A DNA stretch of 64,000 nt from Candidatus Sulfobium sp. (GTDB lineage: Bacteria > Nitrospirota > Thermodesulfovibrionia > Thermodesulfovibrionales > UBA6898): NCBI GenBank assembly GCA_037380845.1, contig JARRRI010000013.1:1-64000 (forward strand), written 5' to 3'. A program made the position numbers and the translations under genes. Each line of letters begins with the position of its first letter. Position 1 is the first letter of the stretch. Positions 1-64,000 of this stretch are shown piece by piece. Under the pieces are notes generated by a model that saw nothing but the letters and a program-made list of their open reading frames with translations, did no database searches and was not told the DNA's origin.

Positions 1-329
1 GAAAAGAGGGGTCAAGCTCCGCCTCCTCAAACTACCTGATATCGCCGCTGAGGCTGTTCCTTCCCTGCACTCCGCTGCCCGGGCTTTTTTAACTTTTGAC
101 ATTAAGTCCGCTGTCTTGCGCCCTCGGGCCCCACAGAGGCTGATGACCGCCAAAAAGCTGCGCTGCAAAGGTGGTCGAAAAATGCTGGGCAACTGCTGCA
201 AAGGAACAGGCAGAACCGGCTTGCCGACCCGATATCAACATCCGGTTCAGTTTAACGCGCTTCCCGGGTTCAAACCGCCGTATTTACTAAGTGCTTTCAT
301 CGGCATAAAATATTGTTAAAAGATGGAGT

Positions 330-1526
330 ATGTCCATGAATAAGAAGCGGGCCTTCTTCAACAGTGCCATCGCACTTTATTTTATTATTGCGCTCGAAGT
401 CCTGATAATGATAAGCCCCTTTGCCGGCTTGTTTTATTCCGTCTTCAATCCCTTTCTGATCGAAACTGCAAAATATCCGGCCACCAGGTGGCTCAGTGCC
501 TTTTATATGCCCCATATGGTACTGCCTCGAGACTTGTTCCTTCAGTTTGTAAGGGTCACGGGTTCAGTCATGTTCATCGTTGGGGCAGCGACCTTCCTGG
601 CGTGCGCCGTTCAGATATACGCTGCCAAGTTAATGAAAAAGGGCGCTGTGCTTTCGGGGCTTTATTCCTGTATCCGTCATCCCCAGTATCTCGCGCTGGG
701 TATGGCGGGGCTGGGACTGGCGATTCTCTGGCCAAGGTTCCTGACCATCATCCTGTGGCTCCTCATGATATTCGTATATTATGCGCTTGCGAAAGACGAA
801 GAGCGCAGGATGCTGAGCGCTTACCGGGAAACCTACGGCCTGTACATGAAAGAAACGGGAATGTTTCTGCCGAAGGGAATTGAAAGGCTGCTCTCACCCT
901 CCTCACGGATCGGAAAAGCCGCTCTTGCTTGCGGTATTTCCGGTTTTTTCCTGGGCGGGGCATTTCTGATGCGGGCATACACCATCGACACTCTTACGCT
1001 ATGGACCGGGGCGCAAAAATTTACGGCTGTAGCCGTACTTCCGGAAGACGGCTTTAAGATGGACCACCGCATGGGCGACATCCTTGCTCTGCCTGAAGTG
1101 CGGAGGGAAATTCAGGACAAGAAATATTATCTCGTTTATTTTATCCCGAGAGACTATATCATGCAGGGAATGATCGCCGACACGGGTCCGGAATGGAAGC
1201 TGTTCAGGCAACATCACTCAATTTCCATGATCACTGACTGGATATTCCATCCTTTCAGTCATCTGCGGGAAGGACACCACGCAATGCACGGTGGAATGCA
1301 TATGCATCGGGATGATTCAGCGATGAGCGGCGGCATTTTCCGGCGACTCATTTTCTTATCAATAGAAGGTGTAGATGTGAATTCTCCGGCCGACCTTTTC
1401 TCTATCAACGCTTTGCGCGTGCCACAGTTCATGGTGGATGTGGATATCCATAATCTGAAACTGATAGACGTTAAAGACCTTCCCCACGGGAGCGGATGGG
1501 GAACGGTGCCCACACCGACATTTTGA
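330..1526 (+). CDS. Membrane methyltransferase (ICMT/PEMT-like) with a long C-terminal domain of unknown function
   Basis: Several TM helices with the G-LY--IRHPQY...EE motif; C-terminal His/Met-rich patch HHAMHGGMHMH. Confidence 0.7.
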   Translation: MSMNKKRAFFNSAIALYFIIALEVLIMISPFAGLFYSVFNPFLIETAKYPATRWLSAFYMPHMVLPRDLFLQFVRVTGSVMFIVGAATFLACAVQIYAAKLMKKGAVLSGLYSCIRHPQYLALGMAGLGLAILWPRFLTIILWLLMIFVYYALAKDEERRMLSAYRETYGLYMKETGMFLPKGIERLLSPSSRIGKAALACGISGFFLGGAFLMRAYTIDTLTLWTGAQKFTAVAVLPEDGFKMDHRMGDILALPEVRREIQDKKYYLVYFIPRDYIMQGMIADTGPEWKLFRQHHSISMITDWIFHPFSHLREGHHAMHGGMHMHRDDSAMSGGIFRRLIFLSIEGVDVNSPADLFSINALRVPQFMVDVDIHNLKLIDVKDLPHGSGWGTVPTPTF

Positions 1527-1587
1527 CCATTGAGTAAGAAGGCAAAAGAAGCGACTTCACTGCGAGTAGGAGAAAACATTTTGCTTC

Positions 1588-2386
1588 TCACACCTGTCGA
1601 AAAGACATCTTCAGTTCATATGTCCCGGCGTCTGCGCTTTTTTCCATTGCGAAGCCCGTATTTTCGAAGAGGTGGAGCATCTTCTCGTTTTCCCTGAGGA
1701 CCTCGGCCGTAAAGCCGTGTAATCCGTTCTTCCTCGCCAGCTGCGTGAGGTATGTAAGAAGCTCCCGTCCTATGCCCATATTCTGATACTCATCACGCAC
1801 CACAAATGCCACCTCCGCCGTGTGAGTCTCCTCGTATCCCACCTGTATCGTGTCCCCGTTGCGGACAATCTGTGAAACGTACTTCCCGATCCTTTGAGTA
1901 ATGTCATCAGGCGACCTCGCCTCGAACTCGATCAATGGCTCGTCCCGGGGAATGATGAAGTCGATGTCCCTCATATGAAAGAAGGTATCACCGTGCACGC
2001 GCGGCATATTTGCGTTAATCTGGGCGATTGTCAGGGCTGCGTTGTCCGCCGCGGCCTTGACAATGTCCACACTTATGTCGAGGCTCATGTAGCCATGAGC
2101 ATCAGGCGGTGACATCTGCAGGAGCGCAACATCGACGGGCACGATCTTCCTGTCGAACAGGTCGGGCACCGCCGATAAGAATATCGGCGTATAATCCGCC
2201 AGCCCGCTGTTTACTGCAGCCCTCATGCAGGGCACGCAGCAGGTACTGGGGTTCTCCGCATCCCGTACCGATAAAGATCCTGTCCCCTGCATGGATCGAG
2301 CTGAAAGCCCGTTCCTCCGGCAAGAACTTCTCGGGATAGGCCCTTTTCAGCTCCTCAATATTCGTAATGCCTTCCGAAAAACCCAT
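1588..2386 (-). pseudogene. Acetyl-CoA hydrolase/transferase-GNAT fusion, internally deleted and frameshifted
   Basis: N-terminal GDRIFIGTGCGEP in frame 2102..2386; continuation ADYTPIFLS...SPPDAHG...MPRVHGD...GDTIQVG in frame 1588..2292, which jumps straight to a GNAT C-terminus (AEVAFVVRDEYQNMGIG). Confidence 0.8.
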
Positions 2387-2533
2387 CGGTTACCCCCTTT
2401 TTCCCTAAAATTATATCACCGGGAAATGCCTCTCTTTAATCTTTTCGAAAGTGCTGCGCCCTCATGAGGGGCTCAGGCAGTTGACGCCTGAATTCAGGTA
2501 TGATAGTTTGAATCGGGAACAAAGAGCGGAGAA

Positions 2534-3706
2534 TTGAAGAAAGACCATTTCGACGTAATTATCGCAGGCGGCGGGCCGGCGGGTTCGGCGGCCGCTTACA
2601 CCCTGGCAGCCCGGGGGATTGACGTATGCGTGGTCGACAAGTGCATCTTCCCCCGCGACAAACTCTGCGGCGGACTCTTGACTCTTCGCAGCAAGAAGAT
2701 CTTTGACCGGGTCTTCGGAGTTTCCTGGGACCCTGTAATAGATGCGGTTTCAAGGGGGGTGGTTTTCTATCACAAGGACCGTTTTCTGAACTCCGTCCTG
2801 GATTATAAGGACCTCTATTTTACACGACGTTACAACTTTGATAACTACCTGCTGGGTCTGGTTAAAAAAATGAACGCCACCGTGTTTCTCGGAAACGATG
2901 TCAGGAATATCGATCTTGACGGCAGAAAGGTTGCCCTGGGTAACGGCGTCTCGCTGAGCTATAAGTACCTCATCGGCGCTGATGGGGTGAACAGCCGCGT
3001 TGCCGGGGCGTTGTTCGGCAGATTTTTCGATAAGTCGACTCTTGCTTATGGCTTGGAAATGGAGGTCCCCATTACCGGCAGGGTGCCCCGGATAGTCGAC
3101 CCGGAAATCTATTTTGGTTTCGTAAAATGGGGATATGGATGGGTATTCCCCAAAAAGGAGACCCTGACTGTCGGGATCAGCGGTTTGCATGGGAAGGCCC
3201 CGGACCTTGGAAAGAGTTTTGCTGAATTCATAAGGATGAGGTTTGGGGACATGCCGGAGGCTCAACTGAAGGGACATTATATACCCTTTGGAAATTATCG
3301 AAGACGGCCGGGGCGGGACAATGTTCTTCTCTGCGGCGATGCAGCCGGATTGGCCGACCCTATTACGGGCGAGGGGATAGCGTTTGCGATGCAAAGCGGA
3401 CATCACGCGGCGCTTTCGGTAATGGAAGACCTGCAGAGGAAGAGGTCGAAAGGAGCTCTTGGTTTATACATGGAAAGATGCAGAAGCATCACCAGGGCGT
3501 TGGATCGTGCAAGGATGCTCCGAACCCTGATATTTCCCGAAATAAGTCAACATCTCTTCATATCGGTATTTCCAAAGACAAGGAGTGTCGCGAGAAAACA
3601 CATGGATCTCATGGCCGATGAGATCGAATACGGTCAATATATGCGCTTCATAATGGCAGGTATCGGCAAGTACGTCGTTAAGAAAATCGTCCCCCCCGTG
3701 CGCTGA
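2534..3706 (+). CDS. Geranylgeranyl reductase family FAD-dependent oxidoreductase
   Basis: GGGPAGS, FPRDKLCGG, GADG, GYGWVFPK and GDAAG...GEGI motifs; TTG start. Confidence 0.85.
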   Translation: MKKDHFDVIIAGGGPAGSAAAYTLAARGIDVCVVDKCIFPRDKLCGGLLTLRSKKIFDRVFGVSWDPVIDAVSRGVVFYHKDRFLNSVLDYKDLYFTRRYNFDNYLLGLVKKMNATVFLGNDVRNIDLDGRKVALGNGVSLSYKYLIGADGVNSRVAGALFGRFFDKSTLAYGLEMEVPITGRVPRIVDPEIYFGFVKWGYGWVFPKKETLTVGISGLHGKAPDLGKSFAEFIRMRFGDMPEAQLKGHYIPFGNYRRRPGRDNVLLCGDAAGLADPITGEGIAFAMQSGHHAALSVMEDLQRKRSKGALGLYMERCRSITRALDRARMLRTLIFPEISQHLFISVFPKTRSVARKHMDLMADEIEYGQYMRFIMAGIGKYVVKKIVPPVR

Positions 3707-3827
3707 TCAGGTATGCACGTTATGCCGGTATGTCGATGTGGGGGCGTTGGTAGTGGTCGCAGGCCGAGGGGACACCTTTAAGCCAGGGCACACGTGGGGG
3801 CTCCTGTCCCGATCCTAAAATTACAAC

Positions 3828-3856
3828 TTGACACATAAAATGTTCAGCGGTACAAC
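3828..3856 (+). promoter_or_regulatory. Sigma70-type promoter upstream of the riboswitch
   Basis: TTGACA-17 nt-TACAAC. Confidence 0.6.
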
Positions 3857-3874
3857 AAAACTAAGAAGGGGTGC

Positions 3875-3960
3875 GATCCCGATAAAGCCAAACCCTCCGT
3901 GAGGAGGGGACAGAAAGCGGCGGGTCTTAATAGCTAAGATGGCCGAGCTGCCGAAGGTGA
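3875..3960 (+). ncRNA. Cyclic di-GMP-I (GEMM) riboswitch aptamer
   Basis: GATAAAGCCAAACCCTCC-GTGA-GGAGGGGACAGAAAGC...GCCGAGCTGCCGAA matches the GEMM-I layout (GNRA-capped P2, GAAA junction, 3' GCCGA). Confidence 0.85.
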
Positions 3961-3985
3961 GCCTTTGGTAAGCTCGGCCTTTTTA
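3941..3985 (+). terminator. Intrinsic terminator (riboswitch expression platform)
   Basis: GGCCGAGCT...AGCTCGGCC stem followed by a T-tract; overlaps the 3' strand of the aptamer. Confidence 0.8.
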
Positions 3986-4062
3986 TTGGATGTGAGGGGG
4001 GATGAGCAGAGTGCTCAGACCATCGTGACAAAGGTCGTTTTTAACAGCGAAAGGGGGACGTC

Positions 4063-4614
4063 ATGCTGGGCAGAATAGTAAGTGCAGCAGGCATAGTATT
4101 TGTATTTTTCATGGCAGCCGCTACGGCAGATATCGCGGAGGGGAAAGATTTTACGCACGGGACTGTGGTGGTCGCCATGGGAGGCGGCTCCATCGAAGAT
4201 GTGGCATTTCAAACCGGTCAGTCAGGGGACGCGACCTTCTCGTTTTTCGTCGGCTACGACAAAATGGGCAATCTGAAAGGATCTTTCTTTGTCAAGCGCG
4301 TTTTTCTCGCCTCCGGGGCCAGGGCCGCCATCAGCACCGAGATAACAGACCTCGCGGTGCAGCAGGGAGACTGCACCTGGGTGACGATGAGCGGCGTCGC
4401 CAGGTTCAAGGCGACCTGGGTACCCAAGCCTGTGCCAGACCACACATTCACTCTCGAAGCCTGGAACTGTGACAGTCTTGACGATGGTGTCGACATGATC
4501 TGGTTTGAGGTGAGACGTCCCAACGGCAGTTCAAGGCCGGCGCTCTCGCTTGAGGCCCCGACCGCCCTGAATGGCGGGAACGTCATGATACCGTACCCGT
4601 ACGATTTACCGTGA
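4063..4614 (+). CDS. Secreted hypothetical protein under riboswitch control
   Basis: 183-aa ORF with SD, signal peptide ending ATA, beta-rich sequence, two Cys. Confidence 0.7.
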   Translation: MLGRIVSAAGIVFVFFMAAATADIAEGKDFTHGTVVVAMGGGSIEDVAFQTGQSGDATFSFFVGYDKMGNLKGSFFVKRVFLASGARAAISTEITDLAVQQGDCTWVTMSGVARFKATWVPKPVPDHTFTLEAWNCDSLDDGVDMIWFEVRRPNGSSRPALSLEAPTALNGGNVMIPYPYDLP

Positions 4615-4656
4615 CCCGGTTTAACGGCAGCGGTAGGGGACAGGCTACCCAAGAAT

Positions 4657-4689
4657 AAACAGGGACACATTCTGAATGTGTCCCTGTTT
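4657..4689. repeat. Palindromic REP-like hairpin with GGGACA core
   Basis: AAACAGGGACACATTC-T-GAATGTGTCCCTGTTT perfect 16-bp inverted repeat; related GGGGACAGGCTAC at 4636-4648 and a near reverse complement at about 5387-5410. Confidence 0.65.
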
Positions 4690-4786
4690 TCCCTGTTTTA
4701 GCAGCAGCTGTTTAAAAAATCAGTCCATTTCGGTCACTAGGCCGCAAGTTTCGCATACAAACCTGACAATAATTTAACCAGGTTTA

Positions 4787-5089
4787 CTATCCCTCATTTC
4801 GCTTTCCGGTAAGAGTATGAAGCGCTGTGCTGATAAGCCAGCCACCGGTCGCGGCGACAGTGATGAACATGGCGCCGGACGCGATCACTCCCATAGCCAT
4901 CGAGGCCGCTACGATCCACCTCGAAAATATTCCCGCCGTGAGGGGCTGTCCGAGGAGGATGCCGGCGACATCGAGGCCGATGGAACGGCCCGGGTATGAA
5001 CCGGGAAGCAGTCCGAATATTACGAAAAGCACTGTTCCGCACCCTGCCAGCATGTACGCAAGCCTTTTCAACAATCCCGTCTCTCTCAT
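4787..5089 (-). CDS. Small Gly-rich membrane protein of unknown function
   Basis: SD AGGAGG then ATG at 5089; hydrophobic LFVIFGLLPGS...G segments. Confidence 0.7.
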   Translation of the reverse strand: MRETGLLKRLAYMLAGCGTVLFVIFGLLPGSYPGRSIGLDVAGILLGQPLTAGIFSRWIVAASMAMGVIASGAMFITVAATGGWLISTALHTLTGKRNEG

Positions 5090-5126
5090 GGTAGTCGCCT
5101 CCTGCCGTTTAATTGCAAACACATCT

Positions 5127-5142
5127 CGCACTATTCATGCCA
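5127..5142 (-). promoter_or_regulatory. Sigma54 (-24/-12) promoter
   Basis: Minus strand reads TGGCATGAATAGTGCG (GG-N10-GC), about 40 nt upstream of the membrane-protein gene. Confidence 0.6.
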
Positions 5143-5675
5143 GGTCTAACATGATGATTCCAAACGATTGTAGGCCCGCCCGCCATCGCATCGCCGCAAA
5201 TCCTCTTTGCAGGATTGCAAAAAAGAGGTGAAATTACGATGTGGGTGCGGAGCTCATCCCTCCAGTGCATGCGTACGCCAGGGACCGGCGTAGCGGAAGA
5301 TATAAAAAGAAAGGTGACAGAGGACTGCTCACCGAACGCCGTAGTAGCAGCGGGGTGACAAATTCTGCTGGCTACAAGCGGAAAACTAGTGCTGCCAGCT
5401 GTGCGTTGCCGAAAAAGTAGCCTGCCCCCTTTTGCAGGCCCCCACCAGCTGCCAGACTGTGTGGGATGGCATAGCTGGAGAACCGGAACTCCTTCTTAAT
5501 CGGTCCTTCCCGATAGTTTCCGCTGATCGAAACCTGTTGCGATTTCGAAAAAATCAGCGTGCAACAATGAGCTTAAAGCCGCTATTGACAGCGTGCCAGA
5601 TCTGTGCTATTTAGTTATGAAGGAGACATTCTGACGCTCGGACGTCTGATGGCGCTCCTGCCTTTTGGAATAACG

Positions 5676-5715
5676 GGCAACTTCGGGAGGACACTATTCC
5701 CTTGTTGCTTTTTTT
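5676..5715 (+). terminator. Intrinsic terminator in the leader of the FNR-family gene
   Basis: GGCAAC..GGGAG / TTCCC..GTTGCT stem followed by a T-tract. Confidence 0.55.
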
Positions 5716-5751
5716 AGAAATTCACGCAGTGATCATCACGAAGGGAACACA

Positions 5752-6465
5752 ATGCGCATTCGTTTGAAGGAACGCCGACCCGAAACAACTGACGTGATGT
5801 CGTTCATTTTCGACTTGGGCGGGCAACAGCTTGAATACAAGCCCGGGCAGATCTTGCATTATGAATTGGATTCCCTTGCATTCCCTGATGAACGCGGTCC
5901 TCGCAGACATTTCACTATTTCAAGTTCGCCGACAGAAGAAGGGATCGTGATGTTCACAACGAGAATGCGGGGCAGCGGTTTCAAGGAAACACTGCGTAAC
6001 GCGCCGGCAGGATACGAACTCACCTGCGAATCGCCCGAGGGAGAATTTATCATGGGGGAGGGGGAGACCCGCCTGCGCCATGTCTTTATTGCGGCAGGAA
6101 TAGGCATAACGCCTTACAGGTCGATCCTGCGCTACGCCGTAGACAGGAACGAGCCTCTCAACGTGCTCATGTTGTACTTCAACCGTTCGTCAGCTGACAT
6201 AGTTTTCCGTCATGAATTCGAAGGGATAGCGAGGCAGATGCCGACGTTTTCGTTTGTGAACGTGCTCACGGAGCCCGAAGAAAGCTGGGAGGGCGAACAG
6301 GGGAAATTGAGTCCGGAGCTGCTGCGTAAATTATTGCCGGCCCCGGACGGAATATCTTTCTGGGTGAGCGGCCCCCCGCCCATGGTGGGCGCTTGCAGGG
6401 AGTTACTCGAACAGTTGGGTGTTAAGGATCAGAGCATCCGTACTGATCGATTTATGGGATATTAG
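5752..6465 (+). CDS. Ferredoxin-NADP reductase family FAD/NAD(P)-binding oxidoreductase
   Basis: YKPGQ, RHFTISSSP, AAGIGITP and SGPPPMV motifs. Confidence 0.85.
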   Translation: MRIRLKERRPETTDVMSFIFDLGGQQLEYKPGQILHYELDSLAFPDERGPRRHFTISSSPTEEGIVMFTTRMRGSGFKETLRNAPAGYELTCESPEGEFIMGEGETRLRHVFIAAGIGITPYRSILRYAVDRNEPLNVLMLYFNRSSADIVFRHEFEGIARQMPTFSFVNVLTEPEESWEGEQGKLSPELLRKLLPAPDGISFWVSGPPPMVGACRELLEQLGVKDQSIRTDRFMGY

Positions 6466-6530
6466 GTCCTTCGGGCGCAAAGCCCGGGCAGGCTGTAAAG
6501 ACAACCTTAACCGATCGAAAGGAGGATAGC

Positions 6531-6698
6531 ATGTGTTACACATGTGGTTGCGGTAATCCGGACGACAGCATGGGCAATCCGAAGAATATCACCAATAAGA
6601 CATTTGAGGAAGCGGCGAAGGCTGCTGGCGAGACGCCCGAAGAGGCAAAGAAAAACGCACTCAAACTTCTCAAGAAACTGTTGAAGGAAGAAAAATAG
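6531..6698 (+). CDS. 55-aa Cys-motif microprotein (MCYTCGCG...), below the ORF-track cutoff
   Basis: Strong SD AAAGGAGG; open frame MCYTCGCGNPDDSMGNPKNITNKTFEEAAKAAGETPEEAKKNALKLLKKLLKEEK*. Confidence 0.75.
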   Translation: MCYTCGCGNPDDSMGNPKNITNKTFEEAAKAAGETPEEAKKNALKLLKKLLKEEK

Positions 6699-6740
6699 AA
6701 TTCCACCGACATCGTTTCGGTGGGTTAAGTGGGGACACAT

Positions 6741-6925
6741 CCGAATGGCGCTGGTTAAGGATTTGGCCATGAGAAAAGCATCAAATACCGCCCTAGCCGA
6801 AGCCACCGCAAATCCTTATGCAAGGGAGGAAATCCCGGGTGCTGACGTCCACCAGGCATGAATTTGGATAGATTGCTTACAGGAGCATAATCTATGCTGC
6901 TACAGCCTAACCTAGCGCCATTCGG
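6741..6925. mobile_element. MITE-like non-autonomous element, copy 1
   Basis: TIRs CCGAATGGCGCT / AGCGCCATTCGG; 7-bp direct repeat GACACAT on both sides. Confidence 0.8.
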
Positions 6926-7257
6926 GACACATTCCATTTTTTCAACGTGATTCCCTTTTAGGTCTCCCCTTTAGGCGCAATCGCTCAATCTCTTTCCTGG
7001 GCGCATCTGTTTGCAGCAGAAGGATATAGTCCTCTCGCCTGTCATCTGTAAGAAGGTCCCCTCACAAAACACCGTCCGCCCTGCCGTTGACGTGTGTTGC
7101 GGCAGTTGAATAGAGATAGTCTTCAGCTCTTTCTACCATCTCGGTCCGAACCGAGAAGAAACATAGGATCCCGATGGTCCGCATGGAGGGTAGATTGTCA
7201 GCAAATGAGATTTGACCCATTTTGCTGCCTACCTTCCGTGGTTGACCCTCGGAGTTT

Positions 7258-8253
7258 TTAGCGATTGACCGTATTCATTGCTGCTTCGGGGTAGCGCGTT
7301 CCGGCGGCGAAACCCATCGGTGCCGCTTCGGCGATGCGTCTGAGGTCGTCTTTGCTCAACTCAATCTCTAGGGCCCGCAGGTTCTCTTCGAGCCGGTCTC
7401 TCTGTTTGCTCCCGGGGATAGGGATGATGTCTTCGCCCTGCGCTAAAAGCCATGCAAGGGCCAGCTGTGCCGGCGTGCAGTCTTTCTCTTTTGCGATTAC
7501 CCCGATCTTATCAACCAGCTCCAGGTTGTGCTCGAAGTTGCCGCCCTGAAATCTCGGCATATGGCGGCGGTAATCGTCCGGTGCCAGGTCTGCCGGCTTC
7601 CTGAATGCCCCTGTTAAGAAACCGCGTCCGAGAGGGGAATAGGCAACGAGTGAAATGTCGAGTTCCCGGCAGGCCGGCAACAGGTCCTTCTCGGGCTCGC
7701 GCGTCCAGAGGCTGTATTCAGTCTGGAGCATCGCGATCGGATGGACTCTGCAGGCGCGATGGAGCGTCGACGAAGAAGCCTCGGAAAGCCCCGCGTAGCG
7801 GACCTTGCCTTCTTTCACCAGCTCGCCGAGTGTGCCCACCGTATCCTCGATCGGGACGTTCGGGTCGACGCGCGATGGATAATACAGGTCGATGTAATCG
7901 ACGCGAAGACGCTGCAGGCTGTAAGAGAGGAAATTTCTGATAGCAGCAGGGCGGCTGTCAAAACCGAGAAAATTGCCATCGTGGTTGCGTAAGGCGCCGA
8001 ATTTTACCGATATGAAGACGGCGCTGCGCGAAAAATCCCTGATCGCCTCGCGGATAAGCTCCTCGTTGTGACCGACTCCATAGAAATCGCCTGTGTCTAA
8101 AAGATTCACGCCGAGCTCGATCGCCCGTCGAATTGTGGCTATGCTTTCCGCATCGTTCGCCTTGCGTCCGTGGTAAAAATCCGACATCCCCATACAGCCC
8201 AATCCTAAAGCTGACACCCTGGCGCCGGTGCTGCCGAGATTGCGATATTTCAT
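7258..8253 (-). CDS. Aldo/keto reductase
   Basis: [36 protein letters not shown] and IPIPG motifs. Confidence 0.92.
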
Positions 8254-8335
8254 CGATTCAGCTCCTTTCATTCACCATACCTCTTATGCGTCTCCAAGTA
8301 TTGTAATCGAAGGGGGCATCTTGGGGTAAAATCTC

Positions 8336-8385
8336 ATGGCAAGACCGTTGCGCATCTGTATCCCAATGCCGTCTATCACGTCATT
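8336..8385 (+). pseudogene. N-terminal relic of a Y1 HUH (RAYT/IS200-like) transposase
   Basis: Translates as MARPLRI / frameshift / YPNAVYHVI, the typical start of this family; the remainder is absent. Confidence 0.6.
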
Positions 8386-8956
8386 TTGTTGCCATTGAAC
8401 CGGTCCATCCGGCAGTAGTCGGCAATAGCTGTCAAGGCCGACCGCTTCGCGGAGGCCCGCATGTTCGCATGTTTATTACGGCAGGAAGGTGTGTGCCGGT
8501 TCTCACCAGGAGGTGGACCCAGCTGCTTCCCGCCGAGTGACTTCCTCACAGTATCAAACGAGAGTTTCGATTGCCGATATCTGTTGAGTTTGCCCCGAAG
8601 TTTTGTAAGGTCGCGCCGGCTTCGAACCTTGATCGCGCCATGAGAGCTTGCTATGGGGATACTGCATGATTAAGCAGAAAAATCGAGAATATCACAATAA
8701 TAGTCTTAGCCAATCCTGCTAGTACAATAAATCAAAGGGGCCCTTATCAGTCTCACATGTACTGATCGAGGACAGGGGTTCCATATCGTAACAGTTCCTG
8801 ATAAATTAATAGAAAGAGCGGTAAATGGCTCCTGATGACAACTTGCGGGGATGCGGGCCTGAAGGTTCTCGATTCAGCAATGAGGTCAAGCATGGCGACA
8901 GGTAGGGAATGCATTCGGGTTCCCTCGGCTAACTCGCCTGATAAAGGAGGGAATAT

Positions 8957-10144
8957 ATGGTCCGGGTATTGCCTCGGTTAGTGATAGCGGTGTTCACTAT
9001 CGCCCTTTTGTGCTCGGCATGCGGCGACGACACATCAGGGAAATGCGGTAACAGCCCGATCGTCCTCGGCGTGAATGCGCCGCTCACCGGTGATGTCCCC
9101 CAGATCGGAGAATCAACGAAATTCGCGGCTGAACTCTGGCTCTCCGACATCAAGGCTGCAGGTGGCATTGAAGTCGATGGGGTCTGTCATCCCGTCAATG
9201 TTATCTTCCGGGACAACCACGATGATCCGGCGTCGGCGGTGGACGTTACATCCACGCTTATCGCTACAGAACATGCTTTGGTGATAGTTGGGCCTCAGGC
9301 CTCGCAGCAGGCCGTGCCCGCCGGTGAGGTGGCAAATGCAGACCACACACCCATGATCAGCCCCTGGTCGACAAACCCCAATACGACGCTGAATCGCCCC
9401 TGGGTATTTCGGGCATCCTTCCTGGATTCTTTTCAGGGACCGTTGATCGCGAAGTTCGTTGACCGCCAGTTCGGGTTCACGCGCGCTGCCGTGCTTTATG
9501 ATCCGAACAGCGATTACCCTCGCGATCTGGCGCAGTTCTTCCGTGACAGTTGGGAGGAAAGCCATGGACCGGGCTCTGTCGTAGCCTACGAGACATTCTC
9601 GGACGATACGGATGTCAGCAGTCAGATAAAGGACATCATCGCCTCGGGCGCCGAGTTCGTCTTCCTGCCCCAGTATTATAACCAGGTGGCGACTATCATA
9701 AAGCAGGCCCATGCTCTGGGACTGAAGGTTCCTTTTGTGGGCAGCGACACCTGGGGGTCCGCCGCCTTGACAGATCTCTGCGGTCCAGACTGCACGGGGC
9801 TTTTTTTCAGCACGCACTTTGCGGCACTGGGGGCGACCGGCGCTACGAAGGTCTTCGTCGACCGCTATGAGGCCGCTTACGGCTATGTGCCCGACGACGT
9901 TGCCGCTCTGACCTGGGACAGCATGAACATCGTCAAGCAGGCCATCCAGGACTGCGGGGTGATTACCGGTGACATCGCCGCCGACCGGACTTGTGTCAGA
10001 AATTCCATGGCCAGCATCCACAACTTCCATGGGATTACCGGCGACATAACATTTACCGAGGAAGGCGACCCAATCAAGTGCGGCGTGATAGTAAGGATCA
10101 ACGAGGCCGGCCAGTTTGAGTTCTACGAGTCGGTTTGTCCTTAG
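8957..10144 (+). CDS. Branched-chain amino acid ABC substrate-binding lipoprotein (LivJ/K family), orphan
   Basis: Lipobox LLCSAC; APLTG, PMISPWSTNP, VFRASFLD and GITGDITF motifs. Confidence 0.85.
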   Translation: MVRVLPRLVIAVFTIALLCSACGDDTSGKCGNSPIVLGVNAPLTGDVPQIGESTKFAAELWLSDIKAAGGIEVDGVCHPVNVIFRDNHDDPASAVDVTSTLIATEHALVIVGPQASQQAVPAGEVANADHTPMISPWSTNPNTTLNRPWVFRASFLDSFQGPLIAKFVDRQFGFTRAAVLYDPNSDYPRDLAQFFRDSWEESHGPGSVVAYETFSDDTDVSSQIKDIIASGAEFVFLPQYYNQVATIIKQAHALGLKVPFVGSDTWGSAALTDLCGPDCTGLFFSTHFAALGATGATKVFVDRYEAAYGYVPDDVAALTWDSMNIVKQAIQDCGVITGDIAADRTCVRNSMASIHNFHGITGDITFTEEGDPIKCGVIVRINEAGQFEFYESVCP

Positions 10145-10366
10145 GGTTCGTCGCAGTCGCGGACCCAGGTCCAAACGCCGGTACAAGCGGTGCCCGCTAT
10201 ATGATTATCAAACACGCGGTCATGGCTCAGTGCAACTGTCATCGAGTACGCGCAGAATTGAGCAACCGGTATCAGGCGGCATCCTAAGCTGTTAATCTGC
10301 TGTAACATCGGCTAGCTGACGTCAATATCGAAAGAATGATCGCTCGCCTGAAATCACAGCAGCACA

Positions 10367-10867
10367 TCATTTGGGAGGCGAGGGGAAGAGCGCATAAGGC
10401 GGCTGTGGCTCCCTGTCCGGGGGAACATAAGACGGCGCCGGCCCGCCGCCGGGTCCGAGATACCTAATAAAGTGATACAGAGCCCGCAGATCATACTCGC
10501 TCATTATATTCACATCGAACCACGGCATAGGAGGTTTTGCCCTCAAAGTCCTGGCCATTGCAACCCATTGCTTCTCGGTAAGTGTTCCCATAAGAAGCCG
10601 CAGATTGGCAGGGTATGTCGTCCCCCACGGTCCACGCCAACCGAATGAGCTGCCAGTAAGCCACAATTTTTCTGGCACCTTCCCTTCTGAAAGTAAATAG
10701 TCCGGAGTGTGGCAGTCATTGCAGCCCGCAATCTGGCTTATATAGCGGCCATGCGGTATCAATTTGTTTCTGGCTGCCTCTGCTGCATGACCTTGTCCGT
10801 TCAAACCAATGACGAAACAAAATATGCAAGACAAGCACACCGCAATTATTCGTAAGTTCTCGCGCAT
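10367..10867 (-). CDS. Periplasmic monoheme cytochrome c
   Basis: Signal peptide; GCNDCHT heme motif; GPWG..YPANL and PPMPW. Confidence 0.85.
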   Translation of the reverse strand: MRENLRIIAVCLSCIFCFVIGLNGQGHAAEAARNKLIPHGRYISQIAGCNDCHTPDYLLSEGKVPEKLWLTGSSFGWRGPWGTTYPANLRLLMGTLTEKQWVAMARTLRAKPPMPWFDVNIMSEYDLRALYHFIRYLGPGGGPAPSYVPPDREPQPPYALFPSPPK

Positions 10868-11314
10868 AAGATCCTCATCCTCCCGGCATATTCCTTGGGA
10901 AATCTGCCTATAAAAGAAGTGTATCACCAAATGCACATTCCAGGAAGAAACTGACGGGAGCGACTGAGGCTGAACAGTGTAGCTTAATGAAGTACCCCTT
11001 TAATCAGTGTCGCGGGGGAGATTTCCCGAAGTTTGACTGGATGCCGCTAATCTGGTAAGAGTTAATTATGAAGGGGGATCTGCCGCATTCGTCTTATGTA
11101 ATTTTCATTATCTCCAACGCTATCCTGTCTTCTCTATTTGTGACTTTCTGGGCTTTCCATCAGAAATACCCCGCAGAAAGGGCTGCCTTAGTTTTCGTCA
11201 AAGATAATAGATGCCCGGATATATCAAGGAGATATGCTATGACAGGTATATATTCCGGAGTTCTGGTGGCTTAATGCGACTGTCCCGGTAACTGCGCGCT
11301 GCCGTTCTTTTATT

Positions 11315-12718
11315 GTGCCGGCTGCAGACGCAGAAGAATCTGAACACTGCAAACAGTGCGGGATGGACAGGGCTGTATATGCCAGGAGCCGAATGCTAAT
11401 GGAGTATGATTGTGAATCCTCTGCCGGTGTGTGCAGTTTACACTGTGAGGCTGCGGAGATGAAACAAAACGAGGACAAACAGGTAAAGTCAATTATGGTC
11501 GCTGACTACGAAACCGAACAATTGATAGAAGCAAAGATCTCGACCGGCGCAGTCGGAGGAGATAAGCCGGGGGTAATGACCTCCGCGTCAAAATGGGCCT
11601 TTTCGAAAAGAGAGGCCGTGGGAAGGTTCATAGGGGAGCACGGCGGAAAGCTGGTTTCTTTCGAGGAGCCGCCGAATGCTGCCGAAAGGAAACAGGAGAG
11701 CAGCGAGGATATGAAGGGGATGGATCATATGCATATGGACCATATGGTGCATATGCGAGCCCAGATGCTGTATAATCCAGCCTTCAGCGACCACATATAT
11801 CATACGCACCCGGCCGGGATGTGGATGTTCAACTATGACTTCATGCATATGGACATGAGGGGACTGCGATCCGGCACTAAGAACATCTCTACGGATAGTG
11901 TCGGCTACAACAGGGGCTTGCCTTACAACTACATGATGATCCCTACAAACATGACCATGGACATGCATATGGTCATGGCTATGTATGGAATCACCGACCG
12001 GTTTACGGTGATGGCGATGGCGAAGTATCGGACCATCAGGATGAAGATGCTGATGGACATGGGACCCGGCAAGATGATCAAACAGGCAGCTCCTATGACC
12101 ATAAGCGGTTTTGGAGATACCGAACTGAGGGGGATGTACAAGATCAACAATTCGCTCGTAGGCAGTATCGGAGTGAGTCTGCCTGCCGGCAGCATCGACC
12201 AGGAGTTCGGCACCATGGGAAGGACCTATCGCGCACCCTACGATATGCAGCTCGGTTCCGGCACTTATGACCTCAAGCCCGCGCTTACCTATGATGATTT
12301 CAGCGGAGACGAAAAATGGAACTGGGGAGCGCAGGCCCAGTATACCTGGCATACTGCAAAGAACGACAACGACTGGCGTTTTGGCGATAACTTCAAGCTG
12401 ACCGGCTGGCTGCAACGGGCCTTCGGACCCGCCACCTCCTGGCTTCGGCTGGCATACAACGCCACGGGACGCATCAAGGGCAGTGATCCCCAGATCCAGA
12501 TACTGCTCAACCCCGACGTCAATATAGGAGCACCTGTGCCTGACGCAGATCCGAACAATTATGGAGGGCAGCGGCTCGACGGCCTTATCGGTGTAAGCTA
12601 CCAAAAGGGTACTTTCAGTTTTGGAGTTGAAGGAGGAATACCCCTTTACCAGGATCTCAACGGTTTGCAGATGAAAATTTCGTGGTTACTGAACGCCGGT
12701 TTTCAGGTCATGTTTTGA
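11315..12718 (+). CDS. NosL-like domain fused to a Met/His-rich outer-membrane beta-barrel; 5' end appears damaged
   Basis: CKQCGM...CSLHC...GVMT NosL motifs; MDHMHMDHMVHM linker; barrel-like region (GFGD, MQLGSGTYD) ending in Phe; no intact signal peptide in frame. Confidence 0.65.
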   Translation: MPAADAEESEHCKQCGMDRAVYARSRMLMEYDCESSAGVCSLHCEAAEMKQNEDKQVKSIMVADYETEQLIEAKISTGAVGGDKPGVMTSASKWAFSKREAVGRFIGEHGGKLVSFEEPPNAAERKQESSEDMKGMDHMHMDHMVHMRAQMLYNPAFSDHIYHTHPAGMWMFNYDFMHMDMRGLRSGTKNISTDSVGYNRGLPYNYMMIPTNMTMDMHMVMAMYGITDRFTVMAMAKYRTIRMKMLMDMGPGKMIKQAAPMTISGFGDTELRGMYKINNSLVGSIGVSLPAGSIDQEFGTMGRTYRAPYDMQLGSGTYDLKPALTYDDFSGDEKWNWGAQAQYTWHTAKNDNDWRFGDNFKLTGWLQRAFGPATSWLRLAYNATGRIKGSDPQIQILLNPDVNIGAPVPDADPNNYGGQRLDGLIGVSYQKGTFSFGVEGGIPLYQDLNGLQMKISWLLNAGFQVMF

Positions 12719-13204
12719 GTTGAAATGATGGTGGAGGCGAAGGAGCTATTGAAAGAGAGAGTGGTTTGATATGAGACATGCATTTTGGGGCGGCACAGAC
12801 CTCTCTCCCGCATCCTCCGGAACCGCATTTGACTGTCTATTTCCATGAGCATCCCTCGCTTATCGCAGACAGGGAACAATATCAAGTACAGGAAGAACTG
12901 TTGCATCCGGCCGTAAATAGAGCTCTCTGCGGCTTTCGCCCCAGACTATTCAACCCCATTTCGCCACTGTTGTTGCCTTTCTTCTTACCGACTTATCCTG
13001 TGGAACACATTGGGCACAGGTCCCGGATCGTCATTGATGTTCGTTAGCGTTCCGTTCCCGCGTGTCGTTGAGTCTGACGTCACATGACCTGTCGCCGGTG
13101 CACGTGATCGAAAGGAACTGTGTGCTACCGCCACCGCTGTCGATCGCTTGCCGAAGACCGACAAAGGGCTGCCGACCAACTGCATGGCGTTCCTGGGCCA
13201 TCGG

Positions 13205-13861
13205 TCAGCTTGAGAGCAATTTTGCAGCACCCTGCAGTATCTTTCTCATAGGTTTGCCCACCGTAACCCAAAGGAATATCTCGTTCCCGATATCTCGATA
13301 ATCCGCGGACTCAATATTGAAACCAATTTTTTCAAGATTAGCGTATAGCTTATCAGGGCTCTTGTGGCTGTAATATAGCTTTTGACCCATAAATTCCTTA
13401 TAGCCATCAAATTCAATGCTACCAGTGTATTCTTTCGTTGCATAGGTAAACAACGCTTTGCCTTTTGGGCGAAGCCACTTATAGAATTTGTCAAACAAAG
13501 CCTCATGATCATTGCATGAGACATGAAATAAACTGTAAATTGCTGTGATTGCGTCAAATTGGCTTGGTTCAAATTCAACCTCACGCATGTCAGCGTGAAT
13601 AGTTCTCATTTCTGGGACATATTTAGACGCCAATTCAAGCATTCTTTCAGAGAAATCTACACCTGTAACTGTCCAACCACACTCAATAAAAAATCGTGCA
13701 AACGGCTCACCTGCGCCACAGCCCAAATCAAGCAGCCTCCCTTTCTTTACCCCCAATCGCGCATAAAAAGAATTAAAGACTTCCATCATATCAAAAAGTC
13801 CCCGATTCTCTTCATAGGTTTCAGCAAACTGATCGTAGATTTGTCGAAGTGTGATACCCAC
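13205..13861 (-). CDS. Class I SAM-dependent methyltransferase (low GC)
   Basis: LLDLGCGAG, GVDFS and WLRPKG motifs. Confidence 0.88.
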   Translation of the reverse strand: MGITLRQIYDQFAETYEENRGLFDMMEVFNSFYARLGVKKGRLLDLGCGAGEPFARFFIECGWTVTGVDFSERMLELASKYVPEMRTIHADMREVEFEPSQFDAITAIYSLFHVSCNDHEALFDKFYKWLRPKGKALFTYATKEYTGSIEFDGYKEFMGQKLYYSHKSPDKLYANLEKIGFNIESADYRDIGNEIFLWVTVGKPMRKILQGAAKLLSS

Positions 13862-14093
13862 AGCATTACCTTTCAGGTGCCGACAATGTGTACAGATTCC
13901 TATTCTTCATTCCCATGATCACATATTAGCACAGTCGTGGTATCATGAGAAGGTAAAACTGGCGTGGGAAATATGCAAACATTTCTGAATTCTCGTCAAT
14001 AATGAAGGGGAGGAATATTTGGCAGCGTAATTGTCGTTGATGAAAGCCCTCAAATTAAAGCCTCTATGCCCGGACTGAGTAAAAAAAGTAGTC

Positions 14094-14357
14094 ATGAGTG
14101 AAAGGAAGGAGAGGATCAAGATGGACAATACCTTCGATAGTACATACGTTATCAGGAAAGAAAAGTATGAAGAGTTTATTGCCGATGCCGAGAAGCTATC
14201 GATAGCATCCTATACAATTCCAGTCGCTGTTGCACCTGATTTGTACAAACAAATCGATATGAATAAAGACATTGCAATAAAAATCGTCTGGAAGCCTGAA
14301 ACAACGGTTGCCCAGATAAAGGAGTTTGATAAGACATGGTTTCTTCTAAAATATTAA
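14094..14357 (+). CDS. Hypothetical protein (low GC); may start at 14121
   Basis: Open frame with SD AGGAGAGG before the second Met. Confidence 0.5.
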   Translation: MSERKERIKMDNTFDSTYVIRKEKYEEFIADAEKLSIASYTIPVAVAPDLYKQIDMNKDIAIKIVWKPETTVAQIKEFDKTWFLLKY

Positions 14358-14570
14358 GACCTGGCGAAGGGGCTTGATATGAGTGATTCGACGAATAGTG
14401 GGAGAAAAATAAAGACGAGGAAAGTTAAGGTCAAGAGAAACCTGTTCTGCCGGAAGGGCTATATGGCGACAAATGCTCATGAGTCAGATTTTCATTTGTG
14501 TTCCCCTTGTTTGCAATAATAAAGCGGACGAATTATACGGAAGCGGTATTCTTTTAGGAATTATCGGGAA

Positions 14571-15368
14571 ATGCCGAGTACGGTAGTCAACGGCGTTGAT
14601 CTCTACTACGAATGTCATGGAAAAGGCAAACCACTGATGCTGATCGCTGGCCTAGCCAGTGACTCCCAGAGCTGGCAGCCGATGGTGAAATCCCTATCTC
14701 AGCATCACCTTGTTATACTTCCTGATAACAGAGGTGTAGGTAGAACAAAGCCTCAAGATATTGAGACAAGCATTCAGCACATTGCTGACGATTGCATTGC
14801 GCTTGTCGGATATTTGGGGTTGTCATGCGTCACCTTGCTTGGGCATTCTATGGGAGGCTTTGTAGCGCTGGATTGTGCCATCCGTTATCCTGAATATGTT
14901 TCCAAAATGATTTTAGCAGGAACGTCGGCCTTCAATTCTGAAAGGAATAATGCTCTTTTTCATGATTGGGTTTCTTATTTGAGTTCGGGAATGGACTTAG
15001 AGCTTTGGTTTAGAAATGTATTTTACTGGATATTTTCTCGACACCTTTTTGAGAACAATAGAACACTGAATGATACAATGCAATTCGCAATAGAGTATCC
15101 CTATCCTCAGAGCGTCATCGCGTTCGAAAAACAAGTCAAAGCTATCGAGCAATTTAATTGCCAGAAAAGTTTGCCAAGCATTAAACCAAAGACTTTGATA
15201 GTTTGCGGGAAAGAGGATTTGCTATTTCCTCCCGAAGAAAGCATTAAGGTGTTGCAGGCGATCCCGAGAACAAGTATTTCTCTTATCGAGGATGCGGCAC
15301 ATTCTATGCATGTGGAAAGTCCCAAGGCATTCACGGATTGTGTCTTGCATTTCCTGAGCAACTGCTAA
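14571..15368 (+). CDS. Alpha/beta fold hydrolase
   Basis: DNRGVG, GHSMGG nucleophile elbow, GKED and AAH. Confidence 0.9.
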   Translation: MPSTVVNGVDLYYECHGKGKPLMLIAGLASDSQSWQPMVKSLSQHHLVILPDNRGVGRTKPQDIETSIQHIADDCIALVGYLGLSCVTLLGHSMGGFVALDCAIRYPEYVSKMILAGTSAFNSERNNALFHDWVSYLSSGMDLELWFRNVFYWIFSRHLFENNRTLNDTMQFAIEYPYPQSVIAFEKQVKAIEQFNCQKSLPSIKPKTLIVCGKEDLLFPPEESIKVLQAIPRTSISLIEDAAHSMHVESPKAFTDCVLHFLSNC

Positions 15369-15465
15369 CCGATCGCTGCAGCCGATGAAGTGATCTGCGC
15401 GGCTGCGTAGACAACTCACGTTTGCTAAGGAGAAAATAACAAGAATTTATCTGACTGCGCCTGTG

Positions 15466-15912
15466 CTAATCTGGAATCTCGGCCTCGACGAGCTTCGCGA
15501 GAAGCGCGAGCGACTCCTGCCAGCCCAAATAGCACGCCTCGGCTGGGATGATGGCGGGTACCCCTTCTTGGACGATGCTCAACTCCGTGCCCACGGATAC
15601 CTTCTTCAACGTAATCGTCGTCTCCATTTCTCCGGGCAAGTTTGGGTCGTCGAACTTGTCTGTGTGGAGGATGCGTTCGTGTGGCGTTAGTTCAAGGTAC
15701 TTTCCGCCGAACGAGTGGCTCTTGCCCGTAGTGAAATTCGTGAACGACATCTTGTAGGTGCCGCCGACTTTGGCGTCCATGTGGTGAACCTTGCCGGTAA
15801 ATCCGTTCGGGGGAAGCCATTTCGCCATAGCCTCTGCATCGAGGAATGCTCGATATACTCTTCCAGGTGCGGCCCGGAGCACGCGGTGAAGGCGGATGGT
15901 ATTTGTTGACAT
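15466..15912 (-). CDS. SRPBCC/AHSA1 domain protein
   Basis: RVYRAF...KWLPP...GW..SL..L pattern. Confidence 0.88.
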   Translation of the reverse strand: MSTNTIRLHRVLRAAPGRVYRAFLDAEAMAKWLPPNGFTGKVHHMDAKVGGTYKMSFTNFTTGKSHSFGGKYLELTPHERILHTDKFDDPNLPGEMETTITLKKVSVGTELSIVQEGVPAIIPAEACYLGWQESLALLAKLVEAEIPD

Positions 15913-16187
15913 AGCTTATTCTCCTTTGACGGGTTGTGTTCGAGACGTAGTGCCAATTACCGGATCAATTATTTACAATTATATCAGGTTACAGCGGTCT
16001 TGGCTTCAGGAAGGACATCGCGGTATAGGCGACAGAAAAACAAATCACTTCGAGGGCAAGCAAAACTCCATGCCGGACATATAGTTGCCATCGCCTTCCC
16101 TTAGCCCAGCGTACTCGGCAGGTACTACGAAGGATGGGAGCATACTGCTGTCGACTGTAATCTCCGGCGGGATAAATGGGGACAGCG

Positions 16188-16349
16188 CCGAATGGCGCTA
16201 ATTTAAGGAATTTTTCATTAAGAACAAAGAACTTTCTGCCTTGTCATTCCCGCAGTTTTTAGGCGGGAATCCAGCAGGAGACAAGGCGCCTTGGATGCCC
16301 GAATGAAGTCCTCGGGCATGACGAAGATGCTTAAATTAGTGCCATTCGG
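16188..16349. mobile_element. MITE-like element, copy 2, carrying a nested palindromic repeat
   Basis: 20-bp TIRs CCGAATGGCGCTAATTTAAG (19/20 match); 7-bp direct repeat GACAGCG. Confidence 0.85.
16243..16322. repeat. GTCATTCCCGC...GCGGGAATCCA...TGGA...ATGAC palindromic element
   Basis: Composite hairpin; related copy at 30563-30643 and half copy at 28127-28156. Confidence 0.7.
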
Positions 16350-16526
16350 GACAGCGCCTATTAATTCCTAAAAGAAATCCTGACCAGTATAAATCTTCAT
16401 GAATTGCGCATTATCAGTCAAACTCTGCTCCTTTTCCAACTTCCGGCTTTATCATAATTTTTCCGTTGCTATAATTGAGATAGGATAATTCATGCTGATT
16501 TTTCAGAAAGAACACTCTCCGGAGGT

Positions 16527-17291
16527 GTGGGCTTGAAGGTTGTTGCGGTGACTGGAGGAGGACAGGGAATCGGGAGGGCGGTGGCATATCACTTTGCGAA
16601 GGCCGGTTATGCGGTGTCTATTGCGGACATCGATGAGGAAGCCGGCAAGGAAGCTCTCAGGAAGGTTGAAGAACTGAGAGCCAGAGGTATTTTCGTCCGG
16701 ACGGACGTGTCTCAGCCTGAAGATGTCAGGAAATGGATGGAACGCACCTCGCGCGAACTTGGCTGTCCCGATACGCTTGTCAACAACGCCGGTATCTCTC
16801 GCAGCGTGCCCTTTCTTGAGCTTTCCTCCGAAGATTTCGACCGTGTCATCGGTGTGAACCTCCGCGGTACATTCCTCTGCTCGCAGGAGGCCGCACGCCT
16901 GATGGCCGGGTGCGGAAGCGGCGGGGTTATCATAAACATCGCTTCCACCCGGGCCTTCATGTCCGAGCCGGGAACTGAAGCTTATACCGCCTCCAAGGGC
17001 GGCATAGTCTCCCTCACTCACGGCATGGCCGTCAGCCTCGGGCCTCTTGGCATCCGTGTAAACTGCATCAGCCCGGGCTGGATTGAAACAGGGGACTGGC
17101 AGTATTCGGCCAGGGCAAAGAAACCGGTGCATTCGGAGAGGGACCGCCTTCAGCATCCTGTCGGCCGGGTCGGCAGACCTGCCGACATCGCCGAGGCATG
17201 CCTGTTTCTGAGTGAATCCGCAGGATTCATGACCGGCCAGAACGTGATTATCGACGGCGGCATGACAATAAAAATGATCTATGAAGAGTAG
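16527..17291 (+). CDS. Short-chain dehydrogenase/reductase
   Basis: TGGGQGIG, NNAG and YTASK motifs. Confidence 0.92.
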   Translation: MGLKVVAVTGGGQGIGRAVAYHFAKAGYAVSIADIDEEAGKEALRKVEELRARGIFVRTDVSQPEDVRKWMERTSRELGCPDTLVNNAGISRSVPFLELSSEDFDRVIGVNLRGTFLCSQEAARLMAGCGSGGVIINIASTRAFMSEPGTEAYTASKGGIVSLTHGMAVSLGPLGIRVNCISPGWIETGDWQYSARAKKPVHSERDRLQHPVGRVGRPADIAEACLFLSESAGFMTGQNVIIDGGMTIKMIYEE

Positions 17292-17495
17292 GAAAAGATA
17301 AGCGTCCGCTACTCCACTCCATTCATAAATTTCCCGGCACGGCTGAAGGGTGTAGCGTTTGAGCGGCTCTTACTTGCCCGATAGTCAGACAGTGTGTATC
17401 CTGAAGTAAGGAGGGCAAGTTCCCCGGAGCAAAGCGAGAATGAGCGAAAATACTATGTCCTTTCGTTTCCTCGACATTTTCATGAATAATCAGGG

Positions 17496-18773
17496 CTACT
17501 CCGGTGTTTCGAGGTAGAGGTCGCCCGAGTCGTAGTCGTACGCAAAGAGTTCGGCGTATCTTCCCCAGTCTATCGCAATTTCGAGCTGGTTCCATGCCTC
17601 GTCGGAGGTGAAATGGTTTTCGAGGATCTCTATGAAAAAGTCTTCGGTGATCCTGTGCTTTGACGATGAACTTAGTACCTGCATTATCTGTTTTATAAGC
17701 TGAATGTTTTTCAGCGCAGTGTCCCTGAAGATCTCCTTCTTCTCCACAGCATCGGCCTCTGAAAAGACCCTTCCCTTTTCCGTTATGAAGAAATCGCCCT
17801 CCTTTATCGTGCCGAGGCCGAGGAATACCGCCGCCTCTATCAGGGGGAAGATATCGTCGACCTCCATGCTCAGTTCAGATGCAAGCAGGGGGATATCGGC
17901 CGTTCCTCCCCTGTCATTGACGAGTTCCAGCAGTCCCGCCACGGCGCCGACCTTTGTATGCGGCAGGAACTGGTACCTTTCCTGTTTGAGGAGGAAGGGC
18001 ATCTCTTCCGGCGGCCTGGTGAGTATGGTATAGACCCTGTCCACGATGTACTTGAACTCCTTCGAATTCTTGTCCCTGGCTTTATTGCGTTCGATTTTCA
18101 GGTCGGCCTTGATCCGCGCAGGATTATGGCTCAGGATGATCGCCCGGTCGGACATGAAAACGGCCTCTTCTATATTGTGCGTCACGAGTATGATCGACTT
18201 TATGGGCATCTTTTTCTCCATCCAGAGGTCCACAAGGTCGCTCCTCAGGTGGTCGGCGGTCAGCACGTCGAGCGCAGAGAGCGGCTCGTCCATGAAGAGC
18301 ACCTCCGGCTCCACGGCCAGCGCCCTGGCTATCCCGACCCTCTGCCTCATGCCGCCGGAAAGCTCCCTGGGATAGGCATACTCAAAGCCGTCCAGCCCGA
18401 CGATGTCGAGCATCCGGAGCGATTTTTCGCGTACTGCTTCAGCCCCCAGCCCCGTCGGCTTGAGACCCAGCTCGGCGTTTTCCAGGACCGTAAGCCAGGG
18501 GAAAAGGGCGAAGCTCTGAAATACCATGGCGATCTTCGGATTCGCCGCGCCGAAGGGGGTGCCGTGGTAGTAGATCTCTCCCTCCGAAGGCTCGGCCAGG
18601 CCGGCCAGTATCCTCAGAAGTGTAGATTTCCCCGCACCGGACGCACCCAGTATCGAGACGAATTCCCCTTCGCGGACCTCCATGCTGATGTCTTCAAGCA
18701 CGGAGATCTCCTTGCCCCCTGCCATGGGATAGGATTTTGTGATGCCTTTTGTCTGTAAAATGGGACTGGACAT
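17496..18773 (-). CDS. NitT/TauT-family ABC ATP-binding protein with C-terminal AAA-associated domain
   Basis: GASGAGKST, LSGGMRQR and MDEP motifs; C-terminal IDWGRYAELF. Confidence 0.9.
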   Translation of the reverse strand: MSSPILQTKGITKSYPMAGGKEISVLEDISMEVREGEFVSILGASGAGKSTLLRILAGLAEPSEGEIYYHGTPFGAANPKIAMVFQSFALFPWLTVLENAELGLKPTGLGAEAVREKSLRMLDIVGLDGFEYAYPRELSGGMRQRVGIARALAVEPEVLFMDEPLSALDVLTADHLRSDLVDLWMEKKMPIKSIILVTHNIEEAVFMSDRAIILSHNPARIKADLKIERNKARDKNSKEFKYIVDRVYTILTRPPEEMPFLLKQERYQFLPHTKVGAVAGLLELVNDRGGTADIPLLASELSMEVDDIFPLIEAAVFLGLGTIKEGDFFITEKGRVFSEADAVEKKEIFRDTALKNIQLIKQIMQVLSSSSKHRITEDFFIEILENHFTSDEAWNQLEIAIDWGRYAELFAYDYDSGDLYLETPE

Positions 18774-18823
18774 TACCCCCTCTATTTTAACCCTGCAGCT
18801 TCATGCTCAAGCTGAAAAAGATA

Positions 18824-18980
18824 AGCGAATGTGCTGAAAAAGGTCCATAACCTGGGGCTCCGCACAATCTCCGGGCGTGGTGACCTGCGCCTTTCTGAAG
18901 GCCACTTAAGTTTGAAGCCGCGTTTACGTGAATCCGAATCAATGTGCGCCGAATTTATGGACTTTTTCAGCATGTTCGCT
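18824..18980. mobile_element. MITE-like insertion between the permease and ATPase genes
   Basis: About 26-bp imperfect TIRs AGCGAATGTGCTGAAAAAGGTCCATAA / TTATGGACTTTTTCAGCATGTTCGCT. Confidence 0.6.
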
Positions 18981-18998
18981 TTTCCTTCAGAAACACAG

Positions 18999-20714
18999 TT
19001 ATTCAAGCCTGTACTTCTCCTGCGCCAGGGCGAAGAGCCTCTTCCACAGGAGACGGTTTATGCTCACCACTATTATAGCCATGGTGACCGTACTCAGGAG
19101 CAAAAGACCGAAGTTGCCCGAGACCGTGGATTCGCTTATCAGGCTGCCCAGGCCGGCTGTCGTAATCGTCCGCCCCCCGAATGTAACATATTCGGAGATG
19201 ATGCTTGCGTTCCAGGCGCCCCCCGTGGCGGTGATAAGGCCGGTGATCAGGTAGGGGAATATCCCCGGGATTATCAGGACCCTCCACTTCCGCAGTCCGC
19301 TGATGCCGTAAAGGGCCGCCACCTCTCTTAAATCCTGCGGAATTGCCGACGCCCCCGCAATGACATTAAAGAGGATGTACCACTGTGTCCCCAGGAGCAT
19401 GAGAAATATCGACCCCACCGCCAGCCCCCCTCCTATCCTGATCAGGAAAAGAAGGATCACCGGGAAGACCGCGGTGGCGGGTACCGAGGCGACGACCTGA
19501 ACGACCGGCTGAAGTATCTTCGAAGCGCGCGGGTTCAGCCCGATATAGACACCCAGGGGCACTGTCCATATCGAAGCCAGGAGGATCGCTGCCGTTGTCC
19601 TGAGGATCGAGTAAAAGGCCGAAACGGCGACCGTGCCGAAGTCGGCGGCCGTAAGGTGCGAAAAAAGTGCCGCCGCCTTTATCAGGGACCACCCGATCAG
19701 AAAGACGGCCAGGGAAAGGGTAAAGAGATAAAGCACCTTCCGCAGGACCACCGATATCTTCCGGCTGGGCACAGCCTCCATCCCGCCGGAAAGGATCTCG
19801 ATTCTGTGCAGCGCTTTGGTGAACAATTTTTCGAACTCATGCACCAGGTCTGATTTCCTTATGAAGTCAAGGACCGCCGATTCCTTCTCTTCTTCGGCCT
19901 GGACAGTGTCGAACTTGAACTTCTGCGACCAGGCGACAACCGGCCTCCAGACAATGACGTCCAGCACCACGATTATGAAAACCATCGTGCCTATCCCGTA
20001 AAGGAGATGTTTCATGTCGCCCCTTATCGCCGCGGTCTGGATATAACTGCCGAGCCCGGGGAGCCTGAAGTCCCTGTCTTTGAGTACGAACATCTCGCAG
20101 GCCATCAGGAAGAACCACCCGCCGGCCACCGACATCATGCTGTTCCATACCAGGCCTATGGCGCTGAAGGGCAGGTCCAGGTTCAGAAATTTGGTGAAGC
20201 GGCTGTGTTTGTAAATCTTTGTGACCTCCGTCAGTTCTCTCGGAATGGTAGTGATGGAATTATAGTAGCTGAAGGCCATGTTCCAGACCTGCCCGGTAAA
20301 GATCAGGAGTATGGAAGCCAGTTCCAGCCCCAGCCTCCTGTGCGGGAAGATGGCGATCATCGCCAAGACCACCGTGGGAAGAAAGGACAGGACGGGAATC
20401 GACTGCAGGACATCGAGGAGTGGCATCATGATCTTTTCATGCAGCCGGCTCCTGCTGGCGGTATAGCCGTACCAGATCGAAAACAGAAAGGAGAGGACAT
20501 AGGCACAGAATATCCTGGTAAGAGAGTCTGCCGAATAAAGGGGGATATTTGCCGGGTCGAGACTGATTTCGACAGCAGGCTGCAGCCTGTAATGCCAGCC
20601 CGAACCGACATAGAGCAGCAGTGAAAGGACGGCGACCACAAAAAGCAGAACGAGCAGGTCGACCAGCCTTAGCCTGGCTGATATGAAAGGGATGGAAACG
20701 GGTATCTTCAGCAT
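18999..20714 (-). CDS. NitT/TauT-family ABC permease with duplicated transmembrane domain
   Basis: LDVLQSIPVLSF, WNSMMSVAGGWFFL and GGAWNASIISE motifs. Confidence 0.9.
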   Translation of the reverse strand: MLKIPVSIPFISARLRLVDLLVLLFVVAVLSLLLYVGSGWHYRLQPAVEISLDPANIPLYSADSLTRIFCAYVLSFLFSIWYGYTASRSRLHEKIMMPLLDVLQSIPVLSFLPTVVLAMIAIFPHRRLGLELASILLIFTGQVWNMAFSYYNSITTIPRELTEVTKIYKHSRFTKFLNLDLPFSAIGLVWNSMMSVAGGWFFLMACEMFVLKDRDFRLPGLGSYIQTAAIRGDMKHLLYGIGTMVFIIVVLDVIVWRPVVAWSQKFKFDTVQAEEEKESAVLDFIRKSDLVHEFEKLFTKALHRIEILSGGMEAVPSRKISVVLRKVLYLFTLSLAVFLIGWSLIKAAALFSHLTAADFGTVAVSAFYSILRTTAAILLASIWTVPLGVYIGLNPRASKILQPVVQVVASVPATAVFPVILLFLIRIGGGLAVGSIFLMLLGTQWYILFNVIAGASAIPQDLREVAALYGISGLRKWRVLIIPGIFPYLITGLITATGGAWNASIISEYVTFGGRTITTAGLGSLISESTVSGNFGLLLLSTVTMAIIVVSINRLLWKRLFALAQEKYRLE

Positions 20715-20842
20715 AGATTAAGCAAGAATACTAATATTTTCAGTCTTTTCATTATATACTGAATAGGAAGAGCAGGTTAACCCTTGTTGCATATCGAAAG
20801 GGTGCACATGCCTTACAGCATCGAAGAAGGGGGTGTTCCGCC

Positions 20843-22114
20843 GTGAACAAGGCTATTGAAAGGATCCATTCAGACGACAAGAACCTCTGCCGGCTTTGTC
20901 TCAGCGAACTGGGCGAGATATATGCGGACCTGGCGCTTACGGCCGAAGAACTGGACCTCCTGGATATGCCGCGGCGCCTGTTTACCGTCCATTTCCCGGC
21001 CCGCATGGACTCCGGCAACATCAGGATGTTCGTAGGACACAGGATCCAGTATAACGATGCGAGAGGGCCCGGAAAGGGGGGCATCAGGTTTCATCCGGCG
21101 CTGACGATCGACCATGTGAGGGACCTTGCCTTCCTGATGGTGCTCAAATGCGCCGTGGTAAACATACCCTTCGGGGGCTCCAAGGGAGGAGTGGTAGTGA
21201 ACCCCAAGGAGCTTAGCAGGAACGAACTGGAACAGGTGACCAGGGGATACATCCGGGCCATTGCCGACTATATCGGTCCCTACAAGGACATACCCGCGCC
21301 GGACGTATATACCGACGAGCAGATAATGGTCTGGATACTCGACGAATACGAACGCATAAAGGGGATGCATGTCCCTGCCGTCGTGACCGGCAAGCCGATC
21401 GAACTGGCCGGAAGCAGGGTCAGGCGCTACTCCACTTCCCTGGGGGGAATATACATCCTGGAAGAGGCCATGAAGAGGATGAGGATGGACAAATCAGCAG
21501 TGACCGTAGCAATTCAGGGATACGGCAACGTGGGTGAGAACGCCGCACGGATCCTCTATGAGAGCGGGTATAAGGTGACGGCGGTGAGCGATTCCAGAGG
21601 CGGGGTCATGGACCCCAACGGACTTGATGTAGCGGGGCTGTCCGGACACAAACAAAAAACCGGCTCGGTCTTGGGCTTCAAGGGGAGCGGTGACATCACG
21701 AATGACGAACTGCTTGAATGCCACTGCGACGTCCTCATACCCGCCGCCCTCTCCGAACAGCTCCACGAGGGAAATGCCGCACGCGTCAGGGCAAAGATCA
21801 TCCTCGAACTGGCCAACGCCCCCACAACGACAGAGGCCGACGAGATATTCTTCGACAGGCAGGTGATGCTCATACCTGACATACTGGCCAACGCCGGCGG
21901 GGTTGTGGTCAGTTATTTCGAGTGGAGCCAGAACCTGAACAACGATTACTGGGAGGAAAAAAAGGTCCTCCGGAAACTGAACCATATAATGATAACCGCC
22001 TTCAATGACGTCCATTCCCTGTGCCACAGTGAAAGATGCAGGATGAGGAAGGCGGCATACCGGCTGGGGGTCAAAAGGATCCTGCACGCCGAGAGACTGC
22101 GGGGAAACCTCTGA
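20843..22114 (+). CDS. gdhA: Glu/Leu/Phe/Val dehydrogenase (glutamate dehydrogenase)
   Basis: GPGKGGIRFHP, PFGGSKGG, DIPAPD, QGYGNVG and NAGGVVVSYFEW motifs. Confidence 0.88.
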   Translation: MNKAIERIHSDDKNLCRLCLSELGEIYADLALTAEELDLLDMPRRLFTVHFPARMDSGNIRMFVGHRIQYNDARGPGKGGIRFHPALTIDHVRDLAFLMVLKCAVVNIPFGGSKGGVVVNPKELSRNELEQVTRGYIRAIADYIGPYKDIPAPDVYTDEQIMVWILDEYERIKGMHVPAVVTGKPIELAGSRVRRYSTSLGGIYILEEAMKRMRMDKSAVTVAIQGYGNVGENAARILYESGYKVTAVSDSRGGVMDPNGLDVAGLSGHKQKTGSVLGFKGSGDITNDELLECHCDVLIPAALSEQLHEGNAARVRAKIILELANAPTTTEADEIFFDRQVMLIPDILANAGGVVVSYFEWSQNLNNDYWEEKKVLRKLNHIMITAFNDVHSLCHSERCRMRKAAYRLGVKRILHAERLRGNL

Positions 22115-24771
22115 TGGCCGAACGCCGCTACAAGTATCAGCGTGAAGACTTCGGCGAGCTGCCGGTGAACCTGCATCACCTGACGATCCGGCTGAGTTTT
22201 GGGGAAGGGCACGTGGATGCATCCAACTGTCTTGAAATGACAGCCCGGAAGGGCCTCGGGCAGATAGTGCTGGATGCCAACGGCCTGGAGATCGTGAAGG
22301 TCGAGTGGTGTGAGAGCAGCCGTGACGAAAAGGGCCTGCCTCTGACTTACGAGTACCGGCGGGACGACAACAAGCTGATCGTGGATCTCCCGGGCGCCGT
22401 GGACGCCGGGGAGAGGTTTTGCGTGAGGACCTTCACCCGCTGCTTCCCCTCGGACCATATCCTGGAGGGCATATACAAGGATTCCACGCCGCCGGGAGCA
22501 CCCCAGCAGTATGTCTCTCAATGCCAGCAGTGGGGATTTCAGCGAATCATGCCGGTCTTCGATGACTGCAGGGCAAAATGCACTATGACGACGACGATCG
22601 AGGCTGATGCGGGATACACCCATCTGATCAGCAACGGCAATATAAGCAGGGAACTTAACCCGAAGGGCAGGCCGGTTCCGAAGGAAGGCGACCCCGGCAG
22701 GCAGGTCATAACTTTTGAAAACCCCGTTCCCATGGCCCCTTATCTCTTCCTCGTGTGTGCGGGCACATGGGATATGCTCTCCGAACGGGTAACCTATGAA
22801 TCGGGCCGGACGGTAAAGCTTGAATACCTTGTCCCGCCGGGCGACACGGACCACGTACGAGTCCCGATGGAGATACTGAAGGAGTCGGTCCTCTGGATAG
22901 CGAAGACTCAGGACTACGAGTATACGGGCGATACCTACCGGACCATATGCATGAACAAGTCGAACTTCGGAGGGATGGAGAATGTCGGCAATACCACCAT
23001 CGTAACCGACGCGGCGCTCATCACGGAGCACACGCTGGACTTCGGGCTCCTGTACGCCCATGCAGTCATCGTCCACGAATTCGAACACAACCAGTGCGGA
23101 AGCGAAACGACGATGGACACCCCCTTCGACGTATGGCTGAACGAGGCATACACAGTCGATGTGGAAAGGCAGTTCATGGCAGACGTCTTCGAACCTTCAT
23201 TCATCAGGCTTAACCAGATAGACGGTATCCGAAACCCTCTTTTGGGGCCTCTGGCGATAGAGGACGCCGGCCATGCGGGGCGCATCGTCCGGGCGGGATT
23301 CAACGACCCCGATGAGCTGATCGACGGGGTGACCTATGTCAAGGCGGCGGAGGTGATCAGGATGCTCCGGCTGGTCCTCGGCCGGGAGAATTTCCATGCC
23401 GGGAAGACGCTTTATTTCACCCGCTACCGGAACGGGAATGCCGACACCGACCAGTTCTTCGCATGCTTCGAAGAGGTATCCGGTATGTCCCTGGAGACCT
23501 TCAAAAAGGGATGGTTATACAGGATCGGTTATCCAAAAGTGACTGCGTGGAGTGAATACGACGGGTCGGCAGAACAGTTCCGGATAAGGTTCCGGCAGGA
23601 GGTCGGGCAGGGACAGACACCTTTCCACATACCGGTGGAACTTGCTCTGGTGGATGAAACGGGCCGGGACATACCGGGGACCGGACGCGTTTTTCAGTTT
23701 ATGGAGGAAGAGGCGGAACTCGTATTCGAAGATATCGCCGCCCCCCCGGCCTTCGCCTCCATGAACCGCGACTGTTCATTTTACGGGACCTTCCGCCAGG
23801 AAAACGCCGGGCGGGACGAACTGGCGCTTCAGGCCAGGCTCGATCCGAACTCCTGCAACCGGGTGGACGCGGTACGCCAGATCACAGACTACGAACGTAT
23901 AAAGCTTCTTAATAACATCGACGCGGAGGTGGAAGGACGATGGCTGGACCTCTACGGCAAAATAGTGGAAGACCGCACTATCCCCCCCTCCATTAAAGCG
24001 TATTTGCTCCGCATTGAAGAGCAGCCCATGGACAGGGAATATGTTACGTGGTATCAGGAACTCGTCCCGGCGAGGGAAAAGTTGATGCTGGCCGTTAACC
24101 GCCGGTTCCGGGACCGGCTGGTCGAGCAGTTCCTGGAGCTTGACACATACGGGACGGGATCATCGCCGTCGGCGGGGATCGAGGACCGCATGCTGAAGAA
24201 CGTGCTGCTGAAACTGATAGCGGCGGATGATTCGCAGGACAGCCACCGGCTGGTGCTCGATCATTATCGCGCGGCCACGACGGCAACGGACAGGGTGGCG
24301 GCCCTCACTCTCCTGAACAGAAGCTCCGCTCCCGAGAGGCGGGATGTGCTGGAGGAGGCATACAATGCCTGGCACAGGAATATCAGCGGCTACGCCAATT
24401 ACCTGCGGGTGGTGGCAAGCGGCACGCGGGAGGACGTCTTCGACATGATAGAGGCCGAAAAGAGACGTCCGGGGTTCGACATCACCCAGCCGACCTGGTC
24501 CAGGGCCCTTTTTCTCCCCATGGCGATGAACAACAAGATGGTCTGGACCGACCGGGGGATTGACTGGGTCGCCGGTACGGTCGCTGAACTCGCCCCCTTC
24601 AATGCGACTACCGCGGGCCGTCTCCTCAACACCTTTCAGCATGTCCGTAAAATGAAACCCCCACTGAGGGAAAAAGTTACGGCGGCACTGGGACGCATCC
24701 TCCGGAACGTCTCCGAAAAGGAGAGCCCTGCAGTATATGGTCAAGCCAGGGCCTATCTGGAGATGAAATAA
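22114..24771 (+). CDS. pepN: M1 family aminopeptidase N
   Basis: GGMEN, HEFEH...WLNE and Y.K motifs; ATG overlaps the gdh stop (TGATG). Confidence 0.88.
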   Translation: MAERRYKYQREDFGELPVNLHHLTIRLSFGEGHVDASNCLEMTARKGLGQIVLDANGLEIVKVEWCESSRDEKGLPLTYEYRRDDNKLIVDLPGAVDAGERFCVRTFTRCFPSDHILEGIYKDSTPPGAPQQYVSQCQQWGFQRIMPVFDDCRAKCTMTTTIEADAGYTHLISNGNISRELNPKGRPVPKEGDPGRQVITFENPVPMAPYLFLVCAGTWDMLSERVTYESGRTVKLEYLVPPGDTDHVRVPMEILKESVLWIAKTQDYEYTGDTYRTICMNKSNFGGMENVGNTTIVTDAALITEHTLDFGLLYAHAVIVHEFEHNQCGSETTMDTPFDVWLNEAYTVDVERQFMADVFEPSFIRLNQIDGIRNPLLGPLAIEDAGHAGRIVRAGFNDPDELIDGVTYVKAAEVIRMLRLVLGRENFHAGKTLYFTRYRNGNADTDQFFACFEEVSGMSLETFKKGWLYRIGYPKVTAWSEYDGSAEQFRIRFRQEVGQGQTPFHIPVELALVDETGRDIPGTGRVFQFMEEEAELVFEDIAAPPAFASMNRDCSFYGTFRQENAGRDELALQARLDPNSCNRVDAVRQITDYERIKLLNNIDAEVEGRWLDLYGKIVEDRTIPPSIKAYLLRIEEQPMDREYVTWYQELVPAREKLMLAVNRRFRDRLVEQFLELDTYGTGSSPSAGIEDRMLKNVLLKLIAADDSQDSHRLVLDHYRAATTATDRVAALTLLNRSSAPERRDVLEEAYNAWHRNISGYANYLRVVASGTREDVFDMIEAEKRRPGFDITQPTWSRALFLPMAMNNKMVWTDRGIDWVAGTVAELAPFNATTAGRLLNTFQHVRKMKPPLREKVTAALGRILRNVSEKESPAVYGQARAYLEMK

Positions 24772-24981
24772 GTTGTCCTTCTGAAAAACTGCTTGACGCT
24801 TCCTCCCTTAGGTGATAAGTATTAAATATAGTCTGTGAATATGTGGGGATTGCCTGTCATTCCGGCCCTGTCGCGGCATTGTCCGGCATCGGACCGGAAT
24901 CTCTCCGGTGGCGTCACCGGATTCTCGATATTTAGAATGTACCCTGCAGGAGACGATTCCGGGGGAAAGGAGGAGACGAAG

Positions 24982-25275
24982 ATGGAGGTTAAAGACTATT
25001 GCAGCAACGTGGCAACTGAACTGACCGGATGGAAGGCGAAGATGTACGACGTGGCCAGACAGCTGGACAAAAAGTCCACCGGGGAAAAGGAGAAGTTTGC
25101 TCCCCAGATCAACGAGATCCACATGATTATCGAGGAGTTGACGGAAAGGATAGAAAAGCTTCAGAAGGAATGTCCCACTGAGTGGAAGCCCGACGAAACG
25201 GAAATAAATGCAAACATGGCCAGGCTCAAGGACAAGATGAAGGATGTGTGGGACCCTCTGCACATCGGTGTGTAA
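24982..25275 (+). CDS. Small helical hypothetical protein
   Basis: SD AAAGGAGG; MEVKDYC...ELTGWKAKMYD...ECPTEW. Confidence 0.75.
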   Translation: MEVKDYCSNVATELTGWKAKMYDVARQLDKKSTGEKEKFAPQINEIHMIIEELTERIEKLQKECPTEWKPDETEINANMARLKDKMKDVWDPLHIGV

Positions 25276-25412
25276 CGAAATGTCCGGGGGTATTGCCGAA
25301 TGGAAGTACCCCCGGCAGGCCGGTCGGGGCCGCGGCATCGCGGCGCGGGGCGTGAAGTTGGTTGTATGTAGCTTCGGTTGATTTAGAAGACGGGATACTG
25401 ATATAAATTGTA

Positions 25413-25961
25413 ATGAACCATAACGCCGGTGTGAGCTTCACCCCATACTTTTTCAGGGCATATACCCTTCTGGCCGTCTTTTTTCTTGCCTCCTGCTCGC
25501 TGATCGACGGCCCGAAGATCGACACAAAAAGGTTCAGGGCCGTCGACAGGGCCGCCCGCTCGGTCGGCGCCGCGATTTCAACGGGGACGGATTACGGGCG
25601 CTTCAACGAGCTCATTGAGGAATTTGCCGAAGAGATATCCCGCATACAGATTTCGGCGGGGTCTGCCGGGGATGCCGAGCTTCTGAAACATTACCAGAAC
25701 CTGCTGGGAATTTATCGCGACGGTCTCGTGGTGTGGAGGTATAAACTGGAGGCCCCGAGATACGATTTTATTCCCCCCGGCAGGATTTACGTGGGACAGG
25801 ACGTGGAGCCGATCGTGGAAAAGTACCGCTTTTCTGTTGAGACCCATGTATACCTGCCTACGGACAAAACCTGGAAGAGCATGTCGGAAGAATCGCTCCG
25901 GGTGATCTGGATGAATGCACGATCACAGATGGAAGTTATAAACCGTATCATGCGCCGCTAA
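25413..25961 (+). CDS. Putative lipoprotein
   Basis: Lipobox FLASC after a hydrophobic stretch. Confidence 0.65.
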   Translation: MNHNAGVSFTPYFFRAYTLLAVFFLASCSLIDGPKIDTKRFRAVDRAARSVGAAISTGTDYGRFNELIEEFAEEISRIQISAGSAGDAELLKHYQNLLGIYRDGLVVWRYKLEAPRYDFIPPGRIYVGQDVEPIVEKYRFSVETHVYLPTDKTWKSMSEESLRVIWMNARSQMEVINRIMRR

Positions 25962-25993
25962 CAACCGGCGTAATCCTGCCGCATCGGTCCGGC

Positions 25994-27871
25994 TCACGAC
26001 TGTTTCCTGAATTCCTCAAGGAGCTTGTTGAAATCTTCTTCGCCCATCTCTTTCGTCAGCTCGGTGATGAACCCGTTTACGACATTTACATCGGGCGATC
26101 CCAGCTTTTCAAAGATGTCGAGGGCAATGAGGTAGTCTATGAACGCGTCGCCGATCTGATGACAGCTCTTTGACACGCCGGCAATGTCGCCTATCTTTTC
26201 GGCGATGTCCAGAGCCTTACGGTAATATTCAAGTGCGAGGTCGTTGTCGCCCCCGTTCTGGTGGACGATGCCCATCTGGTGGTAGTTTTTCGATACGCCG
26301 GCAATGTCGCCTATCTTTTCGGCGATGTCCAGGGCCTTGCGGTAATATCCCAGCGCCCGGTCGTTATCGCCCCGGTTCTGGTGGATGATCCCTATCTGGT
26401 GATAACTCGTGGATATCTCCGCGATGTCGCCTATCTTTTCGGCTATGCCCAGGGCCTTGCGTGAAAAATCGAGTGCCCTGCCGTGATCACCCCGGTTACG
26501 GTGAATAATCCCGATCTGGTTATAACTCTTGGCCGCGCCTGCCAGGTCGCCAATGGTCCTGGCAATCTCGAGGGCCTTGTGGGAAAATTCCAGCGCCCTG
26601 TCATAGTCGCCCTTCAGTTGATGGATGAGCCCGATCTGGCCGTAAACCCTGAGAATTCCGTAGAAGTCCTCCGTTTGTTCCTTGATCTCGAGGGCCTTGT
26701 GTGAAAGCTCAAGGGCCTCGTCGTAGTCCCCTTTCTTTTGATGTACGATCCCGATATTCTGGTAGCTGACGGAGATCATGACTATGTCCCCGATCTTTTC
26801 CGCTATCTCGCGGCATTGCTGGAAGAAGTCGAGGGCCCAGTCATAATCGCCCCTGCTCTGATGGACGATGCCGATCTGGTTATAGCTCCTTGAAACACCG
26901 GCCAGATCCCCTATCTTCTTACCGATCTCCAGCGCCTTCTGGTGAAAATCGAACGCGGTATCATAGTCGCCCCTTTTCTGGTGGACGATCCCTATCTGAT
27001 GATAGTTCCTCGACACCTCCGCCACGTCCCCGATCTTTTCGGCGATATCGAGCGCCTTATGGAGGAATTCGAAGGCCCCGTCGTAATCACCCCTCCTCTG
27101 ATGGACCACTCCTATCTGGTGATAACTCTTCGATATTTCGGCGACATCCGTGATCTTTTCAGCGATCCCCAGCGCCTTGTGGGAAAACTCCAGCGCCCGG
27201 TCATAGTCGCCCCTGTCCTGATGAACTATGCCCAGCTGATTATAGCTCTTGGAGACCCCGGCGACGTCCCCGATCTTTTCAGCAGTTTCGAGTGCCTTGT
27301 GGGAGAACTCCAGTGCCTTGTCATAATCGCCCTTCAGTTTGTGGAGCAGGCCGATCTGACCGTAGACCCTCAGAATTCCGTAGGAGTCACCGCTGTTTTC
27401 TTTTATATCGAGCGCCCTGTGAGAAAGCTGGAGGGCCTTGTCGTAATCTCCCCGTTTCTGATGGACAATGCCGATATTCTGGTATCCTACGGAAATGAGG
27501 TCGTCATCGCCGATTTCTTCCGCAATCCCGAGAGACCTCTGGTAGAAATCCTGCGCCGCATCATAATCTCCCCTGTTTTGATGTATGATCCCCAGCTGGT
27601 TGTAGCTTCTGGCGACCCCGGAGCGGTTGCCGGACTTCTCGTTTATCTCCAGTGCCTTGCGGTGAAAGTCCAGCGCCCTTTCGTATTCGCTCTTTTTTCG
27701 GTAGACGATCCCTATCTGATGACAGTTGCACGCTATCCCCGCGGTGTCGCCCGATTCCTCCGCCATGCGAAGAGCCTTCTGAAAAAATTCGATGGCGCCA
27801 TCGTAGTCCCCTTTCTTTTCGGCCATCCGGAGAGCCTTCTCAAGGGATTCTATTTCGCCGTTGTGTGTCAT
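25994..27871 (-). CDS. Tetratricopeptide repeat protein with about 14 repeats of 40 aa
   Basis: Repeating SYxQIGIVHQxRGDYDxALEFxxKALxIAEKIGD with a 120-bp DNA period. Confidence 0.92.
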   Translation of the reverse strand: MTHNGEIESLEKALRMAEKKGDYDGAIEFFQKALRMAEESGDTAGIACNCHQIGIVYRKKSEYERALDFHRKALEINEKSGNRSGVARSYNQLGIIHQNRGDYDAAQDFYQRSLGIAEEIGDDDLISVGYQNIGIVHQKRGDYDKALQLSHRALDIKENSGDSYGILRVYGQIGLLHKLKGDYDKALEFSHKALETAEKIGDVAGVSKSYNQLGIVHQDRGDYDRALEFSHKALGIAEKITDVAEISKSYHQIGVVHQRRGDYDGAFEFLHKALDIAEKIGDVAEVSRNYHQIGIVHQKRGDYDTAFDFHQKALEIGKKIGDLAGVSRSYNQIGIVHQSRGDYDWALDFFQQCREIAEKIGDIVMISVSYQNIGIVHQKKGDYDEALELSHKALEIKEQTEDFYGILRVYGQIGLIHQLKGDYDRALEFSHKALEIARTIGDLAGAAKSYNQIGIIHRNRGDHGRALDFSRKALGIAEKIGDIAEISTSYHQIGIIHQNRGDNDRALGYYRKALDIAEKIGDIAGVSKNYHQMGIVHQNGGDNDLALEYYRKALDIAEKIGDIAGVSKSCHQIGDAFIDYLIALDIFEKLGSPDVNVVNGFITELTKEMGEEDFNKLLEEFRKQS

Positions 27872-27981
27872 AGGGGCAATTACCCCGAAGTGGTTATCAT
27901 CCGGCCTCGGGCGGAACCTAATCTATATTACACCATACCTGCAGACGCTGTATACGGATCAGAAAGGCGCTCCGGAGAGCC

Positions 27982-28100
27982 GCGAATAGTGAAGGCCGTG
28001 AATCGTCAATCGTGAATAGTAAGGAAATCCCCGGGTATCCGGGCCCCCCTCTCATCGTCGCATATCGCCTTTGCCTCTCGCCTCCGGCGTTTCGCTTCCT
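27982..28100. repeat. Degenerate heptamer tandem repeats
   Basis: GTGAATC GTCAATC GTGAATA, then TCGCATA TCGCCTT TCGCCTC TCGCTTC. Confidence 0.5.
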
Positions 28101-28195
28101 GCATTACTTAAGGTCTGTTTATAAAGTGGATTCCCCGATCAAGTCGGAAAATGACGGCCTATGAAGACCAAGCTTTAAGAACAGACTCTGTTGGG

Positions 28196-30070
28196 TCATT
28201 TCCGGGACCGCCGCGTCTTTTCGGCGGCAACCATGATAAGAGAGAGGGCGGCGGGGGTCATGCCCTGTATCCTGCCTGCCTGGCCAAGGGTGGCGGGCCT
28301 TACCTCTTCGAGCTTGGAGAGGATCTCCTTCGAAATGCCCGGGATGCTCCTGTAATCGATAGCTTCCGGTATCTTCTTCTCCTCGAGTCTGGCCAGTTTT
28401 TCAGCGCTCTCCATCTGCCTGGCGATGTACCCCTCATATTTTACAAGGACCTCGACCTGTCTCTCGACATCCTCTCCCAGATCAATACCCGGAGGCGAGA
28501 ATTTCTTTATCGTCCCGTAGGTGACTTCCGGCCTCTTCAGGAGCCTCTCAAGGCTGATATCCCCGGCGATTGCCGATGTCCCGAGAGACACCAGCACGCC
28601 GTTTACCGCGGCAGGCTTGATCCTCGTCTTCCGCAACCGCTCCAGTTCCTCCCGGATCCTCGCCTTTCTGTCCCTGAATTTCTCATAAGTGGCCCCGTCA
28701 AGGAGTCCGGTCTCGCGCCCCTTTTCCATCAGCCGCATATCAGCGTTATCGTGCCTCAGCAACAGGCGGTATTCCGCCCGGGAAGTGAACATGCGGTAGG
28801 GCTCGCTGGTACCTTTAGTCACCAGGTCGTCTATCATGACACCTATATAGGCCTCGTGTCTGCCCGGAACAAGGGACTTCCTGCCCTGCGCCGTCCTGGC
28901 TGCATTGATGCCGGCCATTAATCCCTGTGCGGCAGCCTCCTCATATCCCGACGTGCCGTTGATCTGCCCGGCCAGGAAAAGACCGTTAATCTCCTTCGTC
29001 TCAAGAGAGTGGCGCAGCTGGGTCGGAAAGACGAAGTCATATTCAATGGCGTAGGCAGGCCTCATTATCTCGGCCTCTTCGAGCCCCGGTATCGTCCTCA
29101 CCAGCCTCACCTGGATGTCAAGGGGCAGGCTGGTAGAAATGCCGTTGGCATAGTATTCGTTGGTGTCCAGCCCTTCCGGTTCGAGAAAGACCTGGTGCCT
29201 TTCCCGCTCGAAGAAGCGGACCACCTTGTCTTCTATGGAGGGGCAGTACCTGGGACCTATGCCCGTTATCTTACCGCTGTACATCGCTGAAAGGCCGATG
29301 TTTTCTTTAATAATCCCATGGGTCTCCGGATTCGTATAGGTTATGTAGCAGGGAAGCTGGGGATTATCGATGCTCAGAGTGCGGTGGGAAAACGGCACCG
29401 GAGGATCGTCTCCCCACTGGGCCTCGGTCCGCGAAAAATCTATGGTCTTCGCATCCAGACGGGGAGGAGTGCCGGTCTTAAGACGTCCGAGCCTCAGCCC
29501 CAATCGTCCCAGACAATCGGAGAGGCCTATGGAGGGGAACTCACCCGCCCTGCCGGAGGGGAAGCTCTCATGGCCCACATGCATCAGCCCCTTAAGGAAC
29601 GTGCCGGTCGTGACGATTACGCGGGAAGCGCTATAGAAGATGCCGAGCGAGGTGCGTACCCCCGTGACCCTGCGGTCCTCTACGATGATCTCTTCTGCCG
29701 CAGCCTGCTTGATATCGAGATTTCCCGTACCTTCCAGCACCTGCCTCATCTTCAACCTGTAGAGTACCCTGTCGGCCTGAGCGCGAAGTGACCAGACGGC
29801 CGGCCCTTTTGACTTGTTGAGCATCCTGAACTGTATGCCCGCCATGTCGGTGACCCTCGCCATCTCGCCGCCGAGGGCGTCGATCTCCCTTACCAGGTGG
29901 CCCTTAGCGAGTCCCCCGACCGCGGGGTTGCAGGACATCTGCGCGATGGTATCGAGGTTCATGGTGAGGACGCAGGTGGACATGCCCATGCGTGCAGCCG
30001 CAAGCGCCGCCTCGCAGCCGGCATGGCCCGCGCCGATCACGATAACGTCATAGGATTTAGCCGGGTTCAC
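28196..30070 (-). CDS. mnmG: tRNA uridine-5-carboxymethylaminomethyl(34) synthesis enzyme MnmG
   Basis: GAGHAGCEAA, MSCNPAVGG, GPRYCPSIEDK, GQINGTSGYEEAAAQG and EPYRMFTSRAEYRL. Confidence 0.98.
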   Translation of the reverse strand: MNPAKSYDVIVIGAGHAGCEAALAAARMGMSTCVLTMNLDTIAQMSCNPAVGGLAKGHLVREIDALGGEMARVTDMAGIQFRMLNKSKGPAVWSLRAQADRVLYRLKMRQVLEGTGNLDIKQAAAEEIIVEDRRVTGVRTSLGIFYSASRVIVTTGTFLKGLMHVGHESFPSGRAGEFPSIGLSDCLGRLGLRLGRLKTGTPPRLDAKTIDFSRTEAQWGDDPPVPFSHRTLSIDNPQLPCYITYTNPETHGIIKENIGLSAMYSGKITGIGPRYCPSIEDKVVRFFERERHQVFLEPEGLDTNEYYANGISTSLPLDIQVRLVRTIPGLEEAEIMRPAYAIEYDFVFPTQLRHSLETKEINGLFLAGQINGTSGYEEAAAQGLMAGINAARTAQGRKSLVPGRHEAYIGVMIDDLVTKGTSEPYRMFTSRAEYRLLLRHDNADMRLMEKGRETGLLDGATYEKFRDRKARIREELERLRKTRIKPAAVNGVLVSLGTSAIAGDISLERLLKRPEVTYGTIKKFSPPGIDLGEDVERQVEVLVKYEGYIARQMESAEKLARLEEKKIPEAIDYRSIPGISKEILSKLEEVRPATLGQAGRIQGMTPAALSLIMVAAEKTRRSRK

Positions 30071-30562
30071 AATCCTCCGGGTTATTAAGAATGTTATAGT
30101 TCAACCGTCGGCGACCGGCTTCCAGAAAAGCCCGGAAAAAGGCCCTCCGGGACACCGGCAGGACTTGCACATGAGCTGCATGGATTGAGCTTTTTCCCCG
30201 GGTAGCTTGTTGCCGACTGGTGGACGCCTCATGTTTATTCTAATCCAAAGCACCGGAATATTTCACCGGACCGGCGTTTCTACGTCTCTCTATACGGCGT
30301 CCCCACCCGGCACGTATGCCAGACTCCGGAGGGTCTCTGTCATTAACGCTGCCGGAATTAAACACCAGGCCGGCCCGAAAACCCGATTCTTTTCCCGTGG
30401 CATGAAGGAACTCGAGCAGATGACGGAGGAAAAAGGGGTAAACATAGAGAAGAAGACCGTCAAGGACCTTATCCTGCGAATGCAGGACATGCCGCCGGGC
30501 GAAGTCCCATAAAGACGGGCGGGAATCCGTTCGATATAAAAGCTCTTGAAAATCACATTTAA

Positions 30563-30643
30563 CGTCATTTCCGGGGCGGGAAGCGGGAATCCACGGTTTT
30601 TGAAGACAATGCAGCCTGGAAAACCGCCTCCGCGGGAATGACG
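30563..30643. repeat. Palindromic GTCATT...GGGAATGAC element
   Basis: Same family as 16243-16322. Confidence 0.65.
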
Positions 30644-30871
30644 GTCAGGAACACGACAACTTATGTAAAGAGTATGGTCGCTGCATGGGTATTCCGCTGA
30701 GACCGGTTCATATGCCGGCTTGACTCTAACGGGTCTCTCCTTAATCAGCAGTCGCATGATTGACGGTTTCTCTCTCCTGGATCCTCGTGGATGACAAATA
30801 TCGTGAAATTGTCCTAAGTCCCTCTCCGCCCCAATAATGTTATAATAGTTAAACTTTTCAAGAGGAACTGA

Positions 30872-31102
30872 ATGAAAGTATGCTATTTTTGCAATGAGAC
30901 GGAGAATGTCAGTACCTGGAAACATCCGGAAAACGGCAGGGAATATATGTTCTGCAGCGGTTGCCTGGGGACGATAATAGGGGTGTGCGCCGAGTGCGGG
31001 GCCGTACTCAGCAAGATGGACCCGATCGGTATCAATAGTGAAGGACAGAGGATCTGTTACAAATGCAGTGCGGCCCACGATATGGCCGAAGACGGGTCCT
31101 GA
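30872..31102 (+). CDS. Small Cys-rich protein (four CxxC, likely two zinc sites)
   Basis: CYFC, CSGC, CAEC and CYKC; SD GAGGA. Confidence 0.75.
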   Translation: MKVCYFCNETENVSTWKHPENGREYMFCSGCLGTIIGVCAECGAVLSKMDPIGINSEGQRICYKCSAAHDMAEDGS

Positions 31103-31124
31103 GGACCATCGGGAGGAACCAGAC

Positions 31125-31328
31125 ATGTCCGACGGCATCAGTGAAGAGGAAAAATTCCGGCATATCGAGGCGGCTTTTCAGATAGATGATATCTATCTGC
31201 GGAGTCTGGACCGTCTGAGGGAAGACCTGACAGGCCGGGGGATCGACATCGATACCGGCGAGGGCAGGAAGATCTTCATACGTGAAGTGCGGAGGCTTAA
31301 CGAGAGTTTTTACGAAGAAGAGTCGTGA
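31125..31328 (+). CDS. Small acidic hypothetical protein
   Basis: SD GGGAGG then MSDGISEEEKF; stop overlaps the next start. Confidence 0.65.
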   Translation: MSDGISEEEKFRHIEAAFQIDDIYLRSLDRLREDLTGRGIDIDTGEGRKIFIREVRRLNESFYEEES

Positions 31329-31945
31329 TGGGACAGATGAAGTGTAACAGGACGGTATTTATGGACATCGGCCGCAGCGTAGCGGCGGAGGGCGGGGGAA
31401 TGCGCCCCGAATTGCCGGAAAGGCTCACCGATTATCTCACCGGATCCGAGATCCCTTTTTCCAACCGGGACAATATACGGCAGAAGATATTGAGGTTCCT
31501 TGTTGAAGAAAGAAGGTACCTCAAGTCCGACATACAGGTGGACAGCGAGATACACTTTGAGGCGGACGGGGAAAAATTCCGGTCGCCGGTCGATATCGCC
31601 ATTATCATAGAGGGCAGGACCCTGATTGTATGGAAATGCGCTTCGGGGTCCCTGGTCTCGCGGGAGAGGCAGATTATAGCTGCCGCAAGGTTGCTCGAAG
31701 ACCATGTCGTGCCGCTTTCAGTGGTCACCAACGGGCAGGGCCTCGAAGTCCTCGACTCGTGCTCGGAAAGGGTAATTGGCGTCGGGTTCACTGCCGTACC
31801 GTACCGGGAGGACCTCCTGAGAGATGCCGGAGACCTCCAGATGAGGAAGATGAAGAAAGCAAAGATTATTTATGAGCAGAGGATACTGTCCACCTACGAT
31901 TCGATTGCCTGTCCATCAAGTTGCAGCCTGAAAGATCAGTCCTGA
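31328..31945 (+). CDS. Stand-alone HsdR N-terminal-like (PD-(D/E)XK fold) protein
   Basis: IRQKILRFLVEERRY...VDI...WKC...ERQ...VVTNG pattern; no helicase domain. Confidence 0.7.
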   Translation: MGQMKCNRTVFMDIGRSVAAEGGGMRPELPERLTDYLTGSEIPFSNRDNIRQKILRFLVEERRYLKSDIQVDSEIHFEADGEKFRSPVDIAIIIEGRTLIVWKCASGSLVSRERQIIAAARLLEDHVVPLSVVTNGQGLEVLDSCSERVIGVGFTAVPYREDLLRDAGDLQMRKMKKAKIIYEQRILSTYDSIACPSSCSLKDQS

Positions 31946-32052
31946 CTCTGTCGAAGGACTCTCCAGAAAACTCAAAGGGATAACTGCTATAATACCGGTA
32001 CCCGGGATCTGCGGCGCACTCTCTTGTTTGAGAAGGAAGAAAACCTTAAAGG

Positions 32053-33705
32053 ATGAATATTACCGTCAGTCAATTTATCATCAGGTATCTTGAGAGGCTC
32101 GGAGTCGATAATGTTTTCGGCATCCCCGGTGCTCACATACTGCCGGTATTCGACGCCCTCTATGAATCGCGGATAAAAACCATTCTGGCCAAGCATGAAC
32201 AGGGTGCATCGTTCATGGCGGGTGGATATGCGAGGCAGTCGGGCAAGCCGGGCGTCTGCATCGCAACAGCCGGCCCTGGGGCGACGAACCTTGTCACCGG
32301 TCTTGCAAACGCCTACCTGGACCGTCTTCCCCTCTTCGCCATTACGGGTGAAACGCCCACATACTCTTTCGGCAAGGGTGCCCTCCAGGAGAGTTCGGGC
32401 GAAGGGTTCTGCATCAACCAGTTCGATATCTTCAGGGGTGTCACGCGTTACAACGGAATCGTCCACCGGACCGACTATTTGCTGAACCTCTTCAGAAATA
32501 TCACCGGCCTTCTCCTGTCGGACAATCCCGGCCCGGTCCTGCTCAGTTTCCCTTACAACGTGCTGAAGGAAACCGTCGACGAAGCGCTGCTTGACAATAT
32601 CAGCTTCGGCCGCAGCCGTTCGGACGCGGCGGCCGGTCCGGCATCCGTGAAGGAAGTTCTCTCCATGCTGAAAAGCGCGCAGAGGCCGGTCGTAGTCGCC
32701 GGACACGGCAGCGTACTTGCGGGTGCGGAAGGTTCTATCGCCCGTTTTTGTGCCGACACGAAAACGCCCCTTGCGACCAGCCTGAAGGCGAGGGGCATAG
32801 TTCCCGAATCGTCGGACCTCTCGCTCGGTATCCTGGGCATAACTTCCAATGAGGCCGCTTTTCGTTATATCTCTGAAGAGGCGGACCTGGTCTTTATAGC
32901 CGGTGCCAGTTTCGGGGAGAGGACCAGCTACAACTGGAACAACAGCCTGCTGGCCGGGAAGAAGATAGTCCAGATAGACAACGACGAATCGCAGCTGAAC
33001 AAGGTATTTTCCGCCGACGTCGCTCTCAAATGTGACGTAAAGTCTTTTTTTGACAGCCTGCTCGCGGCACTCTCCTCCAACGGCTTTGTCCGCAAGGATA
33101 CGGCGGCGGCGGACTATAAAGAGAGATATGAAAACCACGACATCGGGGACAACGAATTCCTTCTCGTGAGCCGCTTTCTGAGAAATCTCGGCGATTGTTT
33201 CAAAGACGGAGAGGTGTCGATATTCGATGACAACATCATATATATGCAGAGGTTCTGCAGCGTGACGAAGAGCCGGAGCTACTTCCCCAACTCCGGTATC
33301 TCTTCTCTGGGGCATGCCGTACCGGCCGCCATAGGTGCCAAACTTGCCACGGAAAGGCCCGTTATAGCTTTACTTGGCGACGGCGGCTTCCAGATGTGCT
33401 GCATGGAGATCATGACGGCCGTGAACCACGGCGTCCCCCTGACCGTGGTCCTTCTCAACAACTCCACCCTCGGCCTGGTGAGAAAAAACCAGTTTTATAA
33501 CTACTCGGGACGTTTTATCGCAAGCGAATTCGTGAATCCCGATTATGCGAAACTGGCCGAATCTTTTGGTATCAATTATTTCGGGGTTTCATCGGAGCCG
33601 GAGGCGGATACTGTCATGCAGGAAGTCGATTTCCTGCACGGCATCAATCTCATCGAACTGACCCTGAATAAAGATGAGTTTCCGAAATATTCGTCCGGCC
33701 GCTGA
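32053..33705 (+). CDS. Thiamine diphosphate-dependent enzyme (acetolactate synthase-like)
   Basis: FGIPG, KHEQGASFMA, GPGATN and GDGG...NN motifs; no small regulatory subunit adjacent. Confidence 0.9.
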   Translation: MNITVSQFIIRYLERLGVDNVFGIPGAHILPVFDALYESRIKTILAKHEQGASFMAGGYARQSGKPGVCIATAGPGATNLVTGLANAYLDRLPLFAITGETPTYSFGKGALQESSGEGFCINQFDIFRGVTRYNGIVHRTDYLLNLFRNITGLLLSDNPGPVLLSFPYNVLKETVDEALLDNISFGRSRSDAAAGPASVKEVLSMLKSAQRPVVVAGHGSVLAGAEGSIARFCADTKTPLATSLKARGIVPESSDLSLGILGITSNEAAFRYISEEADLVFIAGASFGERTSYNWNNSLLAGKKIVQIDNDESQLNKVFSADVALKCDVKSFFDSLLAALSSNGFVRKDTAAADYKERYENHDIGDNEFLLVSRFLRNLGDCFKDGEVSIFDDNIIYMQRFCSVTKSRSYFPNSGISSLGHAVPAAIGAKLATERPVIALLGDGGFQMCCMEIMTAVNHGVPLTVVLLNNSTLGLVRKNQFYNYSGRFIASEFVNPDYAKLAESFGINYFGVSSEPEADTVMQEVDFLHGINLIELTLNKDEFPKYSSGR

Positions 33706-35566
33706 CGGATTTCCCCATCTCCTTCATTTCTTTGACCTTTTCAGTTCCGTCGTGTGCCCTGGCGGAGACGGGAAAACCTTGCTGTTTCAGAAAGAAGACG
33801 GACCTGTGGACCATATGCAGCTGAAGTCAGTCTATGAGGAATCCCTGTCGTTCCTTGAAGACAAGGCGGCCGAAACGGATTTCCGGGACGACCTCCTGGA
33901 ACTGCAGAAAGGTCTTTACAGGGAGCTGGAATATCTTTATTCCCTCGATAGTCCCGATTCCAGGCACCACTTCTTTGTAGTGATACCCGTTGCCGACAGA
34001 CCTTCCATGCTGAGGAACTGTGTGGACAGTCTTATAGGGCAGTGCGAGGATTTTGGTTACGGGGGGACGGCCGCTGGTGCGGACGGCAGCCGTTTCTTCA
34101 GCAAAGTAAGGCTCTTCGTCGTAGACGACAGTGCGGACGAGGGCAACAGGTCCCGGACCAGAAAGATAGCTTCGGAAACGGCAGAGCGGGGGATCAGGAC
34201 CCGCTATTTCGGCGTCGAAGAGCAGGCGGAACTCCTGCGGCATATAGGCGGACTGACCGGGGGAGCGTCTTCGCGGCTGACAGGAGGCCCGGGCAATGCG
34301 ACCCTTGCCCATAAAGGCGCCTCGGTTACGAGAAACCTCGCGTATCTTTACCTCAATTCTTTTCTCCGCAGGCCGGGCGCGGACGAGAAGGTACTCATAT
34401 ATTTTCTCGACAGCGATGAAGAGTTCAGGGTCAAGGTGAAGAAGAACGCGGCGGCGGCGGATATCAGGTTCATCAATTATTTCTACTGGCTCGACAGGAT
34501 ATTCACTACAACCGGCATTCAGGTCCTCACGGGGAAGGTCGTGGGCGACCCGCCCGTTTCCCCTTCGGTCATGATCAATACCTTCCTCGACGACGTCCTG
34601 CTGTTTCTGGAAACCGTCTCGGGTTTGCAGCCGGGTGACACCTGCCCCTTCCATCGCGGTAAAAGGCCCGGAGCGTTTTCGGCGGAATATCACGATATGG
34701 TGGAACTCTTCGGATACCGGCGGCCCGGGGCACTGGAGTATGATTGTCCGCTGTCGGGAGACCACACCACGGAAGATTGTTTCCAGGCCTTTTCGCGGGA
34801 AGTCCGAGATTTTTTTCACGGTCTTCATCCGACCAGAGTTCAGTTCTATCGTCATTTCGGCAGATTTACGAAAACTGAGAGCGCCAGGACCGTATACACG
34901 GGAAATTATGTCTTTACCCCGGGGGCGCTGAAATACTTCATCCCTTTTGCCGGCCTGAATCTGAGGATGGCGGGTCCCACGCTGGGCCGTATTCTTAAGT
35001 CGGCAATCGGCGCGAGGTTCGCATCCGCCAACCTGCCTTTGCTTCACCGGAGGACGAACCCTGACAGCTCCCGGGTATACAGGAGCGGCGTTTCCGGGAC
35101 AGAAGATTCGATAGACCTCTCGGGAGAATTTATCAGGCAGTTCTGGGGAGACGTCATGCTGTTTTCCATCGAGTCTCTGACGAACTCGGGTTTTCCCGAC
35201 ATCATGCCGGGCCTTCCGGAGATATCTTCTGTCGTAAAGGCTGTCCAGGGTGATATGTGGAGGCTGTACAGGCAACAGAAGGCCGCAGCAGCGGCCAAGG
35301 CCGGGCTGTTGAGAGAGCGCCTGCTGCAGGAGGGCGGCTGGTGGAACCGGAGCGGCTGCTTGAAGGGGGCCGTGCAAAGAATCGAACTCCTCTGCTCCAT
35401 AGTCGACAACAGCTTCGGCGAGGGTTCAGAGACCATGAAAAGTCTTTCCGCCCGGGTCGCTGAGGGATCCTATGCCGACCTTCTTATACGGGCAATCAGT
35501 TCCTTCCGCGACGACGAGGCGGTCTGGGCGAAGCTGATCGGGGCTGACGTCGCCGGCTTGACGTAG
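33674..35566 (+). CDS. Hypothetical protein with GT-A/GT2-like motifs
   Basis: VVIPVADRP, VVDDS, GASVTRN and FLDSDE in GT2 order; overlaps the upstream gene by 32 nt. Confidence 0.6.
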   Translation: MSFRNIRPAADGFPHLLHFFDLFSSVVCPGGDGKTLLFQKEDGPVDHMQLKSVYEESLSFLEDKAAETDFRDDLLELQKGLYRELEYLYSLDSPDSRHHFFVVIPVADRPSMLRNCVDSLIGQCEDFGYGGTAAGADGSRFFSKVRLFVVDDSADEGNRSRTRKIASETAERGIRTRYFGVEEQAELLRHIGGLTGGASSRLTGGPGNATLAHKGASVTRNLAYLYLNSFLRRPGADEKVLIYFLDSDEEFRVKVKKNAAAADIRFINYFYWLDRIFTTTGIQVLTGKVVGDPPVSPSVMINTFLDDVLLFLETVSGLQPGDTCPFHRGKRPGAFSAEYHDMVELFGYRRPGALEYDCPLSGDHTTEDCFQAFSREVRDFFHGLHPTRVQFYRHFGRFTKTESARTVYTGNYVFTPGALKYFIPFAGLNLRMAGPTLGRILKSAIGARFASANLPLLHRRTNPDSSRVYRSGVSGTEDSIDLSGEFIRQFWGDVMLFSIESLTNSGFPDIMPGLPEISSVVKAVQGDMWRLYRQQKAAAAAKAGLLRERLLQEGGWWNRSGCLKGAVQRIELLCSIVDNSFGEGSETMKSLSARVAEGSYADLLIRAISSFRDDEAVWAKLIGADVAGLT

Positions 35567-35614
35567 GGTATGAATTATCCGGCCTCCGGTCTTTGGTGAA
35601 CTGTGAAAAGATGG

Positions 35615-35869
35615 TCAGAATTGAAGTCTGCGCTGCGCGTCCTGGCTGTAGAGTTTTTGCAGTTGTTCCTGGATGGTTTGCCAGCCGTCTCTGGCGTGAG
35701 GGATGACACATTTGGAACAGTCCTTCAGGCCTGAGGGCAGAACGGCGAAGTCGCCGGGACAGGGGAGCAGGAAGAGCGGACAGTAACAGAAAAGACAGGA
35801 GTGCCAGTCATCGAGATTGTGGCAGGGCAGGAATTCACAATTGAGGTTTATGAATTGTTTGTAGCTCAT
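35615..35869 (-). CDS. Cysteine-rich small-domain (zinc-finger-like) protein
   Basis: NxxCEFLPCH...CLFCYCPL...C...KDCSKCVIPH. Confidence 0.85.
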   Translation of the reverse strand: MSYKQFINLNCEFLPCHNLDDWHSCLFCYCPLFLLPCPGDFAVLPSGLKDCSKCVIPHARDGWQTIQEQLQKLYSQDAQRRLQF

Positions 35870-35934
35870 TGAAGAATTATATCACAGGGGTTCCGTACTT
35901 TCCGGCGACAGCGACAGGCGGGCACCGTCAGTCC

Positions 35935-36765
35935 TCAAAGGTTGAGAGCACAGGCCTGACAGTTTTCCCCTCCTCTTCCCCTGCATAGACCTGAAATCCC
36001 GTGGTGGCAGAGTGCGAAATCATATTTCAGCGGGTCTTCGGGATCGAGGCCCTTCAGTGATTCGGTTATTTCCACGGCCGTCTTCCAGTCCTGAGATTTT
36101 CTCTCCGTGAAGCCCAGACATCTCGAAATCCTTGCTATGTGAGTATCCAGAGGAATGATCAGCTTGTTCTTCGGGATTCCGTCCCATATCCCGAAATCGA
36201 TGTCCCTGTCCCGCACCATCCAGCGCAGGAAAAGGTTGGCGCGCTTACAGGTGCTGCCGTGGGCGGGGGAGGAAAGAAACTGTCTCAATCCCCGGGGCCT
36301 TATGTCCGTCCCATAAACCGGGGATGTGTTGCCGCCCAGGAGTTCGCCAATAAAGCCGGTCAGTCCCCTGCGGATGTCTCTGTCGTCTTCGCTGTAATGC
36401 CTCCTGAAGGCATTCATCAGCGAGCCTTCCTTTTTCAGGATCTCATGGAGCAGGAAAAAAAGGCAGAGGATGTCCGCATTTTCATTGAACCTGTATTTTA
36501 AACCCCCGAAACGCCCGCCATCCCTTTTCAGGTTGAAGCCGGCCAGGAACTCGAAGGGGCTTTCGCCCATCTTCGAAAATATTGTTTCCAGAACGGCCCT
36601 GAACAGTTCCACCTTCCCGTAAGCGAAACAGGAAGATATGAAGCCCGCCGCCTCTATATCGGCTGACGAAACATACCGGTGTGGAAATTCAATCGGATCA
36701 TGCCGCATCCTCTCCCGGAAATCGAAATCTCTGTAAAACCTTTCGAGGACTTCCTTCATGTTCAT
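35935..36765 (-). CDS. TIGR02757/DUF2400 family protein
   Basis: DPIEFPHRY, STCKRANLFLRWMVR, IPLDTH and DPLKYDFAL. Confidence 0.9.
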   Translation of the reverse strand: MNMKEVLERFYRDFDFRERMRHDPIEFPHRYVSSADIEAAGFISSCFAYGKVELFRAVLETIFSKMGESPFEFLAGFNLKRDGGRFGGLKYRFNENADILCLFFLLHEILKKEGSLMNAFRRHYSEDDRDIRRGLTGFIGELLGGNTSPVYGTDIRPRGLRQFLSSPAHGSTCKRANLFLRWMVRDRDIDFGIWDGIPKNKLIIPLDTHIARISRCLGFTERKSQDWKTAVEITESLKGLDPEDPLKYDFALCHHGISGLCRGRGGENCQACALNL

Positions 36766-36888
36766 GGGGTTAAGGTATTATACCAGCCGCAAAGTTGCCA
36801 CACAGAACGAGTGACAAGTTTGTCGTATTATACATTATTGTAGCATTTTCTGTTTGAGGTTTCCCTTGAAAATCAGGAAGTTGCAAGT

Positions 36889-36904
36889 TGGCACGGTTCT
36901 GGAT
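36889..36904 (+). promoter_or_regulatory. Possible sigma54 promoter of the porin-amtB-glnK operon
   Basis: Perfect -24 box TGGCACG, but -12 reads TGGA rather than TTGC. Confidence 0.4.
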
Positions 36905-37077
36905 ATAAACAGGGCACGGCGAGGAGAAAAATCCCGGCTCATGACGGCCGGAAGCATGACCGGATCGAAGCCGGAAAATACCCCGTCAGGACAAGGAGGT
37001 GCATCGGGTAGTCGGCTGCTACGTCTTTGTGCCGAAGTGCGGACCTTCGGTCTGTAAATACATTGCGGGAGGAGAAC

Positions 37078-37842
37078 ATGAACAGAGTAAAGAGTATGAT
37101 GATTGTAACGGCAGTGGTGCTGTCGGTTGCGGCCGGTTCGGCTTATGCAGGGGAACCAGCTGTATCGGGTTTCACCTCAGTCGACGTGATGAGCAATTAT
37201 GTGTGGCGCGGGCAGAAACTGAGCAACAGTTACGTCATCCAGCCTTCAGTGGGCATAAACTATGGCGATTTCGCCGCCAACATCTGGGCGAACCTCGACA
37301 GCGACCCCGAATTCCTCGGGATCGACAACAGGTTCAAGCATACGGAGACCGACCTTACGGCGACCTACGGTTTTTCCTTCGACAAACTCAGCTTTACCGC
37401 GGGGTATATCTATTATGCGCTGGAGAGCGCCAACGACACGCAGGAAGTCTTTCTTTCAGCCGGCTATGATATTCTGCTCAACCCGACACTGACTGTATAC
37501 TACGACTTCGTCGAGGGGGGCGGCGGCTTCGCAGTGGCGTCCATAGGGCACTCCATCGACATCACGAAGGACATCCCCCTCAATCTGGGAGCCTCCGCCA
37601 GTGTCAACCTCAACGACAAGGTCATGGGACTGGATAAGGACGGCAACGACTTCACCAATTTCTATAACGGCGAACTCTCCGCTTCCGTGTCAGTCCCGTT
37701 AACGAAGGCCCTTAGCGTGACGCCGAAGGCGGCCTATTCCCTTGCGCTCAGCAATGATGCCAAGCACGCGATCAGCAGTGTCAGCGACGACGGCACCCAT
37801 GACATCCTTTACGGGGGCATCAACCTTACGCTGAGCTTCTAG
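37078..37842 (+). CDS. Outer-membrane beta-barrel (TorF-like putative porin)
   Basis: Signal peptide; SNYVWRG, IQPS and ETDL motifs; terminal Phe. Confidence 0.75.
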   Translation: MNRVKSMMIVTAVVLSVAAGSAYAGEPAVSGFTSVDVMSNYVWRGQKLSNSYVIQPSVGINYGDFAANIWANLDSDPEFLGIDNRFKHTETDLTATYGFSFDKLSFTAGYIYYALESANDTQEVFLSAGYDILLNPTLTVYYDFVEGGGGFAVASIGHSIDITKDIPLNLGASASVNLNDKVMGLDKDGNDFTNFYNGELSASVSVPLTKALSVTPKAAYSLALSNDAKHAISSVSDDGTHDILYGGINLTLSF

Positions 37843-37872
37843 CGATAAAGCGATTTCGAAAGGAGATGAAAT

Positions 37873-39680
<1,808 letters not shown>

Positions 39681-39695
39681 TCTCACTTTTATGCC

Positions 39696-39731
39696 GGAGG
39701 CCCTTTTCCGTGAGGGTCGGAAGGGGCCTCC
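39696..39731. terminator. Hairpin between convergent genes
   Basis: GGAGGCCCTTTTCCG / CGGAAGGGGCCTCC. Confidence 0.65.
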
Positions 39732-39753
39732 ATTCTTATCATCCCGGGTTCAA

Positions 39754-40059
39754 TTACGTTTTCCCGCGTTTCGACATATGGGAGATCAGGTCGAAGATAC
39801 TCTTTGCCCTTTGCTCGATGACATCGACCGCGTGCTCCAGTCTCTTGAACCTGTCCGGCTGCGATCCCCCGGTAAATGATTCTTCCGCCTTCTCCATCGC
39901 CTTCATGATCTCAGAACCTTCCGGACTCCGCGAAAGTTCTTCCCCCCACATGTCCCTGGCCAGAAGGAGCGTCCCGAACAACATCTTTCTTGTCTCTGCC
40001 ACCTTGTCTTCCAGCCGTCTGATTCTCTCCTCATCAGACATATCCGCAAAATGTACCAC
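39754..40059 (-). CDS. Hypothetical helical protein
   Basis: SD GGAGG, GTG start, 101 aa. Confidence 0.6.
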   Translation of the reverse strand: MVHFADMSDEERIRRLEDKVAETRKMLFGTLLLARDMWGEELSRSPEGSEIMKAMEKAEESFTGGSQPDRFKRLEHAVDVIEQRAKSIFDLISHMSKRGKT

Positions 40060-40317
40060 CTGGACCTCCGCCTTTCTTTCCGGACTGATCGCCGCCGTAC
40101 CGCCTCATAATCAAAGAATAGTCTGTTAAGGGACGCTCTGCAAATATCCGGCCCCGGCAATATCTTAAAACGTTGCCGTTGTAACCTTTCTTTTAATCGC
40201 ATAAACTTGAATTAGAAACCGGCAGAAAAAGTCCTGTCCACTGAAAGGACTGTTGGATTCCCGCAACGGAGATGCGCTTGTGTGCCGGCAGGCCGAGAGC
40301 CGAAAGGAGGCACCCCA

Positions 40318-42450
40318 TTGAAGACGCCCCTAAAGATAATAGTCATAATAGCTGTCGTCATACTGGTCGTAGTGGCAGGCCTCACGGTCTTCGTCAAGTC
40401 CTACCTGACTGACGCTCGCGTACGCACCCTGATCACCCGGACAGCCGAGTCCTCTCTCCACCGGAAGGTCTCCCTGGGTGCGATCTCGGTGAGCATCTTC
40501 AGAGGCATTTCGGTTAAGGATTTCGAGATCAAGGAGAAAGATTCTGATTCGGATTTCGTGAAAGCCGATGCCTTCGTGCTGAAATATCAGCTCCTGCCGC
40601 TCCTCTCACGGAGACTGGTCATCAACCAGTTGGAAATTGAATCGCCCACGATTGTGATCAGGAAGAATTCCGACGGTTCCTACAATTTTTCGGATATGAT
40701 AAGGCGGAAAGGGGAGGCCGCTGCAAAGAAGAAAGATACCGGCGGACTGTCGGGCCTTCCGGTCAGCCTGAGCGTACAGTCGCTCCGGATCGACAAGGCC
40801 CGGCTGGAATACTCCGATCCCGTCGGCACGGTAAAGAAGGCCCTGATCGGACTTGACGCCGGTATTGCGATCGAAGGAAGGTCCAGGCAGGTGATCGCTC
40901 CCTCCGGAAAGGCAAGGATGGAGGTCCTTGAGGTGGTGCTGAAAGACCGTCCCGGGCCGATCACTGATATCCCGGTGTCGCTGCAGTACAGCGCCGAGGT
41001 GGACCTCGCCGGAAAAAAAGTGTATATCCTTGACGCTTCGGTAAAGACACTTGGCGTGCCCGCCACGATCAAGGGTACGGTGAATTATGGCGAACCGCTT
41101 TCTTATGACCTGGAGGTGGGCGCGCCTTCGGTGGACCTCGCAGACGTGGAGAAGGGCGCGGCAGTTTTTCTGCCTTCCGGGATCAGGATCAGCGGCGGCT
41201 TCTCGATGAAGGTGTCTGCCGCGCAGAAAGCGGTGAAAGACGCGAAACCGGTCTTCAGCGGCGAGATAAAACTCGACAGGGTCGCGGTACAGGTGAAGAA
41301 CATGAAACCTGTCTTCAGCGGAACGGTGACCCTCGCGCCGGAGCAGATCGGTTTCAGGTCAATGAAACTCGTAGCGGGGGACAGTTCGGCGGATATCAGC
41401 GGCCGGGTTGCCAACTATTCGACCAATCCCGATATCCGCATGGATGTAACGAGCCCCATGCTTAATCTCGACAGCATCATGCTCCCCCAGGGAAAGGGAG
41501 AGGCAGATGCTCCTGGGGGACGACCGGGAAAAGAGGGGAAGGAGCAGAAGGAGTTCGGGCCCCTGAAGACAAAGATTACGGCCGGAGGAGATGTGGCGAT
41601 CGCCAGGATGCTGTATAAAGGCATTACTGTCCGGAACCTGAAGGCGCACTATACATTCCACAACAATATCTTTACCATTGACCCGCTAACGGGCGACACC
41701 CTCAGCGGCAGCTTCAGGGCGCGGAGCGCCGTGGACCTCTCGAAGAAGGGTATGGCTTATACCATGAATGCCGGGACGGACGGTGTCAAGCTCGAGGAGA
41801 TCACCGCCGCTTTTGCACCGAAGGCGAAGGGCATTCTTTTCGGGAGTTTGTCGGCCCGCGCCGATATCAGCGGAGCGGGCTCAGCGAGCGAGACAATCAA
41901 ACGCAATCTGAAGGGGAAAGGCTCGTTCAGCGTGAAAAACGGCGAGATAAAGAACGCGCCGATAGCTGACGGCCTCCTGGCGCTTCTGGGCCTCCGGAGC
42001 CTGAAGGAGATACCCATCGAGAAGGCTGCCGGCACCTTCAACATATCCGGCGGAGTGATAAACCTGACGAGCGTCATCGCCGGCAAAGACCTCGCCATTG
42101 ACGAAACCGGGACCGTCGGGATGGACCAGAGACTCGACATGGGCATCCTGGTCAAGGTCTCTGACAAACTTTCACCAAAACTGCTGGGCCAGTCCGGAAT
42201 CTCGCAGTTCCTGTCGGAAGAAAAGGGGTGGACCGAAATTCCCCTGAAACTGACCGGGACCGTCGCCAGGCCGTCCTATGGGGTCGATACAACGGCGATC
42301 GGCAAGAGAGCCACGAAGAGCATCCAGAAGAAGGTAGAAGAGGAGATCTTCAAGGCGATCTCGGGAGAAAAGAAGAAGGAACAGCAGCCGACGGCCACAC
42401 CGCAGAAGGGCAGTTCCCCGGAGGACCTGCTTAAGGGGTTTTTCAAGTAG
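40318..42450 (+). CDS. AsmA family protein
   Basis: N-terminal TM anchor; LLPLLSRRLVI...DGSYNFSD; C-terminal IPLKLTGT..RP. Confidence 0.85.
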   Translation: MKTPLKIIVIIAVVILVVVAGLTVFVKSYLTDARVRTLITRTAESSLHRKVSLGAISVSIFRGISVKDFEIKEKDSDSDFVKADAFVLKYQLLPLLSRRLVINQLEIESPTIVIRKNSDGSYNFSDMIRRKGEAAAKKKDTGGLSGLPVSLSVQSLRIDKARLEYSDPVGTVKKALIGLDAGIAIEGRSRQVIAPSGKARMEVLEVVLKDRPGPITDIPVSLQYSAEVDLAGKKVYILDASVKTLGVPATIKGTVNYGEPLSYDLEVGAPSVDLADVEKGAAVFLPSGIRISGGFSMKVSAAQKAVKDAKPVFSGEIKLDRVAVQVKNMKPVFSGTVTLAPEQIGFRSMKLVAGDSSADISGRVANYSTNPDIRMDVTSPMLNLDSIMLPQGKGEADAPGGRPGKEGKEQKEFGPLKTKITAGGDVAIARMLYKGITVRNLKAHYTFHNNIFTIDPLTGDTLSGSFRARSAVDLSKKGMAYTMNAGTDGVKLEEITAAFAPKAKGILFGSLSARADISGAGSASETIKRNLKGKGSFSVKNGEIKNAPIADGLLALLGLRSLKEIPIEKAAGTFNISGGVINLTSVIAGKDLAIDETGTVGMDQRLDMGILVKVSDKLSPKLLGQSGISQFLSEEKGWTEIPLKLTGTVARPSYGVDTTAIGKRATKSIQKKVEEEIFKAISGEKKKEQQPTATPQKGSSPEDLLKGFFK

Positions 42451-42517
42451 CGGACCCCGGCCCGGTGAAGTCTGCCCTCTCCTCCCTTCCCTTCGAGGGA
42501 GGGGATAAGCTGGAAAG

Positions 42518-42547
42518 TTGACAGATGATATCTGGTACTGGTAGTAT
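42518..42547 (+). promoter_or_regulatory. Sigma70 promoter of the arsR-dsrEFH-sqr operon
   Basis: TTGACA-18 nt-TAGTAT with extended TG. Confidence 0.6.
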
Positions 42548-42573
42548 TATTCAAATATTCCAATATTTGAATA
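42548..42573. promoter_or_regulatory. ArsR/SmtB-type 12-2-12 operator
   Basis: TATTCAAATATT-CC-AATATTTGAATA, a perfect inverted repeat between the -10 box and the SD. Confidence 0.85.
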
Positions 42574-42588
42574 GGAGGTTTGGCTTCC

Positions 42589-42930
42589 ATGATTTCTCAA
42601 GCCGACAAGATAGAGGTCCTGAAGGTCATTGCCCACCCCTTAAGGATGCGGATACTCGAGGAACTCAGCAAAGGGGTGAAGTGCGTGAGCGACCTGGAAG
42701 AGTTTTTCGAAATCAGGCAGTCCAATATTTCACAACATCTTTCGCTGCTCAGGCGGCATGGTCTTATCGATTTTTACATTGACGGGAGACTCCGTTGTTA
42801 TTTTCTGAGGGAGCCCTTCATCCCCGATCTGCTGGAATTGCTGAGGAAAGATTACGAGGAGGACCTGCCTGCCCCGGCCTGCTGTCCCGTAACCAGGAGG
42901 GGGAAGTATCCGGGTGACAGGAGGAATTGA
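42589..42930 (+). CDS. ArsR/SmtB family transcriptional repressor
   Basis: LKVIAHPLRMRIL...QSNISQHLSLLR; Cys in KCVSDL, LRCY and C-terminal ACCP. Confidence 0.92.
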   Translation: MISQADKIEVLKVIAHPLRMRILEELSKGVKCVSDLEEFFEIRQSNISQHLSLLRRHGLIDFYIDGRLRCYFLREPFIPDLLELLRKDYEEDLPAPACCPVTRRGKYPGDRRN

Positions 42931-42985
42931 TAAACCTGTATTTGACAATTCAGGGAGCCGCTGTTCTTCCCCGGGAGGAGGAGAA

Positions 42986-43330
42986 ATGAAGAAAGAAATA
43001 GCCTTGTTTTTCTCTACGACACCATATAGTTTCGAAAACACCCACACCATTATGAGGATCGCCGACGCAGCCCTCAAAAAAGGTCATAAAGTCAGGCTCA
43101 TCGCGTCGGGAGACGGGGTTTTTTCGGTCGTGAAAGGCCAGGTGCCCAAGTCTCTCGCCGCGCTGGAAGACCTTGTCGAAAGGGGTCTCAAGGTGGACAT
43201 ATGAACCGGCTGCATGCAGGGTCGCGGTCTTGCGGCTGAAGACTCCATAGAGGGCGGGGAGATGAGTTCCCTGAAAGGTCTCCTGGACGTAATCGGGTCG
43301 AAACCGATATTTTTGAATTTCGGGATATAG
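42986..43330 (+). CDS. dsrE: DsrE/TusD-family sulfurtransferase with in-frame UGA (probable Sec73, UxxC)
   Basis: PYS...A.AAL.KGH.V...DGV motifs; UGA at 43202-43204 read through gives 41 more codons (TGCMQGRG...) ending 6 nt before the next gene. Confidence 0.85.
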
Positions 43331-43336
43331 GAGGAG

Positions 43337-43693
43337 ATGATGGGAGGCATCGGCATTGTCCTTAGAAGATCGCCTTACGGTTCTGTTGAGGCCGCTGAGG
43401 CCATAAGACATGCCCTCGGCGGGATAGGTGAAGGTTTTGACGTAAATCTCATGCTGATGGACGGAGGAGTCGAGGCCGCGCGAAAAAACCAGGACATCTC
43501 AGATACCGAATATCTGAGCGTTGAGGAAGGAATAAGAGACTGCCTGGATATGGGCGTAGCCGTATACGCGGAGAAAATTTCACTTGCAATGGCCGGTCTC
43601 TCTCCCGATAGCGCGGTGGAAGGAGTTGCGGCAGTAGATGAATCGGAGATAGCCGGGATGATTAAAGAGTCGGACACCACGATGATTTTCTAA
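43337..43693 (+). CDS. dsrF: DsrF/TusC-family protein
   Basis: RRSPYGS..A.EA...DGV and C-terminal ESDTTMIF. Confidence 0.8.
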   Translation: MMGGIGIVLRRSPYGSVEAAEAIRHALGGIGEGFDVNLMLMDGGVEAARKNQDISDTEYLSVEEGIRDCLDMGVAVYAEKISLAMAGLSPDSAVEGVAAVDESEIAGMIKESDTTMIF

Positions 43694-43714
43694 TTTAACC
43701 AGTTGGGAGGATGT

Positions 43715-44002
43715 ATGGTAGTCCTTATAAAAAGTTCCCCGGACACTCCTGAAGGACAGAGAGGTGTCAGGATCGCGCGGGATATGTCGGCGGATATAGT
43801 TCTCCTGCAGAACGGAGTCTATTTTATTCAGGGGCAGAGGCTGGAAGACCTGGGAATCTATCGCGCGACATATGTGCTCGAGGATGACAGGAGATTGAGG
43901 GGACTGAAGCAGGCTGATGCCGACAAAAACATAAGAGACATCAGCTATGACGGCCTTGTCGACCTTATGGCGGAAAGCGACAAGGTAACAGGATTGTTTT
44001 AA
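43715..44002 (+). CDS. dsrH: DsrH/TusB-family protein
   Basis: IKSSP, DIVLLQNGVY, YVLEDD..LRG and ISYDGLVDL. Confidence 0.85.
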   Translation: MVVLIKSSPDTPEGQRGVRIARDMSADIVLLQNGVYFIQGQRLEDLGIYRATYVLEDDRRLRGLKQADADKNIRDISYDGLVDLMAESDKVTGLF

Positions 44003-44025
44003 GCAACTATGATGGGGAGGCTGAC

Positions 44026-45213
44026 ATGGCGAAAATACTTGTTTTGGGAGGCTCATTCGGCGGCCTTACCGCCGCGTTTGAACTGAAAAGACTTCTGGGA
44101 AAAAAGTCGGAAGTAACAGTAATGTCCGACGACGACAAATTCGTTTTCGTACCTTCGCTCCCCTGGCTTTCTCTGGGATGGAGAAAAGCCGGGGACATTA
44201 CCCTGCCGGTAAAGTCCATTCTGGAGAAGAGGGGCATATCCTTTCTTCATGAAAAGGCAAAAGGTATAGAACCGGACTCATCCAAGGTAGTTACGGAAAA
44301 AGGAGAGACACCTTACGACTACCTGGTCGTGGCGACCGGTCCCTACCTCGCGTTTGAAGAGGTACCGGGTCTGGGCCCGGAAAGAGGCCATACGGAATGC
44401 ATCTTTACCCTTGACCTGGCGGAGAAGGCGCATAAAGCCTGGGAGAGGTTTCTTGAAGAGCCCGGGCCCTTGGTCACAGGCTCTGTCCAGGGGGCCAGCT
44501 GCCTCGGGCCTCCCTATGAATACGCCTTTGAGGTAGACGGCGTCCTCCGGGAGCGGAAAATCAGGCACAAGGTTCCGATGGTATTCGTTACCTCAGAGCC
44601 CTATATCGGGCATTTCGGCATAGGGGGATTGAGAAATTCAAAGAGGTTGATGGAAGATGAATTCGCAAGGAGAGACATCAAGGTCGTCGCAAACGCGGTC
44701 ATCGAGGAGTTTACGCCGACGGAAGTGAAGCTGAAGGACGGCACGAATATCCCCTTCAAACTTGCCATGTTAGGCCCGGCGTTGAAAGGAGTGCCTGCCG
44801 TAGCCGACATCGGAAACCCGAGGGCCTTTATTCCGGTTGACGGCAAATATCGGCATGCGAAGTACAAAAACATCTTCAGCGTCGGCGTTGCCGTTGCGAT
44901 GGCGCCTCCTGAAAAAACGCCCGTGCCGACCGGCGTTCCGAAGACCGGGCATATGACGGTGACGATGGCAAAATCCGCCTCACGGGTCGTCGCCTCCGAC
45001 ATAACGGGCGGTGACGTACCTGAAGAAGAACCTTTGGGAGTCAAGTGTCTGATGGATATGGGCAACACAGCGGCGTACATGAGGGCAGATCCCGTTCTTC
45101 CGCCCAGGGAAGAGTCGGTCTTCGAGGAAGGCAGGCGTTTCCGGTGGGCGAAACTCGCATTCGAAAAATATTTCCTGTGGAAGATGAGAAACGGATTGAG
45201 TAACCTCCCCTAG
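44026..45213 (+). CDS. sqr: Sulfide:quinone oxidoreductase
   Basis: GGSFGG, YDYLVVATG, SCLGPPYE, PKTG, CLMDMG and C-terminal KLAFEKYFLWK helix. Confidence 0.85.
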   Translation: MAKILVLGGSFGGLTAAFELKRLLGKKSEVTVMSDDDKFVFVPSLPWLSLGWRKAGDITLPVKSILEKRGISFLHEKAKGIEPDSSKVVTEKGETPYDYLVVATGPYLAFEEVPGLGPERGHTECIFTLDLAEKAHKAWERFLEEPGPLVTGSVQGASCLGPPYEYAFEVDGVLRERKIRHKVPMVFVTSEPYIGHFGIGGLRNSKRLMEDEFARRDIKVVANAVIEEFTPTEVKLKDGTNIPFKLAMLGPALKGVPAVADIGNPRAFIPVDGKYRHAKYKNIFSVGVAVAMAPPEKTPVPTGVPKTGHMTVTMAKSASRVVASDITGGDVPEEEPLGVKCLMDMGNTAAYMRADPVLPPREESVFEEGRRFRWAKLAFEKYFLWKMRNGLSNLP

Positions 45214-45325
45214 CCCGGCGCCGGATGTGGCATCCGGGATTAAAGTATGGTATCATGTCCTACCCGGCAGACCGGGGCATTCTTTGTTTATTTCAAGGCC
45301 CTGAAGGGGCCCGGAGGTGGGGCTT

Positions 45326-45757
45326 ATGAAGGTAAAGGAGTTGCTGGGGACCAAGGGGAAAGACGTGGTCTCCATCGATGATCACTACACGGTAGAGGAC
45401 GCCATCACGTCGATGAACGCCAGGAAGATCAGTGCGCTTATGGTAAACGACAAGGGCAAGGCAGTCGGCATCTTCACGGAAAGGGACGTGGTAAGGTCTT
45501 ACATGGTCAACGCGGGTAAGAGCTTCAAGGAAATCTCTATAAAGGACGCGATGACGACTGACTTGATGGTTGCCGAAATGGAAGATGACATCAGCGACGT
45601 TATGGCGATCATGGTCGAAAAGAATATCAGGCATCTCCCGGTGATCGAGGACGGACAGGTTATCGGCATGCTTTCCATAAGGGACATCGTGCAGACCCAC
45701 GTGGGAAAACTTACATCAGAGATTCATTATCTCAAGGACTACATTACGGGATACTGA
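45326..45757 (+). CDS. CBS-pair protein
   Basis: GIFTERDV, IRHLPV and GMLSIRDIV. Confidence 0.9.
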   Translation: MKVKELLGTKGKDVVSIDDHYTVEDAITSMNARKISALMVNDKGKAVGIFTERDVVRSYMVNAGKSFKEISIKDAMTTDLMVAEMEDDISDVMAIMVEKNIRHLPVIEDGQVIGMLSIRDIVQTHVGKLTSEIHYLKDYITGY

Positions 45758-46133
45758 GAAGAGCCGATAGATTTATCGAACCCCCGGGCCGGCGATTTAT
45801 CCGGCAGCAGTTTTCTTCAGTCCCCCCTTATCTGGGCGGATTCTTTTTGCGCGTTGCTGAATCAGGACTTTGCCTGGGCGTGAATGCCAAAGACGGGGGC
45901 CCTCTCCTGCCTGCCCCCCCTGAAGCCCATCGCTTATTGCTCAGAATTCTTCACATTTTTTTCATATCTAACTAATAGAATAAAAGGGATAGGAGCCGGG
46001 CAGAACACCTTATTATTCCATCCGCAGTTTCTGGATAAATGCCGTCGCGGTACATCAGTTTACAACGCCTCCGGATTTAGGGCGCGGCCCCGGCCGTCCG
46101 GAAAAATGATAAAATATAATAGGTTTATAAAAT

Positions 46134-46607
46134 ATGCTTATGAATGATAAACTCGACGAAATTATAGGAAGATACAGGGAAAAAAAGGGGAATATAATAT
46201 TCCTCCTGCAGGAAACCCAGGCCGCCTTCGGTTTTATACCGAGGGAAGCAGTCAATTTCTTCTCCGAAGAACTCGGCATCGCCCCCAGCCGCTTTTTCGG
46301 CATCGCCACGTTTTACTCCCAGTTCCGGCTCCACCCCGCCGGGAAAAACAGGATAACCGCCTGCTGCGGGACGGCCTGTCACGTCAAGGGCTCCGAGAAG
46401 ATAATCAGAAGTCTGAGGCGTGAGCTCCAGCTGCCCGAGGGGAACGACACAACAGCCGACGGGGAGTTCACACTTGAAGAGGTGGCCTGTCTCGGCACGT
46501 GCAGTTTCGCACCGGTCGTCCTTGTAAACGGAGACGTCCGCGGCAGGGCCAGTGCACAGAAAGTCACGAGGGAGATAGGTTCACTGAGGAAGAAGAATGA
46601 GGGATAA
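46134..46607 (+). CDS. NuoE/HydC-like 2Fe-2S subunit of formate dehydrogenase
   Basis: ATFYSQF, CGTACHVKG and CLGTC. Confidence 0.92.
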   Translation: MLMNDKLDEIIGRYREKKGNIIFLLQETQAAFGFIPREAVNFFSEELGIAPSRFFGIATFYSQFRLHPAGKNRITACCGTACHVKGSEKIIRSLRRELQLPEGNDTTADGEFTLEEVACLGTCSFAPVVLVNGDVRGRASAQKVTREIGSLRKKNEG

Positions 46608-48375
46608 GACGGTGATAAGGGTCTGCATGGGCCCGGCGGGCATAGCGGCAGGCGGCAAGGCCGTCCTCGAGGCGTTCAGGAGAGCCTTGTCGGAGGCTTC
46701 CGCAGAGGCAGACGTTGTGGAGAACTGTTCCTCGCACCAGGTGGGTTGCCTGGGACTCTGCGCACGGGACGTGCTGGTTGAGGTCCTGATGAACGGCGTG
46801 AAAACAGTCTATCAGTATGTGAAGCCCAATATTGTGGAGAGGATAGTGAAGGAGCACATCGTCGGGGGTATGCCCGTAGAGGAATGGAAAATCGACGACG
46901 CCTATGATTCCTTTTACGGAAAGCAGGTCAAGGTGGTGCTTCAAGACTGCGGCAGGGTCGATCCGGAGGATATCGAGTCGTACATCGGCATCGGCGGGTA
47001 TGAGGCGGTCCGCAGGGTACTTTACGCCTGGACGCCGGACGACGTGATCGGGGAGATAAAGTCTTCGGGCCTGAGGGGCCGCGGCGGCGCCGGATTTCCA
47101 ACGGGTCTTAAGTGGGAACTCGGGAGGAGAAGCAGCGGCGATGTCAAGTACATCATCTGCAATGCCGATGAAGGTGACCCCGGCGCCTTCATGGACAGGG
47201 CGGTCATAGAAGGGAACCCCCATTCGGTAATAGAGGGCATGATCATCGGCGCCTACGCCGTAGGGGCCCATAAGGGATACGTCTACATCAGGGCCGAATA
47301 TCCTCTGGCCGTAGAGAGGCTGCAGCTCGCGCTGGAGCAGGCGTCCCGGAAAGGCTTTCTGGGAAGCAGCGTCTTCGGCAGCTATTTCGATTTCGACATC
47401 GAGATCAAGCTGGGGGCGGGTGCCTTCGTATGCGGGGAAGAGACGGCTCTCATCGCGTCGATAGAAGGACAGAGAGGCATGCCGAGGTCGAAGCCGCCAT
47501 TCCCGGTCAACAAGGGATTATGGCAGAGGCCTACAGTAATCAACAACGTCGAGACCCTGGCAAACATAGCGTCCATCATCAGCCACGGGGCCGGCTGGTA
47601 CTCCTCTTACGGAACGGAGCGCTCCCGGGGGACGAAGGTCTTCGCCCTCACCGGGAAGATAAAGAATACGGGCCTCATAGAGGTCCCGATGGGCATTAGC
47701 ATGAGGGAGATAATCTACGATATAGGCGGAGGCATCGACGGAGACGGGGCGTTGAAGGCGGTGCAGACCGGCGGCCCCTCGGGAGGATGCATACCGGCCG
47801 GCATGGCCGACCTCAGTGTCGACTACGAGTCTCTCTCCAGGGCCGGTTCCATCGTGGGTTCGGGGGGGATGATCGTGCTCGACGAAAACGATTGCATGGT
47901 CAACATGGCAAAGTATTTCGTACAGTTCACACAGGCCGAATCGTGCGGAAAGTGTGTACCCTGCCGGGTGGGGACGAAGAGGCTGCTTGAGATCCTGGAC
48001 CGCATCACAAAAGGGCAGGGGAGGGAGGGCGATATCGAGCGCCTGGAGAGGCTGAGCAGGGGGGTGAAGGTCACTTCGCTCTGCGGGCTCGGCCAGACCG
48101 CGCCGAACCCGGTCCTCAGCAACCTCCGGTATTTCAGGGATGAATTCGAGGCGCATATCAGGGACAGGAAGTGCCCTGCAGGGGTATGCAGGGAACTCCT
48201 CACCTATCGCATCGTGGAAGAATCCTGCACCGGATGCGGCGCATGCCTGAGGGCCTGCCCCGCGGGCGCCATCAGCGGTGAAAAGAAGAAGCCGCACGTC
48301 ATAGACCCCGACATATGCATCAGGTGCGGGGCCTGTTTCGACGTGTGCAAATTTAAGTCGGTGGAGAAAGATTAG
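46597..48375 (+). CDS. NuoF/HydB-like FMN/NADH subunit with N-terminal 2Fe-2S-like and C-terminal 2x4Fe-4S domains
   Basis: GRGGAGFPTG, NADEGDPGAFMDR, GEETAL, GGPSGG, ESCGKCVPCR and two CxxCxxCxxxC. Confidence 0.93.
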   Translation: MRDKTVIRVCMGPAGIAAGGKAVLEAFRRALSEASAEADVVENCSSHQVGCLGLCARDVLVEVLMNGVKTVYQYVKPNIVERIVKEHIVGGMPVEEWKIDDAYDSFYGKQVKVVLQDCGRVDPEDIESYIGIGGYEAVRRVLYAWTPDDVIGEIKSSGLRGRGGAGFPTGLKWELGRRSSGDVKYIICNADEGDPGAFMDRAVIEGNPHSVIEGMIIGAYAVGAHKGYVYIRAEYPLAVERLQLALEQASRKGFLGSSVFGSYFDFDIEIKLGAGAFVCGEETALIASIEGQRGMPRSKPPFPVNKGLWQRPTVINNVETLANIASIISHGAGWYSSYGTERSRGTKVFALTGKIKNTGLIEVPMGISMREIIYDIGGGIDGDGALKAVQTGGPSGGCIPAGMADLSVDYESLSRAGSIVGSGGMIVLDENDCMVNMAKYFVQFTQAESCGKCVPCRVGTKRLLEILDRITKGQGREGDIERLERLSRGVKVTSLCGLGQTAPNPVLSNLRYFRDEFEAHIRDRKCPAGVCRELLTYRIVEESCTGCGACLRACPAGAISGEKKKPHVIDPDICIRCGACFDVCKFKSVEKD

Positions 48376-48376
48376 G

Positions 48377-51163
48377 ATGATAAAGCTGAAGATAGACGGA
48401 AGGGACGTAGAGGTCCCTGAAAATACAACGATCCTCCGGGCGGCAAAGATGCTCGATATCCCCGTGCCGACGCTCTGCGCCCATCCGAAGCTCACCCCGT
48501 TCGGGGGCTGCAGGATGTGCATAGTGGCGATAAAGGACATGCCGAAACCGGTGACGTCCTGCAATACCCTTGCGAGGGAAGGGATGGAGGTATCGACCTC
48601 TACCCCGGAAATAGAAGACCTGAGAAGGCTTATTCTCGAACTTATCCTCTCCGACCATCCCAATGATTGCATGGTCTGTGAGCAGGCCGGCAACTGCACA
48701 CTGCAGGAGCTTGCTTACGCCTACGGCATAAGGGAGAACGAGTTTGAAGGGGAGCGGAGGACATACGAGAAGAGGGACGGCAACCACTTCATAGAAAGGG
48801 ACCTGGAGAAGTGCATACTCTGCGGCAGGTGCGTAAAGGTCTGCGACGAGGTCCAGGGAGTGGAGGCCATAGACTTCGGTTACCGCGGCTTCCGGTCGAA
48901 AATATGCACCCCCTACGAAGACGACCTGGACTGCGAGTTTTGCGGACAATGCATCACGGTCTGTCCGACGGGCGCCCTTACCGGCAAACAGTGGCTTGGG
49001 AAGGGAAGGCCGGGTGAACTGAAAGAGGTGGATACGGTCTGTCCCTACTGCGGCACGGGCTGCAATATCACTGTCCAGACGAAACGCAATGAGATATCCA
49101 GGGTTATACCCAGAGAGAATACGTGGAACGAGGGATGGCTCTGTGTGAAGGGACGGTTCGGCTACAGGTTCGTAAACAGCCCGGACCGGCTTAAAAAACC
49201 GCTCATGCGAACCGCTCCCAAACCAGAAGTCGGAATGCAGAAGTTGGGAGAAGACTCCTCACAGCTTACTCCTGACTCCTCACTTTTCAGGGAAACGTCC
49301 TGGGAGGAGGCCCTTGACCATATCGCGTCGCGTCTGGGCGAGATCAGGGCAGCACACGGCCCTGATGCAATCGCCGGACTCTCCTCCGCCAGGTGCACCA
49401 ACGAGGAGAACTACGCATTCCAGAAATTCATGAGGGCCGCTGTGGGGACCAACAACGTAGACCACTGCGCACGGCTTTGACACTCGCCGACGGTGGCCGG
49501 GCTGGCCGCCATATTCGGCTCCGGGGCCATGACGAATTCGATCAGGGAGATCGAGGGGATGGATGTCATCTTCATCGTGGGTTCGAATACCAAGGAGACC
49601 CACCCTGTCATCGCAAACAGGATGATAAAGGCGTACCGCAGGGGCGCAAAGATCATAGTCGCCGACCCAAGGAGGGTGCCGATGGTGAAATTCGCCGAGG
49701 TATTTCTCAAGATGAGACCGGGCACCGACGCGGCCCTGCTCAACGGGATTGCCCATGTCATAGTTAAGGAGAATCTCCAGAACGACGAGTTCATAAGGGA
49801 AAAAACGGAGGGATTTGAGGAGTGGAAAAAGTCCCTGGAAGAGTTTGATCCCGGGAGCGTCGAGGAGATAACAGGGGTGCCGAAGGAGGATATCGTCATG
49901 GCCGCGAGAATCTACGGCGGCTCGCGGAGGGCCGGCATCTTCTACACCATGGGAATCACCCAGCATACCTGCGGGACCGACAACGTAAAGGCGGTGGCCA
50001 ACCTGGCGACGCTCACGGGGAATATCGGCCGCGAATCTACCGGCGTGAACCCTCTGAGGGGACAGAACAACGTGCAGGGCGCTACGGACGCGGCCTGCGT
50101 ACCCGACGTTTATCCCGGCTACCAGAAAGCAGACTCGCCTGAAGTAAGGAAGAAGTTCGAGGAGGCGTGGGGCAGGGCGCTGTCACCTTCCCCCGGCCTG
50201 ACGGCAACCCAGATGATAGACGCCGCTTCTGGCGGCGAAATAAAGGCGATGTACATCATGGGTGAAAACCCGGTCATCACCGACCCTAATATGAATCATA
50301 CCGTAAAGGCTTTGGGAAGCCTTGATTTTCTCGTGGTGCAGGACATCTTCATGACCGACACGGCACGTCTTGCGGACGTGGTGCTGCCGGCGGCATGCGC
50401 CTTCGAAAAGGACGGGACCTTTACGAACACCGAGAGAAAGGTGCAGCGGGTGAGACAGGCGGTCCTGCCGCCGGGAGAGGCCCGGGACGACCTGTCGATC
50501 ATTACCGCACTGTCGAAGCGACTGGGGTACCCGATGGAATACTCTTCTCCGGAAGAGGTGCTGAGTGAATTCGGCCGGCTCTGGCCCAATCTTGCGGGAA
50601 TTACGTACCGGCGTCTTGAAGAAGGGGGGCTTCAGTGGCCGTGCCCCTCCGAAGGGCATCCCGGGACCGGGTTTCTTTACAAAGACGGCTTCCCCAAAGG
50701 GAAGGTGCGTTTTGCACCGGTGGGGTTCTGTCCTCCTGCGGAGATTACGGACGACGAGTATCCTTTTATCCTCACTACCGGAAGAAATCTCTTCCAGTAT
50801 CATTCCGGCTCTATGACCAGGAGGGTCATGTCGATAGAAAGCCACGCCGGCGAGCCCTATGTGGAGGTCAGCGTCCCCGACGGGGAGCGGCTCGGAATAA
50901 GACAGGGAGACAAGGTGCGGGTATCATCCAGACGCGGCGGGATCACGGTCAAGGCCAGGGTCACACCGAGGGTCCCGGAAGGCACGGTCTTCATCCCGAT
51001 GCATTACCGTGAGGCCGCCGCCAACTTGATCACCAACGACGCCCTGGACCCGCACGTAAAGATACCGGAATTCAAGGTATGTGCGGTCAGGGTGGAACCG
51101 GTCGAAGAAGAAAGCTCTGAAAATCCTCCCCGGCTGGAGGCTTCGGGAATCCCTGAAAACTGA
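48377..51163 (+). CDS. fdhA: Mo/W-bisPGD formate dehydrogenase alpha subunit, selenocysteine-containing (Sec368)
   Basis: ORFs 48377..49480 and 49493..51163 are in frame across one UGA in DHCARL-U-HSPT; CPYCGTGC, LRGQNNVQG and PEFKVCAV. Confidence 0.95.
49492..49510 (+). promoter_or_regulatory. Bacterial SECIS hairpin of fdhA
   Basis: GGTGGCC-GGGCT-GGCCGCC starting 11 nt after the UGA, as in E. coli fdhF. Confidence 0.75.
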
Positions 51164-51411
51164 AGTTGGCCGCATACCGGCCACAGACATAAAAACCGGC
51201 TTTCTATCGGGTTGCAGGTAATTCCCGTGTGACTTCTTTTTCGATTTGAATGAGACGTCGAATGTGATAACATCATTTTATAGATTGGGAAAGTCTTCAG
51301 GGCACGGCAATTGTCAGACAACCGGATGCGGCATGCCGGATCAGCGGCGTCGGCCGCACTTATTGTAATTACAGAGGAATCCGGGTTGAAGAACCAGGGG
51401 AGGACTGTCCA

Positions 51412-52206
51412 ATGGATAAACCCCATCAGGTGATGCCGGATATCTATATCCTGCCCGCACATTTCCCGATCCCCGGTGCGGGATTTCTTCCGGTCAATGC
51501 ATTTGTCATCAAGGCCGAAGAGCCGGTCCTCGTCGACACGGGAATGGGCATTGACAGCGATGAGTTTATGAAGGCCCTCGAATCGGTCATCGACCCTCAT
51601 GACCTGAAGTGGTTGTGGCTTACCCACGATGATGCGGATCATACCGGCAACATCCGCGGAATTCTCGACGCTGCGCCGGGAGTCAGGCTTGCGGCGAACT
51701 CCCTGGCCGTGCTCAGGATGAGCACGGCGTGGCCGGTACCCATGGACCGGGTCTACTGGCTTAATCCGGGAGACAGCATTACGGCGGGTGACCGCAAGCT
51801 GACCGCCGTCCGGCCGCCCATGTTCGATAACCCGACTACTGTCGGTATCTACGATAATAAGTCGGAAGCCTTTTTCTCCGCTGATTTCTTTGGCGCCATC
51901 ATCCCGTCGCCGGCGCAGAATGTGGATGACGTTGCGGAAGGAGATCTGGCCAAAGGCATGATCAGCTGGGCCAGCGCAGACAGCCCCTGGGCTCATATGA
52001 TCGAGCCGGGCGGATTCGTTAAGGCGCTGGACAGGATTCGCCGGATCGGTCCGAAAACGGTCCTCTCGGCGCACTTGCCGCCGGCGAGGGCAAGGACGGA
52101 GCAGTTGCTGGAGCTGCTTGCGGAGGTGCCTGCGTCGACCCCATTTGTTACTCCGGGCCAGACGGCACTGGAACAGATATTGGCTCAGATGAGGGGCCGG
52201 GGCTGA
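51412..52206 (+). CDS. Metallo-beta-lactamase fold protein (flavodiiron N-domain-like, no flavodoxin domain)
   Basis: VNAFVI...LVDTG, THDDADH, FSADFFG and SAH. Confidence 0.8.
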   Translation: MDKPHQVMPDIYILPAHFPIPGAGFLPVNAFVIKAEEPVLVDTGMGIDSDEFMKALESVIDPHDLKWLWLTHDDADHTGNIRGILDAAPGVRLAANSLAVLRMSTAWPVPMDRVYWLNPGDSITAGDRKLTAVRPPMFDNPTTVGIYDNKSEAFFSADFFGAIIPSPAQNVDDVAEGDLAKGMISWASADSPWAHMIEPGGFVKALDRIRRIGPKTVLSAHLPPARARTEQLLELLAEVPASTPFVTPGQTALEQILAQMRGRG

Positions 52207-52524
52207 CAGGGCGGAGCCGTCGTCCTTCTTTGCTGAGATATCTGTCCCTTCTTCTCCTTGCGGACTGTTACACTTCGAAAAACCTCGCTCATCGCGGGAG
52301 TTGTAATCCTGATCACATACAACGTCCTTCTTCTCTGGTATCTTTTGAGCGATGGGAATGCACGACACGACAACACCAACCGTTTATTAAGAAAACTTAA
52401 CTTCTCTTTTTGCTTCCCCTTATGTATTGTTGTAATAAAGCCGGCTTAACAAGGAGGTGATTTGGTTGTAACCCGGCGGTCGAACAACAGGATGCAAATT
52501 CACTATTTTTCGAAGGAGGAGAAA

Positions 52525-53270
52525 ATGTTCAGGAGCACTCTTTTTGCTGTCTTGACAGGCCTTATCGCTGTTTTCGCTTTCGGCACGGCATATGCCGGTT
52601 CTGCACAGGCTGACCAAAACCTGATATACGCATATTACAGCGTCCATGACGGCGCTAATAATATGTCGGTTGTCCAGACGACGACAACCTGCTCGATTCC
52701 GACCCCTGCCTTCAAGCAGGCATTCACCTATACTCCCGTCACGGACCCGGTGATAGCCTGTGATCCGGCTGAAGCGAAACCCATAGGAGTCGGCGACATC
52801 GCCCAGGGTGGCGGCAGCCTCGAGATCAATGTGGACGTCGGCCCGTTCGATGAGCCGGTCGATGTTTCGTTGGGCATATTTGACGCATCATTTGACGCTT
52901 CCAATATATTCTTCATAAATGTGTATAATGAGATCACTTCACTTCAGGACGAATTTGCAGACGCCTCGGACGTGCAGGGCGGACTGGTCCAGAACAATCC
53001 TCCGGGCCAGTCAAACGGGAAGAAAAACTTCAAGAGGCTCGTACTCCTCCGGGCCAGTCAAACGGGAAGAAAAACTTCAAGAGGCTCGTACCATGGAAAA
53101 GCAATGTGCTTGAGGTGCACGACACTATAGCCTCTGCCGACGTGGCGGACCTGCCGCCCGGATTATATGTACTCATACTTAATGTTACGCGGTCAAGCCC
53201 GGCAAATAACAATTACGACCGCTTTTACCGCTGGGTAACCTATTTCATCGTTCCCGACAATGTCCAGTAG
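52525..53270 (+). pseudogene. Secreted hypothetical protein frameshifted by a 47-bp tandem duplication
   Basis: Signal peptide; removing one copy of 52998-53044/53045-53091 restores a frame ending YRWVTYFIVPDNVQ* just before a terminator-like hairpin. Confidence 0.8.
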
Positions 53271-53285
53271 CTGACAGAGTTTGAG

Positions 53286-53311
53286 GTCCGCTGCCTCCCG
53301 GCAGCGGACCG
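53286..53311 (+). terminator. GC-rich hairpin after the secreted-protein gene
   Basis: GGTCCGCTGCC-TCCC-GGCAGCGGACC; weak U-tract. Confidence 0.6.
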
Positions 53312-53517
53312 TTTCCGCCTGGTGGCTGTCCCCGGTTATTCGAACATGCGCCTTTCAGGTCACCACCATCCCTCCCGTTTGCTCCCTCGGCATGACATGC
53401 TTTGGTGCCTGACAGACCCTATCGCGGCCCTGGTTTTGCTTAGGAAATTGCACATCAAATATCTGGTAAAGATTTGCGGACAAAGGCCAAATGAGCACAT
53501 AGAATCAAGAGGGAAGA

Positions 53518-53594
<77 letters not shown>

Positions 53595-53794
53595 TCTATG
53601 GATAATAATTTCACAAGGCAGTGGATGTCAAGTTATACGCCTGCGGACGCTGAAAGGTGCAATCCTCCTTTGCTTTCTTTATCAAGGGGGGAATTAATAC
53701 AAACCAACGCCGGGCTATAATCCAGCCCGGCTTACCGACATCGGGTATAATATGAACGTCCGGAGAAACAGCGGCGGCCGGCCGCATTGAAACC

Positions 53795-54568
53795 ATGAAT
53801 GCATTCGACACTATAAAGATATTGAGAATTAGAGACAGTTCGGCGGAGGAGATAGAGGATGTCGTTGCGGTTGAGAAAAAGGTGAGGATATCAGTGAACG
53901 GCAGGCACGCCCTCAGCCTCTACTGCACGCCCCTGATGGTCCGTGAGTTCGTAGTGGGGGTCATCCATAACGAGGGACTTATAAACGGCGAATGGTGTGC
54001 GGAAAGGGTCAGCATAGAGTACGACGATGATATTATGGTGGACGTGCCTTCGTCGGGCCGGCTTAGCGAGGGTGAGAGGATCATCACCTCCGGCTGCGCC
54101 GGGGGCGTGAGCATGGGGGCCGAACCTCCGGGCATTATATCGGATAATACCACCTTTGAAGCCGAAATCGTCAGGAATACCTTTGGGGAGTTCCAGAAGA
54201 AATCGGAAGGATACAGGGCAACGGGCGGCGTTCACAGCGCGGCCCTGACGGACGGCTTACACATCCTGGCCTTTGCCGAGGACATCGGCAGACATAACGC
54301 AGTGGATAAGGTTATAGGGTATTGCCTCCTCGAAAATATTCCCTTCCGGGGAAAGATCATGCTTGCCAGCGGAAGGCTGTCTTCGGAGATCGTATCGAAG
54401 TGTGCCCGCTGCCGGATACCCGTGATCGTCAGCAGGGCAGCGCCCACCAGCCTTGCCGTAAAAATAGCGGAATCGTCGGGTTTGACGCTGATCGGTTTCG
54501 TGCGCGGCAACAGGATGAATGTGTACGCCGGCAAGCATAGGATTATCCTGCCCAAAAACGGCAGTTAA
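53795..54568 (+). CDS. fdhD: Formate dehydrogenase accessory sulfurtransferase
   Basis: TSGCAGG, TGGVHSAA, EDIGRHNAVDKVIG and SGRLSSE. Confidence 0.95.
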   Translation: MNAFDTIKILRIRDSSAEEIEDVVAVEKKVRISVNGRHALSLYCTPLMVREFVVGVIHNEGLINGEWCAERVSIEYDDDIMVDVPSSGRLSEGERIITSGCAGGVSMGAEPPGIISDNTTFEAEIVRNTFGEFQKKSEGYRATGGVHSAALTDGLHILAFAEDIGRHNAVDKVIGYCLLENIPFRGKIMLASGRLSSEIVSKCARCRIPVIVSRAAPTSLAVKIAESSGLTLIGFVRGNRMNVYAGKHRIILPKNGS

Positions 54569-54617
54569 GGGAGCCGGCAAGAGCTCTTGCAGGAACAAGA
54601 AAGCAGGAAGGCATTTT

Positions 54618-54695
54618 TGCCGCGGATCAATGCGGATGCCAAGGGATTTTTTATCCTTAACCGTATTTATCCGTGTTTATCCGTGTTCAGCGTGA
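54618..54695. repeat. Short-unit palindromic repeat between convergent genes
   Basis: GCGGATCAATGCGGAT ... ATCCGTGTTTATCCGTGTT. Confidence 0.5.
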
Positions 54696-54705
54696 CTAAG
54701 AAGTT

Positions 54706-55683
54706 TTACAAGTCCAGGATCTTGCGCCTCAGGATTGTGATCTCGAAGCTGATGGCCGCCATCGTGATGAGGGTGCTGATCCAGTTGAGCCCGGCATCGA
54801 GAACGGAGTTGTTTCCGTTGTCGGCGTAGAGAAGGCCGACGATCTTTTCTCTTATGAGTATCGGAAATACAAGGCAGTCCTGCGGTGTGCCGGAAAGAAG
54901 CGCCATGAGAGGCTCGTTGTCGGAGACCTTCAGAAGAGGTCCCCGGTAATAGTTTTTTCTTCGGATGACATCGGAAAAAACGGAATTCGAACCCAGAGGC
55001 AGTTCGGCATTATCGATATTTATGCCCCTGGACTTCCAGCCCGCCGCCTTGTCACCCTTGATAATGAATATTACGGCCCGCCTCGCGATCTTTTTGGAAT
55101 GACTCAGGAGGAGCCCGATGATCTCTTCTTTTCCCTTTGCGTCGGCAAATTCCTCTTTGACCTTTCTCAGCTGTTCCTTCGTTTCATCCCTGGTTGACGC
55201 CTTCTCCTCTTCTTCTTCCTTGCCGAAGATGCTTATATACCTCAGGTCCCTCTCCGCGCCGTAGTATTTTTCCAGGGCATAAAGCAGTCTCAGTTCCGTA
55301 ATGGCGTGAGGTACGATGTCATATCCCGTTATGAACCTGAGTTCGTCGACATGCGCCATCGCCCTGGGGTCCATCATCGCCACGTACAGCCGGTTGCGTT
55401 CTTTTCTGAAGGGGACCACCTTGTATTTTTCGGCGGTCTCGCTCCCTATACATGAGATCGTTTCGTTATCTACCGAGGCGAGTTGGCCTGTGTCGACGGA
55501 CGGTACCCTGAAGTACCGGCTCAGGAAGGAAAGCAGGTCCTTTTCCGACATGATGCCGAGTTCGACGATATTCGTGCCCAGCCTGCCCCCGAAGATGACC
55601 TGCCTTTCCAGCGCCAGCTTGAGCTGCTCCCTGGTTATCAGGCTCTCTTTTACCAGCGCTTCTCCGAGTTTCAGTACCTTCAT
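54706..55683 (-). CDS. MshEN/T2SSE-N domain protein with a GAF-like C-terminus and no ATPase domain
   Basis: KLGEALV...QLKLALERQ...RLGTNIVELG; VAMMDP; FPILIREKIVGLLYAD. Confidence 0.75.
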   Translation of the reverse strand: MKVLKLGEALVKESLITREQLKLALERQVIFGGRLGTNIVELGIMSEKDLLSFLSRYFRVPSVDTGQLASVDNETISCIGSETAEKYKVVPFRKERNRLYVAMMDPRAMAHVDELRFITGYDIVPHAITELRLLYALEKYYGAERDLRYISIFGKEEEEEKASTRDETKEQLRKVKEEFADAKGKEEIIGLLLSHSKKIARRAVIFIIKGDKAAGWKSRGINIDNAELPLGSNSVFSDVIRRKNYYRGPLLKVSDNEPLMALLSGTPQDCLVFPILIREKIVGLLYADNGNNSVLDAGLNWISTLITMAAISFEITILRRKILDL

Positions 55684-56935
55684 TTCAAGCCGTATTTCTG
55701 GAGCCTGTGCCGGAAGGAGCGAAAAGTGAGGTTCAGAAGTTTTGCCGCTTCGGTCTTAACGCCCTGAGACCTGTCAAGCGCCTTGAGAAGATAGTCTTTC
55801 TCGACGTCCTCCATAAACCTCTCAAGGTCGAACCCTCCGTCTATGTCGGGCAGACCCCTGAATTCCTCCGGTGTCCCCTTGATCTCTTGAGTTGCAGTGC
55901 CTCTGGTGAGACCCTCTTGGAATTGCCCGAGAATTTGCCCAGGAAATGGTCCAGCAAAAGCGGGATGTCCTGTTTTCTCTCCCGGAGCGGGGGGACGGTG
56001 ATCGGGATTACGTTGAGCCGGTAATATAAATCTTCCCTGAAACTGCCGGAGGAGACATGTTCCACGATGTTCCTGTTGGTGGCGCAGATAACCCGCACGT
56101 CCACCTTGATGTCCGTGGTGCCTCCGACCCTTCTGAATGTGCCGTTTTCTATCACCCTCAGCAATTTCGACTGCAGTGCCAGGGGCATCTCCCCGATCTC
56201 GTCGAGAAAAAAACTTCCGCCGCTCGCTATCTCGAATAACCCCGCCTTGTTGTGAACCGCCCCGGTAAATGAGCCCTTCACATGTCCGAACATCTCTGAT
56301 TCCAGGAGCCCCTCCGGGAAAGTGGCGCAATTGATGGTTACAAAGTTCCTGCCACTTCTGGGGCTCAGGTTATGAAGTGCCGAGGCCACGAGCTCCTTCC
56401 CCGGTCCGCTCTCTCCCGTGATAAGCACCGTGGAGCTGCTCTGGGCCACACGGGGGATCAATTTGAAGAGTTCCTGCATTCTGGTGCTTTTGCCGATGAT
56501 ATTTTCCAGCCTGAAAGACGACTGGAATTTTTCGCGCAGGAGAATGAGTTCGTCGCTTAATCTCTTCTTCTCGAAGGCCTTCCTGACTATGAGTCGTATC
56601 TCGTCTATCTTGAAGGGCTTGTTTATGTAATCGTATGCGCCCTTTTTCATAGCCTCGATCGCCGATTCGGTCGTGCCGAAAGCCGTTACCATGATGACGA
56701 TCGTTTCCGGATGCACCTCTTTTACCAGGTTAAGGACTTCAAAGCCGTCGGCGCCGGGCATCTTGATATCGGTGATTACCAGATCGAAGATATTGTTCCC
56801 GATAGCCTCCATGCCTTGGAGGCCGTCAGGAACTGCCGCTACGTCATAGCCCTCTTCTTCGAGAAGTATCTTAAGTACTTCCCTCATGCTCTTCTCGTCT
56901 TCTATGACGAGAATTTTCCCCTTGGTGTCTTCCAT
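55680..56935 (-). pseudogene. pilR: Sigma54-dependent response regulator PilR, internally deleted and frameshifted
   Basis: REC and AAA+ domains (GSFTGA, FREDLYYRLNV) break after PEALQL at about 55890; the Fis HTH (TEAAKLLNLTFRSFRHRL) is in another frame; the WxGNVREL segment is absent. Confidence 0.85.
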
Positions 56936-58517
56936 TTTCCCTGTGTAGTATAATCTCAAAGACCGTCTTAATTCCAGGATTGCTCTTTACGGTGAGCCGG
57001 CCGTTATGTTCCTCTATGATGCGGTAGGCGATAGAAAGTCCAAGCCCTGTGCCCCCGTCTTTTGTGGTAAAGAAAGGGTAGAAAATTTTTTCCGAACCGG
57101 AGGGATTTATTCCGACTCCGGTGTCGGAAAAAGCGATCCTGACAAAGTCCGGGCTGCTGCCGGTCGATACCGCCAGTTCACCCCCGTCCTTCATGGCCTC
57201 AATGGCGTTTACTCCGAGGTTCCAGAATACCTGTCTGATCTTCTGAGGGTCGGCGGCGGCGAAGAGAGGGCCGTCGAAATCCTTTTTTATGGTGATGTTG
57301 CCCCTGTTTTGTTCTATGTTTTCAAGGAGTGAAAGAGTTTCGTCAAGAAGCAGGTGGAGGTCGGTATCTTTGAGGTCCGGGGGCCGCGAACTGGAATAGG
57401 TCAGAAAGTCCGATATGATGTCGTTCAGCCGCTCCATTTCGTTTACCGCTATACTCATCAGCTGATCCCTGTGTTTCGGGGGGATCCTGTTGTCCCTCAG
57501 CATCTCGATCGATCCCCTCATCGACGCGATCGGATTTCTGATTTCGTGTGCGATATTCGCCGACAACTCTCCTATGGCGGCCCATTTCTCCTTTTCCTTG
57601 ACCTCGGCTTCGAGCTGTTTTATCTGGGTCAGATCCTGAAATACGCCGATGAAGCCCGTCTGCCTGCCGCTGAGGTCTTTGACGTCCGTCACCGTTATCC
57701 CGATTATCTTGCGGCCCCTCTTGTCCGACTCCAGTATGCCCTCGCGGCGGCCTTCCAGGAAAGGGAAGGTAAGAAAGGGCATGGCGTTCCCGATTTTCGA
57801 ACCTATCACCGCCTCTCTGCGTATGCCGGTGATCTTTTCGGCGGCACGGTTGAAGATGAGGACATCGCCGCCCAGGTCCGTAGTGAACAGGCCGCTGGGC
57901 AGGCTTTCTATCACCTTGACATTGAAGAATTCGAGGTCTTTGAGGTTCGAGTCTTTTTTCGCAAGTTCCTGTCTTGTCCTTTCGAGACTGGAGGAAAGAT
58001 ATCCGCTGAGGTAGGCGGTGACATAGAGTGCGAGTATATGGATGAATATATTGTAGAGAAATTCCTTTTCCGGAATCGAAGAATCATAGGGAAGAGGCAG
58101 CAGTCTGTAAAACTGGAGGTCCAGGAGTATCCCGTAAAGGATACTGCTCAGGCTGGCGGTAACGTATCCCGCTTTCTTGTCCAGGATAATGCTGGAAGAT
58201 AAAACCGTGAGGATCAGCATGAACGATAACCAGCTCTCTATCCCCCCCGCAATGTAAATCAGACAGATTTCGGACAGCACGTCGAGGATCAGCTGTACGT
58301 AAGTAAAAAGGTGCAGATTTTTCAGTCTTCCGATCAGAAGAGAGTAAACGATGGTCAGAGAATACTGGGAAATGATGAACAGGGAAATAGCCTTTGGGTG
58401 GGCATAAAAATATTCGACCTTGAAAAGATAAGCCGATCCCAGGAGAAGCGTGACGAAGAAGGCCCTGAAACCTGTCAGGGCCTTCAGCCGCGTAATCAAG
58501 ACATCCTGTGAGGGCAT
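56871..58517 (-). CDS. pilS: Sensor histidine kinase PilS
   Basis: Multi-TM N-terminus, PAS, AHEIRNP, NAIEAM, DTGVG and PFFTTK..GTGLGL. Confidence 0.88.
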   Translation of the reverse strand: MPSQDVLITRLKALTGFRAFFVTLLLGSAYLFKVEYFYAHPKAISLFIISQYSLTIVYSLLIGRLKNLHLFTYVQLILDVLSEICLIYIAGGIESWLSFMLILTVLSSSIILDKKAGYVTASLSSILYGILLDLQFYRLLPLPYDSSIPEKEFLYNIFIHILALYVTAYLSGYLSSSLERTRQELAKKDSNLKDLEFFNVKVIESLPSGLFTTDLGGDVLIFNRAAEKITGIRREAVIGSKIGNAMPFLTFPFLEGRREGILESDKRGRKIIGITVTDVKDLSGRQTGFIGVFQDLTQIKQLEAEVKEKEKWAAIGELSANIAHEIRNPIASMRGSIEMLRDNRIPPKHRDQLMSIAVNEMERLNDIISDFLTYSSSRPPDLKDTDLHLLLDETLSLLENIEQNRGNITIKKDFDGPLFAAADPQKIRQVFWNLGVNAIEAMKDGGELAVSTGSSPDFVRIAFSDTGVGINPSGSEKIFYPFFTTKDGGTGLGLSIAYRIIEEHNGRLTVKSNPGIKTVFEIILHRENGRHQGENSRHRRREEHEGST

Positions 58518-58522
58518 TTCCC

Positions 58523-59734
58523 CTAATGGATCAGGGTGATGAGCCTGAAGATCGGAAGATACATCGCCACAACTATGAATCCTACGGAGCCCCCCAGAAA
58601 GACCATCAGCATCGGCTCCATCATAGATGTGAGGTTTGCAACCGCGTTGTCCACCTCATCGTCGTAAAAATCCGCAATCTTGCCGAGCATGGTATCCAGG
58701 GCGCCCGTTGATTCGCCCACGGCTATCATGTGCGTCACCATCGGCGGGAAGACCTTGGTCTTCATCAGGGGTTCCGCCAGGGTCTTGCCTTCCGAGACGG
58801 CCGACCGGACGTCCATGACAGAGTATTCCACCACCTTGTTGCCCGCGGTCTTTGCAGTGATTTCGAGACCATCAAGTATCGGCACTCCGCTGCCTATCAG
58901 GGTGCTCAGGGTACGGGTAAACTTTGCTATGGCCACCTTCCTGAGAAGAACGCCGAAAATTGGAAGCTTGAGGAAAATACCGTCGGTAATCGCCCTCCCG
59001 CGTTCCGTTTTTCTGACCTGTGCCAGCCCCACGAAGAACCCGACAATGCATATAAGCAGGATAAGGCCTCCCATGCCGGCGAGAAAATCACTCATCTTCA
59101 TGACTATTTGTGTCGGCAGCGGAAGGACCCCTCCCATGCTGGTGAACATTTTTGCAAACGTCGGTACAACGAATATCATTATGATCGCAATGACCAGCAC
59201 GGCGACGACCGTAACCACGATCGGGTAAACCATGGCCCCTTTCACTTTTTTCTTCAGCTTCATCGCCTTCTCGATGTAAGTCGCAAGCCTGTTCAATATG
59301 GTGTCGAGTATGCCTCCCGATTCTCCGGCGGCCACCATATTTGCGTATAGTTCGGTGAAGGCCTTCGGATGCTTTCTCAAAGCATCGGCATATGTCGAGC
59401 CCGATTCCACGTCAGACTTGATCGAAGCCAGAGTCTTCTGCAGGAACTTGTTTTCCACCTGGGTGGACAATATCTCCAGGGCCTGGACCAGCGGCAACCC
59501 TGCATCGATCATGGTTGCGAATTGTCTCGTGAAAATGACGATGTCCTTGTCCTTGACCCCGCCCCCGATGCTCATGTCAAAGAAGGACTTCTTTTCCTTT
59601 GCCTTCACAAGGGTGGCGTTGATATTGCGCCTCCTCAGCTGTGAAATGACCTCTTCTCTTGAGCCAGCGGTTATCTCGCCCGACTCGATATTCCCCCTGG
59701 CTGTCTTACCGGACCATTCAAAGACAGTTGCCAT
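58523..59734 (-). CDS. pilC: Type IV pilus platform protein
   Basis: FTRQFATMIDAGLPL, AGESGG, VGESTGALD and AMYLPIF. Confidence 0.95.
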   Translation of the reverse strand: MATVFEWSGKTARGNIESGEITAGSREEVISQLRRRNINATLVKAKEKKSFFDMSIGGGVKDKDIVIFTRQFATMIDAGLPLVQALEILSTQVENKFLQKTLASIKSDVESGSTYADALRKHPKAFTELYANMVAAGESGGILDTILNRLATYIEKAMKLKKKVKGAMVYPIVVTVVAVLVIAIIMIFVVPTFAKMFTSMGGVLPLPTQIVMKMSDFLAGMGGLILLICIVGFFVGLAQVRKTERGRAITDGIFLKLPIFGVLLRKVAIAKFTRTLSTLIGSGVPILDGLEITAKTAGNKVVEYSVMDVRSAVSEGKTLAEPLMKTKVFPPMVTHMIAVGESTGALDTMLGKIADFYDDEVDNAVANLTSMMEPMLMVFLGGSVGFIVVAMYLPIFRLITLIH

Positions 59735-59742
59735 TATGTCCT

Positions 59743-60834
59743 TCACCTCCCGCGGCCAGGGGTTGAGCTTGTCAACCTCTGGAGCATTACGATTATTTCA
59801 TCAGGAACGGCCGACCTGGCGACCGCGTCTTCATAGGACAGTAAGCCCTTTAAATAAAGTTCCACCAGGGACTGGTTCATGGTCTGCATCCCGAACTTGG
59901 CCTGACCTGTCTGCATCATGGAGTAGATCTGATGTATCTTGTCTTCCCTTATGAGGTTTCTGATTGCAGGGGTCGGGACGAGCAGTTCCGAGGCCAGAAC
60001 ACGTCCCTTACCGTTTTTTCTGGGTATCAGCTGTTGAGCTAAGATCCCCTCCAGGACGAACGACAGCTGGACCCTGATCTGTTCCTGCTGGTGGGGAGGA
60101 AACACATCTATGATCCTGTTTATCGTCTGGACGGCTGAATTAGTATGCAGTGTCGCCAGAGTGAGGTGGCCGGTTTCCGCGACCGTGAGGGCGGACTCGA
60201 TCGTCTCCAGGTCCCTCAATTCTCCGATCAGCACCACGTCCGGGTCCTGCCTCAGCACATACCTCAGGGCAGTTTTGAAAGAAGCCGTGTCGGACGTTAC
60301 CTCTCTCTGGTTGATGAGACATTTCTTGTGGCCGTGCAGGTATTCTATCGGGTCCTCCACGGTGATTATGTGTTCGTACCTCTCGGCGTTTATCTTGTCG
60401 ATCATCGCGGCCAGTGTCGTCGATTTGCCGCTGCCGGTGGCGCCGGTGACGAGGATCAGCCCCCTGGGTTTTTTCACGATTTCGCCGATTATTTCAGGCA
60501 GCCCCAGTTCGTGAAAGGTCCTGATTTCGAACGGGATTGTCCTGAACGCGGCCGCTACCGCCCCCCTCTGCATGAAAACATTTCCCCTGAACCTGCTGAG
60601 ACCCTTCACCCCGAAAGAAAAATCGAGTTCATTGTTCTCTTCGAAACGGTGCTTCTGGCTGTCCGTCAGTATGCTGTAGCACAGCGACTTTGTCTCGGCA
60701 GGAGTCAGGTTCGGGTAATCCAGGGGGACAAGTTTTCCGTCCACTCTCAGCCTGGGAGGACTGCCGGTAGTGACGTGGAGGTCGGAGGCCCCTTTTTCTA
60801 TCATGATTTTCAGTAAATCGTATATGCTTGCCAT
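59743..60834 (-). CDS. pilT: Type IV pilus retraction ATPase
   Basis: GATGSGKSTT, RQDPD, AIRNLIRE and GMQTM. Confidence 0.97.
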   Translation of the reverse strand: MASIYDLLKIMIEKGASDLHVTTGSPPRLRVDGKLVPLDYPNLTPAETKSLCYSILTDSQKHRFEENNELDFSFGVKGLSRFRGNVFMQRGAVAAAFRTIPFEIRTFHELGLPEIIGEIVKKPRGLILVTGATGSGKSTTLAAMIDKINAERYEHIITVEDPIEYLHGHKKCLINQREVTSDTASFKTALRYVLRQDPDVVLIGELRDLETIESALTVAETGHLTLATLHTNSAVQTINRIIDVFPPHQQEQIRVQLSFVLEGILAQQLIPRKNGKGRVLASELLVPTPAIRNLIREDKIHQIYSMMQTGQAKFGMQTMNQSLVELYLKGLLSYEDAVARSAVPDEIIVMLQRLTSSTPGRGR

Positions 60835-60845
60835 CAGTTTCTCCT

Positions 60846-62669
60846 TCAGTCGCTGAAAGTCACCCGCATGATCTCTTCCATCGTTGTTATTCCTTCTGCC
60901 ACCTTCGTAAGCCCGCTCATCCGCAGCGTCTTCATCCCGAGGCGGATGGCCGCCTTCTTTATCTCGGCGGTGGACGCTCCCTCAAGCACCAGTTCTCTTA
61001 ATTCATCCTTTATCGGCATCACCTCATACAGCGCTATCCTTCCCCGGTACCCGGTCCCGTTACAGGACGGACAGCCCCTGCCCTTCAGACATTTTACTGT
61101 CCGGGCCTCTTCCTCGGAAAAACCGATCTTAAGCAGGGCCGGAACGGGAACCTTCTCCTCCTCCTTGCACTTCTCACATATCCGGCGGGCAAGCCGCTGG
61201 GCCAGGATGAGAATGACAGACGACGAGACAAGAAAAGGCTCAATCCCCATGTTGAGCAGCCTGCTTATGGTGCCCGGCGCATCGTTCGTATGCAGGGTGC
61301 TCAGGACGAGATGGCCGGTCAGAGCTGCCTTGATGCCTATTTCCGCCGTCTCGAAATCACGAATTTCCCCGACCATTATAATGTCGGGGTCTTGCCTGAG
61401 AAAGGATCGCAGGGATGCGGCGAAGGAAAGGCCGATTTCCTCCCTTACCTGCACCTGGTTGATCCCCATGAAGTTGAATTCCACCGGATCCTCGGCCGTC
61501 ATGATGTTGGTGTCCGGCTTGTTGAGGTAGTGGAGCGCAGAGTACAGGGTTGTCGTCTTGCCGCTTCCGGTCGGACCCGTGACGAGCAGCATGCCGTATG
61601 GCTTCGTAATGGCCTCCATGAAATCATCCAGCGCGCTTTGCTCGAACCCCAGCTTTGTCAGGTCTACCTCAAGGTTGGCCTTGTCGAGTATTCTCAGAAC
61701 GGTCTTCTCCCCGAACAGGCAGGGAAGGACCGAAACCCGGAAGTCTATGTCCCTCTTCCTCCCCAGTTTGAGCTTTATCCTGCCGTCCTGGGGAAGCCTC
61801 CGCTCGGCGATATCAAGTTTCGACATTATCTTTATGCGGGATGTCAAAGCCGCTCTTATCTTGGTCGGAAGGTTCATAACGGTGTACAATACGCCGTCAA
61901 CCCTGTATCTCACCCTGAGGGAATTCTCATAGGGTTCTATGTGTATATCGCTGGCACCGCTCTTTATCGCGTTCACGAAGATGCCGTTGACCAGTTTCAC
62001 GATCGGAGCCTCGACTTCCTTTACTACCTCTGAGTCTTCCTTTTCTTCCAGCACATCGACGTTGTCAAGGGCGCTCCCCACGATCTTGTCGAATTCTTCA
62101 ACATTGACGCTGGGTCCTTCGTCGAAGGAGCCGTCGTCGAACTGGTTCTGCGAAAAATCATCGTCGCCCAAGGTGTAATCTTTCGCCTGGATCGATGCTG
62201 CGGGAGCCTCTTCTTTCGCGACGGGCGCCAGCCCGGCTTCACCGCCGCCCAGGTAATGGCGGCTTATGGCCCCGGCAATCCCGGACTCGCTGGCTACGAC
62301 AACCTCTACGTTGTAACCGGTCATGAATTTGATGTCATCGATGGCGAATACGTTTGACGGATCAGCCATGGCGACCGTGAGGGTGGCCCCCACCCGTGCT
62401 ACCGGCATGATCAGGTATTTTTTTGCCATATCCGTCGGGATAAGCTTGAGAACCGATTGATCTATATGGTATTCACCGAGGTCGATGGCAGGGACGCCGA
62501 ACTGCCTGCTCAGAAATGAGACAAGTTTGTCTTCCGTAACAAATCCGAGCCTGACAAGATTTGATCCGAGCCTCCCGCCTTCTTTTTTCTGAATATTTAA
62601 TGCCTGTTTCAGTTGCTCTTCTGAGATAATACTTGAGGCTGTCAGTAACTGACCTAGTTTCACTGCCAT
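60846..62669 (-). CDS. pilB: Type IV pilus assembly ATPase
   Basis: MshEN N-terminus, SDIHIEP, DIAERRLPQDG, GPTGSGKTTT and tetra-Cys motif. Confidence 0.96.
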   Translation of the reverse strand: MAVKLGQLLTASSIISEEQLKQALNIQKKEGGRLGSNLVRLGFVTEDKLVSFLSRQFGVPAIDLGEYHIDQSVLKLIPTDMAKKYLIMPVARVGATLTVAMADPSNVFAIDDIKFMTGYNVEVVVASESGIAGAISRHYLGGGEAGLAPVAKEEAPAASIQAKDYTLGDDDFSQNQFDDGSFDEGPSVNVEEFDKIVGSALDNVDVLEEKEDSEVVKEVEAPIVKLVNGIFVNAIKSGASDIHIEPYENSLRVRYRVDGVLYTVMNLPTKIRAALTSRIKIMSKLDIAERRLPQDGRIKLKLGRKRDIDFRVSVLPCLFGEKTVLRILDKANLEVDLTKLGFEQSALDDFMEAITKPYGMLLVTGPTGSGKTTTLYSALHYLNKPDTNIMTAEDPVEFNFMGINQVQVREEIGLSFAASLRSFLRQDPDIIMVGEIRDFETAEIGIKAALTGHLVLSTLHTNDAPGTISRLLNMGIEPFLVSSSVILILAQRLARRICEKCKEEEKVPVPALLKIGFSEEEARTVKCLKGRGCPSCNGTGYRGRIALYEVMPIKDELRELVLEGASTAEIKKAAIRLGMKTLRMSGLTKVAEGITTMEEIMRVTFSD

Positions 62670-62675
62670 ACGTCT

Positions 62676-62704
62676 AAAATATATGAAATGGTGGCTATTG
62701 TCAA
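62676..62704 (-). promoter_or_regulatory. Sigma70 promoter of pilB
   Basis: TTGACA-17 nt-TATTTT, ending 6 nt before the ATG. Confidence 0.6.
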
Positions 62705-62871
62705 TAAACGAACAGGCCCCCAAAAGGCCTTTTCACCAGACCGAATTGTTTCGTCATAGCTGGAAAAAAGGCTGGGACAACGGTGACTTACATGACAGTC
62801 CCGGGGGGCAGCCGGGCCTGTTCGACAGCCGTGTTTTCAAATATGGCGGCGGTATGTAAAATATAAAGACC

Positions 62872-63321
62872 ATGTTGCACACCGAAAAGAAGATGCCATC
62901 GACCACGGACCTGGAACGGGGCGAGAGGCTCCGGGAGGTCCTGGGGCTGCTCTACGAGGCAAACAAGAGGTTCCCCGTTATCGTGGAAGGCAAAAAAGAC
63001 GCACTTGCCCTTCGAAAGATCGGTCTGGCAGGCGATATTATCACCCTCCACAGGGGGAAGGGCCTTTATGACTTCTGTGAAGACATCATTGAGCAGTTTG
63101 CCAAGGTGATCGTTCTGACCGACTGGGACGGGGAAGGCGAGGTGCTTAACCGGTCTCTTTCGAGGCATCTGGCAGGCCACTGCGAAGAGTTTTCGGGGTT
63201 CAGGGGCATCCTGAAAATACTCTGCCAGAAGGACATAAAGGACGTGGAAGGGATACCGAAGCTGCTGATACGACTGGAGGGGACGCTGCGGCCTGTGGAC
63301 GAAGCGGGTACGGCCGAATGA
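62872..63321 (+). CDS. Stand-alone TOPRIM domain protein (RNase M5/UPF0292-like)
   Basis: VIVEGKKD and LTDWDGEGE; C-terminal KDVEG. Confidence 0.8.
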   Translation: MLHTEKKMPSTTDLERGERLREVLGLLYEANKRFPVIVEGKKDALALRKIGLAGDIITLHRGKGLYDFCEDIIEQFAKVIVLTDWDGEGEVLNRSLSRHLAGHCEEFSGFRGILKILCQKDIKDVEGIPKLLIRLEGTLRPVDEAGTAE

Positions 63322-63665
63322 ATGCGGTCGGCAGAGAAGGGGAGGAGATCGCTCTGGCGTTCTTCAGGGACAGGGGATATCGTATACTGGAGAAGAATTA
63401 TCGGACCGTTTTCGGGGAGATCGACATTATAGCCAGGGATCGGGATGTCCTTGTCTTCATAGAAGTGAAGGCGCGGACCGATGATGCATTCGGCTCACCT
63501 TTCGAGGCGGTGCACAAGAAGAAAAGAGAGAAGATCAGAAAAGTCGCGCTATGTTTCATGAAGAAGCTCAGGAAAGAGGTTCCTGCGAGGTTCGACGTTC
63601 TGAGCATAGAGAGGTCGCGGACCGGGCACAGTATCGAGCATATAAAGGATGCCTTCGAGGTCTAG
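63318..63665 (+). CDS. yraN: YraN/UPF0102 family putative endonuclease
   Basis: G..GE..A...GYRILEKNYR...GEIDIIA...LVFIEVKAR...RFDV. Confidence 0.93.
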   Translation: MNAVGREGEEIALAFFRDRGYRILEKNYRTVFGEIDIIARDRDVLVFIEVKARTDDAFGSPFEAVHKKKREKIRKVALCFMKKLRKEVPARFDVLSIERSRTGHSIEHIKDAFEV

Positions 63666-63716
63666 CCCGGCCTGCCGGGGATGTTCGCCTCCGGGATCTG
63701 CCGCCCGAAAATATTT

Positions 63717-63956
63717 TCAGGACTCTGGTTTTATTGAAGCCTTTTGTCTGACAGGTTCTTTTTCCGTTCTGCCTGAGTATTTAAGCATTTCGGTCGAAGA
63801 TCGATTTCCCAATGCCAGTTGAGGTTGCTGTCCTGATGCGTCCTTAGCCTGCGCAAATACGTGAGGAGTATTATGAGTTATCTGAGGACCTGCACAACCG
63901 AAGAAGCCAAAGCCAACCAGGAGAAAAACGCTCGATAGTTTAATTTTTATGAACAT
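63717..63956 (-). CDS. Small putative lipoprotein
   Basis: SD AAGGGGG; hydrophobic stretch ending FFGC. Confidence 0.45.
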   Translation of the reverse strand: MFIKIKLSSVFLLVGFGFFGCAGPQITHNTPHVFAQAKDASGQQPQLALGNRSSTEMLKYSGRTEKEPVRQKASIKPES

Positions 63957-64000
63957 GTTGCCCCCTTTTATCTTTGACTTGAATAATTATTCCCGTCTGT

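Follow-up and report, generated by a model that had tools for sequence, protein, structure and literature searches.

A predicted selenocysteine-containing DsrE-like protein in a DsrEFH-like operon of Candidatus Sulfobium sp. and related Nitrospirota

In Candidatus Sulfobium sp., a gene that is annotated as a short fragment very probably encodes a full-length selenoprotein, in which the in-frame UGA at codon 73 would be read as selenocysteine (Sec). The gene lies at positions 42986-43330 of a 64,000-nucleotide stretch of genomic DNA, referred to here as the window. Comparison with related sequences shows it to encode a full-length, 114-residue protein of the DsrE/YchN superfamily with a predicted U73-x-x-C76 active site. 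The selenocysteine reading is strongly supported by four lines of comparative evidence, namely Cys/Sec pairs among homologues, purifying selection on the codons downstream of the TGA, a covarying hairpin and a complete set of Sec machinery in the genome. Taken as a whole, the data are best explained, with high confidence, by a full-length Sec DsrE-like protein whose decoding would be directed by a stem-loop and for which a role as sulfur carrier is proposed.

A DsrE-like reading frame across an in-frame TGA

The features of the gene, all on the forward strand, are as follows.

42974-42983 (+): Shine-Dalgarno-like sequence GGAGGAGGAG, read from the sequence, preceding the ATG at 42986
42986..43330 (+): predicted dsrE-like selenoprotein gene, 114 codons plus TAG (TGA=U translation, Pfam DsrE PF02635, AF2 model)
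43202..43204 (+): UGA codon 73, predicted to be read as selenocysteine (TGA in 110/110 related loci; Cys in distant homologues; column of Cys78)
43211..43213 (+): Cys76 codon TGC, second residue of the UxxC motif (invariant in alignment A1; CxxC in 96/124 distant homologues)

Under translation table 11, the open reading frame (42914..43204, +) terminates at the TGA at 43202-43204. Translation of 42986-43330 (+) with TGA as U yields 114 residues, with U73 in the context ..GLKVDI-U-TGC-MQGRGL.., and the true stop is a TAG at 43328-43330. The next open reading frame begins at 43337, 6 nt past this TAG, and Met1 of the DsrE-like protein is invariant in an alignment of 21 sequences (A1). A first-pass annotation of this DNA had proposed that the UGA hides a full-length DsrE of 114 residues ending 6 nt before dsrF; its coordinates, the position of the UGA at codon 73 and the 41 further codons are all confirmed. 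A stretch of 41 codons that stays open after a stop is expected in random sequence with a probability of about 0.14, i.e. (61/64)^41, and is not significant alone. Thus, the case rests on comparison with related sequences, in which the conservation, with TGA recurring at one column in all 110 related loci, exceeds chance. The ArsR-like regulator gene immediately upstream (42580..42930) terminates in TGA, which indicates that this genome uses TGA as an ordinary stop and follows the standard code.

A six-frame search of the genomes of 60 relatives, together with this genome, returned 39 matches at E<=1e-18. All of these span residues 1-113/114 and contain exactly one TGA each, at identities of 44-95%, and two of the 39 belong to this genome, one of them being a second dsrE(Sec) copy. 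Weaker matches (E>=1e-11) contain no stop, cover only about residues 20-105 and represent other DsrE-family paralogues. Further, in a scan of a collection of species-representative genomes, 131 relatives were confirmed and 80 loci obtained. These are labelled Nitrospirota, Thermodesulfovibrionales, Dissulfurispiraceae or Candidatus Sulfobium, the exceptions being a few that carry only the label 'bacterium' and one Chloroflexota MAG. The resulting set of 110 related loci (30 from the 60 relatives' genomes and 80 from the genome collection) carries TGA at the same column throughout, 103 loci having been recognized by pattern and seven with variant neighbouring residues by eye. The UxxC motif was present in each of the 30 relatives that were read first. 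The genes fall into two subfamilies with a mutual identity of 44-51%: subfamily A, the type found in the window, reads VDI-U-TGC (62 unique genes) and subfamily B reads VYL-U-GGC (28 unique genes). Among 83 complete unique genes, the true stop is TAG in 58, TAA in 21 and TGA in four.

For the 41 codons after the TGA, dN/dS is 0.095 in subfamily A and 0.074 in subfamily B, as compared with 0.051 and 0.061, respectively, for the upstream codons; pairs with saturated dS were dropped, so that the downstream values are based on 863/1035 pairs (A) and 178/253 pairs (B). Judged by these ratios, the 41 codons are under purifying selection. Conservation of the downstream codons had been named in the first-pass annotation as a test of the selenoprotein reading, and they do prove to be conserved.

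Cysteine counterparts of the Sec column were found both within the phylum and beyond it. In a phylum-wide sample, matches at E<=1e-15 occurred in 88 of 301 genomes; 91 of these 97 matches contain the TGA, and the six that do not all carry Cys at the Sec column. These Cys orthologues extend over the full length. The sequence around the column is ..GLSVELCGTCL.. in four, which stand in the gene order ArsR-like, E, F-like, H-like and flavoprotein, and ..KVSLCLTT.. in the other two. At greater distance, 1.84 billion representative sequences were searched exhaustively with an HMMER profile; this gave 369 matches at E<=1e-3, of which the best 150 were inspected. Within these 150, 124 sequences cover the column, with Cys in 114 of the 124 and a CxxC motif in 96. 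The remaining 26 end ahead of the Sec column, several of them exactly at it with lengths of 72-76 residues, and the homologues that stop exactly at the column are probably further truncated Sec forms. In the comparison of the profile with PDB sequences, the Sec column falls on Cys78 of Allochromatium vinosum DsrE (2hy5_A; position counted by hand), as the first-pass annotation had suggested. The Cys/UGA pairs that it had recommended looking for are thus found among distant homologues as well as in same-phylum orthologues, four of the latter in the same gene order, and the second cysteine to which it had drawn attention, Cys76, does not vary in alignment A1. A word-index search with residues 70-114 alone gave no candidate; since such a search needs shared 5-mers, the empty result says only that close full-length homologues are lacking.

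The match to Pfam DsrE (PF02635) extends over residues 3-104, with the TGA inside it, at an E-value of 3.2e-15 (56.8 bits against a gathering score of 22.7). In the profile search against the PDB, Escherichia coli YchN ranked first (1jx7, E 9.7e-7), with its LCKTC aligned to U-x-x-C, followed by A. vinosum DsrE (2hy5_A, E 0.011). An AF2 model of the Sec subunit (pLDDT 83.4, pTM 0.77) superposes on YchN with a TM score of 0.86 (27% identity), on DsrE with 0.87 (rmsd 1.8 A) and on TusD with 0.83, and also on a Sulfolobus DsrE/DsrF-like protein. The TusD equivalog model TIGR03012 gives the Sec subunit 16.4 bits against a cut-off of 89.25, and the CxxC-type motif, as aligned, resembles that of YchN more closely than the corresponding region of DsrE/TusD. 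Designer pentatricopeptide repeats headed a single-protein phmmer search of the PDB; these matches were rejected as spurious because they sum weak repeats of which no stretch passes alone, and they are absent from the profile search.

The downstream stem-loop and the selenocysteine machinery

A candidate SECIS element lies within the coding sequence, starting 15 nt after the TGA.

43220..43237 (+): candidate SECIS stem-loop, with arms 43220-43225 (GGTCGC) and 43232-43237 (GCGGCT) and loop 43226-43231 (GGTCTT)

In an alignment of 87 distinct UGA+48 segments, numbered from the U of the UGA, the 6-bp helix 19-24/31-36 is paired in 90.8% of cells, and sliding the 3' arm by 1-3 nt lowers pairing to 36-53%. 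Changes on both sides occur in four of the six helix pairs (AU/UA/UG/GU; UA/GC/CG; CG/UA). The covariation score of the helix was reached by none of 500 shuffles, although much of the covariation comes from the two subfamilies, so that independent events are fewer than cells. Positions 22-24/31-33 form a near-invariant block, CGC-NNNNNN-GCG. In two loci (L083 and L091), a synonymous CGC>CGT change is matched by GCG>ACG, which maintains the innermost pair although it replaces Ala by Thr. Constraint on the nucleotides is also seen in codon choice: the core codons R80, G81, L82 and A83 (CGC GGT CTT GCG) show a synonymous-codon entropy that averages 0.23 bit, as compared with a mean of 1.44 bit and a minimum of 0.64 bit for 77 other well-conserved degenerate codons. 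The corresponding values in subfamily B are 0.40 bit for the core codons and 1.34 bit elsewhere. Further, loop nucleotides G26 and U27 are at least 90% conserved in both subfamilies. In E. coli fdhF, the loop bound by SelB contains GGUC, in which G23 and U24 are essential, one codon nearer to the UGA.

This helix is not the one that had been pointed out from the window sequence alone. The hairpin described in the first-pass annotation (43216-43233, GCAGGG-TCGCGG-TCTTGC) consists of bases that are present as quoted, but its pairing is not conserved and the register was rejected (56.1% of cells paired; covariation 0.066 vs 0.074 in shuffles); the conserved helix lies 4 nt further downstream. Similarly, the spacing of 11 nt after the TGA, which had been described as common to this hairpin and that of fdhA in the window, is correct for fdhA but not for the conserved dsrE hairpin.

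No Rfam family reaches its gathering score near the gene, and at E<=10 no SECIS family matches the hairpin, the sole match being a chance hit of 14.9 bits to a viral pseudoknot. The fdhA element in the window scores 39.6 bits with Rfam SECIS_3 (E 2.9e-8), for which the gathering score is 63. The single-sequence fold of 43202-43260 (59 nt) was no better than shuffles (z 0.03). The hairpin is short, with 6 bp of which three hardly vary, and comparison with the selD SECIS of this genome gave no obvious common loop motif.

The genome contains the genes needed for Sec incorporation. selA (620.3 bits) and selB (331.6 bits) are adjacent on one contig (C22) and score above their cut-offs. selD also scores above its cut-off (311.9 bits, summed) and itself contains one in-frame TGA. 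A tRNA-Sec was found with 73 bits, and ARAGORN reports its anticodon as TCA. The Sec genes that the first-pass annotation had listed for checking in the genome are therefore all accounted for. In addition, the window contains a second Sec codon, at 49478-49480 in fdhA.

Two other readings of the TGA have to be weighed against Sec. The TGA may be a real stop, leaving a 72-residue fragment or a pseudogene, with the downstream frame open by chance or belonging to a separate small gene. Every gene caller agrees with this reading: in the best 120 database matches the gene is recorded as a fragment covering 61-63% of the query, 107 of these entries being exactly 72 aa long, and a 38-aa downstream piece is annotated as a protein of its own (P0212). 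The chance of about 0.14 for a 41-codon open stretch also leaves room for it. However, the TGA is kept in 110/110 loci down to 44% identity, the codons beyond it show a dN/dS of 0.07-0.10, the Pfam domain crosses the stop, the Cys orthologues are full length and a 72-residue product would miss three secondary-structure elements of the AF2 model. A real stop is considered extremely improbable, and the shortened entries among the best 120 matches bear out the earlier expectation that the gene would be mis-called as truncated. Alternatively, read-through of the UGA may insert another residue, be it Cys or Trp through near-cognate decoding, or follow a different genetic code. The aligned residue in homologues is indeed Cys, and other systems are known to insert Cys at Sec codons when selenium is short. 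On the other hand, the neighbouring regulator gene ends in TGA, so that the code is standard, the genome has complete Sec machinery, a conserved hairpin stands at SECIS distance, and TGC or TGT, although one mutation away, occurs in none of the 110 loci. Such read-through is judged very improbable, and decoding as Sec remains the preferred reading.

Operon context and relation to known DsrEFH systems

The DsrE-like gene is followed by F- and H-like genes and a sulfide:quinone reductase (SQR) homologue, and is preceded by a regulator gene.

42580..42930 (+): ArsR/SmtB-type HTH regulator, possible persulfide sensor (Pfam HTH_5, E 3.5e-12)
43337..43693 (+): dsrF/tusC-like gene (Pfam DsrE/DsrF-like, E 4.8e-12; TIGR03010, 28.8 bits against 94.15)
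43715..44002 (+): dsrH/tusB-like gene (Pfam DsrH PF04077, E 2.3e-9; TIGR03011, 41.9 bits against 49.2)
44026..45213 (+): SQR homologue (Acidithiobacillus ferrooxidans SQR 3t2y, E 2.1e-97, residues 1-392)

The regulator scores 72.1 bits with the NCBIfam HTH_metalloreg model, against a cut-off of 55, and 40.9 bits with the model for BigR, a sulfite/persulfide sensor, which is below the cut-off of 155. The sole PDB match of the DsrF-like product is A. vinosum DsrF (2hy5_B, E 6e-5). The DsrH-like product, a protein of 95 residues without cysteine, matches TM0979 (E 3.2e-5) and A. vinosum DsrH (E 0.01). The SQR homologue also matches Aquifex SQR (3hyv, E 1.3e-96), and in the alignment with the solved enzyme 3t2y its cysteines within ...teCIft..., ...gasClgp... 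and ...vkClmd... fall opposite cysteines.

By tblastn, the other 109 loci contain the F-like gene in 107 cases, the H-like gene in 106, the regulator in 88 and the SQR in 73, the last count being affected by the many loci that end before the SQR position. On the evidence of these matches, Nitrospirota have a conserved operon consisting of ArsR-like, DsrE(Sec), DsrF-like, DsrH-like and SQR genes. The second copy in this genome keeps the regulator, E(U), F and H, while its SQR is reduced to a match of 22 residues (the first 22 of the protein). Thus, SQR is not an obligate partner. Elsewhere in the genome, contig C51 carries dsrA (549.9 bits) and dsrC, and C2 carries another dsrC-like gene, so that the trio is not beside dsrAB/dsrC, and a separate, all-Cys H-E-F-TusA cluster is located on C96. 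Neither tusA nor yedE was found beside the Sec trio.

The first-pass annotation had described a complete DsrEFH trio. This description holds at the level of Pfam families, but all three products fall below the NCBIfam TusD/TusC/TusB equivalog cut-offs, and these scores make a weak case for counting the trio as a true DsrEFH/TusBCD. The likeness to A. vinosum DsrEFH (2hy5) and E. coli TusBCD (2d1p) consists in three adjacent genes of E, F and H type, in a common fold and in a reactive residue at the Cys78 column. The trio differs from these systems in having Sec in place of Cys, with a second Cys three residues on, in its equivalog scores (16.4/28.8/41.9 bits against cut-offs of 89.25/94.15/49.2) and in an H-like subunit without Cys. 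In A. vinosum DsrH, the conserved cysteine is Cys20. The operon partners also differ, being SQR and an ArsR-type regulator here, whereas oxidative Dsr clusters, as described in a 2026 study, link to dsrAB/dsrC (PMC13293266).

The same study defines DsrEFH type II, a divergent trio of sulfate-reducing or sulfur-disproportionating Desulfobacterota and Nitrospirota with reductive dsrAB, which is described as using Cys67 and as syntenic with tusA and yeeE/yedE (PMC13293266). The Sec trio resembles type II in being divergent and in occurring in a genome with dsrA, but it has no tusA or yedE neighbours, and the string 'selen' does not occur in the type II paper. The all-Cys H-E-F-TusA cluster on contig C96 fits type II as described there. 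Thus, the Sec trio is separate from it and looks like a further type.

DsrE-like selenoproteins have been predicted before. A family named 'DsrE-like protein' (PF02635, UxxC) was reported among predicted selenoproteins from the Sargasso Sea (two sequences) and from Desulfovibrio vulgaris (PMC1088965, PMC1794560), and the table of a 2026 review also lists it (PMC13188914). The remark in the first-pass annotation that such proteins were already predicted bioinformatically is thus correct, the family having been in print since 2005. As far as those listings go, both the published proteins and the present one belong to PF02635, have a single Sec in UxxC, have Cys homologues and a downstream hairpin, and are known by bioinformatic prediction only. 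The likeness is one of description and does not imply orthology; in their accessible parts, the listings are silent on DsrF/DsrH neighbours, SQR and Nitrospirota. Judged from the loci compared here, the Nitrospirota branch is a large and systematically mis-annotated addition to this known family of predicted selenoproteins. A literature search found no account of a Sec-bearing DsrE in a DsrEFH-SQR operon.

If the UGA is read as Sec, the DsrE subunit missing from Thermodesulfovibrionia is supplied. A 2024 survey states that most members of this class 'possess dsrFH, but no dsrE' (PMC11033732), and annotation of the gene as a 72-aa fragment probably explains this statement. The presence or absence of DsrEFH has further been used, according to another study, to separate sulfur oxidizers from sulfate reducers (PMC10591310). 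A restored dsrE therefore matters for such classifications.

Proposed mechanism

In the mechanism proposed here, UGA 73 would be decoded as Sec through the stem-loop at 43220-43237 (loop GGUCUU) together with SelA, SelB, SelD and tRNA-Sec. With somewhat better than even probability, the Sec subunit would assemble with the DsrF-like and DsrH-like products into a complex like DsrEFH/TusBCD. The U73 selenolate would then accept sulfane sulfur from polysulfide or persulfide as an Se-S-S(H) adduct; by forming a selenenylsulfide, Cys76 could resolve this adduct or release it. That the SQR encoded in the same operon, and presumably co-transcribed, donates the sulfur to the selenolate is a tentative suggestion. 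The ArsR/BigR-like repressor may turn the operon on as sulfide or persulfide rises. The function of a selenium-based sulfane-sulfur carrier is one that we infer from these features. If it is correct, a selenolate at the sulfur-binding site of DsrE, next to SQR, would represent a use of selenium for sulfane-sulfur transfer and not for classical redox catalysis.

A different function for a genuine selenoprotein also has to be considered. The protein may be a UxxC redox protein of YchN type, acting as a selenol/thiol oxidoreductase or a persulfide/polysulfide reductase through an Se-S cycle with Cys76, and not a persulfide carrier feeding DsrC/TusA. YchN is the closest solved sequence (E 9.7e-7, against 0.011 for DsrE), Cys76 is invariant and has a counterpart in 96/124 distant homologues where A. 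vinosum DsrE has Ala, and the published catalogues place the DsrE-like family among thiol-oxidoreductase-like UxxC proteins (PMC1088965, PMC1794560). Against this, the adjoining DsrF-like (107/109) and DsrH-like (106/109) genes point to a hetero-oligomeric carrier, and the U column is that of the Cys that has been proven to bind sulfur in DsrE. The two roles could also coexist. A purely redox function is regarded as a serious but less likely alternative, appreciably more probable than either of the non-Sec readings of the TGA, and the sulfur-carrier role is preferred.

As an extension of the carrier role, it may be speculated that sulfur in Thermodesulfovibrionia and related Nitrospirota passes through a DsrEFH-like relay that depends on selenium as its carrier atom. 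This relay would be a third type next to types I and II and would be hard-wired to SQR under a persulfide-sensing repressor. This proposal is put forward with reserve, as a possibility with less than even chances. If it were true, these 'sulfate reducers' would oxidize or detoxify sulfide via an Se-S-S intermediate, and the published absence of dsrE in the class would be an annotation artefact.

Among solved proteins, E. coli YchN (1jx7) is the nearest to the Sec subunit in both sequence and structure, and carries Cys, not Sec, in its motif. The PDB entry 1jx7 calls YchN a 'hypothetical protein'.

Sec- and Cys-type DsrE genes of the source genome

The genome from which the window derives carries a second Sec-type dsrE on contig C10, as well as an all-Cys DsrEFH-like cluster on contig C96.

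C10: 36350-36700 (about 3851-4201 of extracted locus L137), (-) strand, second Sec-type dsrE
C96: locus L144, 3047-4460, all-Cys cluster DsrH-like/DsrE-like/DsrF-like/TusA

The C10 copy belongs to subfamily B (motif VYL-U-GGC, where U is Sec read at TGA), shares 50% identity with the dsrE of the window and is flanked by ArsR-like, F-like and H-like genes. Downstream of it, the match to sulfide:quinone reductase covers the first 22 residues only (90.9% identity), and this gene looks to have been truncated or replaced. In the C96 cluster, the DsrE-like member contains ..ITACEACAEARGY.. and TusA contains ..RVCPYP..; the contig runs out just past the cluster. The arrangement fits the synteny described in PMC13293266 for the Cys-type trio DsrEFH type II, so the source genome carries both the Cys and the Sec type of the predicted relay.

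Other selenoprotein genes and a riboswitch

Window 48377-51283, formate dehydrogenase alpha subunit; Sec codon 49478-49480 (residue 368, ..HCARL-U-HSPTV..)
C20: 72213-73058 (locus L009), (+) strand, selD with in-frame TGA near the N-terminus (..SCAG-U-ASKF..)
Window 3878-3956, (+) strand, c-di-GMP-I-GGC riboswitch aptamer (RF03167; its 64.9 bits exceed the gathering score, 59)

The formate dehydrogenase gene is preceded by NuoE/NuoF-like genes (window 46134-48375), and the hairpin downstream of its Sec codon has a sub-threshold match to Rfam SECIS_3 (39.6 bits; gathering score 63). Given its in-frame TGA, the selenophosphate synthetase of the source genome is itself a predicted selenoprotein.

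Variants among homologous loci

Loci L109, L110 and L111 form a small sub-branch of subfamily A (the VDI-U-TGC group of the window's gene) with Phe-Gln-Ser after the UxGC motif. Their products end in ..FRG/A/N followed by TGA, a codon that apparently serves the same gene as both Sec codon and stop, 40 codons apart.

Members of the DsrE-family protein clusters P0142, P0162, P0183 and P0254, one of which has Candidatus Rokubacteria as a named source, are 75-98 residues long and break off either right at the active-site column or shortly ahead of it. They are probably further Sec forms, from outside Nitrospirota.

In a same-phylum genome, the cluster of a Cys orthologue contains a tandem DsrH-like duplication (L141, 2374-3083), the second copy of which is broken by masked N bases.
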